A DNA stretch of 64,000 nt, from assembly GCA_022711495.1 (NCBI GenBank), contig JAKLEX010000001.1, positions 151,058 through 215,057 of the forward strand. The letters are read 5' to 3'. A model generated the notes under the pieces. It had not been told where the DNA came from. It did not search any database and saw only the letters and a list, made by a program, of their open reading frames with translations. A program made the position numbers and the translations under genes. This document shows positions 1 through 64,000 of the stretch, one piece after another. How positions within the stretch are numbered: position 1 is the first letter of the stretch; every line of letters begins with the position of its first letter. The DNA is from Patescibacteria group bacterium (lineage in GTDB: Bacteria; Patescibacteriota; Minisyncoccia; Phycocordibacterales; JAACPR01).

Positions 1-733
1 GCTCGTCGTTGTTTCCAAACGGCTGGGAGCCGATGATTTCTGGAAAGACGACGGACATCTGCCCGCCAAAATTCCAGACCCATGCGTACTTAACTCGAAG
101 AATTCCGGCCGATGAATTCCCGAACGCGCCATCATCATAGCCGACGGCGACATCGGAATTGATCGACAGACTTAAATCCGGCTTGTCGTTACAAGACACC
201 AACAGCCCGGCAAAGCTTAACGATCCATCGCCGGAACTGCTTCCGTCCAACATCTGAACGAATTTCTGTTCGACGTAGGGCGCCAATCCGAGAGAGATGT
301 AATGAAACCGGCCAACCGAAATCTTCGGACCGGCTACCCGCACCCGAAAGCTGAAGCCGTCTTCGCTTCCAAGGCTCATCACTTCATGGTGCAGATCCCA
401 GTACTGGAGTTCCGTGGTGAGATTCGCCCAGCTGATACACCCGTCCCAGGTCAGCGTGTAGTCAGCTTCGTCATCGAAGTCGCCGTCCAGGGCGGAATTG
501 AATCCGGCCGAATACCAGAAATCAAACGAAAACCCACCCGGTAGATAAACGCAGATGTCCGATTGAATCACCGGCTTATTATAAAACCGCTGGGCCATGT
601 CGTTGGAGATGTACTTGTCGTACACCTTCATTGTGGCAGTCGGATTGGGCGGTTCCTCGGCCGAGATCGGCAGGGGAAGAGCGAACAGGCAGACGGCGGT
701 CAGGGCGCACAGAACAAACCCGATCTTTTTCAT
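1..733 (-). CDS. Secreted hypothetical protein, partial (N-terminal 244 aa in window); N-terminal signal peptide MKKIGFVLCALTAVCLFALPLPISAEEPP, aromatic-rich mature part
   Basis: Hand translation of the reverse strand from the ATG at 733-731 runs without a stop to the window edge. It is not in the ORF track because it is truncated. There is a hydrophobic signal-like N-terminus. The region is about 52% GC, unlike the bulk of the window. Confidence 0.5.
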   Translation of the reverse strand, partial: MKKIGFVLCALTAVCLFALPLPISAEEPPNPTATMKVYDKYISNDMAQRFYNKPVIQSDICVYLPGGFSFDFWYSAGFNSALDGDFDDEADYTLTWDGCISWANLTTELQYWDLHHEVMSLGSEDGFSFRVRVAGPKISVGRFHYISLGLAPYVEQKFVQMLDGSSSGDGSLSFAGLLVSCNDKPDLSLSINSDVAVGYDDGAFGNSSAGILRVKYAWVWNFGGQMSVVFPEIIGSQPFGNNDE

Positions 734-928
734 GTCAATTTCCTTTATTTTTGGAAGCGGAATTGCTCCAAATCTAAGAAACACTTTATAAGTTTTTCTG
801 GAAAAGTCAAGGATGAAAATGGACTTATGTTTTTATTTAAAACCGCGAGATGACATGATAAGTGATGCAAAATAAAAAGACCCATCGCAATTTCCAACTG
901 CGATGGGTCCTGCTGGTTCACGAAAGCA

Positions 929-1204
929 TCACTTTCGCCCCAGGACATTTTCTATGATACGAATCTCTTCCCTGTAATCCGGGGCATACATGAAGTCCGA
1001 GCCCGTTTCCGCGTTGCTCAGACCCTGTCCGGCTTTCAGGTCGCTCAGCAATCGTTTAAGGATTCTGTCGGGCGCCCTTTTGGGGTTGCCCAAGACTCTG
1101 ACCATTTGCCGCGCCTCGCGTGCCTTTCTGTGAATTCGGTCAAATTCACCGAATGTCACGTGGATATTCATGTCCGGAACTTGAGTTGACGGACTTCTTT
1201 TCAT
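929..1204 (-). CDS. Hypothetical protein (91 aa)
   Basis: ORF track. It is one of five non-overlapping minus-strand ORFs that tile 1-2366 with short gaps. No recognisable motif. Confidence 0.4.
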   Translation of the reverse strand: MKRSPSTQVPDMNIHVTFGEFDRIHRKAREARQMVRVLGNPKRAPDRILKRLLSDLKAGQGLSNAETGSDFMYAPDYREEIRIIENVLGRK

Positions 1205-1248
1205 TCATCTGCTCCTTTCAGCTGGGTTGCCCAAATCATTTAGCCGAC

Positions 1249-1533
1249 TTACATGTTCCAGGGCGTAACCTTGGCGCCGCGACTCTCGCGCATGTAGACC
1301 CGAAAAGATAAACCAAGCGCCTTCTGGCTTATCTTTAATTTTTGGACCCCATCAAAGTCTATTTCGATGAGGTTCATCCTAATTCTGAATTTCCGACCCT
1401 TTTCGGTCACTTCAACCGGAACATCTTCAAGCATCTTCGTCTCGTCAACGCAAGTCGTAAGATTTTTCGTGACGAACTCAAAAGTTCCGGTATTCAGACA
1501 ACGAACGTACCAGATGCGACCGTTGTGGCTCAT
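1249..1533 (-). CDS. Hypothetical protein (94 aa)
   Basis: ORF track. Part of the co-directional tiling of the GC-rich block. Confidence 0.4.
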   Translation of the reverse strand: MSHNGRIWYVRCLNTGTFEFVTKNLTTCVDETKMLEDVPVEVTEKGRKFRIRMNLIEIDFDGVQKLKISQKALGLSFRVYMRESRGAKVTPWNM

Positions 1534-1569
1534 GAATTTATTCTCCTGTTATTTTTCCGAAAGTTTGGG

Positions 1570-1914
1570 TTACTGGTAACTTCCGTGATAACGGACGTCA
1601 GCACCGACGCCGCATTCAGTCCGTGTGCCGGAACCTCCAGCCGAGCGAGAGTCGGTACTGCTCTCGGTCAGGAAGTGGCAAATGTCGTTTTCGTTCAGCA
1701 CGGCATCGTATCTTGAGCGCTCTTCTAGTTTTCGAAGAAGAACGCCAAAATCGACATGAACTCCTTCTATGCGGAGTCTTTTGATCAGGAAAAGCTGGCA
1801 TTTCTCATCCAACTTTTTATAAAAGATCTCAAAGAGCCGAAGGCAAAGACTATCGGGAATTCTGACGGCCAGAACTTCCGTACCAGCGGTCAAAAAAGCC
1901 TTGATCATTTTCAC
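1570..1914 (-). CDS. Hypothetical protein (114 aa, GTG start)
   Basis: ORF track. The start is a GTG 8 nt downstream of an AAGGAGGT Shine-Dalgarno sequence (reverse complement of 1921-1928). Confidence 0.4.
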   Translation of the reverse strand: MKMIKAFLTAGTEVLAVRIPDSLCLRLFEIFYKKLDEKCQLFLIKRLRIEGVHVDFGVLLRKLEERSRYDAVLNENDICHFLTESSTDSRSAGGSGTRTECGVGADVRYHGSYQ

Positions 1915-2010
1915 GATTACTACCTCCTTTGGGTTAAGTTTTAAACCGCGAATCCAAGAGGGATTCTATCACGAGTAGTGGGTATGTCAAGGGTAGAAAT
2001 AGACAAAAAG

Positions 2011-2042
2011 AAAACCCCGTTCGCAACACGCGACGGGGTTTT
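2011..2042 (-). terminator. Rho-independent terminator downstream of the 2070-2366 gene
   Basis: aaaaccccgttcgcaacacgcgacggggtttt forms a 10 bp stem (aaaaccccgt/acggggtttt). On the minus strand it is followed by a T-rich run (reverse complement of agacaaaaagaaaa). Confidence 0.5.
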
Positions 2043-2069
2043 ATAGGACGAATCTGTAAAATTCGCTTT

Positions 2070-2366
2070 CTATACCGACGGCCGACAGCCCGACGACATC
2101 TTGGCTTCAAACTCGGCCATGCGATCCGTAGTCTGTTCAACGTGAGTGTCGCTGTTGATCAGGGAACTGTTGTCAATCATCTCAATCAGAACCTTGACCT
2201 CGGCGTCGTCAAACTCAACGTCCCTCATGGAGTAGACGTATTGTTTGGCTTGCCACTTGGTGTAGAACTTTCTTGATTTCTCTCCGGTGGCCGAGACGAC
2301 ATGGCCCGTTATCCGGTCGGGATTTACGACAAAGAACGGCGAACGCGTTATAATCAAGTCGGGCAT
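2070..2366 (-). CDS. Hypothetical protein (98 aa)
   Basis: ORF track. There is an AGGAGGT Shine-Dalgarno sequence 5 nt upstream of the ATG (reverse complement of 2372-2378). Confidence 0.45.
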   Translation of the reverse strand: MPDLIITRSPFFVVNPDRITGHVVSATGEKSRKFYTKWQAKQYVYSMRDVEFDDAEVKVLIEMIDNSSLINSDTHVEQTTDRMAEFEAKMSSGCRPSV

Positions 2367-2416
2367 TTTGACCTCCTGTGGTTTTATCGCATCCTCTGAA
2401 GTTTCTTCTGCCCGAT

Positions 2417-2445
2417 ACTATATATGATTAACATAGGATAGTCAA
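2417..2445 (-). promoter_or_regulatory. Candidate sigma70-type promoter (TTGACT-N17-TATAGT) for the 2070-2366 gene
   Basis: Reverse complement of 2440-2445 is TTGACT, there is a 17 nt spacer, and the reverse complement of 2417-2422 is TATAGT. It lies about 45 nt upstream of the start codon. Confidence 0.3.
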
Positions 2446-2553
2446 GCCAGAGTTTTATAACGCGCGTTGAGCTGATTTTTACTCCGTGATAGCATTATAA
2501 TTGTCATAGAGCAGACGGAATAGTATCTACGAATTAATATTTAATAAAAAATC

Positions 2554-2811
2554 ATGGCAAAAGTTTCAAATAACAAAATAGGGGAAATAACTCATTGGTA
2601 CGACCAAATCGGAGTTGCGGTTATAAAACTTTTAAAACCGCTTTCCGTTGGCGACAAAATTAAGGTCAAACATGGCGAGGTGGAGTTTGAGGAAGTTGTC
2701 GGTTCAATGCAACTTGATCACGAAGACATAAAGTCAGCTAAAAAAGGACAAGAAATTGCCATCAAACTCTCCCAGAAAGCCAAAGCTGGTTGTATTGTTG
2801 AGGCGGCGTAA
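2554..2811 (+). CDS. Small hypothetical protein (85 aa), possibly a beta-barrel elongation-factor-domain-2-like fold
   Basis: ORF track. Its AT-rich composition resembles the bulk genome and contrasts with the flanking GC-rich genes. The fold assignment is only a weak impression. Confidence 0.4.
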   Translation: MAKVSNNKIGEITHWYDQIGVAVIKLLKPLSVGDKIKVKHGEVEFEEVVGSMQLDHEDIKSAKKGQEIAIKLSQKAKAGCIVEAA

Positions 2812-2844
2812 AATCTGACGGCAGAATTTTCCGTGCACCAAATA

Positions 2845-2900
2845 AAAACCGCTTCGCGGTTGGGGTTTCTCTCCCAGCCGGAAGCGGTTTGTGTTTTGTT
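2845..2900. terminator. Bidirectional hairpin terminator between convergent genes
   Basis: The outer stem aaaaccgcttc (2845-2855) pairs with gaagcggtttg (2881-2891). There is a T-rich run on the plus side (tgtgttttgttt). On the minus side, tttttatttgg follows the stem. It sits directly after the stop of the 2900 gene. Confidence 0.5.
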
Positions 2901-3049
2901 TATGCGCCAACTTTTTGTCGCCTCTTTTGTTTGAATATCCGCAGACATTCACATCCGCAATAGCGGTGAAAAACAGTCTCTCTTGCCAGTCGGACCGTGA
3001 GATATTGGCCGCTAACAGGCTGATGACAACAACGACATCGAGGTTTCAT
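2900..3049 (-). CDS. Small Cys-rich zinc-ribbon-like protein (49 aa; MKPRCRCCHQP...HRYCGCEC)
   Basis: The ORF track gives 2900..3187. The internal ATG at 3049-3047 has an AGGAGG Shine-Dalgarno sequence 6 nt upstream, whereas the upstream ATG at 3187 has none. There is a CxCC ... CxCxC spacing. Confidence 0.4.
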   Translation of the reverse strand: MKPRCRCCHQPVSGQYLTVRLARETVFHRYCGCECLRIFKQKRRQKVGA

Positions 3050-3359
3050 GAAATCCTCCTTTAAATAACCTCCTGTCCGATTTCTAATTATATCAGGGAT
3101 TGGAGGTGGTAGATAAGAATTTTTGGTGGACATCGTACGAAATACTTGGAACCAGATAGAATGTTGGGTATTTAAGACGCATGACAAGCTATTTAATCTA
3201 GAAAAGAGAGAAATCGCTCTCTAACAACCTTGAAAATAGATATCACATATTGTTATTTAAACAACAAGAAAACACCCCCTCATAAAACGGAGAGCTTTCT
3301 TTTTGGCTTGGAGATTGTGAGAAAGAGTTAGGGCAGATTTTATAATCCAATTTCAGCTA

Positions 3360-3388
3360 TTGACAATTTTGCATAAATAAGTTAATAT
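3360..3388 (+). promoter_or_regulatory. Sigma70-like promoter TTGACA-N17-TAATAT
   Basis: ttgaca (3360-3365), a 17 nt spacer, then taatat (3383-3388). Confidence 0.5.
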
Positions 3389-3480
3389 CTATGGCAGACT
3401 TTTACTATGCTCTGGTGAGTGCCAGAAAACAGGTAACGCAAATACGAAGAGAGAAAGTTCCTTACAAGGAGGAAGAGAAA

Positions 3481-4866
3481 ATGCAGAATTCACAGACGGT
3501 TGAGTCCAATGGTTTCACCATCGTTCTGAACGGCGGATCGTCGCGGATGGAAAGCGCGACGATTCCGATCCAGTGGTTCTTTGATCCGAAATTGTCGGAG
3601 GAACGTCCGACACACATTCTGATCATTGACTACACGAAACGCCAGTTTGAAGACTATCATCGGCACGCTCATGGCGGTCGTCGGTACGTCGTCGAAGTCA
3701 AGAAGACGACCAAGTTCCTAGAGTTCTTCAGCGCCGGCGAACACAAATTGTGTTTCGTCGCGGTGTCGAGTCAAGGTGGCAACCGAAAGAGGGAATTCAA
3801 GTTCCTCACGCGGTTCTTGGCCAGGGATGACGGGTCTTACGCAATTGGTGTTGGATCCTTCGCCGACCAGGAGCCCGGCGGCGTAGCCGGAATTTATGGC
3901 TACGGCTTTACCCAGGTCGCTTCGGCGATTGTGGACATCGTTGTGCCAAAGGAGCTGTTCGCGGAAATTCCGCCAACCGGCTTTAAGCGGGCAATGTGGA
4001 ACTTCGTGAACGGCAGCCTGAAGGGCCTTCCCGATGATCAGTGCCACACGCGGCGGCGGTTTCTGTGGGTTCTCCCGCTTAAACTGCTGACCGTTGTCCC
4101 GGCTCGGATTGCCGCTGGCGTGTCCTTAAGCATCCTGGGTCTGGTCCTAAGTTCCGTGGTCTTCTTTGCTGGCTGGAAACCGGCGGGGCCGTGGAAAGTT
4201 ATAAAACTGGTCTGGAACTTCAATTGGCCCATATGCGGTGGCGGCCAGGAGTTCTTTGATGGTTGCATGCCGGATCACGGATATACATTCCGCGTTTGGA
4301 AAGTGGACGACAGTGTATATCCGCACCGTGTAGTCAGTAAAATGCCGATTGCCCCATGGCAAGCTGTGCTCGTGGCCGCAATCGGTTATGCGGGCTACAA
4401 ATGGGGCGGCCTGATTGTCGCCTTTTTTGCCCAGCTTTTGTGGGTGAGGCTTCCTGGTTTGTTGGTGGGCGTGGCGATAGGCCTGCTCATTGTAAACAGG
4501 AAACGGATCCGAGACTTTTGGGTCCGACATCAGCTGACCGAAAAACTGCGGTTACCGGCGCTGAAAGCCTGGATCGGCCCTCGGCTGAAGACTCTTAACG
4601 ATAAGATCAGCCGATGGATTGTTGCGACCGGCAATCGCCGTGAAGAGAGAAGGCAAATCCGCCAAGAGAGGCGAAAGACCACGGCGCAGAATCGTTATGT
4701 TATATGGTTGAAGACCGAGCTGACAACGGCCAAGGCTCCGACCAAAGTTGATCTGCGGAACCTGCCCAAGATGTTTGAGGGCAAGGGGACCGTTAGTCGG
4801 CGAGCCGAAGTCAGCTTCTGGGCCGTGAAGTCAAGGGTTTGCAAACCTTACTCTCGCGACGAGTAG
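3481..4866 (+). CDS. Hypothetical multi-pass membrane protein (461 aa from ATG 3481; ORF track start 3391)
   Basis: A strong AAGGAGG sits 7 nt upstream of the ATG at 3481, downstream of the promoter at 3360-3388. The protein has an N-terminal soluble region, then several hydrophobic helices (for example LLTVVPARIAAGVSLSILGLVLSSVVFFAGW) and a basic C-terminus. Confidence 0.55.
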   Translation: MQNSQTVESNGFTIVLNGGSSRMESATIPIQWFFDPKLSEERPTHILIIDYTKRQFEDYHRHAHGGRRYVVEVKKTTKFLEFFSAGEHKLCFVAVSSQGGNRKREFKFLTRFLARDDGSYAIGVGSFADQEPGGVAGIYGYGFTQVASAIVDIVVPKELFAEIPPTGFKRAMWNFVNGSLKGLPDDQCHTRRRFLWVLPLKLLTVVPARIAAGVSLSILGLVLSSVVFFAGWKPAGPWKVIKLVWNFNWPICGGGQEFFDGCMPDHGYTFRVWKVDDSVYPHRVVSKMPIAPWQAVLVAAIGYAGYKWGGLIVAFFAQLLWVRLPGLLVGVAIGLLIVNRKRIRDFWVRHQLTEKLRLPALKAWIGPRLKTLNDKISRWIVATGNRREERRQIRQERRKTTAQNRYVIWLKTELTTAKAPTKVDLRNLPKMFEGKGTVSRRAEVSFWAVKSRVCKPYSRDE

Positions 4867-4888
4867 TTATCCTCCGAAAATTAGTATG

Positions 4889-4933
4889 ACCGGTACGGAC
4901 ATCATCCAATGTTCGTACCGGTTTTTATTTTTG
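4889..4933 (+). terminator. Rho-independent terminator
   Basis: accggtacggac ... gttcgtaccggt is a 12 bp stem with one mismatch, followed by ttttatttttg. It directly abuts the ssrA 3' end. Confidence 0.6.
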
Positions 4934-4937
4934 TCTG

Positions 4938-5312
4938 TGGAGATGGCGGGAATCGAACCCACGTGCAAACAAAGCCGGCACATACTTCTACAAAGTCTAG
5001 TTTATCTTTTGTATTCGGTCGCTAAGCTAAAAGATAAACAGAACACTTAGCAACCTAAGCCCTTGATTTTGAAATGAATTCGGGCGGAAACATTTCTAGC
5101 TTGATGATTGTCGCCTCAGCTGATTTATCAAGCTTCAATCAGTAAAACGTCGCTTAGGCTAAAGCGTAAGCGAATGCAAAGTCGCCAACCCGATAGGGTG
5201 AAGCGATAGCTTTTGAATTCTCTGCACTTAAATTTTGTCGCCTTTTTAAGAGTTACGACAGCTCTACTTTGCGCATATGTCGTGCGTTTGCCTGTCTAAG
5301 CCGATCATCCCC
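4938..5312 (-). ncRNA. ssrA: tmRNA (SsrA), about 375 nt, CCA not encoded
   Basis: 5' GGGGAUGAUCGG... (reverse complement of 5301-5312). 3' ...GGUUCGAUUCCCGCCAUCUCCA (reverse complement of 4938-4963). It forms a 7 bp acceptor stem with the G3:U wobble. The internal tag frame ...GAC UUU GCA UUC GCU UAC GCU UUA GCC UAA (..DFAFAYALA stop) is the reverse complement of about 5154-5190. smpB is immediately upstream on the same strand. Confidence 0.8.
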
Positions 5313-5357
5313 GCGCCACTGTCTATGAGCGCCCATTGTTGTTTATGGGCATTGCGT

Positions 5358-5457
5358 CGCGGGAAGCTTCTGAAATTCCCCCGCAGGGGTATTTTTGTCA
5401 CAGGTCTTTAGACCTTTACAAAAATATCCCCGAGGATTGGATTGAAGAAGCTTCCCG
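5358..5457 (+). repeat. Hairpin repeat element, copy 1 (core 5370-5445), flanked by 12 bp perfect inverted repeats gcgggaagcttc / gaagcttcccgc
   Basis: Conserved ends tgaaattcccccgcag ... ccgaggattggattgaag surround the inner hairpin ggggtatttttgtcacaggtctttagacctttacaaaaatatcccc. The other copies are at 27139-27243 (reverse), 33769-33879 and 46994-47100. Confidence 0.7.
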
Positions 5458-5494
5458 CAAAGCAATTCTTATAAACAGCACTGCGCGAATGATC

Positions 5495-5944
5495 TTAACG
5501 CAACTTTTTCAAAGAACGGTGCATCTCCCTATCGGCCTCGCGACGTTTAATCGTTTCTCTTTTATCGCGGAATTTCTTTCCGCGCGCCACGACGAACGAA
5601 AGCTTGATATTTCGGCCTTTATTATACATTGCAATTGGGATAAGTGTCAATCCCTTCTCGTTATCATATTCTGTCAATTTTAAAATCTCGCGCCTTTTCA
5701 GTAACAGCTTCCTTGGCCTTTTTGGTTCGTAATTTTCACCGACATTTTTTGGCTGATAAGCCGGGACTTCGGCGCCGATTAAAAATGCCTCGTTGCCGCG
5801 AATGGCCACATAAGATCCGAGCAGATTACCGCGCCGATTTTTGATTGATTTGACCTCGTTGCCCAAAAGTTCAATTCCGGCCTCAAACTGTTCCATCAGT
5901 TCGTAACTGAACTTAGCTTTTCTATTTTCTAATAAATTCGCCAT
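5495..5944 (-). CDS. smpB: SsrA-binding protein SmpB
   Basis: It shows SmpB family conservation (KFSYEL, EAGIELLGNEVKSIKN, basic C-tail) and is adjacent to ssrA. Confidence 0.9.
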   Translation of the reverse strand: MANLLENRKAKFSYELMEQFEAGIELLGNEVKSIKNRRGNLLGSYVAIRGNEAFLIGAEVPAYQPKNVGENYEPKRPRKLLLKRREILKLTEYDNEKGLTLIPIAMYNKGRNIKLSFVVARGKKFRDKRETIKRREADREMHRSLKKLR

Positions 5945-6012
5945 TTTTGATTATTACTCATACTATCAGCCACGCTTTCTATAATCAATTTTTTATTGTA
6001 AGATGAGGGCCT

Positions 6013-7983
6013 ATGAACGAGGATAATAAGACTCCGGGGAACAACTTGCCCAACAAAAAACCCATTATAAAAATCAGTCCAAAAGGAGGCCACAAGGGGA
6101 ACTTTAATCGCGCGCCCAGAGGTTTTTTTGGAAATTTGATTACGACGATTTTGGTTATTTTCGCCGTCATCTTAATTTTCTCAATGCTTTCCGATAGCGG
6201 ACCAGGTAAAGAAGAAATCGCTCTTTCAAAGTTGGCTTCAGACATAAAATCCGACATCGTTGAAACGATCACGGTTCGCGGCGATGAAGTTGAGGCCAAA
6301 TACAAAGACAGCGAAATTTTACGTACGACTAAAATTGAAGCCAACTCTTCTTTTTCCGAGACCCTGGTTAATTATGGCTTGACAGCCGATGAGATTTCTC
6401 AAATCACCATTGATATCCAAAACGAAACCGGCTTTTTATATTGGGTTTATGTTTTAGCGCCGTTTTTATTGCCACTTTTCTTTATCCTTTTCTTGATCTG
6501 GTATTTGTCACGACAAGTTAAGGGTGCTGGCATGCAAGCTTTTACTTTCGGTCAATCAAACGCGCGTTTAATAAATCCAAAAGACAAAAGCAAGGTAACT
6601 TTTCGCGACGTGGCCGGAGCTAAAGAAGCTAAAGAAGAACTAATGGAGATAGTTGACTTCTTGAAAAACCCCAAGAAGTTTTTGGATATTGGTGCGCAAA
6701 TTCCAAAGGGAATTATTTTAATGGGCGCTCCCGGAACGGGAAAAACTTTGCTGGCGCGGGCGACGGCCGGAGAGGCGGGCGTTTCTTTCTTTTCGGTTTC
6801 CGGTTCTGAATTCGTTGAAATGTTTGTTGGCGTTGGCGCCAGCCGTGTCCGCGATCTTTTCAAATTAGCCAAAGCCACCTCGCCGGCCATTGTTTTCATA
6901 GATGAAATTGACGCGGTTGGTCGCGCGCGCGGAGTTGGCGTTGGTGGCGGAAACGATGAGAGAGAACAGACTTTGAATCAAATTTTGGTTGAAATGGACG
7001 GCTTTGAACCAGCCGACAAAGTTATCGTCATGGCGGCGACTAATCGACCCGATGTTCTGGATCCGGCTATTTTACGGCCGGGCCGCTTTGACCGCCGAGT
7101 CACTATTGATTTACCAGACCGCAAAGACCGTGAGGATATTCTGAAGGTTCATGCTAAAAATAAACCTTTAGCCGAAGATGTAAATTTTGTAGTTTTGTCG
7201 GAAAGAACACCCGGCTTTTCCGGAGCCGATTTATATTCAATGGTCAATGAAGCGGCAATTTTAGCGGCGCGCGAAAATCGTAAAAAAGTTGGTCAGTTTG
7301 ATCTTATCCGCTCAATTGAAAAAGTTTTGCTTGGCCCGGAACGTCGCAGTCACTTGTTAACGGAAAAAGAGAAGAAGATCACCGCTTATCACGAAGCTGG
7401 CCATGCCCTCGTTGCTTCATTGTTGCCGAACGCTGATCCGGTTCACAAAATTTCTATTATTGCTCGCGGTCGCGCCGGCGGTTACACCATTAAATTGCCA
7501 TCAGAAGACCGCAAACTGCAATCCCGCAAAGAATTTTTGGATGATTTAGCTATGTCTCTTGGCGGTTATGTCACGGAGAAGATGATTTTTGGCGACATCA
7601 CCACCGGACCTTCAAGTGATTTGCAGGTGGCGACTTCTTTGGCGCGTGATATGGTTACGAAATTTGGCATGTCAGACAAGTTTGGACCAATGGCTTTGGA
7701 AGGTAACGGCGGACGAATTATTTTGGGCAGAGGATTTGACGATAAAGAATACGCTGAAAAATTTGGTGATCAAATTGATGCCGAAGTTTCTAAATTGTTA
7801 AACGACGCTCAAAAACGCGCAGAGAAAATTCTGACAGAAAATAAAAAAGTTTTAGATGCTCTGGCTGGCAAATTACTGGAAGTTGAAACTCTGGAAAGGG
7901 AAGAGTACGAAAAATTATTGGCAACTTTTGGCATAAAAGTTCGCGATTCAAGAAAAGATAAAGAAAGTTTGAACTTGGGGTAA
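6013..7983 (+). CDS. ftsH: ATP-dependent zinc metalloprotease FtsH
   Basis: N-terminal TM segment, Walker [12 protein letters not shown] domain, HEAGHA zinc-binding motif. Confidence 0.95.
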
Positions 7984-7995
7984 AACTTATTTCTG

Positions 7996-8068
7996 TGCAC
8001 CAACTAGGACTCGAACCTAGGACCACAGAGGTATAAGCTCTGCGCTCTACCAACTGAGCTATTGGTGC
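7996..8068 (-). tRNA. tRNA-Ile (anticodon UAU)
   Basis: Hand-folded cloverleaf with a 7 bp acceptor stem, D-arm AGCUCAGUUGGUAGAGC, anticodon stem CAGAG/CUCUG with loop CUUAUAC, T-arm GGUUCGAGUCC. The UAU anticodon is unusual. Confidence 0.7.
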
Positions 8069-8145
8069 GGCGGCTTCGTGCTCGTCTCGAAATTCTAGTA
8101 TTTTAATACTGCGCTGTAAAGCTGACGGATCGGCTAGAGCCGATA

Positions 8146-10320
8146 TCACTCAAAATGAATCTTGTCTCGCTCTGAAATTTCCTTAGCCAATTCCGGAGCC
8201 GATTTTAATTCCGGGTCCTTTTCAATTATCTCCTGCGCCTCTTTTTGCGCCGCCTCAACCATTTTTACGTTTTTTATAGCTTCCATGCCGACATCGGAAA
8301 TGCCCCACTGCTTCGCGCCGGTCAACTCGCCGGCTCCGCGGATTTGCAGATCAAGTTCGGCCAATTCAAAACCGTTTTTAGCCGTTTGTATCGCCCGCAA
8401 TCTTTTTATTGAATCTGGTTTAGGCGAATCGGTAAAGATAAAACAATAAGACTGGTAATTACTTCGCCAAACTCGTCCACGCAATTGATGTAACTGAGCT
8501 AAGCCGAATCGTTCCGCGCCCTCAATGACGATAATCGTGGCATTCGGCACGTTGACTCCGACTTCAACCACGGAAGTTGAGACCAAGACATCAATTTCGC
8601 CGTTTTCAAAATCTTTCATTACTTTTTCTTTATCTGCCGGCTTCATCTTGCCGTGAATTTCGGCGATTTCTAAATCAGGGAAAACTTTTTCACGCAAACG
8701 CTTCGCCTCGGCTTTGACCGATTTGGCGTAAAGCGCGCCGATTTTAGTTGAATCCGGCTCTTCAATTCTCGGGCAAATGATAAAAGCTTGTCGACCGGAC
8801 TTGATTTCTTTGTGAATTTTTTGGTAAACCTTTTCGCGCTCGTTTGGCAAGACAATTTCCGTGATAATCGGTTTCCTTCCGGCCGGCATTTGATCCAACA
8901 AGGTTAAATCCAGATCGCCATAAACCGTCAGCGACAAAGTCCGCGGAATCGGCGTGGCCGTCATGGACAAAAGGTGCGGTGTCGCCTCGTCTTTTTGCGC
9001 CAGATTTTTTCTTTGCCTTGTACCGAACCGATGTTGTTCGTCAATGATTACTAATCCCAGATGTTTAAACTTCACGCTTTTTGAAATTAGAGCGTGAGTT
9101 CCGACGACAATCGGAATTTCACCGTTTTCCACCCATTTGGCCAACTGCGAACGAGAAATTTTTGTCGCTTCCCTTGGCTTAATTTTAGAAGGGAATTTAT
9201 AACAAGCCGAACCAGTAATTAAGCCGACTTGAATTCCGCTACCGACGAAATATCGAACGAAATTCTCAAAATGTTGCTTGGCTAAAATTTCCGTTGGCAC
9301 CATGTAAGCCACCTGCAATCGGCCGGAAGAACGACCCTTGGGCGCGCATTTTATTACAGCGTAAACGGCCGCCGCCGCTACTGCTGTTTTTCCCGAGCCG
9401 ACATCGCCTTCAAGTAAACGCGACATCGGGAAATCTCTTTTCAGATCGGCCAAAATCGTGGCAATTGCTTTTTCCTGCGCCGAAGTCAGATCAAATGGGT
9501 ATTTATCGGTAAAAGTTTTCACTTCATCAGCGCCGGTTGGAATTTTGAAGGCCTTGGACTTTTTAATTTCGGTGCGCTGTTTCTGTTTTTGCAATTGAAT
9601 GTAAAAGATTTCCTCAAAAGCAAATCTTTTTCGCGCCGAAATAGCGTCCGCAAGCCTTTTGGGGGCGTGAATCCAGATCAGGGAAGTTTTCAGCGAAGGC
9701 AAATTATATTTTTGCAGAATTTCTGGTGGGATCGGATCTTTTATTTTTTCTAAAACGCCGGATTTTAAGATCTTTGAAACGGCGTGAAAAAACCAGTTGG
9801 AGGTGATTCCGTGAGATTCGGAATAAATCGGATGAAGCGGCAAGGCGCCACTCTCCGCGGTGGAAACATTTGAAAACAAGGAATTTTTCTCGCCAATTTC
9901 CGGAATATTTTGCACGCGCTCAATTTGCGGATTTGGGATTGAAAAGAGGTCGCCGGATTTTTTCTTGCTAACTGTGCCCTCGATTCGAACCAGTTCACCT
10001 TCATGAAACATCTTGGCTATATAGGGCTGACTGAACCAGATTAATTTGGCTGAACCATTATCGTCAGAAATCGTGGCCTTAGCAATCGGCCTTCTGCCGC
10101 GAAACGTTTTTCCAGTATCCAGCGATTTCAATCTGCCGTAAATTGTAACTTTTTTGCCAAAATCCAATTCGGCGATAGTCGCTTGTTCAAAATTTTCACC
10201 ATAACGATGCGGAAAATGAAAGAGAACGTCGGCAACGGTTTCAATTCCCAATTTTGCCAACGCCTTCTTTTGCGGAGACAAAAGCCGGAAGGTATCTTCA
10301 ACTTTATCAGTTAAGTTCAT
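8146..10320 (-). CDS. recG: ATP-dependent DNA helicase RecG
   Basis: 724 aa. Walker A GDVGSGKT, DEQHRFG helicase motif, N-terminal wedge region. Confidence 0.9.
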   Translation of the reverse strand: MNLTDKVEDTFRLLSPQKKALAKLGIETVADVLFHFPHRYGENFEQATIAELDFGKKVTIYGRLKSLDTGKTFRGRRPIAKATISDDNGSAKLIWFSQPYIAKMFHEGELVRIEGTVSKKKSGDLFSIPNPQIERVQNIPEIGEKNSLFSNVSTAESGALPLHPIYSESHGITSNWFFHAVSKILKSGVLEKIKDPIPPEILQKYNLPSLKTSLIWIHAPKRLADAISARKRFAFEEIFYIQLQKQKQRTEIKKSKAFKIPTGADEVKTFTDKYPFDLTSAQEKAIATILADLKRDFPMSRLLEGDVGSGKTAVAAAAVYAVIKCAPKGRSSGRLQVAYMVPTEILAKQHFENFVRYFVGSGIQVGLITGSACYKFPSKIKPREATKISRSQLAKWVENGEIPIVVGTHALISKSVKFKHLGLVIIDEQHRFGTRQRKNLAQKDEATPHLLSMTATPIPRTLSLTVYGDLDLTLLDQMPAGRKPIITEIVLPNEREKVYQKIHKEIKSGRQAFIICPRIEEPDSTKIGALYAKSVKAEAKRLREKVFPDLEIAEIHGKMKPADKEKVMKDFENGEIDVLVSTSVVEVGVNVPNATIIVIEGAERFGLAQLHQLRGRVWRSNYQSYCFIFTDSPKPDSIKRLRAIQTAKNGFELAELDLQIRGAGELTGAKQWGISDVGMEAIKNVKMVEAAQKEAQEIIEKDPELKSAPELAKEISERDKIHFE

Positions 10321-10396
10321 TTATTTTTTCGCAATATTTTTCATTTTTGCGAACTTTTAATTCCTGCGATTTTATGACGGATCACTCCCGAGCAAT

Positions 10397-10810
10397 CTAT
10401 TCAGTCGTCTGACCGTCAAAATCAGCTTCATTGGCCTCGGCCTCTTCTTTAGTCGTCCGAACAATTCCATCTTGATGGTGAGCAGGGGAGTAGATCGTAT
10501 AAAGTCGTAAGTTCTCTGAATCAGAAGTGTTGATGATGTTGTGTCGCGCTCCAGCTGGTACGACGATTGCTACTCCGTCGGAAACTTCGTAAGTATTGTC
10601 GTCTATGATGCACCGACCTTGTCCTGATTCAAATCGGAAAAACTGATCGTTTTCCTCATGAATTTCCGAACCAATTTCTTCCTTTGGTTTTAAACTCATC
10701 AAGACTAGCTGACTGTGCTTGCCGGTGTACAAAACTTTTCTAAAATTACCGTTTTCTAAAGTGTCTTTCTCAATATTGCCATGAAATCCTTTCATATTTT
10801 TTATTATCAT
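10397..10810 (-). CDS. Cupin-domain protein
   Basis: It has a cupin two-motif pattern (...HxH..E...G ... VPAGARHNIIN). Confidence 0.65.
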   Translation of the reverse strand: MIIKNMKGFHGNIEKDTLENGNFRKVLYTGKHSQLVLMSLKPKEEIGSEIHEENDQFFRFESGQGRCIIDDNTYEVSDGVAIVVPAGARHNIINTSDSENLRLYTIYSPAHHQDGIVRTTKEEAEANEADFDGQTTE

Positions 10811-10904
10811 TATTAATTATCAGAATTGTATGACATTTCAGCGTGTCCGACAAATAAAGAACAAATAAAAATCGCGCCCATATCTCAGGGCGCGATAGAG
10901 AGGC

Positions 10905-11168
10905 CTACCTCCTTACTTTGTTTGGCGGTGGGTAGTTGGTTGCAAACAAACTACCCAGTTCCACCACCTCCTTTTGAGGAACTGTTTTTGCCGGGATGCC
11001 CCACCTCGGCTTATTGCCAAGACGAATCTTTTTCTCTTCTAACGCGACCTGGTTCATCTGTCTTATGGACAGGAGCGCCAGTAAGATAAAGACCGCGATT
11101 CCTGCCCACCTAATAACCGGTTCACGGAAGACAACGCCGAACATCACCATTACAGTCATCAACACCAT
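10905..11168 (-). CDS. Small hydrophobic membrane protein (87 aa)
   Basis: ORF track. Its ATG immediately follows the TAG of the upstream small ORF (TAGATG), consistent with translational coupling. The block is GC-rich. Confidence 0.35.
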   Translation of the reverse strand: MVLMTVMVMFGVVFREPVIRWAGIAVFILLALLSIRQMNQVALEEKKIRLGNKPRWGIPAKTVPQKEVVELGSLFATNYPPPNKVRR

Positions 11169-11288
11169 CTAGATCGTAACCGTCACTGACCACATGAAGT
11201 CAACTCTGGAGGTTAACAAAAAAACCGCGATGACGGTGTTTATGACTGTTAATGCCCATACGACAAAGAACCTCAATCCCGTTGTCAT
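11169..11288 (-). CDS. Small membrane peptide (39 aa, MTTGLRFFVVWALTVINTVIAVFLLTSRVDFMWSVTVTI)
   Basis: Hand translation. It is below the 60 aa cut-off of the track, hydrophobic, and has a weak GAAAGG Shine-Dalgarno sequence. Confidence 0.3.
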   Translation of the reverse strand: MTTGLRFFVVWALTVINTVIAVFLLTSRVDFMWSVTVTI

Positions 11289-11430
11289 GTCAGCCTTTCT
11301 TTGTGGTTATAAGTCTCTAAGTGTAAGTATAATGAAAAATGATGATTCTGTCAAATAAAAGTTTGGGGAGAATCTTCGTCTGGACTCCCGTTCATTTATC
11401 TGATAGTTTGGCCCTAGAAAGGAGTACAAA

Positions 11431-11862
11431 ATGGAAATTACCTGGGAAGAAATCGCGCGGATTTTTAATGGTAAGAGATTGAGTTCCGTCAAAGGGGTGC
11501 ACAAACCCAGGGGTGTGGTTGAGATTGAGCAGGCCGTAGCTTCATTTTGCGGTCCGATAAGGAAGATTACTATTGATCGCGGTGAGGTGTGTTTTGACCT
11601 CATTTGGTGCGCGCGTCGCGCTTCTTGCACAAGCCGCTGGCAGGCCACGAAGACACGGGACGCGATAGTTCTTAACGCATCTTTGGCGAAAGTCACTGCT
11701 CCGCTGGAGGGATACATTCTCATTGAGAGTCCGGAAATTCGAGCCGGATGGATCTTTCTGGGGGCGGGTGAGGAAGATTGGCTGAAGCCCGAAGAGGTCG
11801 ATGGGCTTGATTTAAACAATCTTCCCAAACCGGAAGTCACGGAAACCGGAGAGGTCGGGTGA
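11431..11862 (+). CDS. Hypothetical protein (143 aa)
   Basis: AAGGAG 7 nt upstream of the ATG and a downstream intrinsic terminator. It is preferred over the overlapping minus-strand ORF, which is low-complexity. Confidence 0.5.
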   Translation: MEITWEEIARIFNGKRLSSVKGVHKPRGVVEIEQAVASFCGPIRKITIDRGEVCFDLIWCARRASCTSRWQATKTRDAIVLNASLAKVTAPLEGYILIESPEIRAGWIFLGAGEEDWLKPEEVDGLDLNNLPKPEVTETGEVG

Positions 11863-11888
11863 ACCTTCTCGGTTAGTCGAGTCTCGTT

Positions 11889-11929
11889 AACACCGAACGG
11901 AATTGTTTTCGTTCGGTGTTTTATTTTTA
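11889..11929 (+). terminator. Rho-independent terminator
   Basis: aacaccgaacg ... cgttcggtgtt stem followed by ttttatttttat. Confidence 0.55.
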
Positions 11930-11957
11930 TCTTTTGCCGTCTTATCCTTTTGCTATC

Positions 11958-12602
11958 TTATCTTTTGTAGCCGGCCAGCTCTCTCAGACGTTTTTCGGAA
12001 TATTGAAAATTCGGATCAACTACGGCCGCAACATAAAAGTGAGGATAGATCGGATCAAGCAAGTGGTCAACAATTTTATTGGCGAAATGAAAACCGCGTG
12101 CGGTGATTAATTTCCAGCCACTTCTTTCAATTGTTTTTATGAGTGTGCCGCGAGTGAAGAAATTGATGTGGGCGTCAGCCAGACTGCCGCGGAACTTTTT
12201 TACGTGCAGAAGAGAAACGATTTTCGGAATACAAGGGACGCCGAGTATCAAAAGACCGTTCGGTTTTAAATATTTTTTGATTCGGCAAAGAAAATCGTGT
12301 GGCGAGTATAGATGTTCAAATAAATTATTGGCAAAAATGACATCATATTTTTCGTTCAAGACAAAATCGCTCGCCTCAATATTACCCAAGCGAATATCCA
12401 GCCCCCGTTCTCTTCCAAATCGAGACTCTTCCGGGTTAATCGTTACGCCGGCGCTTCCTTTTCCAAATTTGGCGAGAAATTCTCCGTATGAACATCCGAT
12501 ATCAAGGACGGCTTTCTTGTCCAAGCCAAAAGCGCGGACGACATTTTGAAATGTTTTTGATTTGGCTGTGTTTTCAAATCGTTTTTCAATTTTTGGATCC
12601 AT
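11958..12602 (-). CDS. Class I SAM-dependent methyltransferase
   Basis: Motif I VLDIGCSYGEF and a Rossmann-fold MTase pattern. Confidence 0.75.
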   Translation of the reverse strand: MDPKIEKRFENTAKSKTFQNVVRAFGLDKKAVLDIGCSYGEFLAKFGKGSAGVTINPEESRFGRERGLDIRLGNIEASDFVLNEKYDVIFANNLFEHLYSPHDFLCRIKKYLKPNGLLILGVPCIPKIVSLLHVKKFRGSLADAHINFFTRGTLIKTIERSGWKLITARGFHFANKIVDHLLDPIYPHFYVAAVVDPNFQYSEKRLRELAGYKR

Positions 12603-12703
12603 AGATGTAGATTAGCCAGATGTGCGGGTTGATTATCTGCGTGCGCAAGTGTTATAGGGATATTTTAGCATTTTTTTCGGGGCGAAACTCACTCTCAGAA
12701 CAC

Positions 12704-12731
12704 TTGCCTTTTTCTTACATCGTGATATAAT
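12704..12731 (+). promoter_or_regulatory. Promoter TTGCCT-N16-TGaTATAAT (extended -10)
   Basis: ttgcct (12704-12709), a 16 nt spacer, then tg-a-tataat (12723-12731). It lies 55 nt upstream of the 12787 operon. Confidence 0.4.
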
Positions 12732-12786
12732 GCTGTTGGATTCAATTTAGGCTCTTCAACAACAATGCAACAACAAGGAGGGTGCA

Positions 12787-13392
12787 ATGTCTGCACTATT
12801 TTCATTTCTTTCGGCAGTCTTCATGATTGCTGTCTTTGTCCTGTATTTCAAACAAGTTCATAACAGTGATTCAACGCCGAATCCAGCCACCTGGTTGGTT
12901 TGGATCATAGTAATGTCAATAAACACAGCGACTTACTATTTCGTCTCTGACGGGAAGCTGCTGTCTATCGTGACACCATTGGTTACCATCATCGGTATGG
13001 TAGTGATCATGGTATATGCTACGAAAGTAGGACGAATGGGAAAGATCGGGCGCGTCGATACAGTTTGCTTTATCTTAGCGATCGTCGTTGGGATATTCTG
13101 GCAAATCAGTAAAGACAGTCTGATCTCGAACCTGATGATGCAAGTTGTGTTTATGATCAGCTACATACCGACGATTGTCGGGTTGGCACGAGGCAGGTTG
13201 AAAGAAAAAGCTTTGGCCTGGAACATGGCTGTAGCTTCGTACTTCTTTCTGATTCTCTCCATTCTCTCTGGTGAGAGGTGGACGATGGCGGAACTGATTT
13301 ATCCGACGATTAACGGATTGATCGGAAACGGTAGTATCCCATTGATACTGTGGTGGAAGAAAATGAAAGGAGGTAAGAATGCCAAACATTGA
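12787..13392 (+). CDS. Hypothetical polytopic membrane protein (201 aa)
   Basis: AAGGAGGG Shine-Dalgarno sequence and about 6 predicted hydrophobic helices. Confidence 0.55.
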   Translation: MSALFSFLSAVFMIAVFVLYFKQVHNSDSTPNPATWLVWIIVMSINTATYYFVSDGKLLSIVTPLVTIIGMVVIMVYATKVGRMGKIGRVDTVCFILAIVVGIFWQISKDSLISNLMMQVVFMISYIPTIVGLARGRLKEKALAWNMAVASYFFLILSILSGERWTMAELIYPTINGLIGNGSIPLILWWKKMKGGKNAKH

Positions 13393-13672
13393 GATTCATG
13401 GATTCAGAGACGGGGGACAGATCGCCGCCGAAATTCGTGCCCTGATAAGCGCGCGCATTCCTGAAGTAAAGGATGACTTCGTCACAACGGTTGTGCCGTC
13501 TAAGGTTACGAACTGGAGCGTTATTTCTCGTCCGTTTATTCGGGTGGCCAGCACAAACAAGAAGGATCTGGCCCGTGTCGCCCGCCGAATCAACCTAGAG
13601 CTTGGTCTTGATGTGGAGTGGCTCTTACTCGGCGCCTTCTTTGAAGGAAAAACCGGGTCCTGGCGTCGGTAA
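13379..13672 (+). CDS. Hypothetical protein (97 aa), overlapping and translationally coupled to the upstream membrane protein
   Basis: AAGGAGG before the ATG. It overlaps the upstream stop by 14 nt, and a terminator follows. Confidence 0.5.
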   Translation: MPNIEIHGFRDGGQIAAEIRALISARIPEVKDDFVTTVVPSKVTNWSVISRPFIRVASTNKKDLARVARRINLELGLDVEWLLLGAFFEGKTGSWRR

Positions 13673-13680
13673 ACCGACAC

Positions 13681-13713
13681 AAAGCGCGTCAGCAATGGCG
13701 CGCTTTTTTATTT
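13681..13713 (+). terminator. Rho-independent terminator
   Basis: aaagcgcg ... cgcgcttt stem followed by ttttttattt. Confidence 0.55.
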
Positions 13714-13915
13714 CCAATTTTGGCGGTGTATTCTTAAAATAGCTCGAACTGAATTTCCTCGCCGCGCTCCGCGCGGCTCGGATTGGGCGGGCGGGCAAAA
13801 ATGAGTGGCTCCGCCGCGAAAATTAACGATTTCAAGTTTTTCTTTGGCGGCAAATTCTTTTCGAGAAAAATGCTCTTTAACAAGACGAGAAATAGTTACT
13901 AACCGATAGTCGTGC

Positions 13916-14593
13916 TTATTCCTGATATGGTTCAGAAATTTTGGTTACGACATTACTTTTGACATCAATAGTTACAAATGCTTTCGGAGCTTTGAAAGGC
14001 GGTGTGTAGGTCGTAAATGTTGCCATAGCCGAAACTGCGTCCTTAAGTTTACTAAACGTAATTGATAAATTCATGCCGTATGGGTTGGGAAGTTGCGTAT
14101 TATCCAATTTATTTATTTCGGCTGAAATTTCACCATTCACTACGATACTAGCCGAAGGAGACACCTCAAATGTTCTGACAAGAGGATTCTGATTTCGCTT
14201 ATATCCATTCGGGTAATCATAACATTCGCTTGCACTGACACATTTTCCGTCCTCAACTTGTGCTTGTATGGAAGCATTGCCATGGAGCCATTCAACGTAA
14301 TCAACGTCAATATAATTTTTTTCATTCTTCGAGTATGCGGCTATAAGATATGCCGGTTGAGCAGTAATATCTTTCTCGGTTGCAGGTGTTTCGTTAGCTG
14401 ATTGTGCCTGTGAAGTTGTTGGTATGTTAGTAGGCGCTTGCGTTTGTGAGGAAGTGGTTGGTGTTTGATTGTTGGTCAATGGCAAAGGTTGATTATTTGG
14501 TTCTGGTTTGCGCAAAACAAAGTAGACAACTACCCCAGCAAGAACAACGACCAAAATTACTAAAGCTATGTTTATAAATCCTTTTTTGTTCAT
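13916..14593 (-). CDS. Membrane-anchored extracytoplasmic protein with a Thr/Ser/Pro/Gln-rich linker
   Basis: N-terminal TM (INIALVILVVVLAGVVVYFVL), a low-complexity linker, then a C-terminal globular domain. Confidence 0.5.
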   Translation of the reverse strand: MNKKGFINIALVILVVVLAGVVVYFVLRKPEPNNQPLPLTNNQTPTTSSQTQAPTNIPTTSQAQSANETPATEKDITAQPAYLIAAYSKNEKNYIDVDYVEWLHGNASIQAQVEDGKCVSASECYDYPNGYKRNQNPLVRTFEVSPSASIVVNGEISAEINKLDNTQLPNPYGMNLSITFSKLKDAVSAMATFTTYTPPFKAPKAFVTIDVKSNVVTKISEPYQE

Positions 14594-14765
14594 AGAATTG
14601 TTATTTTATTAAAATTTATTTTTTCGACTTTATGATTAAAAAATTTCTTTTGCCCTTACCAAATATGGTTCGAGCCGACTTGTTTTCAGGTTCTTTGGCA
14701 GTTTGGAATTTTCGCGGCGGCAAAGCCGCCGCGAGGCAACAGTTGTTGGCTTGCAAAATCCTAAC

Positions 14766-14856
14766 TGGCGGAGAGTGTGGGATTCGAACCCACGAGGGCT
14801 TTTAGACCCTACCTCGTTAGCAGTGAGGCGCTTTCGGCCAGCTCAGCCAACTCTCC
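14766..14856 (-). tRNA. tRNA-Ser (anticodon GCU), CCA encoded
   Basis: GGAGAGU acceptor stem, long variable arm, anticodon loop CUGCUAA, T-arm GGUUCGAAUCC, 3' CCA present. Confidence 0.8.
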
Positions 14857-14909
14857 AAAACCTTCAGAATAGTCTATAATAAACATAATTACTCTTAAAG
14901 TCCAAAAGT

Positions 14910-15203
14910 ATGAACAAAATACTTACAAACGAATTGGTTTTCAATATTACCGGCAACGAGAATCTGGATATGATTCTTTTCATTTTGATTCTGATCTGGG
15001 TTCTGGCCTGGAAGGGGAAGGCCCTTTGGATCGCCGCCAAAAAAGATTCAATAAAATGGTTTGTCGCGCTGTTGGTTTTTCAAACCATGGGCATCTTGGA
15101 CATTTTGTATATTTTCTTTTTCAGCAAAGACAGAGAATCGTCGGACACCATCAACGACGGAGAAAATCTGGCTTCTGATACCTCTGTCAGTGAGCCACAG
15201 TAA
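14910..15203 (+). CDS. Small membrane protein (97 aa, two hydrophobic helices)
   Basis: ORF track; hydrophobic segments. Confidence 0.4.
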   Translation: MNKILTNELVFNITGNENLDMILFILILIWVLAWKGKALWIAAKKDSIKWFVALLVFQTMGILDILYIFFFSKDRESSDTINDGENLASDTSVSEPQ

Positions 15204-15909
15204 AATATCTGATATTTGCCGGTTCGCATTGTAAAATGATTTCTCCCAACGCGTTTAAGGTTGCGCCGGTTGTGTAAACGTCGTCCAAGACGATTATTTC
15301 CCGCTTGATTATTTTTCTTCTATCGGTTACCGCGAAAACGCCTTCTAGATTTTTAATTCGCTCCTTTTTGTCGCTCCACGATTGTTTTTGTTTGTAGATG
15401 ACCCTATGAATCAAGTTTGGCTCGTATTGCAAAAAACGGCCGGCATCAAGTTCCATTATTTTTTCGCACAGCCATTCGCACTGATTGAACCCGCGCTCTT
15501 TTCGCCGTTTCTGATGAATTGGAACAGGAATTAAAATCCGCCGCGGCATATTGTTTGAACGCGTGCCCGAACGCGCGCCCAAACATGCGCCCGGACCTCC
15601 GCTTGAAATCTCTTCAATAATTCTCTTATATAAAAATTCTCCGCAAATCTCAGCATATTTTCTCTGACCACGGAATTTTATCTGCCATAACATTTCTTTA
15701 ACCAGCGGATCCTTATATTTTAAGATTGATTTTAAGTTTAATCGTGGCCCATTCCCACATTGCGGAAAATTCTTTTCCCACTTAGCGCATCTGGCGAAAA
15801 TTTCTCCCGAACTAAGTGATTCAAGCTCTCGCAAGGTTTCAGACGGCGGAAACAGCAAATCCAGCACTATTTTAATGATTTTTTTCATAAGGGTATGGTA
15901 TAATTCCAA
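15187..15909 (-). CDS. comFC: Competence protein ComF-family phosphoribosyltransferase
   Basis: C-terminal PRTase motif IIVLDDVYTTGATL and an N-terminal Cys cluster. It lies next to the pilus genes. Confidence 0.7.
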   Translation of the reverse strand: MELYHTLMKKIIKIVLDLLFPPSETLRELESLSSGEIFARCAKWEKNFPQCGNGPRLNLKSILKYKDPLVKEMLWQIKFRGQRKYAEICGEFLYKRIIEEISSGGPGACLGARSGTRSNNMPRRILIPVPIHQKRRKERGFNQCEWLCEKIMELDAGRFLQYEPNLIHRVIYKQKQSWSDKKERIKNLEGVFAVTDRRKIIKREIIVLDDVYTTGATLNALGEIILQCEPANIRYFTVAH

Positions 15910-15918
15910 AGACAGATT

Positions 15919-17025
15919 ATGGGTAGCCCGCTTGATAATTTCTTAAATATTTTTTCAAAAAAAGCTGAAGACAGCGCTGTCGGCATAGACATTGGCTCTT
16001 CTTCTATTAAAGTCGTAGAGATAAAGAAGCGAAAAGACCGCGCGGTTCTTCATACTTACGGGGAAATCTCTCTCGGTCCATATGCCGGTGTGGAAGTCGG
16101 ACGAGCCACGAAACTTCAGCCGACCCAGATCGTTCAAGCGCTTAGTGATGTTTTAAAAGAAGCCAATGTTTCAACTCGCGTTGGCGCCATTTCAATCCCA
16201 ATGCGCTCCAGCATGGTGGCGATTTTCCAAATGCCGGTTATGGACGGCAAACAGTTAGCGCAAATGATTCCAATAGAAGCTCGCAAATACATTCCAGTCC
16301 CAATTGGTGAAGTTTCTCTGGATTGGTTTGTCATCCCTAAAAATCCCAATGACGAGACCGATGACAAACAACGCAAGTTTGTGGAAGTCATGGTTGTCGC
16401 CATTCACAACGATGTTTTGTCCGATTACAGCAACATCGCTTCAACCGCACAACTTCAAACTTCCTTTTTTGAAGTGGAAATGTTTTCAACCATCCGCGCG
16501 GTGGTTGATTCAACTGACAGCGCGCCGGTTATGATCATTGACATCGGCGCTTCGGCTACAAAAGTTTATATCGCCGAACGAGGTGTCGTTCGAGATTCAC
16601 ACTATATCAATCGCGGTTCACAAGAAGTTACTCTAAATGTCGCGCAAGCTCTCGGTATTAATGTTGATTTTGCCGAAAAGCTGAAAAGAAATTACGGGTT
16701 CAATGAACCAAAACAAGATCAACTTCTCAAAGAATCCATTGATTGGGTTTTTGATCCGGTTTTTTCCGAGATTAAAGAGATCCTTTTGGACTTTCAGAGA
16801 AAGAATAACAAGATCGTCTCCCGCGCGGTTATTGTCGGTGGCGGTGCGCTGTTGAACGGCCTGGCCCTAAAAGCCCAGAGCAAGATTGAAATTGAGACGG
16901 TCAACGGCGACCCGTTTTCAAAAGTAGAATCGCCGGCCTTTTTGGCGGATGTTCTACGACAAACCGGAGCGAGTTTTACCGCCGCGATTGGGTTGGCCCT
17001 TCGTAAATTGCAGGAGATGGGTTAA
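15919..17025 (+). CDS. pilM: Type IV pilus assembly protein PilM (actin-like ATPase fold)
   Basis: GIDIGSSSIKVVE and ...IIDIGAS... motifs typical of PilM/FtsA-like proteins. Confidence 0.8.
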   Translation: MGSPLDNFLNIFSKKAEDSAVGIDIGSSSIKVVEIKKRKDRAVLHTYGEISLGPYAGVEVGRATKLQPTQIVQALSDVLKEANVSTRVGAISIPMRSSMVAIFQMPVMDGKQLAQMIPIEARKYIPVPIGEVSLDWFVIPKNPNDETDDKQRKFVEVMVVAIHNDVLSDYSNIASTAQLQTSFFEVEMFSTIRAVVDSTDSAPVMIIDIGASATKVYIAERGVVRDSHYINRGSQEVTLNVAQALGINVDFAEKLKRNYGFNEPKQDQLLKESIDWVFDPVFSEIKEILLDFQRKNNKIVSRAVIVGGGALLNGLALKAQSKIEIETVNGDPFSKVESPAFLADVLRQTGASFTAAIGLALRKLQEMG

Positions 17026-17091
17026 ATCCACAAGTGATGGCCGCTAATTTCCTTGCTTGGGAAATATATAGTATAATTAATCGCAAAGCAC

Positions 17092-17775
17092 ATGACTGAT
17101 CAAAATTTTAAAACATCTTTCATTCCGTCAAAACCAATCCAGCCGGTAAGTCGCGGCGGAGGGTTGGGAAGAGGACACGGCAGTTTGCCGAATGTTGTCA
17201 CCCTGATCATCTTTTTATTATCAATAGTCACTTCTGGCGTGGTTTTCGGATACAGAGTATTTTTGGAGAAGCAAGTCGCTGGTCAAATCGCTCAACTTGA
17301 AACCGTCAGAAAGACGCTGGATTCTCCGCTGGTTAATGAGGCCGATCGTCTTAATACTCGGATTGAGTCAGTCAAAAATTTGTTGCAAGATCACTTAGCT
17401 CCGTCGGAAATATTTAACCTCTTGGAACAATCAACTTTGAAGACTGTTCAATTCAGAAACATGACCTACACCGCCGAATCAGACGGCACGATTAAAATTA
17501 GCGCGAACGGTGTTGCCAGCGGTTATGAGGCGATTGTTTTGCAATCGGAGCAATACGGCAAGACGGGATATCTTCGCGACGTGCTGTTTACCAATCTTCA
17601 ACCAGCTCAGCAGGGTGGAGGAGTTACTTTCAGTCTGGCCGCGGCGTTAGATAAAAGCTTGGTTTTGTACAAGAGCAGGATAAAAAGAGAAAGTGGTTCG
17701 GTTGAGGAAACAAATTCCGATGAGCCCGATTCGGGTGACAGTTTTGAATTCCCGTCCGGCTCGCCAACCCAATAA
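17092..17775 (+). CDS. pilN: PilN-like pilus assembly protein
   Basis: Single TM after a short N-terminus, a coiled-coil periplasmic part, and its position after pilM. Confidence 0.55.
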   Translation: MTDQNFKTSFIPSKPIQPVSRGGGLGRGHGSLPNVVTLIIFLLSIVTSGVVFGYRVFLEKQVAGQIAQLETVRKTLDSPLVNEADRLNTRIESVKNLLQDHLAPSEIFNLLEQSTLKTVQFRNMTYTAESDGTIKISANGVASGYEAIVLQSEQYGKTGYLRDVLFTNLQPAQQGGGVTFSLAAALDKSLVLYKSRIKRESGSVEETNSDEPDSGDSFEFPSGSPTQ

Positions 17776-17785
17776 TTAAGACACC

Positions 17786-18325
17786 ATGAAATTTTTAACA
17801 CCATTAATTTATCTAGCCATAGCCTTCAGCTTGTTATTTATGGTTATCAAGCCGGAGTATGAAAAGACGCAAGATTTCAGTGCGCAAATTAAGGAAAACA
17901 AGGTGATGATTGAATTGGCTACGGAATTAAGGGATAAACAGACGAAACTTCAGGAAAAGAACGTGGCTATTAGCCAGGAAGAGAGAACGCGACTGGAAAA
18001 AATCTTGCCGGAAACGGTTGACAATGTCAGGTTGATTTTGGACATATCAAACATCGGCGATTTCACCGTGGTCAGGAATATCGGAATAAACGAAAGTGCT
18101 AGCGGACCGAATAAGGCGAAAGAATTGGCTGGAAATTCCAATTATGGATCCATTCAATTAAGCTTCTCATTCACTTCCAGTTACGAAAATTTGAAAACGT
18201 TTGTCAGGAAGTTGGAAGATTCTTTGAGATTGGTCGATATTCGGGAATTAAGCGTTACGGCTTCAGGCCAAAACAGCAATCAATATGACGTCGGGGTTAA
18301 ATTAAACACCTATTGGTTGAGATAA
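17786..18325 (+). CDS. pilO: PilO-like pilus assembly protein
   Basis: N-terminal TM, coiled-coil, its position in the cluster. Confidence 0.55.
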   Translation: MKFLTPLIYLAIAFSLLFMVIKPEYEKTQDFSAQIKENKVMIELATELRDKQTKLQEKNVAISQEERTRLEKILPETVDNVRLILDISNIGDFTVVRNIGINESASGPNKAKELAGNSNYGSIQLSFSFTSSYENLKTFVRKLEDSLRLVDIRELSVTASGQNSNQYDVGVKLNTYWLR

Positions 18326-18329
18326 AAGT

Positions 18330-18671
18330 ATGTTGGGACAATATAAAAAAATAATAATCATCATTGTGGTCGTGGCAGTCATTTTCGGTCTTTACACTTT
18401 TCTTAAGAGTAGCATTGTCAGCACCGAATCATCGCTGGTTATTTCCGGCCAACAAAGCGTTAACATTTTGGGGCAAGACATCATCCGGGTTTTAAATCGC
18501 ATCAAATCCATCAACTTGGATCGTGGCGTTTTTGAGGATGTGGTTTACAAAAGATTAGTTGATTACAGCAGAGAAATGGCTAGTCAGCCCGTTGGTCGAG
18601 ATAACATCTTTTTGCCTTACTCAACAACCGGATCACCGGCTGAAAATTCCGAAGAGGAGTCCAATAATTAA
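18330..18671 (+). CDS. Small membrane protein in the pilus cluster (not a pilin: there is no class III signal motif)
   Basis: ORF track. It has an N-terminal TM. Confidence 0.4.
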   Translation: MLGQYKKIIIIIVVVAVIFGLYTFLKSSIVSTESSLVISGQQSVNILGQDIIRVLNRIKSINLDRGVFEDVVYKRLVDYSREMASQPVGRDNIFLPYSTTGSPAENSEEESNN

Positions 18672-18679
18672 AAACAAAG

Positions 18680-20395
18680 ATGGCTTTACTAGACTTTCTA
18701 GTCGAAAAAGGAATCGTTGACAAAAAGAATGTCAAGAAAATAAACGATGAAATCAAAAGCTCGGGAGAGCCGTTAGATTCGGTTTTGCTGAAAAATAATG
18801 TTTTTTCGCAGGACCTGTTGCAAGCCAAAAGCGAGTATTACAAATTACCGATTGCCAATCTGGCGGATCAGCAAGTGCCTTTTGAAATATTGAAATATAT
18901 TCCGGAAGAATCGGCGCGTCACTACCAATTCGTGCCGATTGGGGAGAAAGATGGAATTTTGGAAGTTGGGATGATTGATCCCAACAATATTCAAGCTCGA
19001 GATGCACTTAACTTTATTTCAGATAAAGAGGGCGCGCCATTTAAGATTTTCTTAATTAGTAAAGAGGATTTTGAAAAAGTTCTTGATGTTTATAAAGGTT
19101 TGTCTGGAGAAGTAGCTAAGGCCCTCGGAGAGTTAGAAATGAGTTCGCCGTCCGAAGACATCTTTAAAGTACAGGGCGCTAAATCTGGCGACAGCAAAGA
19201 TCTGACGAAAATTATTGAAGACGCTCCGATAGAAAAGATCGTTAACAACGTTTTGATGCACGCCGTTGAAGAACGAGCCTCCGATGTTCACATAGAAGCC
19301 ATGAAGGATTCCGTTCGCATTCGATTTCGAGTTGACGGCGTCCTGACCACCAGCTTGATTTTGCCGCCAAAGACTTTATCGGCACTAGTGGCGCGTGTCA
19401 AAATAATGTCTCTGATGAAAATTGACGAGAAACGAAAACCTCAAGACGGTCGTTTCTCCGCGCGCATTCAAAATCGAAAAATAGATTTCCGTGTCTCCAC
19501 CTTTCCTTCTTATTATGGAGAGAAAGTTGTCATCCGAATTCTTGATCAAGAAAAGGGCATCAAAGAAGTTGAAGAACTCGGATTATCGGAGAGAAATATG
19601 GAAATGCTAAAGAGGGCCATTTCTCGTCCTTACGGCATGATTTTGATTTCTGGTCCGACCGGTTCTGGTAAATCAACGACGCTGTATTCGCTTCTCCGAG
19701 AGATTGATAAAGACTCGCAAAACGTTTTGAGTTTGGAAGACCCGGTTGAATACAGCATTGACGGAGTAAGCCAATCGCAGGTTTTTCCTGAAATCGGTTA
19801 TACCTTTGCCAATGGTCTGCGCACGACTCTTCGGCAAGACCCGGACATTATTATGGTCGGCGAGATCCGCGACTCTGAAACTGCCAAATTGGCCATTCAA
19901 GCGGCTCTTACTGGACACCTTGTTTTGTCCACCATTCACACCAATACCGCCGCCGGCATTGTTCCTCGTCTGATAGACATGGGAGTTGATCCTTACCTGA
20001 TCGCGCCAACATTGATTCTGGGTGTTGCTCAACGATTGGTTCGTAAAATTTGCCCAGATTCCGGAGAACCGATGCCGATAGATGGAAGCATCAGAGAAAT
20101 GGTTGAAAAACAATTCTCTGATCTGCCAGCTAAATATAGAGATCAAATCCCTAAGGCCAAGGAATTTTTGAAAATAAAACCGACGGAAACCTGCCCGGTT
20201 GGCACGCGGGGACGGGAGGCGGTTTTTGAGATGTACGAGATGAACCGTGATTTGGAAAAGATTATTTTGACCAATCCAACCGAGAACGCCGTTTACGATG
20301 AAGCGCGGAAACAGGGAATGTTTACCATGAAAGAAGATGCCCTTATTAAGGCTATGCAGAAAGAAATCCCGTTTGAGGAGATAAACAAATTGTAA
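18680..20395 (+). CDS. pilB: Type IV pilus assembly ATPase PilB (GspE family)
   Basis: Walker A GPTGSGKST, N-terminal GSPII_E_N-like domain, conserved Asp and His boxes. Confidence 0.9.
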   Translation: MALLDFLVEKGIVDKKNVKKINDEIKSSGEPLDSVLLKNNVFSQDLLQAKSEYYKLPIANLADQQVPFEILKYIPEESARHYQFVPIGEKDGILEVGMIDPNNIQARDALNFISDKEGAPFKIFLISKEDFEKVLDVYKGLSGEVAKALGELEMSSPSEDIFKVQGAKSGDSKDLTKIIEDAPIEKIVNNVLMHAVEERASDVHIEAMKDSVRIRFRVDGVLTTSLILPPKTLSALVARVKIMSLMKIDEKRKPQDGRFSARIQNRKIDFRVSTFPSYYGEKVVIRILDQEKGIKEVEELGLSERNMEMLKRAISRPYGMILISGPTGSGKSTTLYSLLREIDKDSQNVLSLEDPVEYSIDGVSQSQVFPEIGYTFANGLRTTLRQDPDIIMVGEIRDSETAKLAIQAALTGHLVLSTIHTNTAAGIVPRLIDMGVDPYLIAPTLILGVAQRLVRKICPDSGEPMPIDGSIREMVEKQFSDLPAKYRDQIPKAKEFLKIKPTETCPVGTRGREAVFEMYEMNRDLEKIILTNPTENAVYDEARKQGMFTMKEDALIKAMQKEIPFEEINKL

Positions 20396-20407
20396 TTTGC
20401 TATAATT

Positions 20408-20806
20408 TTGCCTATGGAAGGATCAGGAAAAATAAAAATAATGATTGTTGATGACGACAAATTCTTACTTGATATGTATTCAAGAAAGTTTTTGCAAAAT
20501 AACTGGGACGCCGTTGTCTGTGTTGGCGCCGATGAATGCTTGGAAAAATTAAGAACGGGTTATCGTCCAGACATTTTGGTTCTTGATTTGATTATGCCCA
20601 AGATGGACGGCTTGACCTTGTTCAAGAAAATCCAAGAAGAGAAACTGTCTCCTGGCTCTAAAAATGTCATCTTGACCAACCAGGGCCAACAAAGCGACCT
20701 AGACAAAGTCAGGGGGCTGGGAATTGATGGGTACATTATAAAGGCTCTTTATACTCCGAGCGAAGCGGTTGAAAAAATCAAGGAAATCTTTAATAAGAAA
20801 AAATAA
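20408..20806 (+). CDS. CheY-like response-regulator receiver protein (single domain)
   Basis: MIVDDD..., a phospho-acceptor Asp in VLDLIMP, and T/K positions. Confidence 0.8.
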   Translation: MPMEGSGKIKIMIVDDDKFLLDMYSRKFLQNNWDAVVCVGADECLEKLRTGYRPDILVLDLIMPKMDGLTLFKKIQEEKLSPGSKNVILTNQGQQSDLDKVRGLGIDGYIIKALYTPSEAVEKIKEIFNKKK

Positions 20807-20810
20807 AATT

Positions 20811-21875
20811 ATGGACGGATACAAAAACAAACTTGATGAATTGGTGAAATTGGTTGTTCAGCAGGGGGCTTCGGATTTGCATATCGCCGAAGGCCGCAAA
20901 CCGATTGTCCGAGTCAGCGGCGACTTGAATCCGGTCCTAAGATATGAGCCTTTTGACAAAAAAGAAGTCAAGGAAATTTTGTATTCCATGCTTCCTGATT
21001 CTTTCAAAGAGAGATTTGAAAAAGAACAGCAGATAGACTTTTCTTATGCCCATATAGACGGTACGCGCTTCCGAGGAAACGGTTTCGTCCAACAGGGTAA
21101 AATCGGTATTGTCATGAGATTTATTCCTAAAAATATTAGAACCCTGAAAGAACTAAACTTGCCATCAATTCTTGAAACTTTTGCTAGAAAAAAACAAGGC
21201 TTTTTCTTGGTAGTCGGACCGGTCGGACAAGGAAAGTCTACGACTTTGGCGTCCATGATTGAGTTGATAAACCAGGAAAGACCAGAACACATCATCACCA
21301 TTGAAGATCCGGTTGAATATATTTATCAGCCGAAGAAATCAATAATTGATCAGCGCGAAGTCGGTATTGACGCCGCGAGTTTTCACTCGGCCCTGGTGTC
21401 AACTTTCCGCCAAGACGTTGACGTCATTCTCGTTGGCGAAATGCGAGACCGCGACACGATGTCTGCTGCCGTTACGGCCGCTGAAACAGGACACTTGGTT
21501 TTCTCAACGCTTCACACCAATAACGCCTCTCAAACCATTGACCGTATCATTGACAGTTTCCCGGCCGATCAACAGGCGCAGATTAGAATTCAGTTATCTA
21601 GCTCACTCCTCGGCATCTTTTCACAGAGACTGGTTCCAAGAATTTCTGGAGGCCTGATTCCGGTTTATGAACTTCTAATAAATAACAACGCTGTCTCAAA
21701 CTTGATTCGGGAGAAAAGGACTCATGAAATTGATACGATTATTGAGACTGGCTCTGAGTCGGGCATGATTGATATGAACAGGAATCTGGCGGATCTGGTT
21801 CGCCGCGGCGAGATAACTGCTGAAAACGCCTTTATAAATTCCACCAGACCGAAAGTCTTGGAAAAGATGATTTAA
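20811..21875 (+). CDS. pilT: Twitching-motility retraction ATPase PilT
   Basis: Walker A GPVGQGKSTT and the PilT family pattern. The ORF track starts at 20769, but the ATG at 20811 avoids the overlap and matches PilT N-termini. Confidence 0.85.
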   Translation: MDGYKNKLDELVKLVVQQGASDLHIAEGRKPIVRVSGDLNPVLRYEPFDKKEVKEILYSMLPDSFKERFEKEQQIDFSYAHIDGTRFRGNGFVQQGKIGIVMRFIPKNIRTLKELNLPSILETFARKKQGFFLVVGPVGQGKSTTLASMIELINQERPEHIITIEDPVEYIYQPKKSIIDQREVGIDAASFHSALVSTFRQDVDVILVGEMRDRDTMSAAVTAAETGHLVFSTLHTNNASQTIDRIIDSFPADQQAQIRIQLSSSLLGIFSQRLVPRISGGLIPVYELLINNNAVSNLIREKRTHEIDTIIETGSESGMIDMNRNLADLVRRGEITAENAFINSTRPKVLEKMI

Positions 21876-21878
21876 AAT

Positions 21879-23090
21879 ATGTCAGTTTATACTTACAAAG
21901 CTTTAGATAAAGACGGCAACTCAAAAGAGGGAACGGTAACCGCGGTAAATGTTGATGTTGCGATTAATTCTCTGCAAAAGAGAGGCTTGATTATTTCCGA
22001 CATAAAATCGGATGAAGCCCAGACGGGATTTCTAGGAAAAAACATTGCCTTCTTTGAAAGGGTAAAGTTGAAAGATCTGGTCATCACCTCCAGGCAAATG
22101 GCCACCTTGTTTGAGGCTCAAATTTCCGCTCTACGAATTTTTCGACTTTTGTCAGCCGAATCTGAAAATCCCAAGTTAGCTCGAGCACTGGCCGGTATTG
22201 CCGAAGACTTACAAGGTGGCAGTTCCATTTCGGGAGCTTTGACCAAATACCCGGACATCTTTTCCGGTTTTTATGTCAGCATGGTCAAGGCCGGCGAAGA
22301 ATCGGGCCGTTTGGATCAGACTTTTTCTTTCTTGGCCGACTATCTTGATAGAACTTATGAGATTACTTCAAAAGCCAAAAACGCCCTGATTTATCCGTCT
22401 TTTATTATCTTTACCTTCTTTGTGGTGATGGGCCTGATGTTCACCATGGTCATCCCAAAGATTAGCTCCATTCTCATTGAATCCGGGCAAGAAATTCCAA
22501 TCTATACCAAAATCGTCATCGGTATTTCGGATCTATTGATTAATTACGGGGTCTTTCTTGTCATCATTTTGGCAGTTTGTGGATTTTTCTTGTATCGATT
22601 CACGAAAACTGGGCCGGGCAAGGAATCCCTGGATCAGTTTAAAATTTCTATACCATATATCGGTTCGCTATATGCAAAATTATATTTGGCCAGAGTCTCG
22701 GATAACCTCAATACTATGTTGGCTAGCGGTATTCCGATGGTTAAATCTCTTGAATTAACCCAAGACGTCGTTGATAACGATCTATATAAAGAGGCTATTT
22801 CAAAGAGTGTGGAAGATGTTAAGGCTGGAACGCCGTTGTCCGGCGCCTTTGCCAAGCACAAAATTTTTCCTAGCATCATAATTCAGCTGATCAAGGTCGG
22901 TGAAGAGACCGGTAACTTGGGCGAGATTCTTGGAACTTTGGCTAAGTTCTATCGCCGAGAAGTAACTAACGCCGTTGATACGCTGGTTGGTTTGATTGAG
23001 CCGATCATGATTGTCTTGCTGGCCGTCGGAGTTGGATTCTTGCTGGCTTCGGTTTTGATTCCTATCTACAATATTAGCTCCGCCTTTTAA
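21879..23090 (+). CDS. pilC: Type IV pilus inner-membrane platform protein PilC (GspF family)
   Basis: Two T2SS-F repeats with three TM segments. Confidence 0.85.
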   Translation: MSVYTYKALDKDGNSKEGTVTAVNVDVAINSLQKRGLIISDIKSDEAQTGFLGKNIAFFERVKLKDLVITSRQMATLFEAQISALRIFRLLSAESENPKLARALAGIAEDLQGGSSISGALTKYPDIFSGFYVSMVKAGEESGRLDQTFSFLADYLDRTYEITSKAKNALIYPSFIIFTFFVVMGLMFTMVIPKISSILIESGQEIPIYTKIVIGISDLLINYGVFLVIILAVCGFFLYRFTKTGPGKESLDQFKISIPYIGSLYAKLYLARVSDNLNTMLASGIPMVKSLELTQDVVDNDLYKEAISKSVEDVKAGTPLSGAFAKHKIFPSIIIQLIKVGEETGNLGEILGTLAKFYRREVTNAVDTLVGLIEPIMIVLLAVGVGFLLASVLIPIYNISSAF

Positions 23091-23120
23091 AAGGTGTTAC
23101 CATTTAGACCAACATTCAAT

Positions 23121-24590
23121 ATGTCTAAATATTTTCCGACAATCGGACTTGAAATTCATGCTGAACTCAAAACTAGGACGAAAATGTTTTGTGACTGTGT
23201 TAATAATCCTGACGAAACGGAGCCGAACGTTAATGTTTGCCCCATTTGTTTAAGCCATCCGGGCACTTTGCCGACTCTCAATAAAGAAGCAATTAAGTTA
23301 GTTTTAAAAATTGGCCACGCTGTCGGCGGTCAAATTGCCGATTACACGGAGTGGGACAGAAAAAATTATTTTTATCCGGATATTCCCAAAGGTTATCAGA
23401 TCAGCCAGTATAAATATCCGTTGGTTTCTGGAGGGAATCTCAACGGAATCGCTTTGACGCGCGTTCACTTGGAAGAAGACACTGGCACCTCAATTCACGA
23501 TCGGGGAGATTATTCTTTGTTGAATTATAATCGCGCCGGCGTGCCTCTTATGGAGTTAGTTACGGAGCCAGTTATCCACACGGCTAAAGATGCCGTCAGT
23601 TTTGCCAAGGAATTGCAATTGCTTTTGCGTTATTTAGGGGCTTCTGAAGCCAATATGGAAAAAGGCGAAATGCGCGTTGAGGCCAATATCTCGGTGGCGG
23701 AAGAGGGTACCAAACAAGATGGGGATGTTAAAAAAAGTCACAGCGCCAAAAAACTTGGCACCAAGGTGGAAGTTAAAAACTTAAACTCTTTTAAGGCGGT
23801 TGAAGGGGCTATTGAATACGAAATAAAGAGAATGTCTGATTTGCTTGAGGAAGGTCGGGGCGGAGAGATCGTTCAGGAAACTCGCGGTTGGGATGAAGAT
23901 CACCAGAAAACTTTCAGCCAAAGATTGAAAGAGACCAGCGACGACTATCGTTATTTTCCGGAACCCGATCTGCCAAAACTAAAAATCTCCGAGGTACCGG
24001 AATTTTCCGCTAAGAAATTAATCTCCGAATTGCCGGAGTTACCGTGGCAAAAGCGAGAAAGATTGCTTGGCTTGAATTTGGGTAAAGACCAGGCCGAAGT
24101 TTTTATCGCCAACCAGAAACTTTCAAAAATATTTGATCAAATAACAGATCGGCTAAAAGATGAGAAAGAAATCAAACTAGCCGCGAATTACATAACAACC
24201 GACTTGATTTCGTTGTTGAGATTGGACGACGCCGATCCGACCAATGATCTGGATCTGAAAATTACTCCGGATCAGGTAATTGAGCTAATCGGGCTGATTT
24301 CAAAAGGCGAGATTTCTTCTCGTGGAGCCAAAGACATTTTGGCTATTTTGGTTAAAGAAGGCGGTTCTCCAAAAAAGATTGCTTCAACTAAAAATCTTCT
24401 TCAAAAAAGCAACGCCGGCGAACTTGAAAGCGTCGCCCAAAAAATCTTGGAAGAAAATCCACAAGTTGTGGCTGAATATAAAAAAGGCAAGGAATCCTCG
24501 CTGCAATTCTTAATCGGCCAAGGCATGAAAGCTACAAAAGGCACCGCTAATCCACAACTCCTTTCTGAAATCTTTAAAAAATTGATTTAA
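23121..24590 (+). CDS. gatB: Asp-tRNA(Asn)/Glu-tRNA(Gln) amidotransferase subunit B
   Basis: MSKYFPTIGLEIHAELKT... matches the GatB N-terminus. The ORF track begins at a GTG at 23094, and the ATG at 23121 is more likely. Confidence 0.9.
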   Translation: MSKYFPTIGLEIHAELKTRTKMFCDCVNNPDETEPNVNVCPICLSHPGTLPTLNKEAIKLVLKIGHAVGGQIADYTEWDRKNYFYPDIPKGYQISQYKYPLVSGGNLNGIALTRVHLEEDTGTSIHDRGDYSLLNYNRAGVPLMELVTEPVIHTAKDAVSFAKELQLLLRYLGASEANMEKGEMRVEANISVAEEGTKQDGDVKKSHSAKKLGTKVEVKNLNSFKAVEGAIEYEIKRMSDLLEEGRGGEIVQETRGWDEDHQKTFSQRLKETSDDYRYFPEPDLPKLKISEVPEFSAKKLISELPELPWQKRERLLGLNLGKDQAEVFIANQKLSKIFDQITDRLKDEKEIKLAANYITTDLISLLRLDDADPTNDLDLKITPDQVIELIGLISKGEISSRGAKDILAILVKEGGSPKKIASTKNLLQKSNAGELESVAQKILEENPQVVAEYKKGKESSLQFLIGQGMKATKGTANPQLLSEIFKKLI

Positions 24591-24598
24591 ATTAAGTT

Positions 24599-25873
24599 TT
24601 AAATCAAAAACCTGTATATATAGAAGGCGCCCAGGATAATAAAGACAATGGCCTGAATCAAAGTCAGATGTTTAGTCAATTTCTCTCCGCCGATCCAGAT
24701 CTTCATGGTGAAAACGGCGATCAGAAATACGATAATCTCGTCAGCCAAATAAAGCAGCATGAAGATAAACAAGTAAATAGCTTTGGCGAAAATTGTTACG
24801 CCGGCTTCCGTCAGAATAGCGGCAAAAGCCACTGGAATAACCGCTGAACAAGGGAATTCTATGACGGTTACGATGAAAGAAAAGATTACCACGGCCAATA
24901 TCACTACCCAGAGCTTTTTATTTCCTTGGAAAGCCTCGCGCATTTTTTGAGTAACATTTTTAATCCATTTTGATTCAGTTACTTCGCACAAAGGGCCGTA
25001 TTTCAAAAATCTTATATATTGTCTCAAGAAATAAATACCGCCGACGAGGCCGATGGCGCCTATTAGTGCTTGAAACAGAGAGACAAATCGCGCGAAGAAA
25101 CTGAAAAGCCCAAACCACAAGAAAATCAGCGCGGCGTAAGTGATTCCGGTGACTAGTAAGAATATCCCGCCATACAACAAAGTCTTTTTTCTAGACTTGA
25201 AGACAAAAACCAGACTCAAAATCAATAATAAAGCTCCGAGAGAGCAGACATTGAAGCCGTCAAAAAAGCCCAGGACAACGGATAGAATTGGGAAGGAAAG
25301 ATCTCGCGCGCGAATTCCAAAAAGACTTAGATTGCTCAGTTGTTCAATGGTTGAGTAATTTTTATCGTCACTGGCGATGATCCCATTGTCCGAAGTGTTG
25401 CCGATGTTGTCATTTGAGCTCGTGGCGGCTAAATTTTGTGACTCGTTTTTCAAGACCCCGCTTTCTACCAGATCAATAATCGTTTTTCCCGTGGTTTCCG
25501 GAGTGTTAAATCCGACGACCAATGTTTCATAAACAAAAGTCAGGGGCACGACTCCCAGATATTCTCCGACGTTATATTTATCATTAAACTTTTGTAGCAA
25601 ATCCGTCGTTTCTCTTTTGGAGACGTCGTATCTGTTTATCTTAAGATCAGGGTATTGTTGTTGTAGCTGGTCTAAAAATTTTTGCTCTTCATGGCAGTGT
25701 GGACAGGTTTGGCTATAAAAAAAGCTTATGCCGGAGGTATCCATTTGAAGGGAACCGCTGGATGACGTACCAGTCGCCGTTCCTTTTATATTGTTGGCGT
25801 ATATGGCGGAGACGGCCCAGACAATCACAATCAGACCAATAATGGACAGAAGTTTTTTTAACCAAGTATTCAT
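24599..25873 (-). CDS. Thiol:disulfide interchange membrane protein (thioredoxin-like CxxC domain fused to a DsbD/CcdA-type transmembrane domain)
   Basis: N-terminal TM, then a Trx-like region with QTCPHC. The C-terminal polytopic domain has conserved Cys in TM helices (FNVCSLGA..., FPCSAV...). Confidence 0.6.
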   Translation of the reverse strand: MNTWLKKLLSIIGLIVIVWAVSAIYANNIKGTATGTSSSGSLQMDTSGISFFYSQTCPHCHEEQKFLDQLQQQYPDLKINRYDVSKRETTDLLQKFNDKYNVGEYLGVVPLTFVYETLVVGFNTPETTGKTIIDLVESGVLKNESQNLAATSSNDNIGNTSDNGIIASDDKNYSTIEQLSNLSLFGIRARDLSFPILSVVLGFFDGFNVCSLGALLLILSLVFVFKSRKKTLLYGGIFLLVTGITYAALIFLWFGLFSFFARFVSLFQALIGAIGLVGGIYFLRQYIRFLKYGPLCEVTESKWIKNVTQKMREAFQGNKKLWVVILAVVIFSFIVTVIEFPCSAVIPVAFAAILTEAGVTIFAKAIYLFIFMLLYLADEIIVFLIAVFTMKIWIGGEKLTKHLTLIQAIVFIILGAFYIYRFLI

Positions 25874-25924
25874 AATTGAAGACCATTATATCAGTTTTTA
25901 AAAATTTGTTATAATTTTATTCAA

Positions 25925-26404
25925 ATGACCACAAAAATTCACATTGGGGCAGATCATGCCGGTTTTGAGCTTAAAGAAAAGTTAGCCCGTTTTTTGGAGA
26001 AGTTAAATTATGAAGTAACGGATTACGGCGCCTATGAATATGACGAAGATGACGATTATCCGGATTTTATTTTCCCGGTAGCAAAGGCGGTTTTGCTTGA
26101 TCCCGAATCAAAAGGAATTGTAATTGGCGGATCTGGTCAAGGAGAAGCTATCGCTGCCAATCGGATAGCCGGAATTCGTGCGGTGGTTTTTAATGGTCAA
26201 TATGAACCGAAAGACGGACGAGAAGTTCCAGATGAGATAGTTCTGTCTCGTGAACATAATGACGCTAATGTTTTGTCACTTGGCGCTCGATTTCTTTCAA
26301 CTGAAGAAGCGCAAGAAGCCGTGGAATCGTGGCTGAATACGGAATTTTCTGGAGACGAAAGGCACGTTCGCCGCATCGCTAAAATTGATCAATTGGGTTT
26401 ATGA
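25925..26404 (+). CDS. rpiB: Ribose-5-phosphate isomerase B
   Basis: IHIGADHAGFELKE... and the RpiB/LacAB family. It ends in TGA, overlapping the rpe ATG. Confidence 0.85.
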   Translation: MTTKIHIGADHAGFELKEKLARFLEKLNYEVTDYGAYEYDEDDDYPDFIFPVAKAVLLDPESKGIVIGGSGQGEAIAANRIAGIRAVVFNGQYEPKDGREVPDEIVLSREHNDANVLSLGARFLSTEEAQEAVESWLNTEFSGDERHVRRIAKIDQLGL

Positions 26405-27126
26405 ATCCCGCAGAAAAAGATATGCCTACCGAAAAGAAAATAGAAATAATTCCGACGGTCATGCCGGAAAATCATACGGATTTTGTTGAAAAAATAAATC
26501 GCATTTTTTCTTTTGTTAGCACGATTCAAATTGATGTGATGGACGGAAAATTTGTTCCGTCAATCAGTTGGCCATACAACTCTGATAATGATTCTGATTG
26601 GCAAAAATATGTAAATCAGGAGGAGGGCTTGCCCCATTGGGATAAAGTTGATTTTGAAATAGATTTAATGGTTGAAGATCAAATCGCTGAAGCCAAAAAA
26701 TGGATCAGCGCCGGTGTTTCGCGCGTAATTTGTCATGTTGAGGCGTTGAAAGAAGATGGCCGGGCCGAATTTTTGAAATTAAGAGAGGATTTTGATGTGG
26801 AACTTTATTTGGCTTTAGTGCCGGAAACTTCTTTGGAGAAATTGACGCCGTATTTGGATGATTTAGATGGCGTGCAGTTTATGGGAATAAATAAAATTGG
26901 TTTTCAGGGGCAAGATTTTGAGCCAAAAGTTTTAGATAAAATTCGCCAACTTCGAGCGCAGAAACCAAATTTGCCGATTAGCGTTGACGGCGGAGTGAGT
27001 TTTGAAACGGCTCTCCAATTGGTCGCCGCGGGGGCCACGAAATTGGCTTCCGGATCATTGATTTTTGAATCGGATAATCCTAAAAAGACGATTGATGAAT
27101 TAAAGAACTTAGTCAGAAGCAAATAA
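26401..27126 (+). CDS. rpe: Ribulose-phosphate 3-epimerase-like protein
   Basis: DVMDGKFVP, MVED and VDGGV motifs of the RPE barrel, with an acidic insertion. Confidence 0.65.
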   Translation: MNPAEKDMPTEKKIEIIPTVMPENHTDFVEKINRIFSFVSTIQIDVMDGKFVPSISWPYNSDNDSDWQKYVNQEEGLPHWDKVDFEIDLMVEDQIAEAKKWISAGVSRVICHVEALKEDGRAEFLKLREDFDVELYLALVPETSLEKLTPYLDDLDGVQFMGINKIGFQGQDFEPKVLDKIRQLRAQKPNLPISVDGGVSFETALQLVAAGATKLASGSLIFESDNPKKTIDELKNLVRSK

Positions 27127-27138
27127 AAACACTTCAAC

Positions 27139-27243
27139 GCAAATAAAAACACTTTTGTTCAATCCAGTCCTCGGCATCATTTTCGTCAAGTTGCACTTGA
27201 CTAAAATGAGTCTGCGGAGGATCTCAAAAATGTTTTTATTTGC
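27139..27243 (-). repeat. Hairpin repeat element, copy 4 (reverse orientation; core 27158-27227) with 13 bp flanking inverted repeats gcaaataaaaaca / tgtttttatttgc
   Basis: ttcaatccagtcctcgg and ctgcggaggatctcaa are the reverse complements of the conserved ends. The inner stem cattttagtcaagt / acttgacgaaaatg is unique. Confidence 0.7.
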
Positions 27244-27275
27244 TTTTAAACTTTATGTTATAATTCCTCTCAGAT

Positions 27276-28148
27276 ATGGGTAACATCAGCGACGAAAAAG
27301 TTTGCGAATTACAGCAAAAAGCCAACGAAATCCGCAAATCAATAATTGAATCTTTGACCGAAGCCAAGTCTGGCCACACAGCCGGTTCGCTTGGTTTGGC
27401 TGATATTTTTACTTATCTCTATTTTTACGGAATGAAGCATGATCCGCAAAGACCATTTTGGGAGAAACGCGACATGCTGGTGCTGTCTAACGGGCACACT
27501 TGCCCTGGACTTTATGCCGCCATGGCGCACGCCGGTTATTTTGGTGTTGAAGAATTGCAGACTTTACGAAAACTTGGCAGTCGTCTGCAAGGTCATCCAC
27601 ATCGCGGAACTTTGCCGGGAATTGAAACAACTTCTGGTCCACTGGGCTCGGGAATTTCGCAGGCAATTGGCATGGCTCTGGCTATGCGCATTGATTCCGG
27701 AAAAACTACGCCTCGATTTGTTTATTGTATCGTCGGCGACGGCGAATTAGATGAAGGTCAAAACTGGGAAGCTCTCATGATGGCAGCAAAATATCGTTTG
27801 CAAAATTTAATTTTAATAGTGGATCGTAACAATATTCAAATTGATGGTTACACTGAAGACGTGATGCCGTTGAATGACTTGCCGGAAAAATTTGAGAGTT
27901 TTAATTGGCATGTTCAGGAAATTGATGGACATAATTTCGAAATGATTGATGACTCTATCGGTCAAGCTAAGTCCGTTTTTGATAAACCCTCGGTGATTAT
28001 CGCCAATACTATTCCGGGCAAGGGAATAGAAGATTTTGAACGTCGACCGGAGTGGCACGGCAAATCGCCAAATCCAAAAGAGGCCGAAAAAGCACTTAAA
28101 GAATTGCGAACTCTTGGTGGTAAGATTACCTGCGATCAATTGAATTAA
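27276..28148 (+). CDS. Transketolase, N-terminal (TPP-binding) subunit
   Basis: GHTAGSLGLADIF and GDGELDEG motifs. It is the split-gene form. Confidence 0.85.
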   Translation: MGNISDEKVCELQQKANEIRKSIIESLTEAKSGHTAGSLGLADIFTYLYFYGMKHDPQRPFWEKRDMLVLSNGHTCPGLYAAMAHAGYFGVEELQTLRKLGSRLQGHPHRGTLPGIETTSGPLGSGISQAIGMALAMRIDSGKTTPRFVYCIVGDGELDEGQNWEALMMAAKYRLQNLILIVDRNNIQIDGYTEDVMPLNDLPEKFESFNWHVQEIDGHNFEMIDDSIGQAKSVFDKPSVIIANTIPGKGIEDFERRPEWHGKSPNPKEAEKALKELRTLGGKITCDQLN

Positions 28149-28166
28149 CCCGCGAAAAGTAGAAAC

Positions 28167-29183
28167 ATGATTAACAAAACAGCCAAATTAAATCCAAATA
28201 TTTTTGAACCGAATTCGCCGGTGAAAGCTAATCGCGATGGTTTCGGCGACGGTGTCGTTGAGGCCGGCAAAGACGATCCTCGAATTGTCGTTTTGACCGC
28301 TGATCTTTCAGAATCAACTCGGGCCAACAAATTTGCCGAAGCTTTTCCGAATAGGTTTTTTGAGGTTGGTATCGCCGAACAAAATCTGGCTTCGGTGGCG
28401 TCTGGTTTGGCGGCTATGGGCAAGATTCCTTTCGCCACAAGCTACGCCATGTTTTCTCCTGGCCGAAATTGGGAGCAAATTAGAACGACAATTTGTTATA
28501 ACAACCAACCAGTAAAAATTATCGGTTCGCACGCGGGTTTGTTGACCGGGCCCGACGGCGGAACTCATCAGGCGCTTGAAGATTTGGCCCTGACGCGGGT
28601 TTTGCCAAACATGGTTGTTCTTTGTCCTTGCGATTATGAAGAAGCCAAAAAGGCGACGGTGGCTTGTATTTCCAACAATAAACCGACTTATATTCGATTA
28701 TGTCGAGAAAAAACAGCTCAAATCACGACGGTAGATACTCCATTTAAAATCGGTAAAGCTGTAAAGGTTTTTGAATCTGAAAATAGCAACGGAGGTAAAA
28801 GTAGCGCTCTAGACGTCGGCATAATTTCCACTGGAATTTTATTGCATAAAGTTTTAAAGGTTGCCAGCGAGCTTGAGGAAAATGGCACGAGGGTAGAGGT
28901 TCTAAATATTCATACAATCAAGCCGATTGATGAAGAGGCAATTGTTGATTTAGCGAAAAGATCTGGCGCTATCGTTACCGTTGAAGAACATCAAATAATT
29001 GGTGGACTTGGTTCGGCTGTTTCGGAAGTTTTAGCGAAAAATAATCCTATCCCGATGGAATTTGTTGGAGTTAAAGATCAATACGGCCAATCCGGCGAAG
29101 GGGAAGAACTTCTAACCGAATATGGTTTGGATGAAAACGGAATTTTAGAAGCTGTAAAAAAAGTTTTGGGCAGGAAAAACTAG
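28167..29183 (+). CDS. Transketolase, C-terminal (pyrimidine-binding) subunit
   Basis: Pyr-binding and C-terminal transketolase domains. It is adjacent to the N-terminal half. Confidence 0.85.
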   Translation: MINKTAKLNPNIFEPNSPVKANRDGFGDGVVEAGKDDPRIVVLTADLSESTRANKFAEAFPNRFFEVGIAEQNLASVASGLAAMGKIPFATSYAMFSPGRNWEQIRTTICYNNQPVKIIGSHAGLLTGPDGGTHQALEDLALTRVLPNMVVLCPCDYEEAKKATVACISNNKPTYIRLCREKTAQITTVDTPFKIGKAVKVFESENSNGGKSSALDVGIISTGILLHKVLKVASELEENGTRVEVLNIHTIKPIDEEAIVDLAKRSGAIVTVEEHQIIGGLGSAVSEVLAKNNPIPMEFVGVKDQYGQSGEGEELLTEYGLDENGILEAVKKVLGRKN

Positions 29184-30181
29184 ATCTCTTCCGGTTGGTA
29201 GTATTTCGGCGCCTTTTTTAAATATTCCTCAATTTCTTTTCGGGTTAAATGCCCGGCCTGCGCACCAATATGCTGAACAACGCTCATAGAATTGATCGGT
29301 CCCCACATCAGAGCTTCCTCCAAAGTTTTTCCTAGCGCCAATGCGACAGTAAAAGTACTTGAAAACGCGTCTCCGGCTCCAGTTCGGCTAACTGGTGGTT
29401 TTGGATCTGGATACATTTTGCCGTGCAGATACTTTTTCCCATCAAAAACATACGCGCCATTTGGCCCATCGGTAATAACCACAATTTTCGGACCAAGCTC
29501 ATAAATTCCCGACAGCAATTTCTTAATATTGGCTTCTTTTGTTTCTAAAACGGATTGAGCCTCTTCTTTGTTGCAGAAAAACAATTTCGAGACTTTATAT
29601 AAATCTTTTAATTTGTTTTTGCCAAGTTTAATCTGGAAAGTTCCCGGTTGAAAAGCCAGCTTTGTCTCCGGATGTTTTTTTAAATATCGAGCAATTTCGG
29701 CGTGATGTTTTAGGGAATTATCTCCCAATGAACTCAAATACATCCATTTTGGTCCGGGATCTACATCCGGAAATTTATAATCATATTCGTTGTGATGAAT
29801 AAGGATGGTTCTCTCTTCGCGATAGCGCAAGATGTAATTGTGATTTGATTTATGATCTCTGTGAATGGTCACATATCTTGTGTCTATGCCGCTTTCTTTC
29901 AAAGAGAGCAAAATCTGCGAACCATTGAAATCATCCCCGATATTCGTGACAATCCCAGCCCTCAACCCAAGTTTCATCGCCGCGTGAGCCGCATTTGACG
30001 CGTTGCCAGCGGCCGGCGTCGTTACCTCGCTTTCATAAGGCGTCTTGCCGCCGAAATGCATACACAATTCTTTTGATTTCTCTGGATTGTCGTTTTCAAT
30101 CCAGGCGTCAATTAATTCAATAAAAGTATCAATGACGACGTCTCCAACCCCCAAAAAGTCTATTTGCCCTTTTTTATCCAT
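29180..30181 (-). CDS. PfkB-family carbohydrate/nucleoside kinase
   Basis: GAGDAF signature near the C-terminus and the ribokinase-like fold pattern. Confidence 0.7.
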   Translation of the reverse strand: MDKKGQIDFLGVGDVVIDTFIELIDAWIENDNPEKSKELCMHFGGKTPYESEVTTPAAGNASNAAHAAMKLGLRAGIVTNIGDDFNGSQILLSLKESGIDTRYVTIHRDHKSNHNYILRYREERTILIHHNEYDYKFPDVDPGPKWMYLSSLGDNSLKHHAEIARYLKKHPETKLAFQPGTFQIKLGKNKLKDLYKVSKLFFCNKEEAQSVLETKEANIKKLLSGIYELGPKIVVITDGPNGAYVFDGKKYLHGKMYPDPKPPVSRTGAGDAFSSTFTVALALGKTLEEALMWGPINSMSVVQHIGAQAGHLTRKEIEEYLKKAPKYYQPEEI

Positions 30182-30227
30182 GAAAGTATTTTAACATGAA
30201 AAAATTCATTTCTGTTATAATGAAAGT

Positions 30228-31262
30228 ATGAAAAATCTGGATAAAAAATACTTAGAACAAACAGCCAGCTGTTTAATGGCAAAAGACAAGGGAATTCTGG
30301 CGGCCGACGAATCAAACGAAACCGCTGGCAAAAGATTGGCTGACATTGAAGTTGCCAATACTCAAGAGAACCGACGGCTTTATCGGGAATTGTTTCTTGG
30401 TTTGCCGGGCCTTGAAAAATACATCAGCGGCGTGATTTTGTTTGACGAAACTTTTTGGCAGAAATCAGATTCCGACGCTCCTTATCCGCAATTTCTGTCC
30501 GAGAAAAATATTTTGCCGGGAATCAAAATTGATCTTGGTGCCAAAGATTTTCCCGGCTTTCCCGGAGAAAAATTGACTGTTGGCCTGGACGACTTACCGG
30601 AGAGAGTGAAAAAATATGCGGAAAATGGTGCGACTTTTGTGAAATGGCGGGCGGTTATTATTATTGATGAGAAAAATAATTTACCGACGCCACAAGCCAT
30701 AGAAGCCAATGCCGATGCTCTCGGCCGTTACGCACGAATCTGCCAAGAAGCCGGCCTTGTGCCGATTTTAGAGCCAGAGGTTTTGTTAAATGGTCCACAC
30801 TCAATTGCTAAAGCCGAGGAAACTACCACGATTGTGCTCAAAAAAGTTTTTGAAAAAGTTCAAGAGCACAAAGTGCATGTCCCGGGGCTGATTCTGAAAA
30901 CCAGCATGGTAATTCAGGGCGATGAAAATCCGGACGAAGCTTCACCCGAAGAAATTGCTGAAGCCACGGTCCGTGTCTTGCTTCAGACTGTTCCAAAAAA
31001 CATCGGTGGAGTTGTGTTTCTATCCGGCGGACAAACGCCGATTGAGGCATCGGCTCACCTTGATGCCATTGCTGAAAAGAGATCTTTGCCGTTTGAAATT
31101 GCTTTCTCTTATGCCAGAGCGCTACAGGGTCCGGCCATGCAGATTTGGAAAGGAAAGCCGGAAAATGTTGAAGCCGCTCGAATTGAATTCAAAAAGCGCC
31201 TGCAATTAAATACTTTGGCAGATGCCGGCGATTACGATATTAGTCTAGAGTATTCTGATTAA
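30228..31262 (+). CDS. Fructose-bisphosphate aldolase, class I
   Basis: GILAADESNETAGKRLA and the class I FBA family pattern. Confidence 0.85.
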   Translation: MKNLDKKYLEQTASCLMAKDKGILAADESNETAGKRLADIEVANTQENRRLYRELFLGLPGLEKYISGVILFDETFWQKSDSDAPYPQFLSEKNILPGIKIDLGAKDFPGFPGEKLTVGLDDLPERVKKYAENGATFVKWRAVIIIDEKNNLPTPQAIEANADALGRYARICQEAGLVPILEPEVLLNGPHSIAKAEETTTIVLKKVFEKVQEHKVHVPGLILKTSMVIQGDENPDEASPEEIAEATVRVLLQTVPKNIGGVVFLSGGQTPIEASAHLDAIAEKRSLPFEIAFSYARALQGPAMQIWKGKPENVEAARIEFKKRLQLNTLADAGDYDISLEYSD

Positions 31263-31280
31263 TTTTCTCTTTTCCGGATA

Positions 31281-31308
31281 TTGCTATTTCAGCGTATCCA
31301 TGTATAAT
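31281..31308 (+). promoter_or_regulatory. Promoter TTGCTA-N16-TGTATAAT ending 8 nt before the rplY ATG (implies a leaderless mRNA)
   Basis: ttgcta (31281-31286), a 16 nt spacer, tg+tataat (31301-31308). The ATG is at 31317. Confidence 0.3.
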
Positions 31309-31316
31309 TCTGGTTC

Positions 31317-32015
31317 ATGATTGAATTGCCGGTAGAAAAGAGAAATAACAAGGAAAATGGCGTCGCCCTAAGAAAAAAGGGCTTTATTCCGGCGATTTTT
31401 TACGGTCCCAAAGAGAAGGCTACCCCTATAAAAGTAAAAGAAGGAAGTTTCGCCAGTTTGTATGAAACCGCTGGTGAATCAGCCATCATCAAACTGAAAC
31501 TTGATTCAGATGAGCACGAAGCGCTTATTCACGATGTTCAGTTTGACGCTATTTCAGGCCGCCCGATTCACGCCGATTTTTACATAATTGAGAAAGGTAA
31601 AAAGATTGAAGTTTCTATTCCATTGCATTTCATCGGAGAATCTGCCGCAGAAAAAAACCTGGGCGGTATCTTGGTCAAAGTCATTCACGAGCTTGATATT
31701 AAGGCGTTGCCTAAAGATTTGCCGGCTCACATAGATGTAGATATCAGTTCGCTGGTTGATTTCTCTTCAAAAATAAAAGCTGGTGATATAAAACTGCCAG
31801 AGGGCGTGGAACTTGATATTGACGCTTCGGAAGTCGTGGCCCTTGTCCAGGAAGCCAAGGAGGAGGTTATTGAAACTCCGGAACCGATTGACTTGGAATC
31901 TATTGAAGTTGAGGCTAAGGGCAAGAAAGAAGAAGAAGGTGAAGCCGCGGCAGAAGCTCCGGCCAAAGCTCCGACCGAGGCTCCGGCTAAAAATAAGCCC
32001 GAAAAGAGCGCTTAA
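31317..32015 (+). CDS. rplY: Ribosomal protein bL25 (general stress protein Ctc form, acidic/Ala-Pro-rich C-tail)
   Basis: L25 N-terminal pattern (...RKKGFIPAIFYG...). Confidence 0.8.
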   Translation: MIELPVEKRNNKENGVALRKKGFIPAIFYGPKEKATPIKVKEGSFASLYETAGESAIIKLKLDSDEHEALIHDVQFDAISGRPIHADFYIIEKGKKIEVSIPLHFIGESAAEKNLGGILVKVIHELDIKALPKDLPAHIDVDISSLVDFSSKIKAGDIKLPEGVELDIDASEVVALVQEAKEEVIETPEPIDLESIEVEAKGKKEEEGEAAAEAPAKAPTEAPAKNKPEKSA

Positions 32016-32065
32016 TCGCCCGCTCCAAAATCTTTTCAAAGAGAATGTTATAATGATGGTGCTTT

Positions 32066-33451
32066 ATGGCACCGTTTTGTTTTTTAAATAAGAAAATTCT
32101 GGCCAGATTGATAGTCGTTTTGGTGCTGACTGTTTTAGTCTGGCCGCCCGATCAAAACTTTCTCTTGGCTGCAACGTTGAGTAAGAGTGAACAAAGAGAA
32201 CGAGCCGAGTTGCAAGAGGAGCTTGACCGCCTTGAAGAAGAGAAAGCCAAGCTTGAGGAAACTTTAGCCCAGCAAAAAAGTCAGTCGGCTTCAATTCAGG
32301 GTGATATAAATATTTTATCCAGCCAAATTTATCAGGCCGAATTGAATATAAAGAAAAAGAATTTGGAAATAGAAAGACTTAGTGGGGTTATCTCTTTGAA
32401 AAAGCAGACTATTGAAGAGCTGGAAGAAGAAATGGCCGACAGCAAGGTTATCTTGGCCGAACTTCTTCGCCGGAAAAAGGAAACCGACAGCGTTTCGTTG
32501 CCGGAAGTTTTGTTAGTTAGCGACAATCTTTCTGATTTCTTTTCAGAGATTGATTCTCATTCAAGTGTCAATAAACAATTACAGAATCTTTATCACCAAG
32601 TTCAGGAAATTACTGAACAGACCATGGCGGAAAAAGAACAACTGACGGCCCAGCAGGCGAAAGAGTTAGACGCTAAATATGTTATTCAGACAGAGAAACA
32701 GGTGATTGATTCAAAAAAGCAAGAGAAAAATACTCTACTCAATATCAGCAAACAATCCGAAGCGACTTATCAGGACTTTTTAACCGCTAAAGAAATAGAA
32801 ATTGCCAAGATTCGTTCCCAGCTCATTCGTTTTGAAGGTTCCGGCGTTGAAGCCAGATCTATTTCTTTCGGTGAGGCTTACGATTATGCCAAGGCCGCTT
32901 CCGGAAAAACTGGAGTTCGAACCGCGTTTATCATGGCCATTATGCAACAAGAGTCTGGTTTTGGTAGAAATGTCGGCGGATGTTACTTGCTAAACGGAGA
33001 AACCGGCGACGGGATTTATATTAACTCCGGCGAAAAATCTATCAGAAACATGGTTCCCGGCAACTTTGATAATTTTGTTGAAATCACTGATTCTTTAGGA
33101 AGAGATTGGAAATCAACGCCAATTTCTTGCGTGGCTTATTATAACGGTAAACCATATGGTTACGGCGGGGCCATGGGCTACACTCAATTTATTCCGAACA
33201 CTTGGATGCTGGTGGAAGCCAGGGTTAGAAGTTATCTTGGTATAAAAGTGGCTAATCCGTGGAACGCTCAAGACGCAGTTATGGCCACGGCGGTTTTCTT
33301 ACAAGATCTGGGCGCGGCTTTGCAAACTTATTCGGCGGAATATCGGGCCGCTTGTCGTTACTACGGCTCTTGCTCAATTCATGACTATGGCACGAGTGTT
33401 ATGCAAAAAGCCATTAATATTCAGATAACCATAGATAAATTGGAGAGCTGA
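32066..33451 (+). CDS. Membrane-anchored coiled-coil protein with a C-terminal lytic-transglycosylase (SLT) domain
   Basis: N-terminal TM and a long heptad-rich region. The SLT motifs are QQESGFG (E-S), GAMGYTQF and AYYNG. Confidence 0.55.
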   Translation: MAPFCFLNKKILARLIVVLVLTVLVWPPDQNFLLAATLSKSEQRERAELQEELDRLEEEKAKLEETLAQQKSQSASIQGDINILSSQIYQAELNIKKKNLEIERLSGVISLKKQTIEELEEEMADSKVILAELLRRKKETDSVSLPEVLLVSDNLSDFFSEIDSHSSVNKQLQNLYHQVQEITEQTMAEKEQLTAQQAKELDAKYVIQTEKQVIDSKKQEKNTLLNISKQSEATYQDFLTAKEIEIAKIRSQLIRFEGSGVEARSISFGEAYDYAKAASGKTGVRTAFIMAIMQQESGFGRNVGGCYLLNGETGDGIYINSGEKSIRNMVPGNFDNFVEITDSLGRDWKSTPISCVAYYNGKPYGYGGAMGYTQFIPNTWMLVEARVRSYLGIKVANPWNAQDAVMATAVFLQDLGAALQTYSAEYRAACRYYGSCSIHDYGTSVMQKAINIQITIDKLES

Positions 33452-33508
33452 TGGGGTGAGTTTTTGGTAATTGCAAATCCGTTCTTATTCTGATATAGTT
33501 CATCGGCA

Positions 33509-33775
33509 ATGAAAAAAGACATTCATCCGAAAAATCATAGGGATGTAATCTTTGTTGACGATTCAAGCGGCGAGCGTTTTTTAATTCCATCAACAATCTC
33601 CTCGGAAAAGACTGACAAATGGGCCGACGGAAAAGAATATCCAGTCGTGCATGTGGAAATCTCCAGCGCTTCGCATCCTTTTTATACTGGCCGAGAAAAT
33701 ATCGTTGATACCGCCGGTCGTGTTGAGAAATTCCGCGCTCGCGCTTCTAAGTCTACGAAGTCAAAGAAAAGTTAG
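33509..33775 (+). CDS. rpmE: Ribosomal protein bL31
   Basis: MKKDIHPK... L31 family pattern. Confidence 0.85.
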
Positions 33776-33879
33776 AAATGTTTTTTGAGATCCTCCGCAG
33801 GGGGTATTTTTGTCACAGGTCTTTAGACCTTTACAAAAATATCCCCGAGGACTGGATCGAATAAAAGCATTTCTAACTT
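33769..33879 (+). repeat. Hairpin repeat element, copy 2 (core 33784-33863) flanked by 12 bp perfect inverted repeats aagttagaaatg / catttctaactt; overlaps the rpmE stop codon
   Basis: ttgagatcctccgcag ... ccgaggactggatcgaa ends. The inner hairpin is nearly identical to copy 1. Confidence 0.7.
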
Positions 33880-33900
33880 TTCTTTGTCTTGTATAATTAG

Positions 33901-34863
33901 ATGGACATGGACCTAACTGAATACAAAAAGAACCCGCGTACCAAATTTCTCGCTGAAGAATACGAGCGGATTTTGAGCAAGAAAAATGAGGCTCTTGCCT
34001 TGTCGGAAAACGACGCCGAGATGCGAACGCTGGCTTTGGAGGAAGCGAAAGAATTTGACCTGCAATTGGCTGAAGTTAAAAAACAAATTGACGAAATTTT
34101 GGAATCGGAAAAAGAAGAAATAGAATTTCCGAACGAAATTTTGCTAGAAATCCGGGCTGGCGCCGGTGGTGACGAAGCCTCTCTTTTCGCGGCGGAATTG
34201 GCCAACATGTATATCCGTTTTGCCGAGCGCAACGCCTGGCAAGTTGAAAGGATTTCCGAATCTGAAAATGATGCCGGCGGTTACAAAGAAGTCGTTTTTG
34301 AAATGCATGGGCGGGATATTTATAAAAAGATGATGCAAGAAACCGGTGTTCATCGGGTTCAGAGAGTTCCCATAACCGAAAAGCTCGGTCGAGTTCATAC
34401 TTCCACCGCGTCGGTGGCTATTTTGCCGATCCGAAAAAACGATCGTTTCGTTTTAAGTCCAGCCGAGTTGGAATTTGAAACTTCGCGTGCCGGCGGCAAG
34501 GGTGGGCAAAATGTCAACAAAGTTGAAACGGCTGTCCGGGTTATTCACAAACCAACCGGCTTGGCCGTTCGCTCTACTTCACAGAGAAGCCAGCTTAAAA
34601 ACAAGGAAACCGCTATCAGTATTTTAACCGCCAAATTGGCCGAGATGAAAAGGGAGGAAGAAGACAAGAAATTCGGCGCCGAGCGTAAAAGTCAAATCGG
34701 CACCAGCGACCGTTCCGAGAAAATTAGAACGTATAATTTTCCTCAAGATCGGATCACCGATCATCGTTTGAATGAATCTTTTCATAATTTACCCAAGATT
34801 ATGGACGGTTTTCTTGATGAAATAATAGAGATTTTTCAAGCAAAATCCGCCAAATCCGAGTAG
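33901..34863 (+). CDS. prfA: Peptide chain release factor 1
   Basis: GGQ motif ([20 protein letters not shown]) and a PIT tripeptide at the PxT position of RF1. Confidence 0.75.
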
Positions 34864-34902
34864 CTTGCTATCGCGAAGCTTATCTGCTAAACTCATTCCT
34901 AC

Positions 34903-35628
34903 ATGTTTTTCGGAAGAGAGCCAAAAAGAGATTTAATCAAAGAGATGTTTGAGGTTGGGGCGCATTTCGGCTATGCCAAATCCCGTCGCCACCCTTCAAC
35001 CATGCCTTACATTCTGGGCAAGAAAAGCGGCACGGAGATTTTTGATTTGGAGAAAATCGCCAAGAAATTAGAAGAAGCCAAAGAATTTATCGCCAAAGTT
35101 GCCAAAGAAGGGAAGCAACTATTGCTTGTCGCCGGCAAACCAGAAGCCCGCGGCCTTATTCGCGACATCGCCGAAAAAATTGAAATGCCTTTCGTGGCTG
35201 GTCGCTGGATTGGCGGAACTCTGACCAATTTTGAACAGATCAGGAAGCGAATTAATCGTTTGATAGAATTGACTGATCAGAGAGACAAGGGCCTTCTCGG
35301 CAAATACACCAAAAAGGAGAGATTGCTAATTGATCGCGAGATAGTGAAATTGGAAGAAGCTTTCGGCGGGATCGTCAACATGACGAAAAAACCGGGAGCG
35401 ATTTTTATTGTTGACACCGATAAAGAGAAAAACGCGCGTGACGAAGCTTTAAAGACCGGCGTTCCGATTATCGGTTTGTGTAGCACGGATTGTGACATTA
35501 CCACCATAAAGTATCCGATTCCGGCCAACGATTCTTCGGTAAAAAGCATTTCATACTTCACCGCCGAAATCGCCAATTCTTACAAAGATAACAAAGATCA
35601 AAAATCCGCCAAGCCGAATCCGAAGTAG
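34903..35628 (+). CDS. rpsB: Ribosomal protein uS2
   Basis: S2 family pattern (MLEAGVHFGH-like EVGAHFGYAK...). Confidence 0.9.
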   Translation: MFFGREPKRDLIKEMFEVGAHFGYAKSRRHPSTMPYILGKKSGTEIFDLEKIAKKLEEAKEFIAKVAKEGKQLLLVAGKPEARGLIRDIAEKIEMPFVAGRWIGGTLTNFEQIRKRINRLIELTDQRDKGLLGKYTKKERLLIDREIVKLEEAFGGIVNMTKKPGAIFIVDTDKEKNARDEALKTGVPIIGLCSTDCDITTIKYPIPANDSSVKSISYFTAEIANSYKDNKDQKSAKPNPK

Positions 35629-35655
35629 ATTTTTAGCGGTTAATTAAAATTTGAT

Positions 35656-36243
35656 ATGGTCATTACAACTGAACAAATAAAAGCTTTAAGAGACGAAACG
35701 AAAGTTTCGGTGATGCAGTGCAAAAAAGCCCTGGAAGAATCCGCTGGCGATATTGAAAAAGCAAAAATTCTTTTGCGAAAGCAAAGTGCCATTACCGCTT
35801 CAAAGAAAGCGGAAAGAACTCTGGGTGCCGGAACCGTCGCTTCTTATATTCACGCCGGTGGCACCGTTGGCGCCATGGTGGAATTGCTTTGTGAAACTGA
35901 TTTCGTCGCCAAGAACGAAGAATTTCAGAATTTGACTCGTGAAATCGCCATGCAAGTTGCCGCTACCGCTCCCGAGTTCGTCAAGCCAGAGGATATTGAC
36001 GAGGACGCCACAACCAAGGCCCGCGAAATTTTTGAAAAAGAAGCCGGTAACAAGCCCGCTGATATTAAAGAGAAAATTATCAAGGGAAAACTTGACGCCT
36101 ATTTTGCCGAAAAAACTCTGATTAATCAGCCACACATCAAAAATCCGGAAGTTACGATCAAAATGCTGATTGACGGAGCCATCCAAAAATTCGGGGAAAA
36201 GATTGAAATCGGCCGAGTGGCGCGTTTTTCCGCGAAAGGATAA
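35656..36243 (+). CDS. tsf: Elongation factor Ts
   Basis: N-terminal UBA-like TTEQIKALRDETKVSVMQCKKALEE. It follows rpsB. Confidence 0.9.
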   Translation: MVITTEQIKALRDETKVSVMQCKKALEESAGDIEKAKILLRKQSAITASKKAERTLGAGTVASYIHAGGTVGAMVELLCETDFVAKNEEFQNLTREIAMQVAATAPEFVKPEDIDEDATTKAREIFEKEAGNKPADIKEKIIKGKLDAYFAEKTLINQPHIKNPEVTIKMLIDGAIQKFGEKIEIGRVARFSAKG

Positions 36244-36258
36244 TTTTAGATAAATATT

Positions 36259-36639
36259 ATGTTGACTCTAATCTGGTTTTGCGCGATGTCTTTTGTCCTG
36301 ATGGCTATCATGGTTTCTTATCGGGTTTACGAAATTAAATCCGCTAAGCCGGTTTTTTCCGTGTCTATTCGTGAAAAGTCGGACAAAGTTCTCGTTAGGG
36401 CGGCGTCTACTTTCGTTCATTTCTTTCTTTCTCTGGCGCACCGATTGAAACTTTTTTTGGGCGGGTTGACTCATTCGTTTAATGAAAAATTACACGCAAT
36501 TTGGCGCAAAATTTCGTCAAAAGTAGATAGATATTTTCTCAAGCTTCGTGGCCGAAAGGATATTGGAAAAAAGGGTTCAATTTCGATATACTGGCAACAA
36601 GTCGCAGGCAAGAAAGAGGGGGAAGAGGGCGATAAATAA
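36259..36639 (+). CDS. Hypothetical small membrane protein (126 aa)
   Basis: ORF track. It has an N-terminal TM. Confidence 0.4.
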   Translation: MLTLIWFCAMSFVLMAIMVSYRVYEIKSAKPVFSVSIREKSDKVLVRAASTFVHFFLSLAHRLKLFLGGLTHSFNEKLHAIWRKISSKVDRYFLKLRGRKDIGKKGSISIYWQQVAGKKEGEEGDK

Positions 36640-36665
36640 ATAGCGCGACGAATAGATAAATAATT

Positions 36666-36738
36666 GCCACCTTAGCTCAGTTGGTAGAGCAACGGTTTTG
36701 TAAACCGTAGGTCGTCGGTTCAAGCCCGACAGGTGGCT
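36666..36738 (+). tRNA. tRNA-Thr (anticodon UGU)
   Basis: GCCACCU acceptor stem, anticodon stem ACGGU/ACCGU with loop UUUGUAA, T-arm GGUUCAAGCCC. Confidence 0.8.
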
Positions 36739-36747
36739 CCCGATAAC

Positions 36748-38304
36748 ATGGATGCAAACTATAAAGATACACCTTATTTTCATGTGGCGCACGCTCGGGA
36801 TTTAAAAGGGAAAGACCGCGCTCTTTATCGTCTTCTGGAAATCTTCCCCGGAGTTCTTTCTTGGGGGACTTTAATCGGCATTGTCTTGATCTCTATTTAT
36901 AAACCGGTAGTCGCAGCGATTTTTATTATCGCTTTTGACTTGTATTGGCTGTTAAAAACAATTAATTTAGGTTTTCATCAATATCACAATTGGCGCCGCA
37001 TGAAACACAATCTGGCCCAAGATTGGTACGCGGAATTAGCCAAGTTCAGATATGAGCACTTGCAACATCTGGTTCTTCTGCCTTTTTATGATGAAGAAGA
37101 ATCTGTTGTTGAAACTTCGTTGAGGGCGATTGTTAATTCTCAATATCGCAAAGAAAACCTGCACGTCGTTTTGGCAACCGAGGAACGCGCTGGTGAAAAA
37201 GCTCAAGAAATTGCCAAAAGATTAAAGTCAAAATATCAAGGTCAAATCGGGGAAATTTTAATTACCATTCATCCGAAAGATTTGCCCGGCGAAATTTCCG
37301 GCAAGGGCCCTAACATTAGTTACGCCGCCGAGGAAGCCAGATTAAAGATTATTAACGCCAACAATTGGAAATACGAGGATGTTATCGTCTCGGCTTTTGA
37401 TGTTGATACGGTCGTTGGTCCGCAGTATTTTGCTTGTTTGACTTGGCATTTTCTAACTGAACCCGAACCGTTAAAAAAATCTTTTCAGCCGGTTCCTTTG
37501 TATAACAATAATATCTGGGAGGCACCATTTTTGTCGCGAATCGCCGCTATGTCCAGCACTTTTTGGCAGATGATTCAGCAGGAAAGACCGGAAAAATTAG
37601 TGACTTTTTCTTCACACGCCGTTCCTTTTAAAACTTTGTATGAAGTGAATTATTGGCAGAGAAACATGATCTCTGATGACTCTAGAATTTTTTGGAATTT
37701 GTTTTTGGCTCATGACGGAGATTATTCAGTGGTGCCGATCGCTTATCCGGTTTCTATGGATGCTAATTTGGCGCCGACAATCTGGCAAACTTTTAAGAAT
37801 GTCTATAAACAGCATCGTCGCTGGATGTGGGGCGTGGAAAATATTCCTTATCTTTTATTTGGTTTTATTAAAAACAAAAAGATTCCTTTAATAAAGAAAC
37901 TCCAACACTTACAAATCCAAATTACAGGATTCTGGTCACTGGCGACAAATCCACTCCTGATTTTATTTCTCGGATGGTTGCCGATAATTTTAGGCGGCGA
38001 TGAATTCCGGACGACTGTTTTGTCTTATAATCTGCCAAAAGTTACTCGTGGTCTGATGTTTTTGGCCATGGTTGGTCTGGTTTTGTCGGCCGTCATCGCC
38101 GTCAGTTTGATTCCGCCTTTGCCGCCGACATACGGCAAAAGAAAAAGACGCTGGACGGCCATGATTCTGCAATGGGCGCTTATCCCTTTTTCAATCATTA
38201 TTTTCGGATCTATCCCCGGGCTGGATTCGCAAACTCGGCTTATGATTGGCGCCTATTTTGGAAAGTTTTGGGTTACGCCGAAACATCGTAAAGAACTTTC
38301 ATGA
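36748..38304 (+). CDS. Polytopic family-2 glycosyltransferase (cellulose-synthase-like, QxxRW motif)
   Basis: D..D and QHRRW motifs, with N- and C-terminal TM bundles. The ORF track start at 36733 overlaps the tRNA, so the ATG at 36748 is used. Confidence 0.6.
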   Translation: MDANYKDTPYFHVAHARDLKGKDRALYRLLEIFPGVLSWGTLIGIVLISIYKPVVAAIFIIAFDLYWLLKTINLGFHQYHNWRRMKHNLAQDWYAELAKFRYEHLQHLVLLPFYDEEESVVETSLRAIVNSQYRKENLHVVLATEERAGEKAQEIAKRLKSKYQGQIGEILITIHPKDLPGEISGKGPNISYAAEEARLKIINANNWKYEDVIVSAFDVDTVVGPQYFACLTWHFLTEPEPLKKSFQPVPLYNNNIWEAPFLSRIAAMSSTFWQMIQQERPEKLVTFSSHAVPFKTLYEVNYWQRNMISDDSRIFWNLFLAHDGDYSVVPIAYPVSMDANLAPTIWQTFKNVYKQHRRWMWGVENIPYLLFGFIKNKKIPLIKKLQHLQIQITGFWSLATNPLLILFLGWLPIILGGDEFRTTVLSYNLPKVTRGLMFLAMVGLVLSAVIAVSLIPPLPPTYGKRKRRWTAMILQWALIPFSIIIFGSIPGLDSQTRLMIGAYFGKFWVTPKHRKELS

Positions 38305-39287
38305 TTCCATTATCCAGAAAAACCCGAAGACGCGTCTTTCTCATTCTTTTGCTGGTTTTTATCTTGCTGGCGCCGGTAATTTTGGCCCGATCTTTGGGAT
38401 ATCGGCTTGAACAGCTGGAAGACATTTTTACTTTGGTAAAAATGGGCGGAATTTATCTTCATTCTGATGTTGTCGGAACGCAGATATATTTAGATGGCAA
38501 ATATGTTGAAAAAAGTGGTCTGTTGTTGAGAAATACTCTGATTCAGGATTTGAAGCCAGAGAGGGAATATAAAGTTACTGTCGTTAAAGACGGGATGCAT
38601 TCTTGGGAGAAAACTCTGGCTGTTTATCCGGGCGTTGTAACGGAAGCCCGAGTTTTGATGTTGCCGACAGAAATCGCTAGCGCCGAAATTTATCCTTTTA
38701 CCGATAAAAACGGAATGGGCACGACAACGCCGCAGACTTTTGTCTCAATTCAAAACGGTATTCCAACAAATCCGGAATATCTAAATTTGCAGAAACTTTT
38801 TAAAGAAGCTACGACGACGCCCGAACAAAAGACAATCGCATCCGCCAAAAACGCGGTTTCTACGACAACCAATATAAAATCTATTCCGAAATATTTCTCA
38901 GAACTTGGAGTTTCCGACCCTGACGCTTTGGAGAATTTGATAATTAGGGGCGATTCGGTTCTTTGGCTATCGGATGGGAAGGTTCTGGTTCACTGGGTTT
39001 CCGAAGACAGTGTCGCGCCTTATTATTACTGTCTTGATTTCACGAAGTGCCGTGAAGTCATAACGGTTTCTCTCGATGAACCAATAATTTCCTTTGATTT
39101 TTTGCCTGGACGAGATGATGTTTTAGTTGCCCTGACTTCTGGAGGATTATTTGCCGTGGAAATTGACGACCGTTCCGAAAGAAATATTCAGCCCGTATAT
39201 CTGGGTGAAAATCTAGAGTTTAGAATTGATTCAAAAGATCAAATCGTTATATTAGACTCAGACATTTTTTCCGTTCTTCGTTTCTAA
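38301..39287 (+). CDS. Hypothetical membrane-anchored protein with a PEGA-like beta-sandwich region
   Basis: N-terminal TM. YLDGKYV...YKVTVVKDGMHSWEK resembles a PEGA domain. Confidence 0.45.
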   Translation: MIPLSRKTRRRVFLILLLVFILLAPVILARSLGYRLEQLEDIFTLVKMGGIYLHSDVVGTQIYLDGKYVEKSGLLLRNTLIQDLKPEREYKVTVVKDGMHSWEKTLAVYPGVVTEARVLMLPTEIASAEIYPFTDKNGMGTTTPQTFVSIQNGIPTNPEYLNLQKLFKEATTTPEQKTIASAKNAVSTTTNIKSIPKYFSELGVSDPDALENLIIRGDSVLWLSDGKVLVHWVSEDSVAPYYYCLDFTKCREVITVSLDEPIISFDFLPGRDDVLVALTSGGLFAVEIDDRSERNIQPVYLGENLEFRIDSKDQIVILDSDIFSVLRF

Positions 39288-39351
39288 GTCTAGAAGTCGA
39301 AACCTTTTTAAAGTCTAGATTTAACTTAATTTTTACGCTAGAATTGCTCCC

Positions 39352-40047
39352 ATGAATGAGGAAAAGGGGCATGTTCACATAATAAATCAAATCGCCGACG
39401 ATATCGTCAAAGTCTTTACCGACATTGGTTTTGAGGTCGTATCCAGCAATGAAATTGAAGACGAATATCACAATTTTGATGCCTTGAACGTCCCCAAAGA
39501 TCATCCAGCTCGAGACATGCAAGATACTTTTTGGCTAGCCACAAATCCGGCCAGTTTATTGCGGACCCACACTTCATGCGCCCAGGTCCGCTATATGGAG
39601 AAAAATAAGCCGCCGTTCAAAATTGTTATTCCAGGCAAAGTTTATCGTTATGAAGCGACAGACCGAACTCATGAGGCGCAGTTTCATCAAATTGAAGGAC
39701 TCGTAGTCGGGGAGAACATTAACATGGGACATCTAAAATTTGCCCTTAATAATTTCTTGAAAAAACTTTTCGGAGAAAATACCGAAATAAGATTTCGCCC
39801 CGGATATTTTCCGTTCGTTGAGCCAGGTATTGAAATTGATATGCGCCGAAAAAACGGCGAATGGGTGGAAGTCTTGGGGGCCGGCATGGTTCATCCAAAC
39901 GTTTTGAATAATGTCGGCATTGATCCGAAAAAATACAGTGGTTTTGCTTTCGGTGCCGGATTGGACCGCCTGGCCATGATTAAATACGGGATAGACGATA
40001 TTCGCGGACTTTACAATGGTGATTTGCGTTTAATCAATCAATTTTAA
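39352..40047 (+). CDS. pheS: Phenylalanine--tRNA ligase alpha subunit (catalytic core only, 231 aa)
   Basis: Class II aaRS motifs (HPARDMQDTF, FRPGYFPFVEPG, GAGMVHPNVL). It lacks the usual N-terminal extension. Confidence 0.85.
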   Translation: MNEEKGHVHIINQIADDIVKVFTDIGFEVVSSNEIEDEYHNFDALNVPKDHPARDMQDTFWLATNPASLLRTHTSCAQVRYMEKNKPPFKIVIPGKVYRYEATDRTHEAQFHQIEGLVVGENINMGHLKFALNNFLKKLFGENTEIRFRPGYFPFVEPGIEIDMRRKNGEWVEVLGAGMVHPNVLNNVGIDPKKYSGFAFGAGLDRLAMIKYGIDDIRGLYNGDLRLINQF

Positions 40048-40056
40048 ACTATCGTT

Positions 40057-42429
40057 ATGCTCGTTTCCTACAACTGGCTAAAAGAATATTTCAGGAGATT
40101 GCCAAAACCGGAAAAATTGGCGGATCTTTTGAACAGGCGGTCATACGAAGTTGAGGGTATTGAAAAAATTGACGGTGATTCTGTTATGAATATTGATGTT
40201 CTGCCGAACCGCGCGCACGACTCCTTGTGTCACTATGGCGTGGCCAAAGAAATCTCAGCTATAACCGGCAGAAAATTTTTGGATAAACTGGCCGATTTGG
40301 AAAAACCGGCCGCGACCCAAAAGGGGACGATAAAAGTTCAAGTTTCGGATAATTTCTGCAAAAGATATATCGCTCGGCAGATTGATAATATTGAAATAAA
40401 AGATTCGCCGCAGGAAATCAAGGACAAGTTGAAATCTTTGGGTCAGAAATCCATAACCAATTTGGTGGATATCACCAATATCGTAATGTTTGAAATGGGG
40501 CAACCAATGCATGCCTTTGACGCCGATAAGCTCTCCGGCGAGACGATTTTTGTTCGGAGCGCTAAAGACGGCGAACAAATTACAACCTTGGACAAACAGG
40601 AAGTAATTTTAACCGCCGCGGATTTTGTTATTGCCGATGGCCGAGACGCCTTGGCTATGGCTGGAATTAAGGGCGGTAAAAAAGCCGAAATTGATGCCAG
40701 CACCAAAAATATTGTGCTTGAGGCGGCCAATTTTGATCCAGTCAGCGTAAGGAAAACTTCAAGAAGAAGCGGTGTCGCGACCGAATCATCCAAGCGTTTT
40801 GAGAACGAGATTTCACCGGTTTTGGCCGAAAAGGCGGTTGAGTTGGCTACGGATTTAATACTTAAATATGCCTCATCGGACAAGACTATTGTCCACGATT
40901 CGGTTGATTTTTATCCACGCCCGGTCAGGAAATATTTAACTGGCGTTTCTTCGACCGAAGCCTCAAGACTACTTGGCGTAAAATTAAGTGACAGAAAAAT
41001 CCGCAAGGTTTTGCGAAGACTAGATTTTGAATATCAGATCGTTCGTCCCAGATTAGCCGTTGCGGAAGAAGCTCAAAAATACATCGGCAAGAAATATAAG
41101 TACGGCGCCAGCGTTAGATTTGACTCGCCAGAGAGTTTTGACTGCTCGTCTTTCGTGGCTTATGTTTTTGCTAACGCCGCCGGTTTGGCTTTGCCGAGGA
41201 TTTCCGCCGACCAGTTTGCTTTTGGTGAAGAAATCAAAAAAGAAGAATTGGAGCCTGGCGACTTGGTTTTTTGCAATACGGGAAAATTGGAAATAAAAAT
41301 CCACGAAAAAACCTCGGAGTTTTTGCCGGGTACGAAAATCATCGGCGGCGTTGATCACGTTGGAATTTATCTTGGAGAAGACAAGATTGTTGACGCTAGC
41401 CGATATAACGAAAGCGGAGTTGAAATTCATTCATTATCCGGTCATCCAACTTTTTCAAAAAACCCACGTTTTGCCCGTGTTATAAAAGATAAAACCCGCT
41501 TCGTCGTCTCTGTTCCAGAAAGACGCTTGGACATCGGTAACAGAAAGGGAATCGATTTGAGCAGTGGCATTGAACTTATTGAGGAAATTGGGCGGATTCT
41601 CGGTTATGAAAAAATCCGCGATCTTGAAATTCCATCTGACGATTTTCAACCAAGAATACCGAAAGTTTATTCCTATAATAATTTAATCAGAAAAACTTTG
41701 GTTGATTTGGGCTTTTCGGAAATAATCACTTATACCTTTGTTAATTCCGGCGAGATTTCTCCGGAGAAGCCGTTGGCGGACGACAAAGCTTTCCTCCGCG
41801 CCGATTTACGATCAGGCATGGCCGGTTCCTTAGAGAAAAATCTTAGAAATGTTGATTTGCTCGGTTTAGATCAAGTTAAACTTTTTGAAATTGGCAAGAT
41901 TTTCAAGAAAGACGGGGAAAAACTTGCTTTATCTATCGGTGTAATAAACAAAACCGGCTTCAAAAAACTTACCTCGGCGGAAAGTTTGCGATCGGCCGTG
42001 AAAGCCCTGGAACAAGCCTTTGGAACAAAAATCGGCGTGGAAATTTCTAATTCCGACACCGGAATTGAAATAGATTTAGATAAATTATATGACGCTCTGC
42101 CGGTGCCGAAAGAATTGTTTAAGTTGTCGGAAGTCGTGTCCGCGCGCTACCAGCCGATTTCTGCGTTCCCATTTGTTTTGAGAGACATTGCCGTTTGGCT
42201 ACCGGACGAAGTTGAGGCATCAAAATTACTGGAGGTCATAAAAAAACACTCTAGCGATTTGCTCGTTACCAGCAGATTGTTTGATGTCTACAAAAAATCT
42301 GGCAGAACTTCTTACGCTTACAGATTAGTTTTCCAATCCGGTCAAAAAACCCTGACTGATGCTGAAATAAATGAAATCATGAAAGCTATCACCGACGATT
42401 TAGCAACTAGGGGCTGGGAGGTGAGATAG
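40057..42429 (+). CDS. pheT: Phenylalanine--tRNA ligase beta subunit, lacking the N-terminal tRNA-binding domain and carrying an NlpC/P60-like insertion (about residues 328-490, nt 41038-41526) within the B5 domain
   Basis: B3/4 (PMHAFDADKL), B5 (LGVKLSDRKIRKVLRRLDFEYQ ... RRLDIG...IEEIGRILGYEKI) and a C-terminal FDX-ACB domain. The insert carries FDCSSFV, PGDLVFC and DHVGIYLG motifs. Confidence 0.85.
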   Translation: MLVSYNWLKEYFRRLPKPEKLADLLNRRSYEVEGIEKIDGDSVMNIDVLPNRAHDSLCHYGVAKEISAITGRKFLDKLADLEKPAATQKGTIKVQVSDNFCKRYIARQIDNIEIKDSPQEIKDKLKSLGQKSITNLVDITNIVMFEMGQPMHAFDADKLSGETIFVRSAKDGEQITTLDKQEVILTAADFVIADGRDALAMAGIKGGKKAEIDASTKNIVLEAANFDPVSVRKTSRRSGVATESSKRFENEISPVLAEKAVELATDLILKYASSDKTIVHDSVDFYPRPVRKYLTGVSSTEASRLLGVKLSDRKIRKVLRRLDFEYQIVRPRLAVAEEAQKYIGKKYKYGASVRFDSPESFDCSSFVAYVFANAAGLALPRISADQFAFGEEIKKEELEPGDLVFCNTGKLEIKIHEKTSEFLPGTKIIGGVDHVGIYLGEDKIVDASRYNESGVEIHSLSGHPTFSKNPRFARVIKDKTRFVVSVPERRLDIGNRKGIDLSSGIELIEEIGRILGYEKIRDLEIPSDDFQPRIPKVYSYNNLIRKTLVDLGFSEIITYTFVNSGEISPEKPLADDKAFLRADLRSGMAGSLEKNLRNVDLLGLDQVKLFEIGKIFKKDGEKLALSIGVINKTGFKKLTSAESLRSAVKALEQAFGTKIGVEISNSDTGIEIDLDKLYDALPVPKELFKLSEVVSARYQPISAFPFVLRDIAVWLPDEVEASKLLEVIKKHSSDLLVTSRLFDVYKKSGRTSYAYRLVFQSGQKTLTDAEINEIMKAITDDLATRGWEVR

Positions 42430-42477
42430 TTTTAAACTTTCTTTATCAAGAAATTACCTAACTCTGATACAAGAAAT

Positions 42478-43074
42478 ATGGAACAAAAGAAAGGAAAGAA
42501 AATGAAATCTGTTTTGAATGTTCCTTATTTCTCTCAGAACTCTGATTCGGTGCCGAAAGAGTGGCACGATTCTGCTTGTGGTATCGCTACGGTGAAGATG
42601 GTTTTGGCATTCTTGAACGGGGAATCTCCGGACATGTCTTTTCTTTTGCGAGAAGGGCAGGCCATCGGCGGTTTTACCGAAAAAGGTTGGAGGCACGAAT
42701 CTCTGGTTAGGATTTTAAGAAACCACGGCGTTTTGGCTTATCCGCAAGAATTCGTCAGCACCAGCGTTCAGATTGATGAAGTTTTTGGAATAACCAGAAT
42801 GCGCGGAAAAGATGACGAGAATTTTTCAAAAATCGGCTTGCAGAAGATACTCTCAAAACTTTCGTCGGGTCTGCCGGTTATCGTTTCTGTTTCGCCAAAG
42901 TTTAATGGGAACAAACACTCACACCTGATACTGATTATTGGTTATGATCAAACCACGGAATCTCTCTACTATCACGATCCAGATTCCCGCGACGGGACGG
43001 AATTAAAAGCCGCGCCTATCAGCACCAAAAACTTTCTGAAATTTTGGCGCAGATTGGCCATTTTTCCAAATTAA
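42478..43074 (+). CDS. Peptidase C39-like domain protein (papain-like cysteine peptidase fold)
   Basis: VPYFSQ...ACGIATVKMVL...HLILIIGYD...YHDP pattern of the C39_2 family. An alternative start is the ATG at 42502, which has an AAGGAA Shine-Dalgarno sequence. Confidence 0.5.
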   Translation: MEQKKGKKMKSVLNVPYFSQNSDSVPKEWHDSACGIATVKMVLAFLNGESPDMSFLLREGQAIGGFTEKGWRHESLVRILRNHGVLAYPQEFVSTSVQIDEVFGITRMRGKDDENFSKIGLQKILSKLSSGLPVIVSVSPKFNGNKHSHLILIIGYDQTTESLYYHDPDSRDGTELKAAPISTKNFLKFWRRLAIFPN

Positions 43075-43164
43075 GAATCCCAAACCACCCTTAGTTTTCG
43101 CACTATTTGGGTGGTTTTTATACCTTGTGAATAACTTATATTTTGGTAAAATATAAGGGTAAAT

Positions 43165-45297
43165 ATGACTAAAAAAGAACAGCCCCAAAAGTCCGAAAAA
43201 GCCCCAAAAAATGGGGCTAAAAATGGCCTAAAAAAGAAGGGAAATGGACATCTCTATAATGCCGATGAGATTGTCGTTTTAGAGGGCCTGGAACCGGTCA
43301 GGAAGCGTCCAGGAATGTATATTGGTACCACTGGACCAGAAGGTCTTCAGCACCTGGTAACGGAGATTTTTGACAACTCGCGCGATGAAGCCATGGGCGG
43401 GTTCGCCGATCATATTGAAGTCGCCCTGCTCCCGAATGGCTACGTTCGAGTAGCCGACAACGGTCGAGGAATTCCGGTTGACAAGCATAAACAAACTAAA
43501 GTTTCTGCCTTAGAAACTGTCATGACAACTTTGCACGCCGGCGGAAAATTCGGCGGAGAAGATAGCGGCTACAAAGTTTCCGGCGGATTGCACGGCGTTG
43601 GTGCGTCCGTGGTTAACGCTCTTTCCGAACACCTAATCGCCGAAGTTCACCGCGACGGGAAAAAATATTTTCAGGAATATCATATCGGCAAAAGGAAAGC
43701 GGCGGTGAAAGAAATCGGCAAGACAGATTACACCGGTACGGTCATTACTTTTAAACCAGATGCCTCTATTTTTGAGACGACGGAATTTGATTTCAAGAAA
43801 ATCATTGAGCACTTGCGTTTGCAAGCCTATTTGGTTAAGGGGCTGCGCATCACGGTTATTGATGCTAAAGAGCATAAGGATAAAATTAATTTAGACGAGG
43901 TTCTTTATGTAACCGAAACAGACGCTCCTGTTTTATCAAAGACTTTTTATTTTGAAGGAGGCCTGGCTTCGCTGGTAAGTTTTAAAAACAAATTCCTGAA
44001 ACCGGTTCACAGAAATATTTTTTACGTGGACAAAGCCGATGCCGACTCCAAAGTTGAAGTAGAAGTCGCTCTTCAATACGTTGATGACATTTCTCCTCGT
44101 TTAACGGCTTTCGCCAACAATATCTACAACAGCGAAGGTGGCACGCACTTGACCGGATTCAAAACCGCTTTGACAAGAAGCTTGAACAATTACGGCAAGA
44201 AAAATAATTTAATCAAAGAAGCTGATGGCGGATTTACCGGCGATGACGCTTTGGAAGGTATAACCGCGGTGGTTTCTGTGAAAATGGCCGATATTCAGTT
44301 TGAAGGTCAGACAAAGTCTAAGCTTGGTTCAACCGAAGCTCGTGGCGCAGTTGAGGCCGTTTTCAGCGACGCCTTTAACGCCTTTCTGGAAGAACATCCG
44401 GACGACGCGCGTTCAATCATCAATAAGGTTGTTTTGGCCTTAAGAGCCAGAAAAGCGGCCAAGGCGGCCAAAGATTCCGTTTTGAGAAAAGGCGCTCTTG
44501 AGGGCATGACTTTGCCGGGCAAGCTGGCTGATTGTCAGACGAAATCTGCCGAAGAATCAGAGTTGTTTATCGTTGAGGGAGATTCAGCCGGCGGTACGGC
44601 CAAGACCGGAAGAGATCGGCGAACTCAGGCGGTTCTACCTCTGCGTGGAAAGATTTTGAATGTTGAAAGAGCTCGTCTGGATCGCATGCTGACCTCGGAG
44701 CAGATAAAGAATCTGGTCGTGGCCATGGGTACGGCTATCGGAGACACTTTTGATTTGGCCAAATTACGCTATCACAAAATTATCATTGCCACCGATGCCG
44801 ACGTGGACGGTGCGCACATTAGAACGCTACTTTTAACTTTGTTTTATAGATATTTCAAACCGATAATAGATGGTGGTTATTTGTATATCGCTCAACCACC
44901 ACTTTATAAAATATCTCGCGGAAAAGAAATTCACTATGCCTTTAGTGACGAAGAAAAAAATAAACTGATTGGCAAAAACGCAGAAATTCTTGACGAAGAA
45001 ACTGACGCAAATTCCGCCCCAGCCGAGGAGCTCGGCGATGAAGCTGGCGATAAGAACGCCGCTGCCAAAAAACCTGAAACCAAATGGCGAATTCAGCGAT
45101 ACAAAGGTCTCGGGGAAATGAATTCCGAGGAGTTGGCCGAGACGACTATGTCCGTTAAAAATCGTGTTCTCAAAAAAGTTACCATTGAAGACGCCATTGA
45201 AGCCGATTCAATCTTTGACATGCTGATGGGCACGGACGTTCCGGCCAGAAAGTTTTATATTACAAACAACGCCAAGTACGCTGATCTGGATATTTAA
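43165..45297 (+). CDS. gyrB: DNA gyrase subunit B
   Basis: GHKL ATPase, Toprim (EGDSAGG) and a C-terminal tail, 710 aa. Confidence 0.95.
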   Translation: MTKKEQPQKSEKAPKNGAKNGLKKKGNGHLYNADEIVVLEGLEPVRKRPGMYIGTTGPEGLQHLVTEIFDNSRDEAMGGFADHIEVALLPNGYVRVADNGRGIPVDKHKQTKVSALETVMTTLHAGGKFGGEDSGYKVSGGLHGVGASVVNALSEHLIAEVHRDGKKYFQEYHIGKRKAAVKEIGKTDYTGTVITFKPDASIFETTEFDFKKIIEHLRLQAYLVKGLRITVIDAKEHKDKINLDEVLYVTETDAPVLSKTFYFEGGLASLVSFKNKFLKPVHRNIFYVDKADADSKVEVEVALQYVDDISPRLTAFANNIYNSEGGTHLTGFKTALTRSLNNYGKKNNLIKEADGGFTGDDALEGITAVVSVKMADIQFEGQTKSKLGSTEARGAVEAVFSDAFNAFLEEHPDDARSIINKVVLALRARKAAKAAKDSVLRKGALEGMTLPGKLADCQTKSAEESELFIVEGDSAGGTAKTGRDRRTQAVLPLRGKILNVERARLDRMLTSEQIKNLVVAMGTAIGDTFDLAKLRYHKIIIATDADVDGAHIRTLLLTLFYRYFKPIIDGGYLYIAQPPLYKISRGKEIHYAFSDEEKNKLIGKNAEILDEETDANSAPAEELGDEAGDKNAAAKKPETKWRIQRYKGLGEMNSEELAETTMSVKNRVLKKVTIEDAIEADSIFDMLMGTDVPARKFYITNNAKYADLDI

Positions 45298-45302
45298 TTA
45301 AT

Positions 45303-46628
45303 CTAGTTATTGACCTCCAAAGTTTCCGATTCGGTATTGTTGTTTTCTTTTTCTTCGTCAACATCGTCGTCGGAATCAACCTCTACGCGAATGTTGTAAC
45401 GGCCCTCGTCGGGATTTTCAAATTCAACGGTAATGATCACGGATTCACCGGGATCCAAGGAGTCTTGTCGGCTTGATTCATAATCATCGTCACCGCTGTC
45501 GTATGGCAAATTTTCTACTTGAAAGCGCCAACGGCCAGTATCTTCTCCGCCACGGTTTACAACGACGAATTGAATAGCCGCGTCATCATCCTCGTCAATT
45601 TCGTCATCCTCAATGAACCTTGAACCACTCATTCGACCGACTTGCAAGTCTTCAATCTGGAGGTCGGCATCATCATCCTCGTCATAATCATTATCAATAT
45701 AGTCGCCATCCTCGTCGCCCTCAATGTCTATCGTGGCGCGGTTATTTGATTCGGAACCTTCACTGATGTTATTGTCGGGATCAACGAAAATATCCGTTTC
45801 TCCTTCGGGAGTTCCGCTATCAAATCTAAGAGTGAATTTAATAGTATCTCCTGGTCGCAAATTTGGTTGAAGAGGGGAATCTTCAGTTCCTTCGCCAGGC
45901 GTAGAGTAATTAAAAATCCAGTTCCCGGTATTTTGTCCTCCATTGTTTCTGACGACAAATTGAACCGTTAAATCATCTACTGGGTCAGCATTTATAATAG
46001 CCAAATCAGCCGGCAGACTGGTATAAGTCGGTGCAGTTGATACTGTCGCTCCGCTTGTGGAAGTAGTTGTCACTGGTCCAGCAGTAACAGTTGCTCCAGC
46101 GATTGTTCCGACCGGGACCGGATTGTTTGAATCTTGAACGGTGACAGTCGTCTGGCCACTGGCTAAAACGGTGTCATTTGAAGACTCAATAAAAGAAACT
46201 TCCAATGGTAGATCTATGAAAGAGTTTTCTTTAGCGTAGCCAATTCCGAATTCGGCGCTGTTGGCGTCGGCCGGTAGTGGATAACGAGTATTACACAAAA
46301 CTATTTTTGAATCTGCCGTAGTAACGCTCAAATCATCAAGACATTTATAAGTCAAGTAAAATCCGCCCTCTTTTTCTGTTTTGTATTCCCAATTTAAAGC
46401 GAACTTATCTCCATCAATCAAGTTCGGATCGTTGACACTGACGACGACCTCATTTTTTTGAAATGGGGAAGAGATCAGATTGCCGACTGAAGCGAAACTA
46501 GAAAAAAGCGCCGGTATAAACTTCATAATGGCGAAAGCCAAAATGAATACCACCGCGATTATGCCGATAATAAACAAAATTTTCAAAATAATGCCCTTTG
46601 TCGTGCTCATAATAGTTTCCAACATCAT
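45303..46628 (-). CDS. Membrane-anchored acidic surface protein with two CARDB-like repeats
   Basis: N-terminal TM. Repeats QFVVRNNGGQNTGNW and QFVVVNRGGEDTGRW. Long Asp/Glu-rich segments. Confidence 0.5.
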   Translation of the reverse strand: MMLETIMSTTKGIILKILFIIGIIAVVFILAFAIMKFIPALFSSFASVGNLISSPFQKNEVVVSVNDPNLIDGDKFALNWEYKTEKEGGFYLTYKCLDDLSVTTADSKIVLCNTRYPLPADANSAEFGIGYAKENSFIDLPLEVSFIESSNDTVLASGQTTVTVQDSNNPVPVGTIAGATVTAGPVTTTSTSGATVSTAPTYTSLPADLAIINADPVDDLTVQFVVRNNGGQNTGNWIFNYSTPGEGTEDSPLQPNLRPGDTIKFTLRFDSGTPEGETDIFVDPDNNISEGSESNNRATIDIEGDEDGDYIDNDYDEDDDADLQIEDLQVGRMSGSRFIEDDEIDEDDDAAIQFVVVNRGGEDTGRWRFQVENLPYDSGDDDYESSRQDSLDPGESVIITVEFENPDEGRYNIRVEVDSDDDVDEEKENNNTESETLEVNN

Positions 46629-46751
46629 ATCATATTAAGTGCCGTATTGTCAATAGCTAAAATAAGACCAAATTAGGGTGTTATTTGGCTTGTTTAAAAT
46701 CAAGTTAGATTTATTGCGTTTAGGAATTAAATGTAGTAATCTAGTCGTACT

Positions 46752-46907
46752 ATGTCACAAGACAACTTAATTCAGATAAAAAACAAGCAAACCGGCGAAG
46801 TCTATTGGACCCGCAAAAATCGTCGCAAGGTTCAGAGGAAGATTGAACTTAAGAAGTACAGCAAGAAACTGCGAAAACATATCGTTTTCAAAGAAGTTAA
46901 GAAGTAA
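46752..46907 (+). CDS. rpmG: Ribosomal protein bL33 (Cys-less form, 51 aa)
   Basis: Hand translation MSQDNLIQIKNKQTGEVYWTRKNRRKVQRKIELKKYSKKLRKHIVFKEVKK. It matches the L33 consensus (..KNKRN.P.KLELKKY....KH..HKE.K). It is below the 60 aa ORF-track threshold. Confidence 0.65.
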   Translation: MSQDNLIQIKNKQTGEVYWTRKNRRKVQRKIELKKYSKKLRKHIVFKEVKK

Positions 46908-46993
46908 CAGAACTCTAAAGTCTCCTCTCAAAACACGCGTCAGCCGCTCCAGCGAGCGGCTGCGCTGTTCTCGGTCGGTTCTGCCCGACCCGA

Positions 46994-47100
46994 AAAACTC
47001 TAAAGTATTTTGAAATCCTCCGCAGGCGCTCGTTGTCATAGATCTTTAGATCTTGACATAAGAGTGCCGAGGACTGGATTGAAAAATACTTTAGAGTTTT
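46994..47100 (+). repeat. Hairpin repeat element, copy 3 (core 47011-47084) flanked by 17 bp perfect inverted repeats aaaactctaaagtattt / aaatactttagagtttt
   Basis: tgaaatcctccgcagg ... ccgaggactggattgaa ends. The inner stem gtcatagatcttt agatcttgacat is unique. The motif actctaaagt also occurs at 46912. Confidence 0.7.
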
Positions 47101-47148
47101 GTTAGGGAGCTTAACTTCTCATTTAAAAATGCTATATTAGTTTCTTAA

Positions 47149-47223
47149 GGGCCTATAGTTTCAATGGTAAAACGTCGGTCTCCAAAACCGTTGTTCTAGG
47201 TTCAAATCCTAGTGGGCCCGCCA
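47149..47223 (+). tRNA. tRNA-Trp (anticodon CCA), CCA encoded
   Basis: GGGCCUA acceptor stem, anticodon loop CUCCAAA, T-arm GGUUCAAAUCC, 3' GCCA. Confidence 0.8.
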
Positions 47224-47344
47224 AAATTTTTGCTGACCCTTCTTTTTCTTGACACTGAGATTTTTCGTAATAAGCTTCCAGGCAGAGTAGTGTTCGTTAA
47301 CCGCCCTAAATAACTGGGCATAATAAGAAGGGAAAGGTGCGCAG

Positions 47345-48406
47345 ATGAGCACGACAGATAAAGTGGCAGAACAAGCGAGCGGACAGCAAGTCATAACGGC
47401 CGTTGAGGGGGAAGCAAAGCCACATCGGCATCCACTGCTGGATGTAAATCCGATCAACTTTGAGTCCTTCACGGACTGGCTGGTTCAATGGGCCAATGCA
47501 AAATCCCTGGTTGAAATGCTTGGGCTTCTGCACGGCCTTACGACATATGGGCATTGGTTTGAGGAATCCAACGTGATTTCGTTTCTGTTGGATTTGGCCG
47601 ATGGTCATGATGAACGAGATACTTTTGAGGATCACAGGGAGGCACGTTGGATTGGTGCCGATCGGCAAGTTGTGAGCGATCGTCAGAAGATTGCCCAAAA
47701 GGCTTTCTCAATTCTATGTCTGAAGTTTTTCCGAAACAGTGTCCGGGAAGGCGGACGACAGCCGTGGTTATGGATGCTTGGCGACGAGTCCCTGTTCAAG
47801 AAAGTCCTGTGGTTTTTCCGCCCGGATCGCATATGGCGGTTACGAAACTGTAATTCACTGGCTCATGGTTCAGATGATCCGGCAGAGAAGCACCAGAACG
47901 AGATCCTTCGTTGCTTTCTGGAGGAGCTTGCTCATCAGGGCTGGACATTCCGTTCGCTAGGCGAATACGGGATCTCTGATGCGGATAGGCAGATAGAGCA
48001 ACGCCTTGTTGCCACTCGACCGCAGTTTATTGATATTCTGAAAGAATTGAGGAAACTGCCCTGGCTTTTAAAGCAGGAGGAACTGGATCCTCAATCTCTC
48101 AAGAAACTGGAAGAGATGGCAATGTCAGAGTCAGTGTCTCTTCCGTTAGATTGTGCCGGTACCGGCAGTAATTATCGCAAACCGGTCAATCTTCGGGAAG
48201 CGGTTCTCGGCGGTTCGGTTGCCGCGCAAGTTCTCTTGCTGTACAAGGTCATGGAGAAAGAGCGCCAGCGGATACTAGCGCGGTACGAAAAGTCCGAAGC
48301 TGAACGGTCCGAACGACAGCGATTAGCTGAACTTGCGGAGCTTGAAAAAGAGCGTCGCGAACTCGAACAGAGAGAAAGCGAGCTTCGTTCCGCCAAGTCG
48401 AGTTAA
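47345..48406 (+). CDS. Hypothetical protein (353 aa) with a C-terminal Glu/Arg-rich coiled-coil
   Basis: ORF track. About 50% GC. There is a GGAAAGG Shine-Dalgarno-like sequence upstream. No recognisable catalytic motif. Confidence 0.45.
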   Translation: MSTTDKVAEQASGQQVITAVEGEAKPHRHPLLDVNPINFESFTDWLVQWANAKSLVEMLGLLHGLTTYGHWFEESNVISFLLDLADGHDERDTFEDHREARWIGADRQVVSDRQKIAQKAFSILCLKFFRNSVREGGRQPWLWMLGDESLFKKVLWFFRPDRIWRLRNCNSLAHGSDDPAEKHQNEILRCFLEELAHQGWTFRSLGEYGISDADRQIEQRLVATRPQFIDILKELRKLPWLLKQEELDPQSLKKLEEMAMSESVSLPLDCAGTGSNYRKPVNLREAVLGGSVAAQVLLLYKVMEKERQRILARYEKSEAERSERQRLAELAELEKERRELEQRESELRSAKSS

Positions 48407-48424
48407 GATCCGGCGAATCCTTCA

Positions 48425-48467
48425 CCCGCCTGCTGATTTACACAAAAAATCAGCGGGCGGTTTTTTA
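48425..48467 (+). terminator. Rho-independent terminator
   Basis: ccgcctgctgatt ... aatcagcgggcgg is a 13 bp stem with one mismatch, followed by tttttt. Confidence 0.55.
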
Positions 48468-48519
48468 TAAAAAGCCAAAAGGAAAGGCGCCATGTTCGTA
48501 CAAAAAACGAACAGGCGCC

Positions 48520-48759
48520 CTAGCATGTCTTGTGTGACTGTCGCGACAACCTGTCGCGATACAGCTTTACATATAACGATCTCGCTTCATTCAGCGTTAG
48601 CCCGATTTCTCGAAATTCGGGCTCGGAGATCAGTTCGGCCAGTTTTTTGTCGGCCTCGGCTCCATTGACCGACAGTGTGCCGATTTTTCTGACCAAGACG
48701 TCTCCGACCGATCGAAGGATCTGCGTCCTGCGTTTTGTTTTGGCGTTTATAAACACCAC
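48520..48759 (-). CDS. Hypothetical protein (79 aa)
   Basis: ORF track only. Confidence 0.3.
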   Translation of the reverse strand: MVFINAKTKRRTQILRSVGDVLVRKIGTLSVNGAEADKKLAELISEPEFREIGLTLNEARSLYVKLYRDRLSRQSHKTC

Positions 48760-48847
48760 CTCCTTTCTGATTTCTGACTAAAATTTAACACATGTCAGAT
48801 TGTAAGTCAAGATTAGTCTAGTTGGCTGATTCTGATAAGATATAAAC

Positions 48848-49318
48848 ATGAGACAATCACCTAGATTTAGGACATTCTCCAACGAGTCGGCTAAAAGACA
48901 AGGGGAGTCGTTGGTTGAAGTATACGAGAAGCTCCTTGGCGGGAGAATTGTCGATGGCCACGGGGATGGCGGGAAGGATATGGTTTTTGATAAAGAACCG
49001 GGTGTTCCAATAGCTCAAATCAAGAGTTCTTGGAAACATGCCATAACTTCCTTAAAGCTGAGTCTGTGTAAGGACAAGTACATTCCGGTGATCGTTGGCG
49101 ACCCAGGACAGATTCCAAAGGAAGAGATTTTTGAATCGATCCGGAACGCCGGTGGTTTTATTGGTATAGATGTGGATGATGTCGAGACAAAATTAAAAGC
49201 TTGCAGTGAATTTAGAGAGATGTGTGGAACTGATGATCCGGCTCTTGTGGCCAAAAGGCAAGTGCTTCTCAAGGCGATCATTCCGGAGTTAAGAAATCTT
49301 GGTTATGATGTTGATTAA
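48848..49318 (+). CDS. Mrr-catalytic-domain-like PD-(D/E)xK nuclease family protein (156 aa)
   Basis: GHGDGGKDMVF (compare Mrr GDGGIDG) followed by IAQIKSSW (compare VQAKRW). The assignment is motif-level only. Confidence 0.4.
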   Translation: MRQSPRFRTFSNESAKRQGESLVEVYEKLLGGRIVDGHGDGGKDMVFDKEPGVPIAQIKSSWKHAITSLKLSLCKDKYIPVIVGDPGQIPKEEIFESIRNAGGFIGIDVDDVETKLKACSEFREMCGTDDPALVAKRQVLLKAIIPELRNLGYDVD

Positions 49319-49322
49319 CAGA

Positions 49323-49547
49323 TTAAAACTCCTCTAATTTCTTATATTTATTCTCAATTATATTTTTGACATCTTCGGCCGCCTTCACATCACTTTTATA
49401 ATCCATAAGGGTTGGTGTTTGTTCGTCTGAATCTTTCACTTGGTCGTTGCTTGATTTGCCAAAACCGTAATAAATCCAAAACGCGATTATCCCAATTGCA
49501 ATCAAAAGTCCAAGCAAAGTTAGAAATCCGCCGGTTTTATTTTTCAT
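49323..49547 (-). CDS. Small membrane protein (74 aa)
   Basis: ORF track; a single TM. Confidence 0.35.
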   Translation of the reverse strand: MKNKTGGFLTLLGLLIAIGIIAFWIYYGFGKSSNDQVKDSDEQTPTLMDYKSDVKAAEDVKNIIENKYKKLEEF

Positions 49548-49567
49548 ACTCTAATTATTTCGCTAAT

Positions 49568-50470
49568 TTATAAATTAGCAACCAATTTCTCCGCCAGCCT
49601 TATATTTTGAGGTTTAATCCAAACAATTCTCTTGTCTCTCTTGAACCAAGTCATCTGTCGTTTGGCGTATTGGCAGATTTTCTTTGTCAGCTTCTCAAAC
49701 ATCTCTTTTTTAGAAAGTTTGTTTTGTAGAAATAAGGAAACATAGCGATATTCTAGGCCAAAATCATAAAGTCTTTTCCAAGAGACACTTTTCTTGTGCA
49801 AATTTTGAACTTCTGGGATCAATCCTGCTCGAATTCTTCTCAAAAGCCGACTTCTTATTCGTTTTTCTAGTTTTTCTTTTGGCCAAGAAAGTCCGATTTG
49901 TAAGCACTCGTATTTTGGCACGGATTTTATTGGCGGGACTTTCCCTAATGCTGAGGCGATTTCAATGGCCCGAATTAATCTCGCTGGATTTTTTGTATCA
50001 ATTTCTTTGAATCTATCGGCGTCTAGTTTTTTTAGAATGTTTTGTAACCAAACCAGATCAAGTTTCTGCAATTTTTTCCGCAGGATTTTATTTTCTGGCA
50101 CTTTCGGCAAAACTAATCCATCAACAATTGATGAAATATAAAATCCTGTTCCGCCACAGATTATCGGCAATTTTTTGCGCGATAAAATTTCCTTAATCTT
50201 TTTCTCGGCTATTTTTTGATAATCTGCCACGGAAAAAACTTTTTTCGGCGAGACGATATCAAGCAGATGATGGGGAACTCCGCGCATCTCCTTTTTTGTG
50301 ATTTTTCCGGAGCCAATATCCAGTCCCTTATAGACTTGCCTCGAATCGGCAGAAATTATTTCACCGCTGGATTTACGCGCCAATTTCACCGCCAAATCGC
50401 TTTTGCCGGAAGAAGTCGGGCCCAAAATGACTAAAATTTTAGGTTTCATGATTGATCGTGCCGCTTTCAA
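49568..50470 (-). CDS. miaA: tRNA dimethylallyltransferase
   Basis: P-loop GPTSSGKS and the MiaA family pattern. Confidence 0.85.
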   Translation of the reverse strand: MKAARSIMKPKILVILGPTSSGKSDLAVKLARKSSGEIISADSRQVYKGLDIGSGKITKKEMRGVPHHLLDIVSPKKVFSVADYQKIAEKKIKEILSRKKLPIICGGTGFYISSIVDGLVLPKVPENKILRKKLQKLDLVWLQNILKKLDADRFKEIDTKNPARLIRAIEIASALGKVPPIKSVPKYECLQIGLSWPKEKLEKRIRSRLLRRIRAGLIPEVQNLHKKSVSWKRLYDFGLEYRYVSLFLQNKLSKKEMFEKLTKKICQYAKRQMTWFKRDKRIVWIKPQNIRLAEKLVANL

Positions 50471-50512
50471 TTTGGGTTAATTTTCTTCAAGTATTCTGGC
50501 ATCTTTATCTAG

Positions 50513-50595
50513 TGCCGGGAGAGGGACTCGAACCCTCACACCCAGAGGATACACGATTTTGAGTCGTGTGCGTCTACCAATTCCGCCATCCCGGC
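50513..50595 (-). tRNA. tRNA-Leu (anticodon CAA)
   Basis: GCCGGGA acceptor stem, D-arm GCGGAAUUGGUAGACGC, anticodon loop CUCAAAA, long variable arm, T-arm GGUUCGAGUCC. Confidence 0.8.
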
Positions 50596-50718
50596 AAGTG
50601 CTTGTTAAGGCTCTCCGCAGAGTTTATACGAAAATTTACTCCGAGAAGTACTTCACAGCTTAATACTTTTTTTATCTTTAATCAATTGCCGAAGAGTGCT
50701 AAAATACTAAGATAAATT

Positions 50719-51732
50719 ATGGAATCAGAAATCGCCGGAGAAAAATCCGCTTTTCACAATAACGCCGTCTTTTTTATTGAAGTTGATAAAATTCATCCCA
50801 ATCCGTATCAACCACGAAAAGATTTTGATGAAGCTCGCCTCAATGATTTGGCTAGTTCCATTAGAATGTACGGAGTTTTGCAGCCGCTGGTTGTTACTCG
50901 GAAAGAAATAATCAAGTCCGATGGTGGAATTGCTACGGAATATGAACTCATTGCCGGAGAAAGACGTTTACGCGCCTCGCGAATAGCCGGTCTGCGGGAA
51001 GTGCCGGCCCTCATCCGAACTTCAGCTGACGATGAGAGGACAAAACTTGAATTAGCCATTATTGAAAATTTGCAGAGAGAAGATTTAAACCCGATTGACC
51101 GCGCCCGAGCCTTTCAACAGCTAGCCGATCAGTTTGGCTTCAAACACAGCGAAATCGCCAAAAAAGTCGGCAAAAGTCGCGAGTATGTCACAAACTCCAT
51201 TCGTATTTTGGCCTTGCCGGAAGAAATCCAAACAGCGCTGTCTGATAAGAAAATTTCCGAAGGTCATGCTCGGACTCTGCTGATGTTGTCGGGTCGCGTT
51301 GAAGAACAAAATGTTCTATTCCGCGAAATTCTTTTGAAAAAATTGACGGTGCGTGATGCGGAAAAAATCTCTCGGAAGATTGCTTTTGATAAAGTCCGCA
51401 AGAAAGAAAGAATGTTTGACCCGGAGATCGTTCAGATGGAAGAACAAGCCAGCCAGAAACTTGGCGCGCGAGTTTATATTGAGCCGAAAGACGTTGGTGG
51501 TCGTATTCGGATTGATTACATGGACGAAGAAGAGTTGCGGCAGATTATGAACGCTCTTAACGAGAATAAAAATAGCGGAAATAGACTAGAAAAAGTTGCG
51601 CCCCTCTCTTCCTCCGAAGAAGAAGATGCTGAATGGGAATCTGAAAATCCGTCGCAAAGTGATGGGGAAGGTCTCGGCAAGGAAAATTCCGACGAAGAGG
51701 ATTCCTTTGATTTAAACAAGTTTTCTATCTAG
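50719..51732 (+). CDS. parB: Chromosome partitioning protein ParB with an acidic C-terminal tail
   Basis: ParB box (LIAGERRLRASRIAGL), HTH, 337 aa. Confidence 0.85.
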   Translation: MESEIAGEKSAFHNNAVFFIEVDKIHPNPYQPRKDFDEARLNDLASSIRMYGVLQPLVVTRKEIIKSDGGIATEYELIAGERRLRASRIAGLREVPALIRTSADDERTKLELAIIENLQREDLNPIDRARAFQQLADQFGFKHSEIAKKVGKSREYVTNSIRILALPEEIQTALSDKKISEGHARTLLMLSGRVEEQNVLFREILLKKLTVRDAEKISRKIAFDKVRKKERMFDPEIVQMEEQASQKLGARVYIEPKDVGGRIRIDYMDEEELRQIMNALNENKNSGNRLEKVAPLSSSEEEDAEWESENPSQSDGEGLGKENSDEEDSFDLNKFSI

Positions 51733-53967
51733 CGATTTATTAATAATTTGAACGTGCGCGGTTTTATTTTTGTCCGCTGGTTTTTTGCCGCGTCCGCGCC
51801 TGGTTTTTTTCGGTTCAGCCAAGATTTGCAAGGCTCGTTCCAGATTGATTTCGTAGACATTGTCCTCTTTTAAAGATCGGAAATCGCCGTTGTGAACAAT
51901 ATATGGACCAAAGCGACCAACGCTGGCGACCACGGCTTCTCTAGTTTCTGGGTGATCACCAAGATTTCTTGGTAAGCTCAAATATTTAACCGCGTCCTCA
52001 ACAGAAACTTCATCCAGATTTTTATCTTTTGGTATGCTGGCCATTTTTGGTCGGACTTTTTTACCTTTTTCATCTTTTCCGTTTTCCCCAAGCTGGACAT
52101 ACGGCCCGAAACGTCCGATTTTTACGAAAATTGGTTCGCCGGTTTTAGGGTGATGGCCGATTGGCTCGTCGGCTTTTATTTCTTGGCCCTCTATGGTCAG
52201 GGCGCCGGAACAATCCGGAAACTTATCGCAACTTAAAAACTTACCGCCACGGCCGAGTTTGATGTGCATCTTCCCACCGCATTTTGGGCATTTATGTTTA
52301 TCGTCTGCTTCACCAAGCATTGTCAGTTTGGCGATATCTTCTTTTTCTTTGATTTCTTTGGTGAATGGTTTATAAAAATCTGCCAAGGTCTTTACGTATT
52401 CTCTTCGGCCCTCGGCTATTTCGTCCAATTCATTTTCCATTTCGGCCGTGAAAGAATCGCTGATATATTTGGCGAAATTCTGTTCAAGGAAACTTGAAAC
52501 CACGTCGCCGGTGTCGGTTGGAATTAAAGTTTTTCCTTCCTTAACGACGTATTCTCGATCCGCCAAAGTTTTCATGATTGTGGCGTAAGTTGACGGACGG
52601 CCGATGTCTCTTTTTTCCAACTCTTTAATCAGGCCGGCTTCGGTGTAGCGCGATGGCGGTTCGGTTTGTTTGGCCTGGCTAGAGATTTCCTGCAAAATCA
52701 ATTCCTCGCCGTCTTTTACTTTTGGCAAGTTAATCTCTTCGCCTTTAGCTGATGGATCAGCTAATAACCAACCCTCGTCAATGATTCTCTGGCCGTTTGC
52801 GTAAAAGCCCGGAATCTCGCCGTCGTTGATTTCGGCCGTGATTTTAGTTCGTAGGACGTCGGCGTCTTTCATTTGCGACGCTATGGCGCGTGATCGTATC
52901 AACTCATATATTTTTTTCTGCTCGGCGTTATGACCGGCGCTTTTGATTGCCACTTTGGCCGGGCGGATGGCCTCGTGAGCCTCTTGGGCGCTCTTTGATT
53001 TGGTTTTATAAACCCTAATTTGCAAGAGATTTTTGCCAAAATCTTTTTCAATCGCACCAGCGATTTGACCGATGGCGTGCTGACTTAAATTGGTGCTGTC
53101 GGTTCTCATGTAAGTTATAAAACCGGCCTCGTACAATTTTTGCGCGATTTGCATGGTGCGCGAAGGACTGTAGCCAAATCGGGTGCTGGCGACTTGCTGC
53201 AAGGTTGAAGTAATAAATGGCGGTTTCGGCGCTCTTTTGACTTTAGTTTCTTTGATTTCCGAAACTTTCCATTTGCCGGTTTTGGCCAATGACAAGATTT
53301 TTTCGGTTTCTTTCAATTCGCGCGGTTCTTCGGAACAAGTCAATTCAAGCGATGCCTTTGTCTCCTTGGTTTTGACATTCGCCCTTATAACCCAAAAATC
53401 TTCAGGCTTGAAAGCGCGTATTTCGCGTTCTCGCTCCATGATGATGCGTAGAGCGGGGGATTGAACTCGACCGGCGGATAAACCGTAGCGAACTTTCTTC
53501 CAGATTAATCCGGAAAGATCGTAACCGACTAATCTATCCAAGATGCGCCGGGCCTCTTGGGCCGATTTCAAATTCATGTCTATCTCGCGGGGCGCCTTGA
53601 CCGCTTCTTTTACTGCCTCCTCAGTTATTTCGTTAAAGGTAACTCGCTGGGCGTTTTTTAGTCCCAGAACTTCTTTTAAGTGCCAGGCGATAGCTTCTCC
53701 CTCGCGATCGGGGTCGGTGGCCAGATAAATTTCATCGGATTTTTTAGCAAGTTTTTTTAATTCAGAAATGACTTTTTCTTTGCCGGGAGAAACTTCATAA
53801 GTTGGGACGAAGCCGGAATCAATGTCTATGGCTTTTTTGTTGCTTTTAGGCAGATCTCTGATATGGCCGACTGAGGAAGAAACCACAAAATCTTTTCCCA
53901 GATATTTTTCTATCGTCTTGGCTTTGGCCGGCGATTCAACGATTAATAATTTTTTTGACATTAGCAC
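51712..53967 (-). CDS. topA: DNA topoisomerase I
   Basis: Toprim, catalytic Tyr region, C-terminal Zn ribbon (CPKCGGKM), 751 aa. Confidence 0.9.
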   Translation of the reverse strand: MLMSKKLLIVESPAKAKTIEKYLGKDFVVSSSVGHIRDLPKSNKKAIDIDSGFVPTYEVSPGKEKVISELKKLAKKSDEIYLATDPDREGEAIAWHLKEVLGLKNAQRVTFNEITEEAVKEAVKAPREIDMNLKSAQEARRILDRLVGYDLSGLIWKKVRYGLSAGRVQSPALRIIMEREREIRAFKPEDFWVIRANVKTKETKASLELTCSEEPRELKETEKILSLAKTGKWKVSEIKETKVKRAPKPPFITSTLQQVASTRFGYSPSRTMQIAQKLYEAGFITYMRTDSTNLSQHAIGQIAGAIEKDFGKNLLQIRVYKTKSKSAQEAHEAIRPAKVAIKSAGHNAEQKKIYELIRSRAIASQMKDADVLRTKITAEINDGEIPGFYANGQRIIDEGWLLADPSAKGEEINLPKVKDGEELILQEISSQAKQTEPPSRYTEAGLIKELEKRDIGRPSTYATIMKTLADREYVVKEGKTLIPTDTGDVVSSFLEQNFAKYISDSFTAEMENELDEIAEGRREYVKTLADFYKPFTKEIKEKEDIAKLTMLGEADDKHKCPKCGGKMHIKLGRGGKFLSCDKFPDCSGALTIEGQEIKADEPIGHHPKTGEPIFVKIGRFGPYVQLGENGKDEKGKKVRPKMASIPKDKNLDEVSVEDAVKYLSLPRNLGDHPETREAVVASVGRFGPYIVHNGDFRSLKEDNVYEINLERALQILAEPKKTRRGRGKKPADKNKTAHVQIINKSLDRKLV

Positions 53968-53985
53968 AATTAATAACGCAATAAC

Positions 53986-54864
53986 TTATTTTTTGCAAAT
54001 CTGACCGCCAGCTACGGAAATTAATCCTTGAATTTCCAGAGAGGATAAAATTATGTTCAAAGTTTCTACTGCCATGTTATTTTTCGCCAGAAGCGTCTCT
54101 GTATTTGTCATCCCGTCAATTTGAAGAAAGATCTTTTTCTCGCCCGCCGATAGACCAGTCAAATCAGCTGACGGGTCGGCCGAATCAACGCCCGAGGCAG
54201 CTTTTTTGAGGCCTAAGAAATCTATAATGTCGGTGACGGATTGAATTACTTGCGCGCCGTCTTTTATCAGAGAGTTAGCGCCGATGGAATTTTCGGAGAG
54301 AATTGAACCCGGAACGGTCAACATATCACGATTGTAATCCGCCGTGAGCTTGGCGGTTATCATGGTCCCGGATTTTTCCCGCGCCTCTATTATTAAGGTG
54401 GCCTTGGCCAGACCGACCATCAACCTGTTTCTTCGGGGGAATGACCAGTTTGTCGCCAGAAACTCGTCATCATATTCAGAAATGAGACATCCGCCGCTTT
54501 CCAATATCTTATGAGCGAAATTCAAACGCGTTCGCGGGTAGATGGCCTTATCAGAAAGCCCCGATCCAGGTAGCGCGATCACGTGAAGGTGATTTTCCAG
54601 AGCCGTTTCATGGGCGATGGAATCAATTCCGTGGGCCAATCCGGAAATGATTGAAATAGGATAACCCTTTAATCCGGAGATGAGTTTTTTGCAGACTAAC
54701 TCGCCGTAGCTGGTGTATTTTCTTGGTCCGACGACGCACAATCGGAAAAAATCCGGCGGCATTGCCCCGCGAATGCGAAGTCTTTTCGGCGGGTCGGGAA
54801 TATTGACTAATTCCTCCGGCCAGGATTTTCTCGGCCAGGCGCGAGCAGGCCAATTTTCTTCCAT
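53986..54864 (-). CDS. dprA: DNA processing protein DprA
   Basis: Rossmann-like DprA core (GLAHGIDSIAHETALE...). Confidence 0.8.
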   Translation of the reverse strand: MEENWPARAWPRKSWPEELVNIPDPPKRLRIRGAMPPDFFRLCVVGPRKYTSYGELVCKKLISGLKGYPISIISGLAHGIDSIAHETALENHLHVIALPGSGLSDKAIYPRTRLNFAHKILESGGCLISEYDDEFLATNWSFPRRNRLMVGLAKATLIIEAREKSGTMITAKLTADYNRDMLTVPGSILSENSIGANSLIKDGAQVIQSVTDIIDFLGLKKAASGVDSADPSADLTGLSAGEKKIFLQIDGMTNTETLLAKNNMAVETLNIILSSLEIQGLISVAGGQICKK

Positions 54865-54926
54865 TAGCCGAAGTTTTTCATATTTGTTATGATATTTTTA
54901 TAAAGAAAGTCTAAAGACGACACGAT

Positions 54927-56225
54927 ATGCTTGATATAAAATTTGTCAAAGAGAATAAAGATTTGGTTTTGGCTTCCATTAAAAATAGAAACGTCAAAAC
55001 GCCGATTGATCTGGATCGCCTAATTGAACTTTCCAAAGACCGATCACGAATTCGCCAACAAATTGACGAATTGAATCAAAAAAGAAATCAGGCGGCCAAA
55101 GATAAAGACATAGAACTCGGCAAGAAGTTAAAAGAAGAAGGCGCGAAACTAGAGGCCGAATTCAACAAAATTGATAAAGAATATTTTGACATTTTGATAT
55201 TGATTCCTAACATTCCGTCGGCCGATACGCCGGTCGGGCCGGACAGTTCCGGCAACAAGGTTTTGCGCCAATTTGGAGAAAAACCGAAATTTGATTTCAA
55301 GCCCCGCGAACACTTTGATCTTGGTAAAGAATTGGGAATCATTGATAACGAAAAAGCCGGGGAAGTTTCCGGCGCCAGGTTCACTTATCTGAAAGGAGAT
55401 TTGGCCCGGATGCAATTGGCCATCATGAATTTGGCGACTTCTCTTATCGCTGATCCGCACAAGAATGAGCTGAAAGAAATTATCGCCAAAAATGACTTGC
55501 AGGTTCCCGCTGCGCCGTTTTGTTTTGTTATTCCGCCGACATTAATCAAGCCGGCCGTCTTAAACCGGATGGCCAGATTGGAACCTAGGGAAGACCGATA
55601 TCATCTTCCGGCTGACGATCTTTATTTAGTTGGTAGCGCCGAACACACGCTTGGTCCGTTACACATGGACGAAACATTGGCGGCGGAAAGTTTGCCGATT
55701 CGCTACCTGGGCTACTCAACCTCTTACCGCCGCGAGGCCGGAACTTACGGCAAGGATACTAGAGGCATCCTTCGGGTTCATCAGTTTGATAAATTGGAAA
55801 TGGAAGTTTTTTGTTTGCCGGAAGATTCCTACAAAGAGCAGGAATTAATGGTCTCAATTCAAGAGACGCTGCTTAAAAAATTGGGATTGCCGTATCAAGT
55901 TGTCTTGATTTGTACGGGCGATATGGGTAGTCCAGATCACCGACAAATTGATATTGAAACCTGGATGCCGGGGCAGAATTGCTACAGAGAAACTCATACC
56001 ACGGATTTGACGACCAGTTACCAGTCGCGCCGCCTAAACACCAAATTTAAAAATAAAGACGGCAAGCCAGAATATGTTCATATGGTTGATGGAACTTTGG
56101 TGGCCATCGGCCGTATTCTGATTGCTATTATGGAAAACTATCAGCAAAAAGATGGTTCAATAAAAATACCGGAAATTCTAATTCCGGAAATGGGCCAGGA
56201 ATTTATTCAGGGCAAAAAGATTTGA
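54927..56225 (+). CDS. serS: Serine--tRNA ligase
   Basis: N-terminal coiled-coil arm and class II core motifs. Confidence 0.9.
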   Translation: MLDIKFVKENKDLVLASIKNRNVKTPIDLDRLIELSKDRSRIRQQIDELNQKRNQAAKDKDIELGKKLKEEGAKLEAEFNKIDKEYFDILILIPNIPSADTPVGPDSSGNKVLRQFGEKPKFDFKPREHFDLGKELGIIDNEKAGEVSGARFTYLKGDLARMQLAIMNLATSLIADPHKNELKEIIAKNDLQVPAAPFCFVIPPTLIKPAVLNRMARLEPREDRYHLPADDLYLVGSAEHTLGPLHMDETLAAESLPIRYLGYSTSYRREAGTYGKDTRGILRVHQFDKLEMEVFCLPEDSYKEQELMVSIQETLLKKLGLPYQVVLICTGDMGSPDHRQIDIETWMPGQNCYRETHTTDLTTSYQSRRLNTKFKNKDGKPEYVHMVDGTLVAIGRILIAIMENYQQKDGSIKIPEILIPEMGQEFIQGKKI

Positions 56226-56259
56226 TTTGTTGTTTGTCTAAAACCGTTGTTTATCTAAG

Positions 56260-57057
56260 ATGTCTCAATACACCGCGACAAATCTCTTAAGGAGAAAACG
56301 ATTAAGAATGTATTGGAAGTTAGGCTTGACGCTAACTTTCCTTGGCATGGTTATTTTCGGCGTCTCTTTTTGGTCTAGACAAGATTTTTTCCAGATTAAA
56401 TCAGTACAGATAACCGGTAATCATTATGTTTCATCTGACATTATTTTGGAAAAGTTCGACGAGGCTGTTCGGCAAAATCTATTTCTGATTTTTAATCGTC
56501 GCAATTTGTTTTTCTTGCCACGCGCCGAGATCGCCCGAGAAATTGAAAGGGAATTGCCCGTTCGTTCGGCCTATATAGATATGTCCGGTTTATCTACGGT
56601 CAATCTTGAGGTTGTTGAACATGAACCAAAAGCCATCTGGTGCGGAGATTCGACCAGACTTGATTGTTATTTGTTAAATACCGACGGTTTATTTTTTGTA
56701 AAGGCGCCGGAGATGATTTTTGACGATCTGATTGAAGTGTCCGGCGACATCGCCGGTGAAGTCTTGGGCCAAAGCTATACCGATAAAAAAGTTTTCAATA
56801 ATTTTATTTCACTTAAATCGCTTTTGAAAAAAATCAACATCGGCATCACTAAAATTTCCACGGAGGATTATGAAACTTTCACTTTAACGACGATAAACGG
56901 CCCGGTTCTTTTGATTGATAAAAAGGACGGTCCGGTAGAAATCGCCAACAACCTAAAAACCACCTTGGAGCAGGAGTCTATTCATAAAATACAACTTCAA
57001 AACATAGAATATCTTGACCTGCGTTTTTCTAATAAGGTTTATTACAAAATCAAATAA
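56260..57057 (+). CDS. FtsQ/DivIB-like cell-division protein (TM + POTRA)
   Basis: Short cytoplasmic N-terminus, a TM, then a POTRA-like IKSVQITGNHYVS. Confidence 0.5.
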   Translation: MSQYTATNLLRRKRLRMYWKLGLTLTFLGMVIFGVSFWSRQDFFQIKSVQITGNHYVSSDIILEKFDEAVRQNLFLIFNRRNLFFLPRAEIAREIERELPVRSAYIDMSGLSTVNLEVVEHEPKAIWCGDSTRLDCYLLNTDGLFFVKAPEMIFDDLIEVSGDIAGEVLGQSYTDKKVFNNFISLKSLLKKINIGITKISTEDYETFTLTTINGPVLLIDKKDGPVEIANNLKTTLEQESIHKIQLQNIEYLDLRFSNKVYYKIK

Positions 57058-57076
57058 AGACGATATAATATAGACA

Positions 57077-57466
57077 ATGAAGTTTTTTACGCTGATCCCA
57101 TATTATCTTGTCTGGCACTATACCACCGGAATCGTGAATTATTTCGGTTTATGGGGCGACTTTATTTGGTTCTCTTATAATTATTTCTCTCTTAAAGCTC
57201 TCGTCCGGACGCTCTTTTCGCCGTTTAAAAGATTGTCAACAAAAGAGGCGCGCGGTTTTAGTCCTGGCAAATTTCTGGGTGACCTTGTTGTTGATATCTT
57301 AATGCGAATCATCGGTTTCGCCCTAAGGATCGTTGTAATAATCATCGGACTGCTTGTCACTGCCGGCGTAATCGTGGCCGGGCTGGTTCTCTTGGTTGTC
57401 TGGGCCGTTCTGCCTTGGTTGCTGGGATTTTTAATTGTTGCCGGGGTAATGGCCGTTATCAAATAG
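57077..57466 (+). CDS. Hypothetical membrane protein (129 aa)
   Basis: ORF track. It has hydrophobic helices. Confidence 0.4.
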   Translation: MKFFTLIPYYLVWHYTTGIVNYFGLWGDFIWFSYNYFSLKALVRTLFSPFKRLSTKEARGFSPGKFLGDLVVDILMRIIGFALRIVVIIIGLLVTAGVIVAGLVLLVVWAVLPWLLGFLIVAGVMAVIK

Positions 57467-57470
57467 AAAC

Positions 57471-59948
57471 ATGATCACTTTTGCTGAACTAAGAAATAAA
57501 GCTGACGCCGTTTATCCAGCTGTTTTGCTGGACAGGTATACCGATTATCGTCTTAGAAAAATCATCCGAGCGATTTTTCTGATAATCTCTTTGGTGTTGT
57601 TCGCGCTGGTGATTGTTTCAACCGATTCGTCAAAGAATCTTCTTTCTCTTCCACCGGCGTATGTTTCTTGGTCTATCGGACACGCGTATTTAATTCGCGG
57701 CTTGCTCTTTATTTTCTTTCCGCTCTGGGTTTTTCAATATTTGTTTGAGGCCTTCTATCTGTCTTATTATTTTGACGAAAAAGACATTGATTTCGACGTC
57801 GCCCGCCTTACTTTTTTGTCTGACGATCGCGACCTGACGAAAAGTTTTTTGAATTCAGAAATTGGTCGTCGAGCCATGTTTCGTCTGCAAATTGGTCAAA
57901 AACAGGTTAAAGATTTCTTTGTCTCTGACAGAAAAAATCTTAGAGAAACCAATTTTAGAATGCCGGCTGATTATTACGGCGGCTTTATTAGTTTGATTGA
58001 TTATGGTCAGACTATTTACGAACAAGACGAAAGTTTTACTCGTTTTCTTGCTCAAAACGGCGTTACTAAGCAACTTTTTCTAGGCGCTCTTGCCTGGGTT
58101 GATGACGAAGATTGGCGTTACAGAAATGACTGGCGATGGTGGATACGCTCCAATCTGGCCAGAATTCCAAGTTTGGGTCGGAACTGGGCCTTTGGCAAAA
58201 CTTATCTGCTTGAGAAATTCGGTAACTCAATTATGGCGGAACCTGTTTACCGCAGTTTGGGCGATAAATGGCGAATTCATCGCGAAGAGATCAGTCAGGT
58301 TGAAAATATTTTAGTTCGCGATACCGGAGCGAACGTTATGTTGATTTCACCAACCTCTGAAGCCGGTCTTGAGGTCGTGGCCTCATTCGGAAAGATGATT
58401 TTTAACGGTCAGACTTTGCCTGATCTGGAGGACAAGAGAATTTTCGTTCTTGATGTAAATTTATTGATTACTCAAGCTTCGGATCGCCAGGCTTTTGAGG
58501 AAAATATCATCAGTATTTTGGCTCAAGCCAATTCGGCTGGAAATGTTATCTTGGTTTTGCCACAAATCTCTGCTTTTCTGGAAAATGCCAATAAAATCGG
58601 CGTTGATGTTTCCTCATTGCTGTCCGAAGTTTTGGAATCAAAAAACATTCAAATTATTGGAATCTCAGACAAAAAGAGCTTCCACGAAGTTATTGAGACT
58701 GATTTTGATTTGATGCAGTTCTTTGAAAAGGTCTCAATCAAAGAAATCAACTACGATCTGGGGGTTCAGATTTTACAAGAAGAGTCGGGATTCTTGGAAA
58801 GCAAATATAAAGTTTTCTTCACCTATCAGAGTCTCGTGGCTATCGCTGAGGGCGCGGAAAAATATTTTATGGCCACTACTTATTCTGACAAGATTTTAGA
58901 TCTTCTTCACGAAGTCGCCATTAAATCTCGCGCCGAGAAAAAAATTGTTATCTCCGCCGATGATGTCTATAAGGTTTTATCAATCAAAACGGGGGTCGTT
59001 CAGGGAACTCTATCGTCGGATGAAAAGCAAAAACTATCTTCTTTGGAAGAAATTTTACACAAAAGAGTTATTGGTCAAAACGAAGCCATTCAATTTGTTG
59101 CTGACGCTTTGCGCCGAGGACGACTGGGCATCAGCAATCCTAAGAGGCCGATCGGCTCATTCTTATTCTTGGGTCCGACCGGTGTAGGAAAAACCGAAAC
59201 AACCAAAGCTTTGGCGGAGAGTTTTTTCGGGTCTGAAAAGAATATTTTGAGGTTTGATATGTCCGAGTTTACCGGCGCCGATGCAGTAGAGAGATTGATT
59301 GGCTCGGCTCATGGCCGAAAAACCGGAGCCTTGGCGGAAAAAATTATCAACGATCCTTACGGCGTGCTTCTGCTCGATGAATTTGAAAAAACCACCAAAG
59401 AAGTTTTAGATCTATTTCTACAGATTTTAGACGAGGGTCAGTTCACTGATTCCCGAGGTCAGAAAATAATTGCCAGAAATTTAATTATCATCGCGACCTC
59501 AAACGCCGGCAGTGATCTGATTTACAAAGCTAGTTTGGAGAAAAAAGATTTGGGCACCCTCAAGGAGAAAATCCTAAACACTCTTATCGCCGAGAGGATA
59601 TTTAAACCGGAACTTCTCAACCGTTTTGATGGCGTTGTTTTGTTCCACGCTCTTAACGAAAAGCATCTTTATCAAATCGCCAAATTAATGTTGCGCAAAT
59701 TGGACGAAAGATTAACCGACAAGGGAGTTAAACTTAACATAAACGAGGATCTTTTGAATTACTTGGTCAAGGTCGGCAACGATCCGAAATTCGGCGCTCG
59801 AGCCATGAATCGCGCCATTCAAAACGATATTGAAAAAATGATCGCCGATCGGTTGATCAGTGAGAAGATAAAAGCCGGCTCTTACCTTACCTTCAAATAC
59901 GATGCGACCGGCAAACTTCAAATAGCCGTCTCGGACAAAATAGTGTAA
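57471..59948 (+). CDS. Clp/Hsp100-family AAA+ ATPase with a single D2-type module and an N-terminal membrane-associated region
   Basis: ClpA/B D2 signature VIGQNEAI...LFLGPTGVGKTE...LLLDEFEK.... The N-terminal 500 aa have TM helices and no D1 Walker A. Confidence 0.6.
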   Translation: MITFAELRNKADAVYPAVLLDRYTDYRLRKIIRAIFLIISLVLFALVIVSTDSSKNLLSLPPAYVSWSIGHAYLIRGLLFIFFPLWVFQYLFEAFYLSYYFDEKDIDFDVARLTFLSDDRDLTKSFLNSEIGRRAMFRLQIGQKQVKDFFVSDRKNLRETNFRMPADYYGGFISLIDYGQTIYEQDESFTRFLAQNGVTKQLFLGALAWVDDEDWRYRNDWRWWIRSNLARIPSLGRNWAFGKTYLLEKFGNSIMAEPVYRSLGDKWRIHREEISQVENILVRDTGANVMLISPTSEAGLEVVASFGKMIFNGQTLPDLEDKRIFVLDVNLLITQASDRQAFEENIISILAQANSAGNVILVLPQISAFLENANKIGVDVSSLLSEVLESKNIQIIGISDKKSFHEVIETDFDLMQFFEKVSIKEINYDLGVQILQEESGFLESKYKVFFTYQSLVAIAEGAEKYFMATTYSDKILDLLHEVAIKSRAEKKIVISADDVYKVLSIKTGVVQGTLSSDEKQKLSSLEEILHKRVIGQNEAIQFVADALRRGRLGISNPKRPIGSFLFLGPTGVGKTETTKALAESFFGSEKNILRFDMSEFTGADAVERLIGSAHGRKTGALAEKIINDPYGVLLLDEFEKTTKEVLDLFLQILDEGQFTDSRGQKIIARNLIIIATSNAGSDLIYKASLEKKDLGTLKEKILNTLIAERIFKPELLNRFDGVVLFHALNEKHLYQIAKLMLRKLDERLTDKGVKLNINEDLLNYLVKVGNDPKFGARAMNRAIQNDIEKMIADRLISEKIKAGSYLTFKYDATGKLQIAVSDKIV

Positions 59949-59957
59949 GTTGTTATC

Positions 59958-60914
59958 ATGCAGAAAACGCAATTCCGATATTATTTAGGCATAGCGACAG
60001 CGGTTTTCAGTGGAATACTTTTGGCGGTTTTCGTCGTTGAAGGCGTTTCGCGCTCCTATAATTTTTTGGCGCAACACGTGGATTTTCCTTGGAATTCGGA
60101 GATGGGCGCGGAGGGTAGCGGTATTTATGAATACGAAGACGGCTCTTTATTTAGTCACTATTCCAAGTTGGACGAATCCATTGATTTTCCGGAGATCACT
60201 GCCAGCGCTTATTTGGTTGGCGATCTGGATACGGGCGAAGTTATAGAAAGTCAGGCTGCCGGCGAAATTTATCCTATCGCTTCAATAAGTAAATTAATGA
60301 CCGCTCTGGTTTCTGTTGAAACCATTGATCAATATTCACAAGTCAGCGTTCCAAAGCTGGCGGTTGAAACACTCGGTGAGCAGGGAAGTTTGCGATCTGG
60401 AGAAATTTTGTCGGCCAGCGATCTTTTACACGCATTACTTTTAGAATCAAGCAATGACGCCGCCGAAGCTTTAGCGGCTTTTGCCGGACGAGCCGACTTT
60501 ATCAAGAACATGAATAACCGCGCCGAATCTTTGGGCCTATCTGGCACTTCTTTTTCTGATCCGAGCGGATTGTCAAGCGGCAATAAATCAACGGCGTATG
60601 ATCTATTCAAACTTTTTCAATATTTGAGAGAAAATTCTCCGGAAATCGTGAAAATTACTGACAAAAAAAGTTATAAATCCAAGAAACACACTTGGTATAA
60701 CAACAATAAGTTTATCAACGATCGTCTTTATGCCGGTGGGAAAAACGGCTACACTTCAGAAGCCAAACACACCCTGCTGACGACTTTTGAATTGCCACTT
60801 TCTGATTCCAGTTACCGAAATATCGCCATTGTTTTGCTCCAGGCGGACAAGACCGAGAAAGATACCAGAGATATTTTATTTTATTTGTTGAGAAATATCT
60901 CTTACCATGAATAA
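59958..60914 (+). CDS. D-alanyl-D-alanine carboxypeptidase (peptidase S11 family)
   Basis: SISK (SxxK), SSN (SxN), KNG (KTG-like) motifs. N-terminal TM. Confidence 0.75.
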   Translation: MQKTQFRYYLGIATAVFSGILLAVFVVEGVSRSYNFLAQHVDFPWNSEMGAEGSGIYEYEDGSLFSHYSKLDESIDFPEITASAYLVGDLDTGEVIESQAAGEIYPIASISKLMTALVSVETIDQYSQVSVPKLAVETLGEQGSLRSGEILSASDLLHALLLESSNDAAEALAAFAGRADFIKNMNNRAESLGLSGTSFSDPSGLSSGNKSTAYDLFKLFQYLRENSPEIVKITDKKSYKSKKHTWYNNNKFINDRLYAGGKNGYTSEAKHTLLTTFELPLSDSSYRNIAIVLLQADKTEKDTRDILFYLLRNISYHE

Positions 60915-61878
60915 TTTTTGGCTGAAGTTGAAAAAGTCAAAGAGGGGCCACCCGATTTTGACGTTGGCGCCGATGGCGGACGTGACGGATGGAGCTTTTA
61001 GAGAAATAATCGCCAAATATGGCAAGCCGGATGTTTTTTGGACTGAATTTGTCTCGGCTGACGGACTGGTTTTGGCGCCAAAAAAGGGCCAGATACGCCT
61101 CTTGGAAGTTTTAAAATTTTCTAAAAAAGAAAAGCCGATTGTCGCCCAACTTTTTGGTTCCAATCCGGCTAATATGGAAAAAGCCGCGGCGCTGGTTGAA
61201 AAACTTGGCTTTGATGGATTGGATATAAATATGGGTTGTCCGGATCGCAGTATTGAAAAACAAAATAGCGGCGCGGCTATGATAAAAAATCCGACTTTGG
61301 CTAAAGAAATAATTGCCGCCGCCATGCGCGGAGCCCAAAAAATTCCCATTTCGGTGAAAATTCGTCTTGGTTATAATCAAGATATATTGGAAGAGTGGTT
61401 GATGCAAATTTTAGCGATGAATCCGGCGATGGTGACAGTCCACGCGCGCACCAGAAAAGAAATGTCCAAGGTCCCGGCCAGATGGGATCGCATAAAAGAT
61501 GCCGTTAAAATCCGTGACGCGTTGAAAAGCCCGACTTTGATTTTTGGCAATGGCGACGTAATTTCAATTAAGGACGCGAAACAAAAAGCCAAACAAACTG
61601 GCTGTGACGGAGTGATGATTGGTCGGGGGATTTTTGGAAAGCCATGGTTTTTTAGCGGTAAAAATCCAGATTTGAAGAAACGTCTTAAAATTTTAATTGA
61701 ACACATCAGACTTTTTGATAAATTAATTCAGCATAAAAATTTCGCGGTAATGAGGAAACATTTTAAGGCTTACGTTGAAGGATTTGACGGCGCCAAAGAG
61801 TTGCGGCGGGAATTAATGGAGACGAATTCGGCCGGGGAAGCGATAGGGGTTTTAGCTAATTTTATTAAAACTTTGTAG
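60907..61878 (+). CDS. tRNA-dihydrouridine synthase
   Basis: Dus TIM-barrel motifs (DINMGCP, catalytic Cys). Confidence 0.85.
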   Translation: MNNFWLKLKKSKRGHPILTLAPMADVTDGAFREIIAKYGKPDVFWTEFVSADGLVLAPKKGQIRLLEVLKFSKKEKPIVAQLFGSNPANMEKAAALVEKLGFDGLDINMGCPDRSIEKQNSGAAMIKNPTLAKEIIAAAMRGAQKIPISVKIRLGYNQDILEEWLMQILAMNPAMVTVHARTRKEMSKVPARWDRIKDAVKIRDALKSPTLIFGNGDVISIKDAKQKAKQTGCDGVMIGRGIFGKPWFFSGKNPDLKKRLKILIEHIRLFDKLIQHKNFAVMRKHFKAYVEGFDGAKELRRELMETNSAGEAIGVLANFIKTL

Positions 61879-61891
61879 AAACCCTCACTAC

Positions 61892-61920
61892 TTGACAAAA
61901 CGTTGTAGATATACTAATAT
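61892..61920 (+). promoter_or_regulatory. Strong sigma70-like promoter TTGACA-N17-TAATAT driving the downstream ncRNA candidate
   Basis: ttgaca (61892-61897), a 17 nt spacer, then taatat (61915-61920). Confidence 0.5.
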
Positions 61921-61927
61921 TCCAAGC

Positions 61928-62258
61928 AGAATTTTCAGATCAGAATAAGCTCTTTCCACGGTTGCCCAATCTAGCTTTGCGGACAAATCCGATAGGTCAT
62001 TCCGGGCGATTGTCGCCATAACTCTCCAAACAGGCGTTGGGGGAGTGAAAGCGATGCAGGTCTAGGCGTTCTATCGCGACCTCCTTGGCGCCGAATTGCG
62101 GAGCGCCATATTGCGGACATGGCGTTCCGTCGTGACCCAATCCGTCCGGCCGGCCTAGCGGAGCAAAGTCTTTGCGGGCAACCGTGGTCCATTTTAAATC
62201 TAACTATATGTCTATCCAAAGTCCGAGCGCGATCTTCGCCCTCGGACTTATTTTTTTG
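61928..62258 (+). ncRNA. Candidate structured ncRNA (about 330 nt). RNase P RNA or a long-form SRP RNA are the leading hypotheses; unclassified
   Basis: It is a promoter-to-terminator unit with no ORF. GC is about 58%, against about 43% in the flanks. A 12 bp closing helix ccacggttgccc (61960-61971) pairs with gggcaaccgtgg (62178-62189). The terminator is aagtccgag...ctcggactt + TTTTTTT (62219-62258). There is a UCCGGGC / CGUCCGG pair reminiscent of P4. It sits immediately upstream of dnaX. Confidence 0.45.
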
Positions 62259-62275
62259 TTATACTTATCCTAATT

Positions 62276-63331
62276 ATGGTCGGAAAAATCGAAAACACTT
62301 TTCAAGCTTTATATACCAAATATCGTCCGCAGAAATTTTCTGAAGTAATTGGACAAGATCATGTTGTGGATGTTTTGAAGGCGGCGCTGAAACAGGGAAA
62401 GGTGGCGCATGCTTATTTATTCTCTGGTTCGCGCGGAACAGGCAAGACTTCAGTGGCGAGGATTTTGGCTTCAGAAATTGGCACGACCAGCAAAGACTTA
62501 TATGAAATTGACGCCGCTTCTAATAATGGTGTTGAGGAAATTCGCTTGCTCAACGAAGCGGTTTTAACTTTGCCGTTTGATTCAAAATACAAAGTTTATA
62601 TTTTGGATGAAGTTCACATGTTGTCTAAGCCGGCTTTTAATGCGCTTCTTAAAACTTTGGAAGAACCACCAAAGCATATTGTTTTTATTTTAGCGACGAC
62701 TGAACCGCAGAAATTGCCAGAGACAGTGATTTCTCGCTGTGAACATTATGAATTTAAGTCGCCCAATCGAGCGGTTTTGAAAAAAATGGTAATGGCTACG
62801 GCGAAGAATGAAGGTTATGAGCTTGAACCGGAAGCGGCCGAGCTCATAGCTATTCTTGGCGACGGATCTTTTCGTGACGCGCTAACCAGTTTGCAGAAAT
62901 TGATTCGTTCGTCGGATGATAAGAAGTTGTCGCTGGCTGAAGCGGAAAAAGTTTTGGGAGCGCCACAGATTTCCATGATTAATTCGGTGGTTGAGGCTAT
63001 TCTGGTTGGGGATAAGGAAAAGGGGCTTTCGGCCTTGGCTACAGCCGCTGAGAAAAACATTGATGCTAAAGTTTTTGTGAAGTTATTGCTTGAAAAAATT
63101 CGGGCGGCTCTTTTAATCAAAATCGCGCCGACGAAAAAAGATTTATTTGAGGGGGTGGTTGGGGAAGATGACTTAGCTTTTTTGAGCGGGCTAGTAACAA
63201 AGTCCGTTGGGCGCGTTGACTCAAAAGTCTTGTCACGTTTGCTTTCGGTTTATGAAGAAACTTTATCTTCGCCATTGCCTTATTTGCCTCTGGAACTTGC
63301 TATAATTGATTTCGCGCAGGAAAAAGGATAA
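62276..63331 (+). CDS. dnaX: DNA polymerase III subunit gamma/tau (short form)
   Basis: Walker A GSRGTGKTS and the clamp-loader AAA+ pattern, 351 aa. Confidence 0.9.
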   Translation: MVGKIENTFQALYTKYRPQKFSEVIGQDHVVDVLKAALKQGKVAHAYLFSGSRGTGKTSVARILASEIGTTSKDLYEIDAASNNGVEEIRLLNEAVLTLPFDSKYKVYILDEVHMLSKPAFNALLKTLEEPPKHIVFILATTEPQKLPETVISRCEHYEFKSPNRAVLKKMVMATAKNEGYELEPEAAELIAILGDGSFRDALTSLQKLIRSSDDKKLSLAEAEKVLGAPQISMINSVVEAILVGDKEKGLSALATAAEKNIDAKVFVKLLLEKIRAALLIKIAPTKKDLFEGVVGEDDLAFLSGLVTKSVGRVDSKVLSRLLSVYEETLSSPLPYLPLELAIIDFAQEKG

Positions 63332-63342
63332 CCTGTGCTTTA

Positions 63343-63414
63343 TTGCCGGATCGTCTAATGGTAGGACATCGCCCTTTGGAGGCGAGTATCTTGGTTCGAA
63401 TCCAGGTCCGGCAG
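63343..63414 (+). tRNA. tRNA-Gln (anticodon UUG)
   Basis: UGCCGGA/UCCGGCA acceptor stem, anticodon stem UCGCC/GGCGA with loop CUUUGGA, T-arm GGUUCGAAUCC. Confidence 0.75.
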
Positions 63415-63526
63415 CAAAATATTTTCCCTTATTTTAAGCCACTTTTTCAAAACAGGTGTCTTGGACGGTAGAACTTCTGATATCTTTTGGTATTATTAGC
63501 TTGTTATTAAATTTTAATATAAAAAT

Positions 63527-63895
63527 ATGGAAGGAGAACCAAAACAAGAACAAATGGAAGAGGAGATAGAATACGGACCAGTTCAGAAAATTTTGTCACC
63601 AAACAGAATCAATGAAATTTTAGAGAGAAGCAATAGCAATGTTATACCAGGTTTTGAACCTGGAGAATACAAACAAGGTCCTAGATTGGTGTGGCGATTA
63701 CCTACAGTTGATGAAATATCTGGGAAATATAACGATAAGCTTTCCGGTGTAATAGATTTATTTTGGGCTAAGGATGGTGACGAGCTTGTTCTAGTTAATT
63801 CTCAAAATGGAAATGTTTTTCGTGGTAAAGAAATCTCAAGTCCAGAGAATCACTCTCTTGTCATGGTTAGCGACCACACAATATTTCCTGAATAG
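63527..63895 (+). CDS. Hypothetical protein (122 aa)
   Basis: ORF track only. Confidence 0.35.
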   Translation: MEGEPKQEQMEEEIEYGPVQKILSPNRINEILERSNSNVIPGFEPGEYKQGPRLVWRLPTVDEISGKYNDKLSGVIDLFWAKDGDELVLVNSQNGNVFRGKEISSPENHSLVMVSDHTIFPE

Positions 63896-64000
63896 TTTTT
63901 GCGTATCTTTTAGCTAAGTATGAACCTGTGGAATGTGCCATTTTCTTTGAACATCCGGATAGTCATAATAAATAGTATCGTGTTGCATTCGTTGCACTTA

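Follow-up and report, generated by a model that had tools for sequence, protein, structure and literature searches.

The intergenic region between rpmE and prfA carries a long hairpin element that recurs at three other intergenic places in the 64-kb stretch of DNA analyzed here (the window), and the question raised by this locus is what kind of element it is. A previous sequence-only reading took the four copies for a structured RNA family, and proposed as an alternative a selfish palindrome that inserts into the loops of pre-existing hairpins. We found that the element, termed E (~80 nt), belongs to a real and apparently undescribed palindromic repeat family, and that it is probably a non-coding, non-autonomous mobile palindrome, similar to REPINs and MITEs, that is lodged in the tips of terminators. 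The four copies in the window are as follows:

5359..5458, plus strand: copy A, between smpB and ssrA (both minus strand), element antisense; outer arms 5359-5370 / 5447-5458 (gcgggaagcttc / gaagcttcccgc), core 5371-5446; 87.7 bits with the covariance model
27139..27243, minus strand: copy C, between rpe and tkt (both plus strand), element antisense; outer arms 27231-27243 / 27139-27151 (stem gcaaataaaaaca), core with its T/A ends 27152-27230; 89.9 bits
33762..33886, plus strand: copy B, between rpmE and prfA, sense; stem aagttagaaatg, 19-bp outer arms 33762-33780 / 33868-33886 (caaagaaaagttagaaatg / catttctaacttttctttg), element 33781-33867; 100.9 bits
46994..47100, plus strand: copy D, between rpmG and tRNA-Trp, sense; stem aaaactctaaagtattt, 17-bp outer arms 46994-47010 / 47084-47100, core 47011-47083; 82.3 bits

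Copies in the window

A covariance model was built from six copies and searched over the window with filters off. All four of the elements claimed by the sequence-only reading were recovered, with scores of 82-101 bits and E-values of 1e-19 to 1e-24. Apart from matches to the opposite strand of these loci (25-36 bits for A, B, and C and 14.7 bits for D), the window contained no match above 15 bits. The lower score on the reverse strand was due to sequence alone; the folds were equally stable on both strands. Each copy was predicted to form one long hairpin of ~100-125 nt, with z-scores of -6.7 to -11.6 relative to shuffles on both strands, and the right end motif (CCGAGGAYTGGATYGAA) had exactly four exact matches in the 64-kb window. 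A further 16 kb of the same genome contained no more copies, giving four E copies in ~80 kb. Long inverted repeats at 39209-39322, 50072-50243, and 2837-2899 were considered as further copies and were found to be unrelated to the E family.

The gene neighbors named previously (smpB|ssrA, rpe|tkt, rpmE|prfA, and rpmG|tRNA-Trp) were confirmed, as was the observation that two copies (B and D) are sense and two (A and C) antisense relative to local transcription. GC skew was positive along the whole window, consistent with a single replichore, in which the elements are oriented +, -, +, + in order of position. Each copy is indeed enclosed by its own complementary stem, but three of the four stems had been assigned to the wrong coordinates in what proved to be a permuted list, and the stem length given as 12-17 bp is too short for the copy at 33769, where 33762-33780 pairs with 33868-33886 in a stem of 19 bp. 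The left arm of this copy (33762-33780) includes the last four codons of rpmE and its stop codon, TAG, at 33773-33775. Similarly, the reported pair of identical inner hairpins exists, as do the compensatory changes, but the pair consists of copies A (5359) and B (33762) rather than the first two loci along the window. The inner hairpins of the other copies had been described as different but can still be aligned; they retain GTCA...TGAC and differ by substitutions, many of which are compensatory. Copies A and B, which lie 28 kb apart and have unrelated flanks, were 94% identical over 71 nt and are a recent intragenomic copy pair. All five assemblies of the species were 100% identical to the window, so no within-species polymorphism was seen. 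Short-read assemblies are broken by such palindromes; a Logan contig of the same strain stops inside copy B (L132:10274-10322).

Fold, covariation, and strand

Together with three copies from relatives (L036, L135, and L150; described below), the window copies make up a set of seven, 49-85 nt in length, from six loci in three genomes, all of which matched one covariance model at 47-101 bits. Pairing was retained in 93.7% of cells over the seven copies, five pairs (10 cells) were changed on both sides, and the pairing/covariation score was reached by 0 of 500 shuffles. A switch from G-C to A-T occurs within the helix of the conserved motifs (GAGATCC...GGATCGAA vs. GAAATCC...GGATTGAA), and therefore the two end motifs pair with each other. 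In the proposed fold, YTTTTGAGATCCTCCGCAG and CCGAGGACTGGATYGAAYAAAAG would form one imperfect helix with fixed asymmetries, namely a CT bulge and an internal loop of GA against GAAY, and the inner hairpin would be a spacer only. Across three species the end motifs and the asymmetric bulges were nearly invariant while the spacer drifts, from which we infer that the element is recognized by a protein in its folded form. A putative trans-acting protein responsible for copying or maintaining the element would recognize the folded, bulged helix as single-stranded DNA (or, less likely, as RNA).

The strong predicted folds, the real covariation, the conserved internal loops and bulges, and a relative of E that forms a three-way junction (E2; see below) all speak for a structured non-coding RNA, either a riboregulator or a small ribozyme, whose fold would be held by the co-varying helices and whose functional motifs would be the conserved loops. 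This was the reading preferred from the sequence alone, and on the present evidence it is highly improbable. Two of the four window copies (A and C), as well as the rpe copy of a related species, are antisense to transcription; mismatches on the forward strand were balanced between the G·U type (5) and the A·C type (4), so that neither strand is favored as RNA; the inner hairpin has been lost from one copy in another species; and the element is missing from orthologous sites in close relatives. The check for known families that had been recommended gave no Rfam match at the gathering threshold, and in E-value mode only hairpin noise of the miRNA-precursor type was returned (13-28 bits, compared to thresholds of 45-249 bits). 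Covariation screens can misidentify palindromes such as E as structured RNAs.

Other identities were considered on the basis of sequence reading and general knowledge and were rejected. A K-turn motif does not fit, as most copies have a 2x4 loop whose long strand does not contain the GA that this motif requires. A density of ~1 per 20 kb is far too low for a DNA-uptake signal, and GATCCTCC, viewed as an anti-Shine-Dalgarno-like sequence, occurs at inconsistent positions relative to start codons.

Outer stems and orthologous sites in related species

The relatives compared were R1 (GCA_964402215.1; L133), R2 (JGI 3300076029; L135 and L149), and R3 (GCA_964461185.1; L036 and L150). A tree inferred from prfA, rpsB, and tsf had the topology (window,(R1,(R2,R3))), and the coding sequences of R1-R3 were 72-76% identical to those of the window at the nucleotide level. 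In ~36 kb of R2 there were one E and one E2, and in ~24 kb of R3 one E (between ftsZ and trxB, sense) and one shortened copy, or mini-E. No copy was present in the 21 kb of R1 that was sampled, nor in ~20 kb from each of two more distant relatives. A loose-pattern search of genome contigs yielded one true copy (L036) among the 120 loci listed, the remainder being chance matches in high-GC genomes; a metagenome (JGI) scan yielded nine matches, all of them by chance and in coding sequence; and two scans of viral contigs gave chance matches only, in which the motifs were never paired. A 353-aa lineage-specific protein encoded beside copy D was also tried as a guide to relatives and pointed to a more distant genome that is not syntenic and had no copies. 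In the sequences sampled, the family was seen only in the window species, R2, and R3, and it appears confined to a genus-level clade of Paceibacterota, within the candidate phyla radiation (CPR). Exact protein matches assign the window to a metagenome-assembled genome of Candidatus Paceibacterota. The R3 metagenome-assembled genome was deposited as 'Candidatus Saccharibacteria', a label that looks wrong: its GyrB is 84% identical to that of the window, the gene order matches, and its closest named relatives are Paceibacterota.

The following additional features are needed for comparison of the sites:

27119..27131, plus strand (window): extra direct copy of the copy C terminator arm (GCAAATAAAAACA); the rpe stop codon lies within it (27124-27126)
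46922..46995, minus strand (window): degenerate E2 copy, adjoining copy D, in which one of the two hairpins is GC-rich (CAGCCGCTC/GAGCGGCTG)
L135:4974-5051 (R2): E at the filled rpe|tkt site orthologous to that of copy C
L149:12140-12262 (R2): intact E2, a three-way junction inside a 14-bp terminator stem

Orthologous sites vary between related species, being empty or occupied by E, mini-E, or E2. At rpe|tkt, R1 possesses a plain hairpin that overlaps the rpe stop codon and has no element (AGAGTAAAATAAAA-GTTG-TTTTTATTTTACTCT), R2 has the same arms with ACAAC and E inserted, and the window has E at the same place and in the same orientation and subfamily as R2. The GTTG loop of R1 appears in R2 as a paired CAAC/GTTG. 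The outer stems had previously been regarded as helices of the RNA family; the R1 site shows an ordinary terminator hairpin with the same arms and without the core, which is what the sequence-only reading itself had named as evidence against that idea. Between the convergent genes gyrB and CARDB, R3 has AAAAAACGCC-(TTTTTGAGATCCTCCGCAG-gtcgtagat-CGAGGACTGGATCAAATAAAAG)-GGCGTTTTTT, a mini-E with a 9-nt center and without the inner hairpin, and R2 has AAAAAACACTCTTA-(E2)-TAAGAGTGTTTTTT; the host stems in these relatives are of the A6...T6 type. In the window itself, the convergent stop codons of gyrB and CARDB are 5 nt apart (45297-45303) with no terminator between them, and the spacer in R2 and R3 is 86-145 nt and contains the element-bearing bidirectional terminator. 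Near this site, R3 alone has a GC-rich segment between CARDB and rpmG (L150:13650-14540) with a 235-aa ORF that has no Pfam match and looks foreign. At rpmE|prfA, ordinary short terminators without E were present in L133, L135/L149, L150, L152, and L153. At rpmG|tRNA-Trp, plain GC-rich terminators without E were seen in L149 (R2) and L150 (R3), and L152 and L153 were also free of E.

A stem that follows a stop codon, carries a T-run, and has an E-free orthologue was found at rpe|tkt, and gyrB|CARDB was counted with it on account of its A6...T6 stems. Judging from these sequence comparisons, the locus-specific outer stems are largely the arms of host terminator hairpins. The copies are situated at the tips of Rho-independent-type hairpins that follow genes. 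Copies C and D end in TTTT after the stem, and the stem of copy A is followed by a T-run on neither strand. A simple terminator scan was blind to these long hairpins since it allowed loops of ≤8 nt. The cross-species sites in essence bear out the second suggestion of the sequence-only reading, a selfish palindrome seated in loops of hairpins that were already there, except that at least one stem, that of copy B, looks remodeled and extended. At this locus the terminator arm of R1 itself begins with the 10-mer AGTTAGAAAT. The right arm of copy B repeats the left flank perfectly in inverted form and only loosely resembles the right arm and T-tract of the relatives. The copy B stem therefore looks like an ancestral terminator that was remodeled and extended, not like a simple loop insertion. 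The empty site of R1 can alternatively be read as a loss, in which slippage between AAAA runs at the hairpin foot deleted the element. For rpe|tkt, the single clean pair of empty and filled sites, the tree makes a gain as parsimonious as a loss.

The rpe|tkt copies of the window and R2 were identical at 72 of 79 positions (91%), compared to a nucleotide identity of only 72-76% for prfA, rpsB, and tsf. This value and the 94% identity of copies A and B indicate both copying and constraint, and the 91% conservation of the orthologous copy is equally compatible with a host function and with recent insertion. The element might then be a module that serves the host, with a bulged helix that binds a host protein or helps to stabilize transcript 3′ ends or to terminate transcription, maintained by purifying selection, inherited mostly vertically, and perhaps derived from a co-opted mobile element, as proposed for some REP/REPIN classes. 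In addition to the conservation at rpe|tkt, this explanation is favored by end motifs that are almost unchanged in three species, by the location of the copies, always at gene ends and inside A-tract/T-tract hairpins, and by bulges that are conserved though the remainder behaves as a palindrome. We nevertheless consider it unlikely, because sister species manage the same sites with plain terminators and no element, one site may hold different family members, orientation is mixed, copy A is without a T-run on either strand, and the A/B subfamily was seen in the window genome only.

The sample as a whole comprises seven E and two E2 copies. E2 retains the CGCAG...CGAGAA of E, has GAGAC/GTCTC in place of GATCC/GGATC, and carries a GC-rich hairpin at the position of E's CT bulge, producing the three-way junction. 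In the degenerate window copy this hairpin shows compensatory changes (GACCGCTC/GAGCGGTC vs. AGCCGCTC/GAGCGGCT). For the E2 copy of the window, the match spanned 31 nt at 87% identity, and alignment by hand extended the match to 37/46 positions with compensatory changes in the stem. It is flanked by a direct repeat, aactctaaagt, at 46911-46921 and 46996-47006. One terminator arm is thus directly duplicated at D (46911-46921 vs. 46996-47006), as it is at C, where 7 nt lie between the extra arm (27119-27131) and the arm adjoining the element (27139-27151). It is possible that these direct copies arose by an out-of-register template switch or that they represent an old target duplication.

Relation to known repeats and mode of spread

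REPINs are doublets of REP sequences that form hairpins and are mobilized by RAYT Y1 transposases; their inverted arms are conserved, the spacer forms a hairpin without being conserved, and A/T runs point to co-option as terminators (PMC3337134). E resembles them in being ~80-110 nt, intergenic, and dispersed, with two conserved inverted arms that pair and a spacer that is variable in length and not conserved in sequence, yet always forms a hairpin. The A/T runs at the ends of E point to use as a terminator, and copies are kept across related species. On direct reading, however, the E arms (TTGAGATCCTCCGCAG, CCGAGGACTGGATCGAA) are not self-complementary beyond GATC and have no GTAG-type REP signature. 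E is also nested inside a further, locus-specific host hairpin, it occurs at ~1 per 20 kb rather than at hundreds per genome, and no RAYT gene was found among the proteins scanned in ~80 kb of the window genome.

E shares with MITEs and terminator-like repeats such as Correia, ERIC, RUP, and SPRITE (PMC3184786) a small, non-coding, dispersed, multi-copy character, imperfect terminal inverted repeats (the paired left and right motifs), and the formation of long hairpins at gene ends, SPRITE being itself terminator-like. Unlike in MITEs, the flanks of E are inverted repeats, and a direct target-site duplication is absent from all seven copies, the case of copy A being ambiguous because its GAAGCTTC is palindromic; classical MITE transposition is therefore not shown. 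Thus E is REPIN/MITE-like in how it works, yet it departs from both classes when they are defined strictly, as its arms are not palindromic REPs and it has no direct duplications. We know of no insertion sequence with ends that match E. Neither a cognate insertion sequence nor a transposase was found in ~80 kb of the window genome or in ~80 kb of its relatives. Pfam detected no transposase or recombinase among the proteins scanned in ~80 kb of the window genome; 29 proteins of the window comprised housekeeping and pilus genes only, with no match to Y1_Tnp.

Group IIC introns insert next to terminators. IS1397/ISKpn1 and the IS110-family elements in REP loops (PMC1525189) are likewise inserted in or beside an intergenic stem-loop, not at a sequence motif. 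Such hairpin-targeting insertion sequences and introns differ in that they encode their own enzyme, whereas E is non-coding and is itself a hairpin. The attC sites of integrons are recognized as folded single strands; their inverted ends are conserved but imperfect, with extrahelical bases, and enclose a variable hairpin. E is similar to attC in its bulged inverted ends and in a central hairpin that varies in sequence and length, but the RYYYAAC / GTTRRRY core sites are absent from its ends, it forms no cassette array, no integrase was found in ~80 kb, and its copies are solitary in terminators between housekeeping genes. In contrast to the PATEs derived from IS200/IS605, E has no conserved tetra- or pentanucleotide target 5′ of its left end; the left flanks of the seven copies differ (GAAATG, AAAACA, AGGTGG, AACAAC, AACGCC, AGTATT, and AGCTTC).

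If E is a mobile palindrome of the REPIN/MITE-like kind, copies would survive in terminators because the tip of such a hairpin tolerates an added hairpin without harm to the gene or to termination. Once a long palindrome was in place, intrastrand template switching ('quasipalindrome correction') would perfect and extend the flanking arms, and this would account for the 19-bp stem of copy B that reaches into rpmE, the CAAC/GTTG of R2, and the extra arms at C and D. Template switching at quasipalindromes is an established mechanism (PMC7202029). Taken further, the same process could in principle have spread the element without any dedicated enzyme, by ectopic template switching or gene conversion between terminator hairpins at stalled forks, with the motifs being merely the inherited sequence of a young family. 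Flanks that are inverted rather than direct duplications, the extra direct arms at C and D, the perfect inverted copy of a coding flank in the right arm of copy B, and the absence of any transposase match in ~80 kb are all in keeping with this; even so, we regard enzyme-free spread as very unlikely. Youth alone explains neither the near-identical end motifs beside strongly diverged inner hairpins nor the presence of the same motifs in species that are ~25% diverged, and palindrome correction should erase the conserved asymmetric bulges.

A more specific and quite speculative possibility, which we would not expect to be correct, is that E and E2 represent a new class of 'hairpin-into-hairpin' mobile DNA. 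Here the folded strand would be recognized by its bulged helix and joined into an extruded terminator hairpin at its nicked tip, fill-in of the loop would generate inverted duplications (CAAC-E-GTTG in R2), and the element would move only between terminators. If true, this would amount to structure-guided, sequence-independent targeting in minimal CPR genomes. Should a cognate enzyme exist, the conserved bulged ends, dispensable spacer, three-way-junction relative, and inverted flank duplications would make the family a tractable case of structure-guided targeting. Full-text literature searches, some of them specific to Parcubacteria or the CPR, returned no description of E. The genomes of the CPR are tiny and tightly packed; by persisting at terminator tips alone, the repeat marks the places where they tolerate extra DNA. 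As a REPIN/MITE-like repeat, E would also add a REPIN-like system outside the Proteobacteria.

Two features of the window unrelated to E were also observed. ARAGORN called a tRNA-Ile with a TAT (UAU) anticodon, which is uncommon in bacteria, at 7995-8068. The phenylalanyl-tRNA synthetase beta subunit encoded at 40057-42429 has an NlpC/P60 Pfam match between its B3_4/B5 and core domains, and the same match recurs in the beta subunit of every relative whose full gene was retrieved (L130, L131, L135, and L149-L153).

Follow-up and report, generated by a model that had tools for sequence, protein, structure and literature searches.

The window, that is, the whole stretch of 64,000 nucleotides analysed here, comes from a bacterium of the Paceibacteria (CPR/Patescibacteria) and includes the pheS-pheT operon for its housekeeping PheRS. 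The PheT encoded there raised the question of whether a cysteine hydrolase of the NlpC/P60 type is built into this essential enzyme and, if so, what such a domain may be doing there. To our knowledge, bacterial aaRSs rarely bear unrelated catalytic domains. No published description of an NlpC/P60 domain nested in PheRS was found in the literature searched; PMC6744442 mentions PheRS only as an example of clustering.

The host enzyme

The pheS gene (39352..40047, forward strand) encodes a PheRS alpha subunit of 231 aa, which is reduced to the catalytic core (Pfam tRNA-synt_2d, 4.3e-99). Its score with TIGR00468 is 317.7 bits (cut-off 237.45), the match beginning at profile position 67, so that the N-terminal coiled-coil extension is missing. 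The pheT gene (40057..42429, forward strand) starts 9 nt downstream of the end of pheS and encodes a beta subunit of 790 aa; it is the sole pheT match in the window, and no two of the compared loci (n=80) originate from the same assembly, statements that do not extend to whole genomes. PheT scores 412.9 bits with the pheT_bact equivalog model TIGR00472, which is above the cut-off of 402.65, and has the domain order of bacterial PheRS beta: B3_4, B5, CLM and FDX-ACB. In the full-length protein Pfam recognizes B3_4 at residues 101–272 (2.9e-59), only the N-terminal half of B5 at residues 298–327, tRNA_synthFbeta at residues 537–633 (4.8e-10) and FDX-ACB at residues 702–787 (5.8e-22). The latter two form the catalytic-like module and the anticodon-binding domain (residues 537–787; 41665..42417, forward strand). 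The mean pLDDT of the AF2 model of PheT is 89.7.

The B3/4 editing domain (40357..40872, forward strand) retains the residues of the editing site, namely N141, H152 and E222 as well as T242 just past the domain end. The equivalents of E. coli N254, H265 and E334 are each kept in 121 of 121 sequences and that of T354 in 120 of 121. With scores over the cut-offs, an adjacent pheS and invariant B3/4 residues, the PheRS parts are intact, and the host protein still looks like the working PheRS. The invariance of the editing residues also disfavors an option considered in the initial sequence-only reading of this DNA, namely that the insert substitutes for editing; this was rejected as the main reading.

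The same reading had described PheT as devoid of the N-terminal tRNA-binding domain and PheS as devoid of its N-terminal extension, and both descriptions are correct. No match to PF01588 (tRNA_bind, the N-terminal B2 domain) was found in PheT, and its alignment to TIGR00472 begins at profile position 158. B2 is missing clade-wide with the exception of P0061, P0066 and L003, where B2 and the insert are both present. Since the insert-less relatives likewise have neither B2 nor the PheS coiled coil (PheS of 234–248 aa, PheT of 571–700 aa), the loss of B2 and of the PheS extension is a trait of the whole clade that is unrelated to the insert.

The operon lies in a neighborhood of translation genes (rpsB, tsf, prfA, pheST, gyrB). 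The gyrB gene (43165..45297, forward strand), assigned by Pfam domains in the loci of relatives, is the downstream anchor of the syntenic block, lies outside the module and is found downstream in insert-bearing and insert-less loci alike.

Insertion site and structure of the nested domain

An NlpC/P60 domain had been proposed inside the B5 domain of PheT at 41038–41526, which corresponds to residues 328–490. A Pfam NLPC_P60 (PF00877) match is indeed located in this region (residues 344–462, 1.2e-18, 67.5 bits at a gathering cut-off of 23), and the excised insert alone (163 aa) yields 73.1 bits (2.1e-20). The insert is bracketed by the alignment of PheT to the S. haemolyticus protein (2rhs_B), in which residues 40–331 of the query match residues 160–449 of the chain and residues 484–621 match residues 453–590. 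It follows from these breakpoints that ~152 residues stand in place of ~3 in the B5 hairpin. In insert-less relatives the same position is occupied by 6–14 residues. B5 is accordingly divided into an N-terminal half (residues 296–331; 40942..41049) and a C-terminal half (residues 484–530; 41506..41646), and the nested NlpC/P60 (MEROPS C40-type) cysteine hydrolase domain lies between them (residues 332–483; 41050..41505), all on the forward strand. The C-terminal half of B5 contains invariant R490 and D492 as well as a rare extra loop of 8 aa (residues 494–501) that is present in 5 of 121 sequences and has low pLDDT.

In the predicted structure the nested domain has a papain-like alpha+beta fold that can be superposed on those of solved P60 domains. 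Its best structural matches are peptidoglycan endopeptidases, and its identity to 7cfl is 36%. A family-specific extra hairpin (residues 409–431; 41281..41349, forward strand) is situated between the PGDLVF and DHVGIY motifs; it is predicted to form beta strands, harbors the conserved residues E421, F422, P424, G425, T426 and G431 and is missing in 7cfl and in the other aligned solved P60 domains. The model of B5 together with the insert reaches a pTM of 0.86, because of which the domain is predicted to be held rigidly on PheT, at the tip of the B5 hairpin. Neither an N-terminal signal sequence nor a wall-binding module (LysM, SH3b, coiled coil) or any other non-PheRS Pfam domain was found in PheT.

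Mean pairwise identity is 0.50 for the NlpC core, 0.51 for B3/4 and 0.44 for the remaining part of PheT. By this measure, purifying selection on the nested domain is as strong as that on the editing domain.

Catalytic residues

The motifs that had been picked out from the sequence alone, FDCSSF, LPRISADQ, PGDLVF and DHVGIY, have their counterparts in the aligned catalytic motifs of solved P60 domains such as 7cfl_A. Cys363 (codon 41143..41145, forward strand) of FDCSSF corresponds to the cysteine motif SFDCSG of 7cfl and belongs to a helix formed by residues 363–375 in the model. His434 (codon 41356..41358, forward strand) is part of VDHVGIY. Both residues are present in 121 of 121 sequences. 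The intact triad inferred earlier is therefore right as regards Cys363 and His434, but not as regards its third member: this is Asp446 of KIVDAS (codon 41392..41394, forward strand), which the alignment pairs with the MIHAS His of 7cfl, and not His458 of EIHSL, which falls in a non-conserved column (E83/S10/G10/Q8). The column of position 446 is composed of H115, D3, Y2 and N1 (n=121). Among insert-bearing proteins (n=214) the triad is CHH in 198, CHD in 5, CHY in 3, CHN in 2, CHQ in 2 and degenerate in 4, Cys and His being kept jointly in 210. All conserved residues of the insert belong to generic motifs of P60 DL-endopeptidases. Taken as a whole, the profile, structure-prediction and comparative data support the view that B5 of PheT harbors a nested cysteine-peptidase domain of the P60 type whose triad is intact, an architecture that is non-standard for an aaRS. 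It is due to the nested insert that annotation pipelines label such PheT proteins only as "related".

Distribution of the insert

Each of the 120 best-matching homologues, drawn from JGI, NCBI, ENA and Logan assemblies, shows the nested architecture. So do 214 of the 264 relatives that were aligned, and in all the architecture appears in more than 200 independent sequences of 37–67% identity. The insert is not unique to the source genome, then; it is widespread in Paceibacteria and, judging by these homologues, is a clade-wide feature of the group.

Insert-less relatives (n=49) are scattered among the insert-bearing ones. The presence or absence of the insert requires 11 Fitch changes versus ~29 at random. 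A neighbor-joining (NJ) tree of 264 representatives gave 29 state changes; this tree is near star-like at 45% identity and for this reason was not relied on, nearest-neighbor identities and bootstraps being used instead. For L006, L007, L049, L008, L085 and L005 the nearest neighbor is insert-bearing in 291–300 of 300 bootstraps, with differing partners. These relationships point to a minimum of five independent losses or gains of the insert. PheRS can dispense with the insert, given its repeated disappearance from close relatives. Fission of the gene in the insert-less lineages was rejected: no free-standing NlpC/P60 was found in any of 45 insert-less loci.

The downstream C39_2 peptidase

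The gene following pheT (42478..43074, forward strand; 198 aa) had been taken for a C39-like papain-fold cysteine peptidase, which agrees with its match to Pfam Peptidase_C39_2 (PF13529; 1.7e-14, 55 bits versus a cut-off of 24). Neither a signal peptide nor a TM segment was found in this protein. Residues Q20, C34 and H149, the papain-type Gln/Cys/His set, and W190 are kept in 27 of 27 sequences, similarity to solved papain-fold proteases is weak (e.g. IdeS, E 2.7e-4), and only 17 single-domain homologues were found by a word-index search. Anti-phage defense models (PADLOC) gave no match for either the insert or the C39_2 protein.

The juxtaposition of the two peptidases had been remarked on, and comparison of the loci shows that it goes beyond coincidence. 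The C39_2 gene adjoins pheT in the window, L001, L002 and L004 and is nearby in L003; L005, L006 and L008, which have no insert, also lack the gene, and L008 is otherwise identical to the window in synteny. It occurs at 25 of 37 insert-bearing loci versus 1 of 35 insert-less ones (p=2.6e-9) and, when only synteny-matched loci are considered, at 21 of 32 versus 1 of 24 (p=1.6e-6). In an unbiased ORF-family association test C39_2 was the top family (26 versus 1). A reverse search that started from C39_2 revealed an insert-bearing pheT upstream in 32 loci and a complete insert-less pheT in none. There are exceptions on both sides: 11 of 32 insert-bearing loci have no adjacent C39_2 (the gene may lie elsewhere in the genome), and the insert-less locus L046 keeps it. 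The presence of the insert is tightly coupled to the C39_2 gene, the two being found together and lost together.

A second architecture

Giovannonibacteria-like relatives have a stand-alone NlpC/P60 gene directly upstream of a gene for a single-chain PheRS (L127, L135, L137, L162 and L163), and the two genes overlap by 4 bp in 3 of these 5 loci. The single-chain PheRS comprises only tRNA-synt_2d and FDX-ACB and consequently has no B3/4 editing domain. Genes for C39_2 and for an M24 aminopeptidase often follow downstream (M24 in L127, L137 and L163); adjacency to ddl was observed at one locus only, L137. As regards a possible common origin of the stand-alone proteins and the insert, their reciprocal profile scores are modestly above those to Firmicutes P60s, but an exclusive clade of the two was obtained in 0 of 100 bootstraps.

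Proposed function

Within a major, uncultivated radiation of bacteria, an essential enzyme bears a conserved thiol hydrolase with an intact triad, and the gene of a partner peptidase is gained and lost alongside. The reading that we prefer, with a probability of about one half, sees in the nested domain a cysteine amidase/peptidase that operates in the cytoplasm as an accessory module, is mounted on PheRS and works with C39_2; the activity and substrate of the domain are inferred, and there are no biochemical data. PheT would then be bifunctional, with the nested domain as an active cytoplasmic amidase/peptidase, and this domain together with the C39_2 enzyme would constitute a two-peptidase accessory module located physically on PheRS. 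Every one of the domain's closest relatives is a gamma-D-Glu-diamino-acid (DL-) endopeptidase, and peptidase and ddl genes lie nearby in relatives; the likeliest chemistry would therefore be hydrolysis of peptide bonds of an unusual kind, gamma-D-glutamyl-type or other. Cell-wall-derived or imported peptides in the cytoplasm may serve as substrates for peptide salvage or turnover; in the absence of biochemical data, this assignment rests on family resemblance alone. PheRS could act as a scaffold, or the coupling might tie the release of amino acids to tRNA charging. If peptides are indeed degraded, nutrient salvage would be physically linked to tRNA charging in organisms that are unable to make amino acids. 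Whatever the substrate, three small expressible proteins offer a testable handle on CPR physiology.

Several points count against a peptidase module. Peptidoglycan DL-endopeptidases normally work outside the cytoplasm. There is no obvious reason for building a muropeptide or peptide hydrolase into PheRS specifically, and the linkage to PheRS in two architectures could mean that the substrate is a product of PheRS. The NlpC/P60 domain would in that case deacylate (mis)acylated tRNA-Phe or the aminoacyl-adenylate, or transfer from them, via a thioester intermediate, and would represent a new proofreading or aminoacyl-transfer factor acting in cis in the window clade and in trans in Giovannonibacteria. 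An aminoacyl-tRNA substrate would mean new quality control or tRNA-dependent transfer. We regard this as possible, though unlikely. It is favored by the independence of the two architectures (nested domain, and adjacent or overlapping upstream gene), by the lack of B3/4 in the single-chain PheRS and by the rigid position of the domain on PheT. In addition, esters are processed via thioester intermediates by papain-fold enzymes of the Cys-His type, among them LRAT-like proteins of the NlpC/P60 superfamily. However, the canonical editing site is fully conserved in the window clade, so a substitute is not needed, and repeated losses of the insert have left PheRS visibly unchanged. Furthermore, the conserved residues are generic for DL-endopeptidases, the top structural matches are peptidoglycan endopeptidases, and the coupling to C39_2 and to the M24 aminopeptidase is better suited to peptide catabolism. 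Likewise rather unlikely is a thiol enzyme dedicated to PheRS, either nested in PheT or encoded by the coupled gene upstream of the single-chain PheRS without editing domain, whose substrate would be aminoacyl- or peptidyl-tRNA-Phe. It would either proofread a non-cognate product or take up Phe as a thioester and pass it to an acceptor, for instance a cell-wall precursor or a peptide, with C39_2 in the same pathway; editing or aminoacyl transfer on a papain fold would then be a novel class of activity associated with aaRSs.

General oligopeptide catabolism without any link to the cell wall seems doubtful to us. An auxotrophic symbiont would obtain amino acids from imported peptides through NlpC/P60 and C39_2, joined in relatives by aminopeptidase P, and fusion to an aaRS would merely secure co-expression with translation genes. 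Such a role is consistent with the three peptidase families around PheRS in L127, L137 and L163, with the translation-gene neighborhood and with the absence of export signals in both cysteine peptidases. Nevertheless, no general peptidases are known among P60 domains as close to DL-endopeptidases as the present one (36% identity to 7cfl), and co-expression explains neither the precise rigid insertion into B5 nor the 4-bp overlaps.

We consider it very improbable that the domain is not catalytic and serves instead for structure or binding (of tRNA, DNA or a partner, for example), making up for the missing B2 and PheS coiled coil. Both of these accessory tRNA-binding modules are indeed missing from the PheRS of the window, and catalytically dead P60 domains do exist (e.g. 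the RipD model match). Yet Cys and His persist in nearly all of the insert-bearing sequences along with all active-site motifs, and P0061, P0066 and L003 possess B2 in addition to the insert. Compensation was rejected since insert-less relatives share both losses, which leaves nothing specific to compensate. Finally, an artefact of assembly or gene calling, or a functionless selfish or neutral insertion (intein, mobile element), is suggested only by the unusual architecture and by the NCBI name "beta subunit-related protein", and is effectively refuted by the comparative data: the insert is in-frame with a GC content of 0.44–0.46 like its flanks, has no flanking repeats except 12–14-nt chance ones, gives no match to intein (Hint/LAGLIDADG) or transposase families in Pfam and NCBIfam, is as conserved as the editing domain and recurs in the more than 200 independent sequences, which excludes the assembly error named at the outset as a possible refutation.

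Comparison with known systems

The peptidoglycan DL-endopeptidases C. difficile Acd24020 (7cfl), B. subtilis CwlO/LytE, E. faecium SagA and E. coli MepS/Spr are secreted or lipoprotein autolysins, usually equipped with wall-binding domains. In contrast, the nested domain has no signal peptide, resides inside a cytoplasmic aaRS subunit and adds the conserved hairpin of ~20 aa and a C-terminal extension. B. subtilis YkfC is a cytoplasmic NlpC/P60 enzyme of murein-peptide recycling, a gamma-D-Glu-L-Lys/mDAP endopeptidase. From general knowledge, it is similar to the proposed module in being an intracellular P60-type cysteine peptidase that acts on cell-wall-derived peptides and is encoded beside other peptidases, and it differs in being free-standing, in its SH3b domains and in belonging to a peptide-recycling operon; we know of no link of YkfC to an aaRS.

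In E. coli glutathionylspermidine synthetase/amidase (GspSA; 3a30, 2io7) the amidase is an N-terminal fusion, whereas the PheT domain is a nested insertion, and the ligase partner is an ATP-grasp enzyme instead of a class II aaRS. The amidase of GspSA reverses the product of its own ligase, which is unproven for the PheT insert. The editing domains of aaRSs (CP1 of Leu/Ile/ValRS, INS of ProRS and B3/4 of PheRS) are likewise hydrolases inserted in or appended to an aaRS, but their folds are unrelated and none of them is a thiol hydrolase, and the present PheT also keeps its canonical B3/4 site.

The PheRS of the Giovannonibacteria-like genomes shares the PheS core and FDX-ACB with the single-chain mitochondrial-type PheRS (TIGR00469) and with the "PheS-related mystery ligase SrmL" (NF051887), unlike the window, where PheRS is of the classical two-subunit type. 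Its scores with both models are 227–229 bits, below both curated cut-offs (258 and 300 bits). A single-chain mitochondrial-type PheRS in these genomes merits attention for the evolution of aaRSs quite apart from the insert.

Domain organization of PheT and position of the insert

The pheT gene (40057-42429, + strand) is an ORF of 790 aa that starts 9 nt after pheS (39352-40047, + strand, 231 aa). The protein is matched in Pfam by B3_4 (residues 101-272, 2.9e-59), the N-terminal half of B5 (298-327), NLPC_P60 (344-462, 1.2e-18, 67.5 bits vs a gathering score of 23), tRNA_synthFbeta (537-633) and FDX-ACB (702-787). The excised 163 residues score 73.1 bits against NLPC_P60 by themselves, and residues 334-461 match P60 endopeptidase models of NCBIfam. 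In the alignment to solved PheRS structures, residues 40-331 correspond to residues 160-449 of S. haemolyticus PheT (2rhs_B) and the match resumes at residue 484 (residue 453 of the latter), so that about 152 residues stand in place of about 3 at the tip of the B5 hairpin. The coordinates and motifs that the sequence-only reading had assigned to this NlpC/P60 insert are therefore correct, save for one catalytic residue.

The C-terminal half of B5 harbors an extra 8-residue loop, GNRKGIDL (41536-41559, PheT residues 494-501), which is present in only 5 of 121 homologues, the closest relatives of the window genome, and is modelled with low confidence (pLDDT ~62). An antisense ORF of 125 aa lies within the insert (41053-41430, - strand); most likely it is a shadow of the strongly conserved sense frame, and it has no support as a gene.

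With 412.9 bits, the window PheT only slightly exceeds the 402.65-bit cut-off of the NCBIfam pheT equivalog. Perhaps this TIGR00472 score is only ~10 bits above the cut-off because the insert splits the alignment. Such proteins are often named "phenylalanine--tRNA ligase beta subunit-related protein" or "hypothetical protein" by NCBI. The low margin together with these vague names suggests that genuine PheT genes may be under-called in CPR genomes.

Active site and fold of the nested domain

His458 of the "EIHSL" motif had been proposed as the third residue of the catalytic triad, but its alignment column is variable. The third catalytic residue is Asp446 of "KIVDAS", which aligns with the His of "MIHAS" in the solved P60 domain of C. 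difficile Acd24020 (7cfl); this column is His in 115/121 homologues. Cys363 and His434 are invariant in 121 sequences, as are F361, D362, G376, R381, Q386, G401, D402 and F405. The triads of 214 insert-bearing proteins from both database searches are CHH (198), CHD (5), CHY (3), CHN (2) and CHQ (2), and only 4 proteins have a degenerate one; the triad is intact with or without the adjacent C39_2 gene described below. Mean pairwise identity is 0.50 for the NlpC core, on a par with the B3/4 editing domain (0.51), and 0.44 for all non-insert positions. Conservation of triad and motifs along with this level of identity argues that the insert is maintained as an enzyme: by sequence comparison, an intact P60-type thiol hydrolase domain is kept by selection inside an otherwise complete PheT.

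The AlphaFold2 model of the whole PheT (56-sequence alignment) has a mean pLDDT of 89.7, with ~90-96 over the insert. For B5 plus insert the pLDDT is 89.5 and the pTM is 0.86, the latter predicting a fixed relative orientation of the two.

The host protein as PheRS

The E. coli editing residues N254, H265, E334 and T354 have conserved counterparts in 120-121 of 121 sequences. This conservation in B3/4 argues against the insert being a substitute for editing, an option put forward by the sequence-only reading. There is a single pheT, a single NlpC/P60 domain and a single C39_2 gene in the window, and no two of 80 species-representative loci come from one assembly.

The absence of B2/tRNA_bind from PheT and of the N-terminal coiled coil from PheS, both noticed from the sequence, is common to the clade. 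Insert-less relatives (PheS of 234-248 aa, PheT of 571-700 aa) miss both, and a few proteins (the relatives P0061 and P0066, and that of locus L003) combine B2 with the insert; compensation for the lost parts by the insert is therefore rejected. B2 is kept only in these ~900-aa forms. The missing coiled coil and B2 (39352-40047 and 40057-40356) imply a reduced tRNA-binding mode of PheRS in these bacteria.

Genomic coupling to a C39_2 peptidase

The next gene after pheT (42478-43074, + strand, 198 aa), earlier read as a C39-like papain-fold peptidase, indeed matches Peptidase_C39_2. Gln20, Cys34, His149 and Trp190 are kept in 27/27 sequences of this family, and no signal peptide or TM segment was found in it. 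The order pheS, pheT(insert), C39_2, gyrB recurs in the related loci L001, L002 and L004 (64% and 43% identity), and L003 carries its C39_2 gene 2 kb downstream. The insert-less L008 has the same whole syntenic block as the window, but pheT is followed directly by gyrB without C39_2, which is also missing in the insert-less L005 and L006.

Among 72 informative loci, C39_2 occurs within 6 kb downstream in 25/37 insert-bearing vs 1/35 insert-less ones (p=2.6e-9), and 24 of 26 downstream C39_2 genes are directly adjacent. With synteny controlled (gyrB within 4 kb downstream) the counts are 21/32 vs 1/24 (p=1.6e-6). An unbiased ORF-family association ranks C39_2 first (26 insert-bearing vs 1 insert-less, p=6e-10; only p=6e-6 for the runner-up). 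In the reverse search from C39_2, 73 metagenome loci have gyrB (49) and PheS/PheT (48) as recurrent neighbours; an insert-bearing pheT lies upstream in 32 and a complete insert-less pheT in none, pheT being truncated in 11. These counts are not phylogenetically independent, but independent contrasts agree (L008 vs window and L001; L006 vs L029; L047 vs L013 and L027). The nested domain and a cytoplasmic C39_2 peptidase are thus coupled at the genome level. No terminator-like site was found between window pheT and C39_2, which is weak evidence for their co-transcription.

The sole exception, L046 (6001-8727), has an insert-less pheT with C39_2 271 bp downstream and may be an intermediate state. 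L151 (994-2098) carries C39_2 in two tandem copies, with no pheT visible upstream on this short contig.

Distribution and loss of the insert

An exhaustive representative search yielded 7,888 PheT-like proteins (E<=1e-30). Among the best 150, proteins of 606-694 aa align to the query in two or three separate segments, of which the first stops near residue 327; in the alignment 49 relatives have a 6-14-residue hairpin instead of the insert. By name, the larger groups without the insert belong to Nomurabacteria and Portnoybacteria, and the loci with it to Paceibacterota, Zambryski-, Kaiser-, Taylor- and Campbellbacteria. Mean identity is 0.45 within each class and 0.445 between them, and several insert-less proteins have an insert-bearing closest relative (60-69% identity vs ~50% to any other insert-less protein). 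Judging from these identities, proteins without the insert do not form a deep branch of their own.

The neighbour-joining tree of 86 species-representative loci requires 11 state changes vs ~29 for shuffled states. In 291-300 of 300 bootstraps L006, L007, L049, L008, L085 and L005 each have an insert-bearing nearest neighbour, with differing partners, and at least five independent gain or loss events are inferred. Most simply these were losses, since all inserts share one site and the same family-specific features; weak evidence is added by the relative P0213, whose remnant "DL-EGKF" matches the end of the sister insert, "DLDEERF". The question of its distribution among related PheT, raised by the sequence-only reading, is answered in that the nested domain is clade-wide and repeatedly lost.

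A parallel arrangement with single-chain PheRS

In L127 (=L128), L135 and L137 a stand-alone NlpC/P60 gene of 156 aa (Pfam 4e-22; insert profile 6e-29) is followed, either after 10 bp or with a 4-bp overlap, by a single-chain PheRS-like gene of 383-410 aa, ahead of C39_2. Over all loci the single-chain protein (382-410 aa) consists of the PheS core, tRNA-synt_2d, plus FDX-ACB and has no B3/4 editing domain. Its scores of ~227 bits on pheS_mito and ~229 on "PheS-related mystery ligase SrmL" of NCBIfam are both below cut-off. It lies upstream of gyrB (L127:2759-3910; L137:2304-3536; L162:6450-7598; L163:6483-7667), and in Giovannonibacteria-like CPR genomes it is found where the window clade has pheST. 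The adjacency, with a 4-bp overlap, is also present in L162, a complete 651-kb genome (CP066687.1) with gyrB downstream and no C39_2, and in L163, where C39_2, M24 and gyrB follow; the more distant L164 lacks it. NlpC/P60 is tied to PheRS in two ways, nested within it or, in this split version, encoded tightly next to it, and the place relative to gyrB is the same.

The stand-alone family comprises ~80 clusters with Giovannonibacteria and Yanofskybacteria names. Its profile and that of the insert score slightly higher on each other than on Firmicutes P60s (92 vs 71 and 100 vs 83 bits); bootstraps lend no support to an exclusive clade of the two, so their common descent is unresolved.

An M24 aminopeptidase follows C39_2 in L127 and L137. 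A D-Ala-D-Ala ligase gene (L137:3560-4501, Dala_Dala_lig_C 1.9e-48) lies between the PheRS-like gene and C39_2, with a 4-bp overlap into the start of the latter; no other direct peptidoglycan-precursor gene was seen within the module, and this one occurs at a single locus.

Possible function

The nested domain may be an active cytoplasmic amidase/peptidase that acts as an accessory module on PheRS with C39_2 as its partner, the activity being inferred. Most likely its substrates would be gamma-D-glutamyl-type or other unusual peptide bonds of cell-wall-derived or imported peptides, as inferred from family resemblance and the neighbouring ddl and M24 genes. The main rival substrate is the PheRS product, aminoacyl-tRNA, which would account for the persistent linkage to PheRS, especially beside the enzyme without B3/4, but is harder to reconcile with an editing site that is conserved, an insert that was lost repeatedly and peptidase genes nearby. 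A non-catalytic, neutral or artefactual insert is poorly supported. PF00877 lies inside PheT in all 120 best homologues (43-100% identity; those named are Paceibacterota, Campbellbacteria or Patescibacteria) from independent JGI, NCBI, ENA and Logan assemblies, which rules out an assembly artefact, and a mobile insertion is ruled out by GC content equal to that of the flanks, no meaningful flanking repeats and no intein or transposase domains in PheT by Pfam and NCBIfam.

The NlpC/P60 match is already present in precomputed annotations, as is the "beta subunit-related" label at NCBI. A topical literature search, including the name "SrmL", found no published description. Both aaRSs with accessory domains and P60 hydrolases are of known kinds; what is genuinely surprising is their linkage.

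Other features of the window

Two genes always precede pheS in the syntenic block, whether or not the relative carries the insert: a GT2-family membrane glycosyltransferase (38301-39287) and a conserved protein without Pfam match (36733-38304), whose L008 counterpart shows a faint PEGA match. A tmRNA (4937-5312, - strand) and a tRNA-Ile with anticodon TAT (7995-8068, - strand) are also encoded; the latter is an uncommon bacterial way to read AUA.

Follow-up and report, generated by a model that had tools for sequence, protein, structure and literature searches.

C-rich-loop small RNAs of Gram-positive bacteria, represented by RsaE/RoxS and the 3′ hairpins of RNAIII, act through pairing with ribosome-binding sites. 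Between dus and dnaX in the genome of a Patescibacteria group bacterium (assembly GCA_022711495.1, contig JAKLEX010000001.1; the whole stretch analysed, 64,000 nt, is hereafter the window), we examined a GC-rich element that shares with these RNAs a promoter of its own, an intrinsic terminator, a non-coding character and a stem-loop scaffold with C/U-rich loops complementary to Shine-Dalgarno (SD) sequences, and for which Hfq-free action is likewise predicted. It differs from them in having no sequence or covariance-model similarity to them, in being two to three times longer with a long terminal helix and a conserved overall length, in carrying the full anti-SD sequence CCUCCU where theirs is UCCC/CCCC, and in belonging to a host genome that scarcely uses SD sites.

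Three further comparisons concern housekeeping and scaffold RNAs. With SRP RNA (4.5S/ffs) the element has in common the slot 5′ of dnaX, a typical but not defining synteny, as well as a strong promoter, paired ends and an N-CC flank; unlike SRP RNA, it has neither domain IV nor a model match, its interior is unconserved and it is missing from the dus-dnaX interval in some close lineages. Its large forms are comparable in size to RNase P RNA and are closed by a P1-like terminal helix, with a CR-I-like string and a 7-bp pairing present in the window copy alone, but it lacks the CR-I to CR-V set, the P4 pseudoknot and a model match, and versions of only 69–76 nt exist. Like 6S RNA and Y RNA, which are fast-evolving scaffolds defined by shape, it combines sequence that cannot be aligned even between modestly diverged species with the retention of paired termini, length and stability; it departs from them in a fold predicted to be branched, in having no Ro/Rsr or other partner gene nearby and in matching no Rfam family. 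Literature searches found no published description of this RNA, of SRP RNA peculiarities in CPR bacteria or of leaderless translation in CPR, and the published surveys of GC-rich intergenic regions that we examined covered no CPR genome. The element, which is apparently undescribed, is very probably a genuine new structured non-coding RNA gene, and its parts are as follows.

61892–61920, + strand: sigma-70-type promoter, with the −35 box TTGACA at 61892–61897, a 17-nt spacer and the −10 box TAATAT at 61915–61920.
61927–61955, + strand: putative U-rich 5′ leader, its start deduced from the position of the −10 box.
61956–61967, + strand: 5′ strand of the closing helix P1, CCACGGUUGCCC, pairing with 62176–62187.
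61968–62175, + strand: structured interior of 208 nt, 58% GC, predicted to be multi-branched and containing local hairpins.
61980–61991, + strand: hairpin CGGA-CAAA-UCCG, read from the sequence.
62002–62008 with 62143–62149, + strand: 7-bp pairing of CCGGGCG with CGUCCGG, a nested helix in the minimum free energy (MFE) fold with no pseudoknot.
62005–62017, + strand: hairpin GGCGA-UUG-UCGCC, read from the sequence.
62079–62086, + strand: anti-SD-like motif ACCUCCUU, which contains CCUCCU.
62163–62175, + strand: hairpin GCAAAG-UC-UUUGC, read from the sequence.
62176–62187, + strand: 3′ strand of P1, GGGCAACCGUGG, pairing with 61956–61967.
62188–62195, + strand: conserved 3′ flank U-CCA-UUUU, which is N-CC(A/U)-U-rich across the family.
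62219–62257, + strand: intrinsic terminator, with the stem AAGUCCGAG/CUCGGACUU at 62219–62249, an inner GCGA/UCGC stem and then U7 at 62251–62257.
62257–62265, + strand: extended −10 box of dnaX, TGTTATACT, outside the RNA and 10 nt 5′ of the dnaX ATG at 62276.

A first-pass annotation of this DNA had proposed an unannotated structured RNA in a transcription unit bounded by a promoter and a terminator, and these boundaries were confirmed: the promoter TTGACA-17-TAATAT is in place, and a canonical intrinsic terminator ends 18 nt before the dnaX ATG. The terminator was read from the sequence, as it went uncalled by the automatic scan because its loop exceeds 8 nt, and its hairpin is paired in the MFE fold of the unit. 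In keeping with the earlier observation that the segment has no ORF, none of at least 30 aa occurs on the + strand within 61927–62118, and a small-protein gene was ruled out by tblastx matches in which identical nucleotides were hit in several frames and in both orientations, with no common ORF. The predicted primary transcript measures approximately 330 nt, and within it the 12-bp terminal helix closes a core of 232 nt.

Composition and predicted folding set this core apart. Its GC content is 59.5%, compared to 42.9% in dus, 42.7% in dnaX and 43.6% in the window; the value of about 58%, first attributed to the segment as an excess over the neighbouring genes, therefore holds for the core and not for the whole unit (61927–62258), which has 52.7%. 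Measured against dinucleotide shuffles, the unit has an MFE z-score of −4.9 and the core one of −5.2, and the interior of the window copy with P1 removed still gives −3.3. The perfect 12-bp helix described in the first reading is real, its coordinates having been 2–4 nt off, and the three local hairpins are all present as they were described. GCAAAG has alternative partners, pairing either locally or with a 5′ CUUUGC.

The DnaX encoded beside the element places the window in a Paceibacteria genome. Identical copies of the element were found in GCA_035454325.1 as well as in assemblies from JGI and Logan, and orthologues occupy the dus-dnaX interval of three other Paceibacteria species with DnaX identities of 85% (L161), 83% (L001) and 79% (L162). 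In each of the three, a perfect TTGACA −35 box is followed by a U-rich leader, P1, an N-CC(A/U)-UUU 3′ flank and a terminator. Shorter forms occur at 67–73% DnaX identity (76 nt each in L164 and L166, 69 nt in L168 and 175 nt in L163), and the perfect TTGACA also precedes those of L164 and L166. Leaders in the relatives measure 25–45 nt and carry a GAUC(U)UU-like motif; in L163 the leader is nearly absent and the CC flank is missing. In two similarly distant lineages, L002/L175 and L165, the dus-dnaX interval holds no such element.

Sequence searches with the element by blastn and nhmmer against 80 dnaX loci returned nothing, even in the relative with 83% DnaX identity. When both strands of approximately 0.87 Mb were scanned with a strict descriptor that required a helix of 10 bp or more, GG.CAAA and CC[AU]UUU, these elements alone were matched, with a single copy in the window, and the extra matches of a relaxed descriptor were AT-rich chance matches only. 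A metagenome scan with DnaX found no relative closer than 58%, and a Dus-based search together with further contigs added no species, since L172 and L173 fall within the L161 lineage, and L174 is a match to L162. Phage records gave no blastn match to the element, and a scan of viral contigs for the P1 pattern gave chance matches inside genes only. Two sets of candidate kin were set aside: GC-rich units 5′ of dnaX in other Patescibacteria have no sequence relation to the element, their cross-matches being the 3′ end of dus, and the GC-rich gaps of the window at 10811–11306 and 13393–13915, considered as paralogues, look like small protein genes. The family is confined to a narrow Paceibacteria clade (CPR/Patescibacteria).

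Comparison of the four large members (window, L001, L161 and L162) revealed that all 48 of 48 cells of P1 are paired, with compensatory C-G to U-A changes at positions 1, 10 and 11 and a change from U-A to U-G at position 8. In a shuffle test on these four sequences, 10 of 500 shuffles reached the observed values, and shifting the register reduced pairing to 27–42%. The first-pass annotation had held that an absence of conservation or covariation in relatives would argue against a structured RNA, and both are present in P1; together with the orthologues, the lack of a coding signal and the lack of an Rfam match, these changes uphold its proposal of an unannotated structured RNA. The span from helix strand to helix strand is 232, 228, 228 and 227 nt in the four large members (those of the relatives at 2672–2899 in L001, 370–597 in L161 and 2205–2431 in L162), and is kept although L001 and L161 differ by several indels. 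All cores fold with z-scores of −4.3 to −6.8, all eight interiors without P1 give −1.1 to −3.3, and the GC content of the members is 12–20 points above that of the genome.

The interior sequence behaves quite differently from these properties. Between species whose dnaX genes are 74–79% identical in nucleotides, interior identity is 0.50–0.53, compared to a shuffled baseline of 0.50–0.51, and it reaches 0.61 between L001 and L161, whose dnaX genes are 84% identical. Only P1 and its flanks can be aligned in all members; multiple alignment of the interior and RNAalifold are unreliable outside P1, with a partial alignment for L001 and L161 only. Members of the L161 lineage differ at none of the 228 positions of the core, compared to 35 of 1056 positions in dnaX. 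We withdrew this as proof of purifying selection, because the low-divergence tract spans 458 nt, running on through the tail of the RNA and 100 nt into dnaX, and recombination could explain a tract that covers the start of dnaX. The comparison shows paired ends, length, high GC content, 3′ flank and CCUCCU to be kept, the remaining sequence being free to change.

Interior identity at the shuffled baseline is what would be expected if the unit had no current function and were a decaying or selfish GC-rich insertion, either intervening-sequence-like or the relic of a small gene, whose inverted repeats, promoter and terminator had arisen by chance. The absence or extreme shortness of the element in some related lineages agrees with such an origin, as does the dus-dnaX interval itself, which is a hotspot of lineage-specific units. 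This explanation is nonetheless distinctly unlikely, as it does not account for a P1 kept perfect by compensatory changes, a length held constant despite indels, a GC excess and folding beyond shuffles in all members, or a conserved perfect −35 box, and the element is present as one copy per window and in none of the phage or viral data.

The position directly 5′ of dnaX on the same strand, with the terminator so close to the ATG, raises the further possibility of a cis-acting dnaX element, either a riboswitch or attenuator leader or an insulator that shields a leaderless dnaX mRNA from upstream transcription. The alternative partners of GCAAAG would be consistent with switching, but no competition between terminator and antiterminator is conserved and the unconserved interior leaves no ligand-binding core. 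Moreover, the terminator is followed by an extended −10 box belonging to dnaX, which, as read from the sequence, has no SD, so that a read-through RNA would be poorly translated, and in L163, L164 and L166 other genes intervene between the RNA and dnaX. A TGnTATACT/TATAAT box likewise precedes dnaX in L001, L002, L003, L161, L162 and L164, a pattern that is genome-wide. We consider regulation of dnaX in cis highly improbable.

Membership of a described RNA family was assessed with Rfam 15, which at gathering thresholds recovered only one tmRNA and six tRNAs from the window. Searches of the 551-nt locus at E ≤ 10 returned noise on the terminator hairpin only (E > 0.07) and no SRP, RNase P or 6S RNA, including with the models that the first-pass annotation had named for checking (RF00010, RF00011, RF00169, RF01854 and RF00013), and in ten related loci searched at E ≤ 1 none of these families, nor any other, was matched at the element. 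The hits of all these searches were tRNAs, tmRNA and noise on the terminator hairpin. The same annotation had pointed out that the SRP RNA gene often lies directly upstream of dnaX, and we observed this arrangement in Firmicutes, Actinobacteria and Polyangia loci retrieved with the same DnaX query, where canonical SRP domain IV (gucAGGnCCGGAAGGnAGCAgc) was found approximately 100 nt 5′ of dnaX (ffs in L066, L067, L069, L071, L074, L078–L080, L144, L146, L149, L153, L154 and L158). A regular expression for domain IV (AGG-N2-5-GNRA-N2-5-AGCA) matched neither in the element, in agreement with the earlier failure to see the motif by eye, nor 5′ of dnaX in approximately 111 Patescibacteria loci. 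The Ffh gene is not encoded within the 64-kb window.

This contrast between phyla could mean that ffs has kept its ancestral place beside dnaX and that the element is its radically derived product, the canonical domain IV being lost or remodelled. E. coli 4.5S RNA, an RNase P substrate, has paired ends and an N-CC 3′ flank; the element resembles it in both respects, and the strong promoter of the element is of a constitutive type. Of the SRP alternative raised in the first reading, then, gene position stands, and no defining SRP feature was found: RF00169 and RF01854 are unmatched in the locus and in the relatives, the GNRA tetraloop and AGG/AGCA loop motif are absent, no conserved apical loop is seen among the short forms, and the interior is at shuffled-baseline identity, unlike SRP RNA. 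Its absence from the interval in L002/L175 and L165 would also be unexpected for an essential RNA unless the gene had moved. A derived SRP RNA is accordingly very unlikely, and we see a slightly slimmer chance still that SRP RNA itself has been remodelled without domain IV in these bacteria, or lost and replaced at its locus by a new RNA. To our knowledge, only some plastids and mitochondria have so far been found to have a non-canonical SRP RNA or to lack one.

Identity as a divergent RNase P RNA or 6S RNA has been largely refuted and is extremely improbable. The case for RNase P lay in a window string, AGGUCAUUCCGGGC, that resembles CR-I (AGGAAAGUCCGGGC), in the pairing of CCGGGCG with CGUCCGG and in a size of approximately 230 nt, near that of reduced RNase P RNAs. 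The first-pass annotation had reported partial matches to RNase P signature strings and likened the pairing to the P4 pseudoknot; the CR-I-like string does occur in the window copy and the pairing does form in the MFE fold, but the latter is nested and both are absent from L001, L161 and L162. RF00010, RF00011 and RF00013 are unmatched at E ≤ 10, and forms of 69–76 nt are too small for either RNA. The predicted fold is branched and not a rod with a central bubble, as 6S RNA would require, a point that carries little weight as it comes from fold prediction alone. Where the earlier reading had left a choice between a divergent housekeeping RNA and something new, the evidence favours the latter.

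Among the features kept across the new RNA family, CCUCCU is the core of the anti-SD sequence, and it was the sole hexamer common to the four large interiors in an unbiased k-mer comparison, the motif having been spotted post hoc. In dinucleotide shuffles any common hexamer arose in 3% of cases and CCUCCU was present in all four in 0 of 2000; the independent sequences number only four to five. CCUCCU occurs in 6.5% of GC-rich 200-nt windows of real Patescibacteria DNA, giving p^4 ~2e-5. The complement GGAGG is never present in these RNAs, and the short forms L164 and L168 have no CCUCC. The motif is predicted to lie in hairpin loops in L001, L161, L162, L163 and L166, with probabilities of being unpaired of 1.00 in L161 and L162, 0.78 in L001, 0.59 in L163 and 0.91 in L166 (as UCCUC), compared to a mean of 0.32; in the window copy this probability is 0.34, with the motif half buried in a predicted stem.

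The potential targets of such a motif would be few. An SD of at least 5 nt was detected at any plausible start in 3 of the 40 long ORFs in the window, and many genes, including dnaX, have a TATAAT-like box 6–15 nt 5′ of the ATG, the nearness of which indicates that many mRNAs are probably leaderless or very short-leadered. Strong SDs were seen mostly on small ORFs, some of which adjoin the element in relatives. Candidate SD-led targets are the window ORFs that start at 12787 and 13380 and, in relatives, the small ORF of a neighbouring unit, RNA1. RNA1 was compared with the element in cognate pairs, and the longest complementary stretch was no better than in shuffles; antisense pairing between RNA1 and the element was rejected, with no complementarity beyond chance.

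We infer the function of the element from sequence, and propose that a stable scaffold may display a C/U-rich anti-SD-like loop (ACCUCCUU in the window), that this loop would base-pair in trans with GGAGG ribosome-binding sites, and that pairing would repress the small minority of SD-dependent mRNAs in an organism whose other genes are mostly leaderless or SD-less. This anti-SD mechanism is put forward tentatively, and the full proposal, a new stand-alone structured RNA gene acting by that mechanism, is likewise a possibility that we favour with caution. Loop display leaves the tight conservation of length and of the N-CC(A/U) flank unexplained.

These two features are central to the main rival, in which the terminal helix and its flanks are the functional part and the interior is a length-constrained scaffold, the product being an RNP core or a processed RNA. 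The 12–15-bp helix with N-CC(A/U) would then be a determinant of protein binding or processing, such as an RNase P minihelix or an RNase III stem, and CCUCCU would either bind protein or be incidental. RNase P accepts substrates of the minihelix type, as it does with 4.5S RNA and tmRNA precursors. That alignment of all members succeeds in P1 and its flanks alone fits this explanation, as do the span of 227–232 nt in the large forms and of exactly 76 nt in two short forms, and the U-rich leader of 25–45 nt 5′ of P1. Encoded CCA is also no genomic default here, as it is found in just 2 of the window's 6 tRNA genes. The flank is nevertheless variable: it is CCU and not CCA in L001, L161 and L162, strain L172 has UC instead of CC (UCU), the CCCAU flank of L168 is base-paired and not a free 3′ overhang, and L163 is almost leaderless with no CC flank. 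The genes that adjoin the element (dus, dnaX, a peptidase and a tRNA gene) include no linked partner protein. We regard a function confined to the ends as unlikely, if less so than the other alternatives. A narrower candidate, mimicry of a tRNA acceptor by the 12-bp helix and N-CCA, was weakened by the paired flank of L168 and the CCU and UCU flanks elsewhere.

Non-coding RNAs of CPR bacteria are almost unexplored, and the element offers a clean, testable example in which a covarying closing helix and a constant length persist while the sequence turns over like neutral DNA. Should the exposed anti-SD motif prove functional, the element would represent RNA-based control of the few SD-dependent genes in a mostly leaderless or SD-less organism. 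If instead a derived or lost SRP RNA proved to be true, these bacteria would be unprecedented among free-standing bacterial lineages in having a non-canonical SRP RNA or none at all, and a derived SRP RNA would change what counts as universal in SRP. Either way, metatranscriptomic reads can be mapped to the element as a defined target, and a covariance model built on it may serve to annotate Paceibacteria genomes.

Canonical SRP RNA domain IV lies ~100 nt upstream of dnaX in loci from Firmicutes, Actinobacteria and Polyangia (L066, L067, L069, L071, L074, L078-L080, L144, L146, L149, L153, L154 and L158; L numbers denote dnaX/dus loci of other genomes fetched for comparison). Within Patescibacteria (L001-L065 and L081-L143), it was found upstream of dnaX in none of ~111 dnaX loci. 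A standard one-piece tmRNA was matched on the reverse strand of the window (4935-5312; 121 bits), which means that housekeeping RNAs in this genome do not, as a rule, escape Rfam. The DnaX of the window (62276-63331) lacks the tau C-terminal domains and is gamma-like, as it comprises only 351 aa. Directly 3' of dnaX is a tRNA gene (63344-63414), an order that is kept in many relatives.

The window genome is SD-poor, with a Shine-Dalgarno (SD) sequence of at least 5 nt preceding only 3 of the 40 long ORFs in the window. In many window ORFs, the ATG is instead preceded, at a distance of 6-15 nt, by a TATAAT-like -10 box (examples of this SD-poor, -10-box pattern being the ATGs at 15919, 17092, 27276, 30228, 31317, 32066, 33901 and 62276), a spacing which implies that mRNAs in this genome would be mostly leaderless or very short-leadered. 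The searchable literature on Patescibacteria was silent on this pattern.

Among the large-form orthologues of the studied RNA, L161 differs from its close relatives L172 and L173 at only two positions across a 458-nt tract (L161:357-814), which takes in the RNA with its tail and extends 100 nt into dnaX. The flanking promoter and leader are ~9% divergent and the remaining dnaX 3.8%; the tract may reflect recent recombination. A 175-nt RNA in L163 (1046-1220), with a closing helix of ~20 bp and the loop CCUCCUC, has its own promoter and terminator, and its neighbours are dus and a gene for a methyltransferase, not dnaX; it may represent an intermediate-size member of the family. In L164 and L166, a small basic, SD-led ORF sharing a KWRKK motif sits between the 76-nt short form and dnaX (L164:1079-1204; L166, about 1722-1823), and this ORF may have the short RNA as its 5' leader in both lineages.

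A second GC-rich promoter-to-terminator unit, RNA1, is absent from the window and was observed in relatives in the order dus, RNA1, studied RNA:

L001:1996-2605, RNA1
L162:1680-2140, RNA1, matching L174:1222-1680
L172:3510-3990, RNA1
L164:365-830, RNA1
L168:1500-1790, RNA1
L177:3480-3780, RNA1

The 5' part of RNA1 is structured and conserved, and is accompanied by a small SD-led ORF of 22-35 codons, with a TGPP motif weakly common to the copies, and by an orphan GAAAGGAGG that is not followed by a start codon. RNA1 had zero Rfam matches.

The dus-dnaX interval of about a dozen further Patescibacteria lineages contains an ORF-free GC-rich unit of up to ~480 nt that is particular to the lineage, one example being L003:2465-2965 (identical in sequence in L083), with further GC-rich units upstream of dnaX in L090, L026, L012, L093, L096, L084, L086 and L087. 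These units aligned neither to one another nor to the RNA of the window, and the L003 unit, the only one scanned permissively, gave no Rfam match in that scan. The dus-dnaX interval appears to be a hotspot of lineage-specific RNAs.
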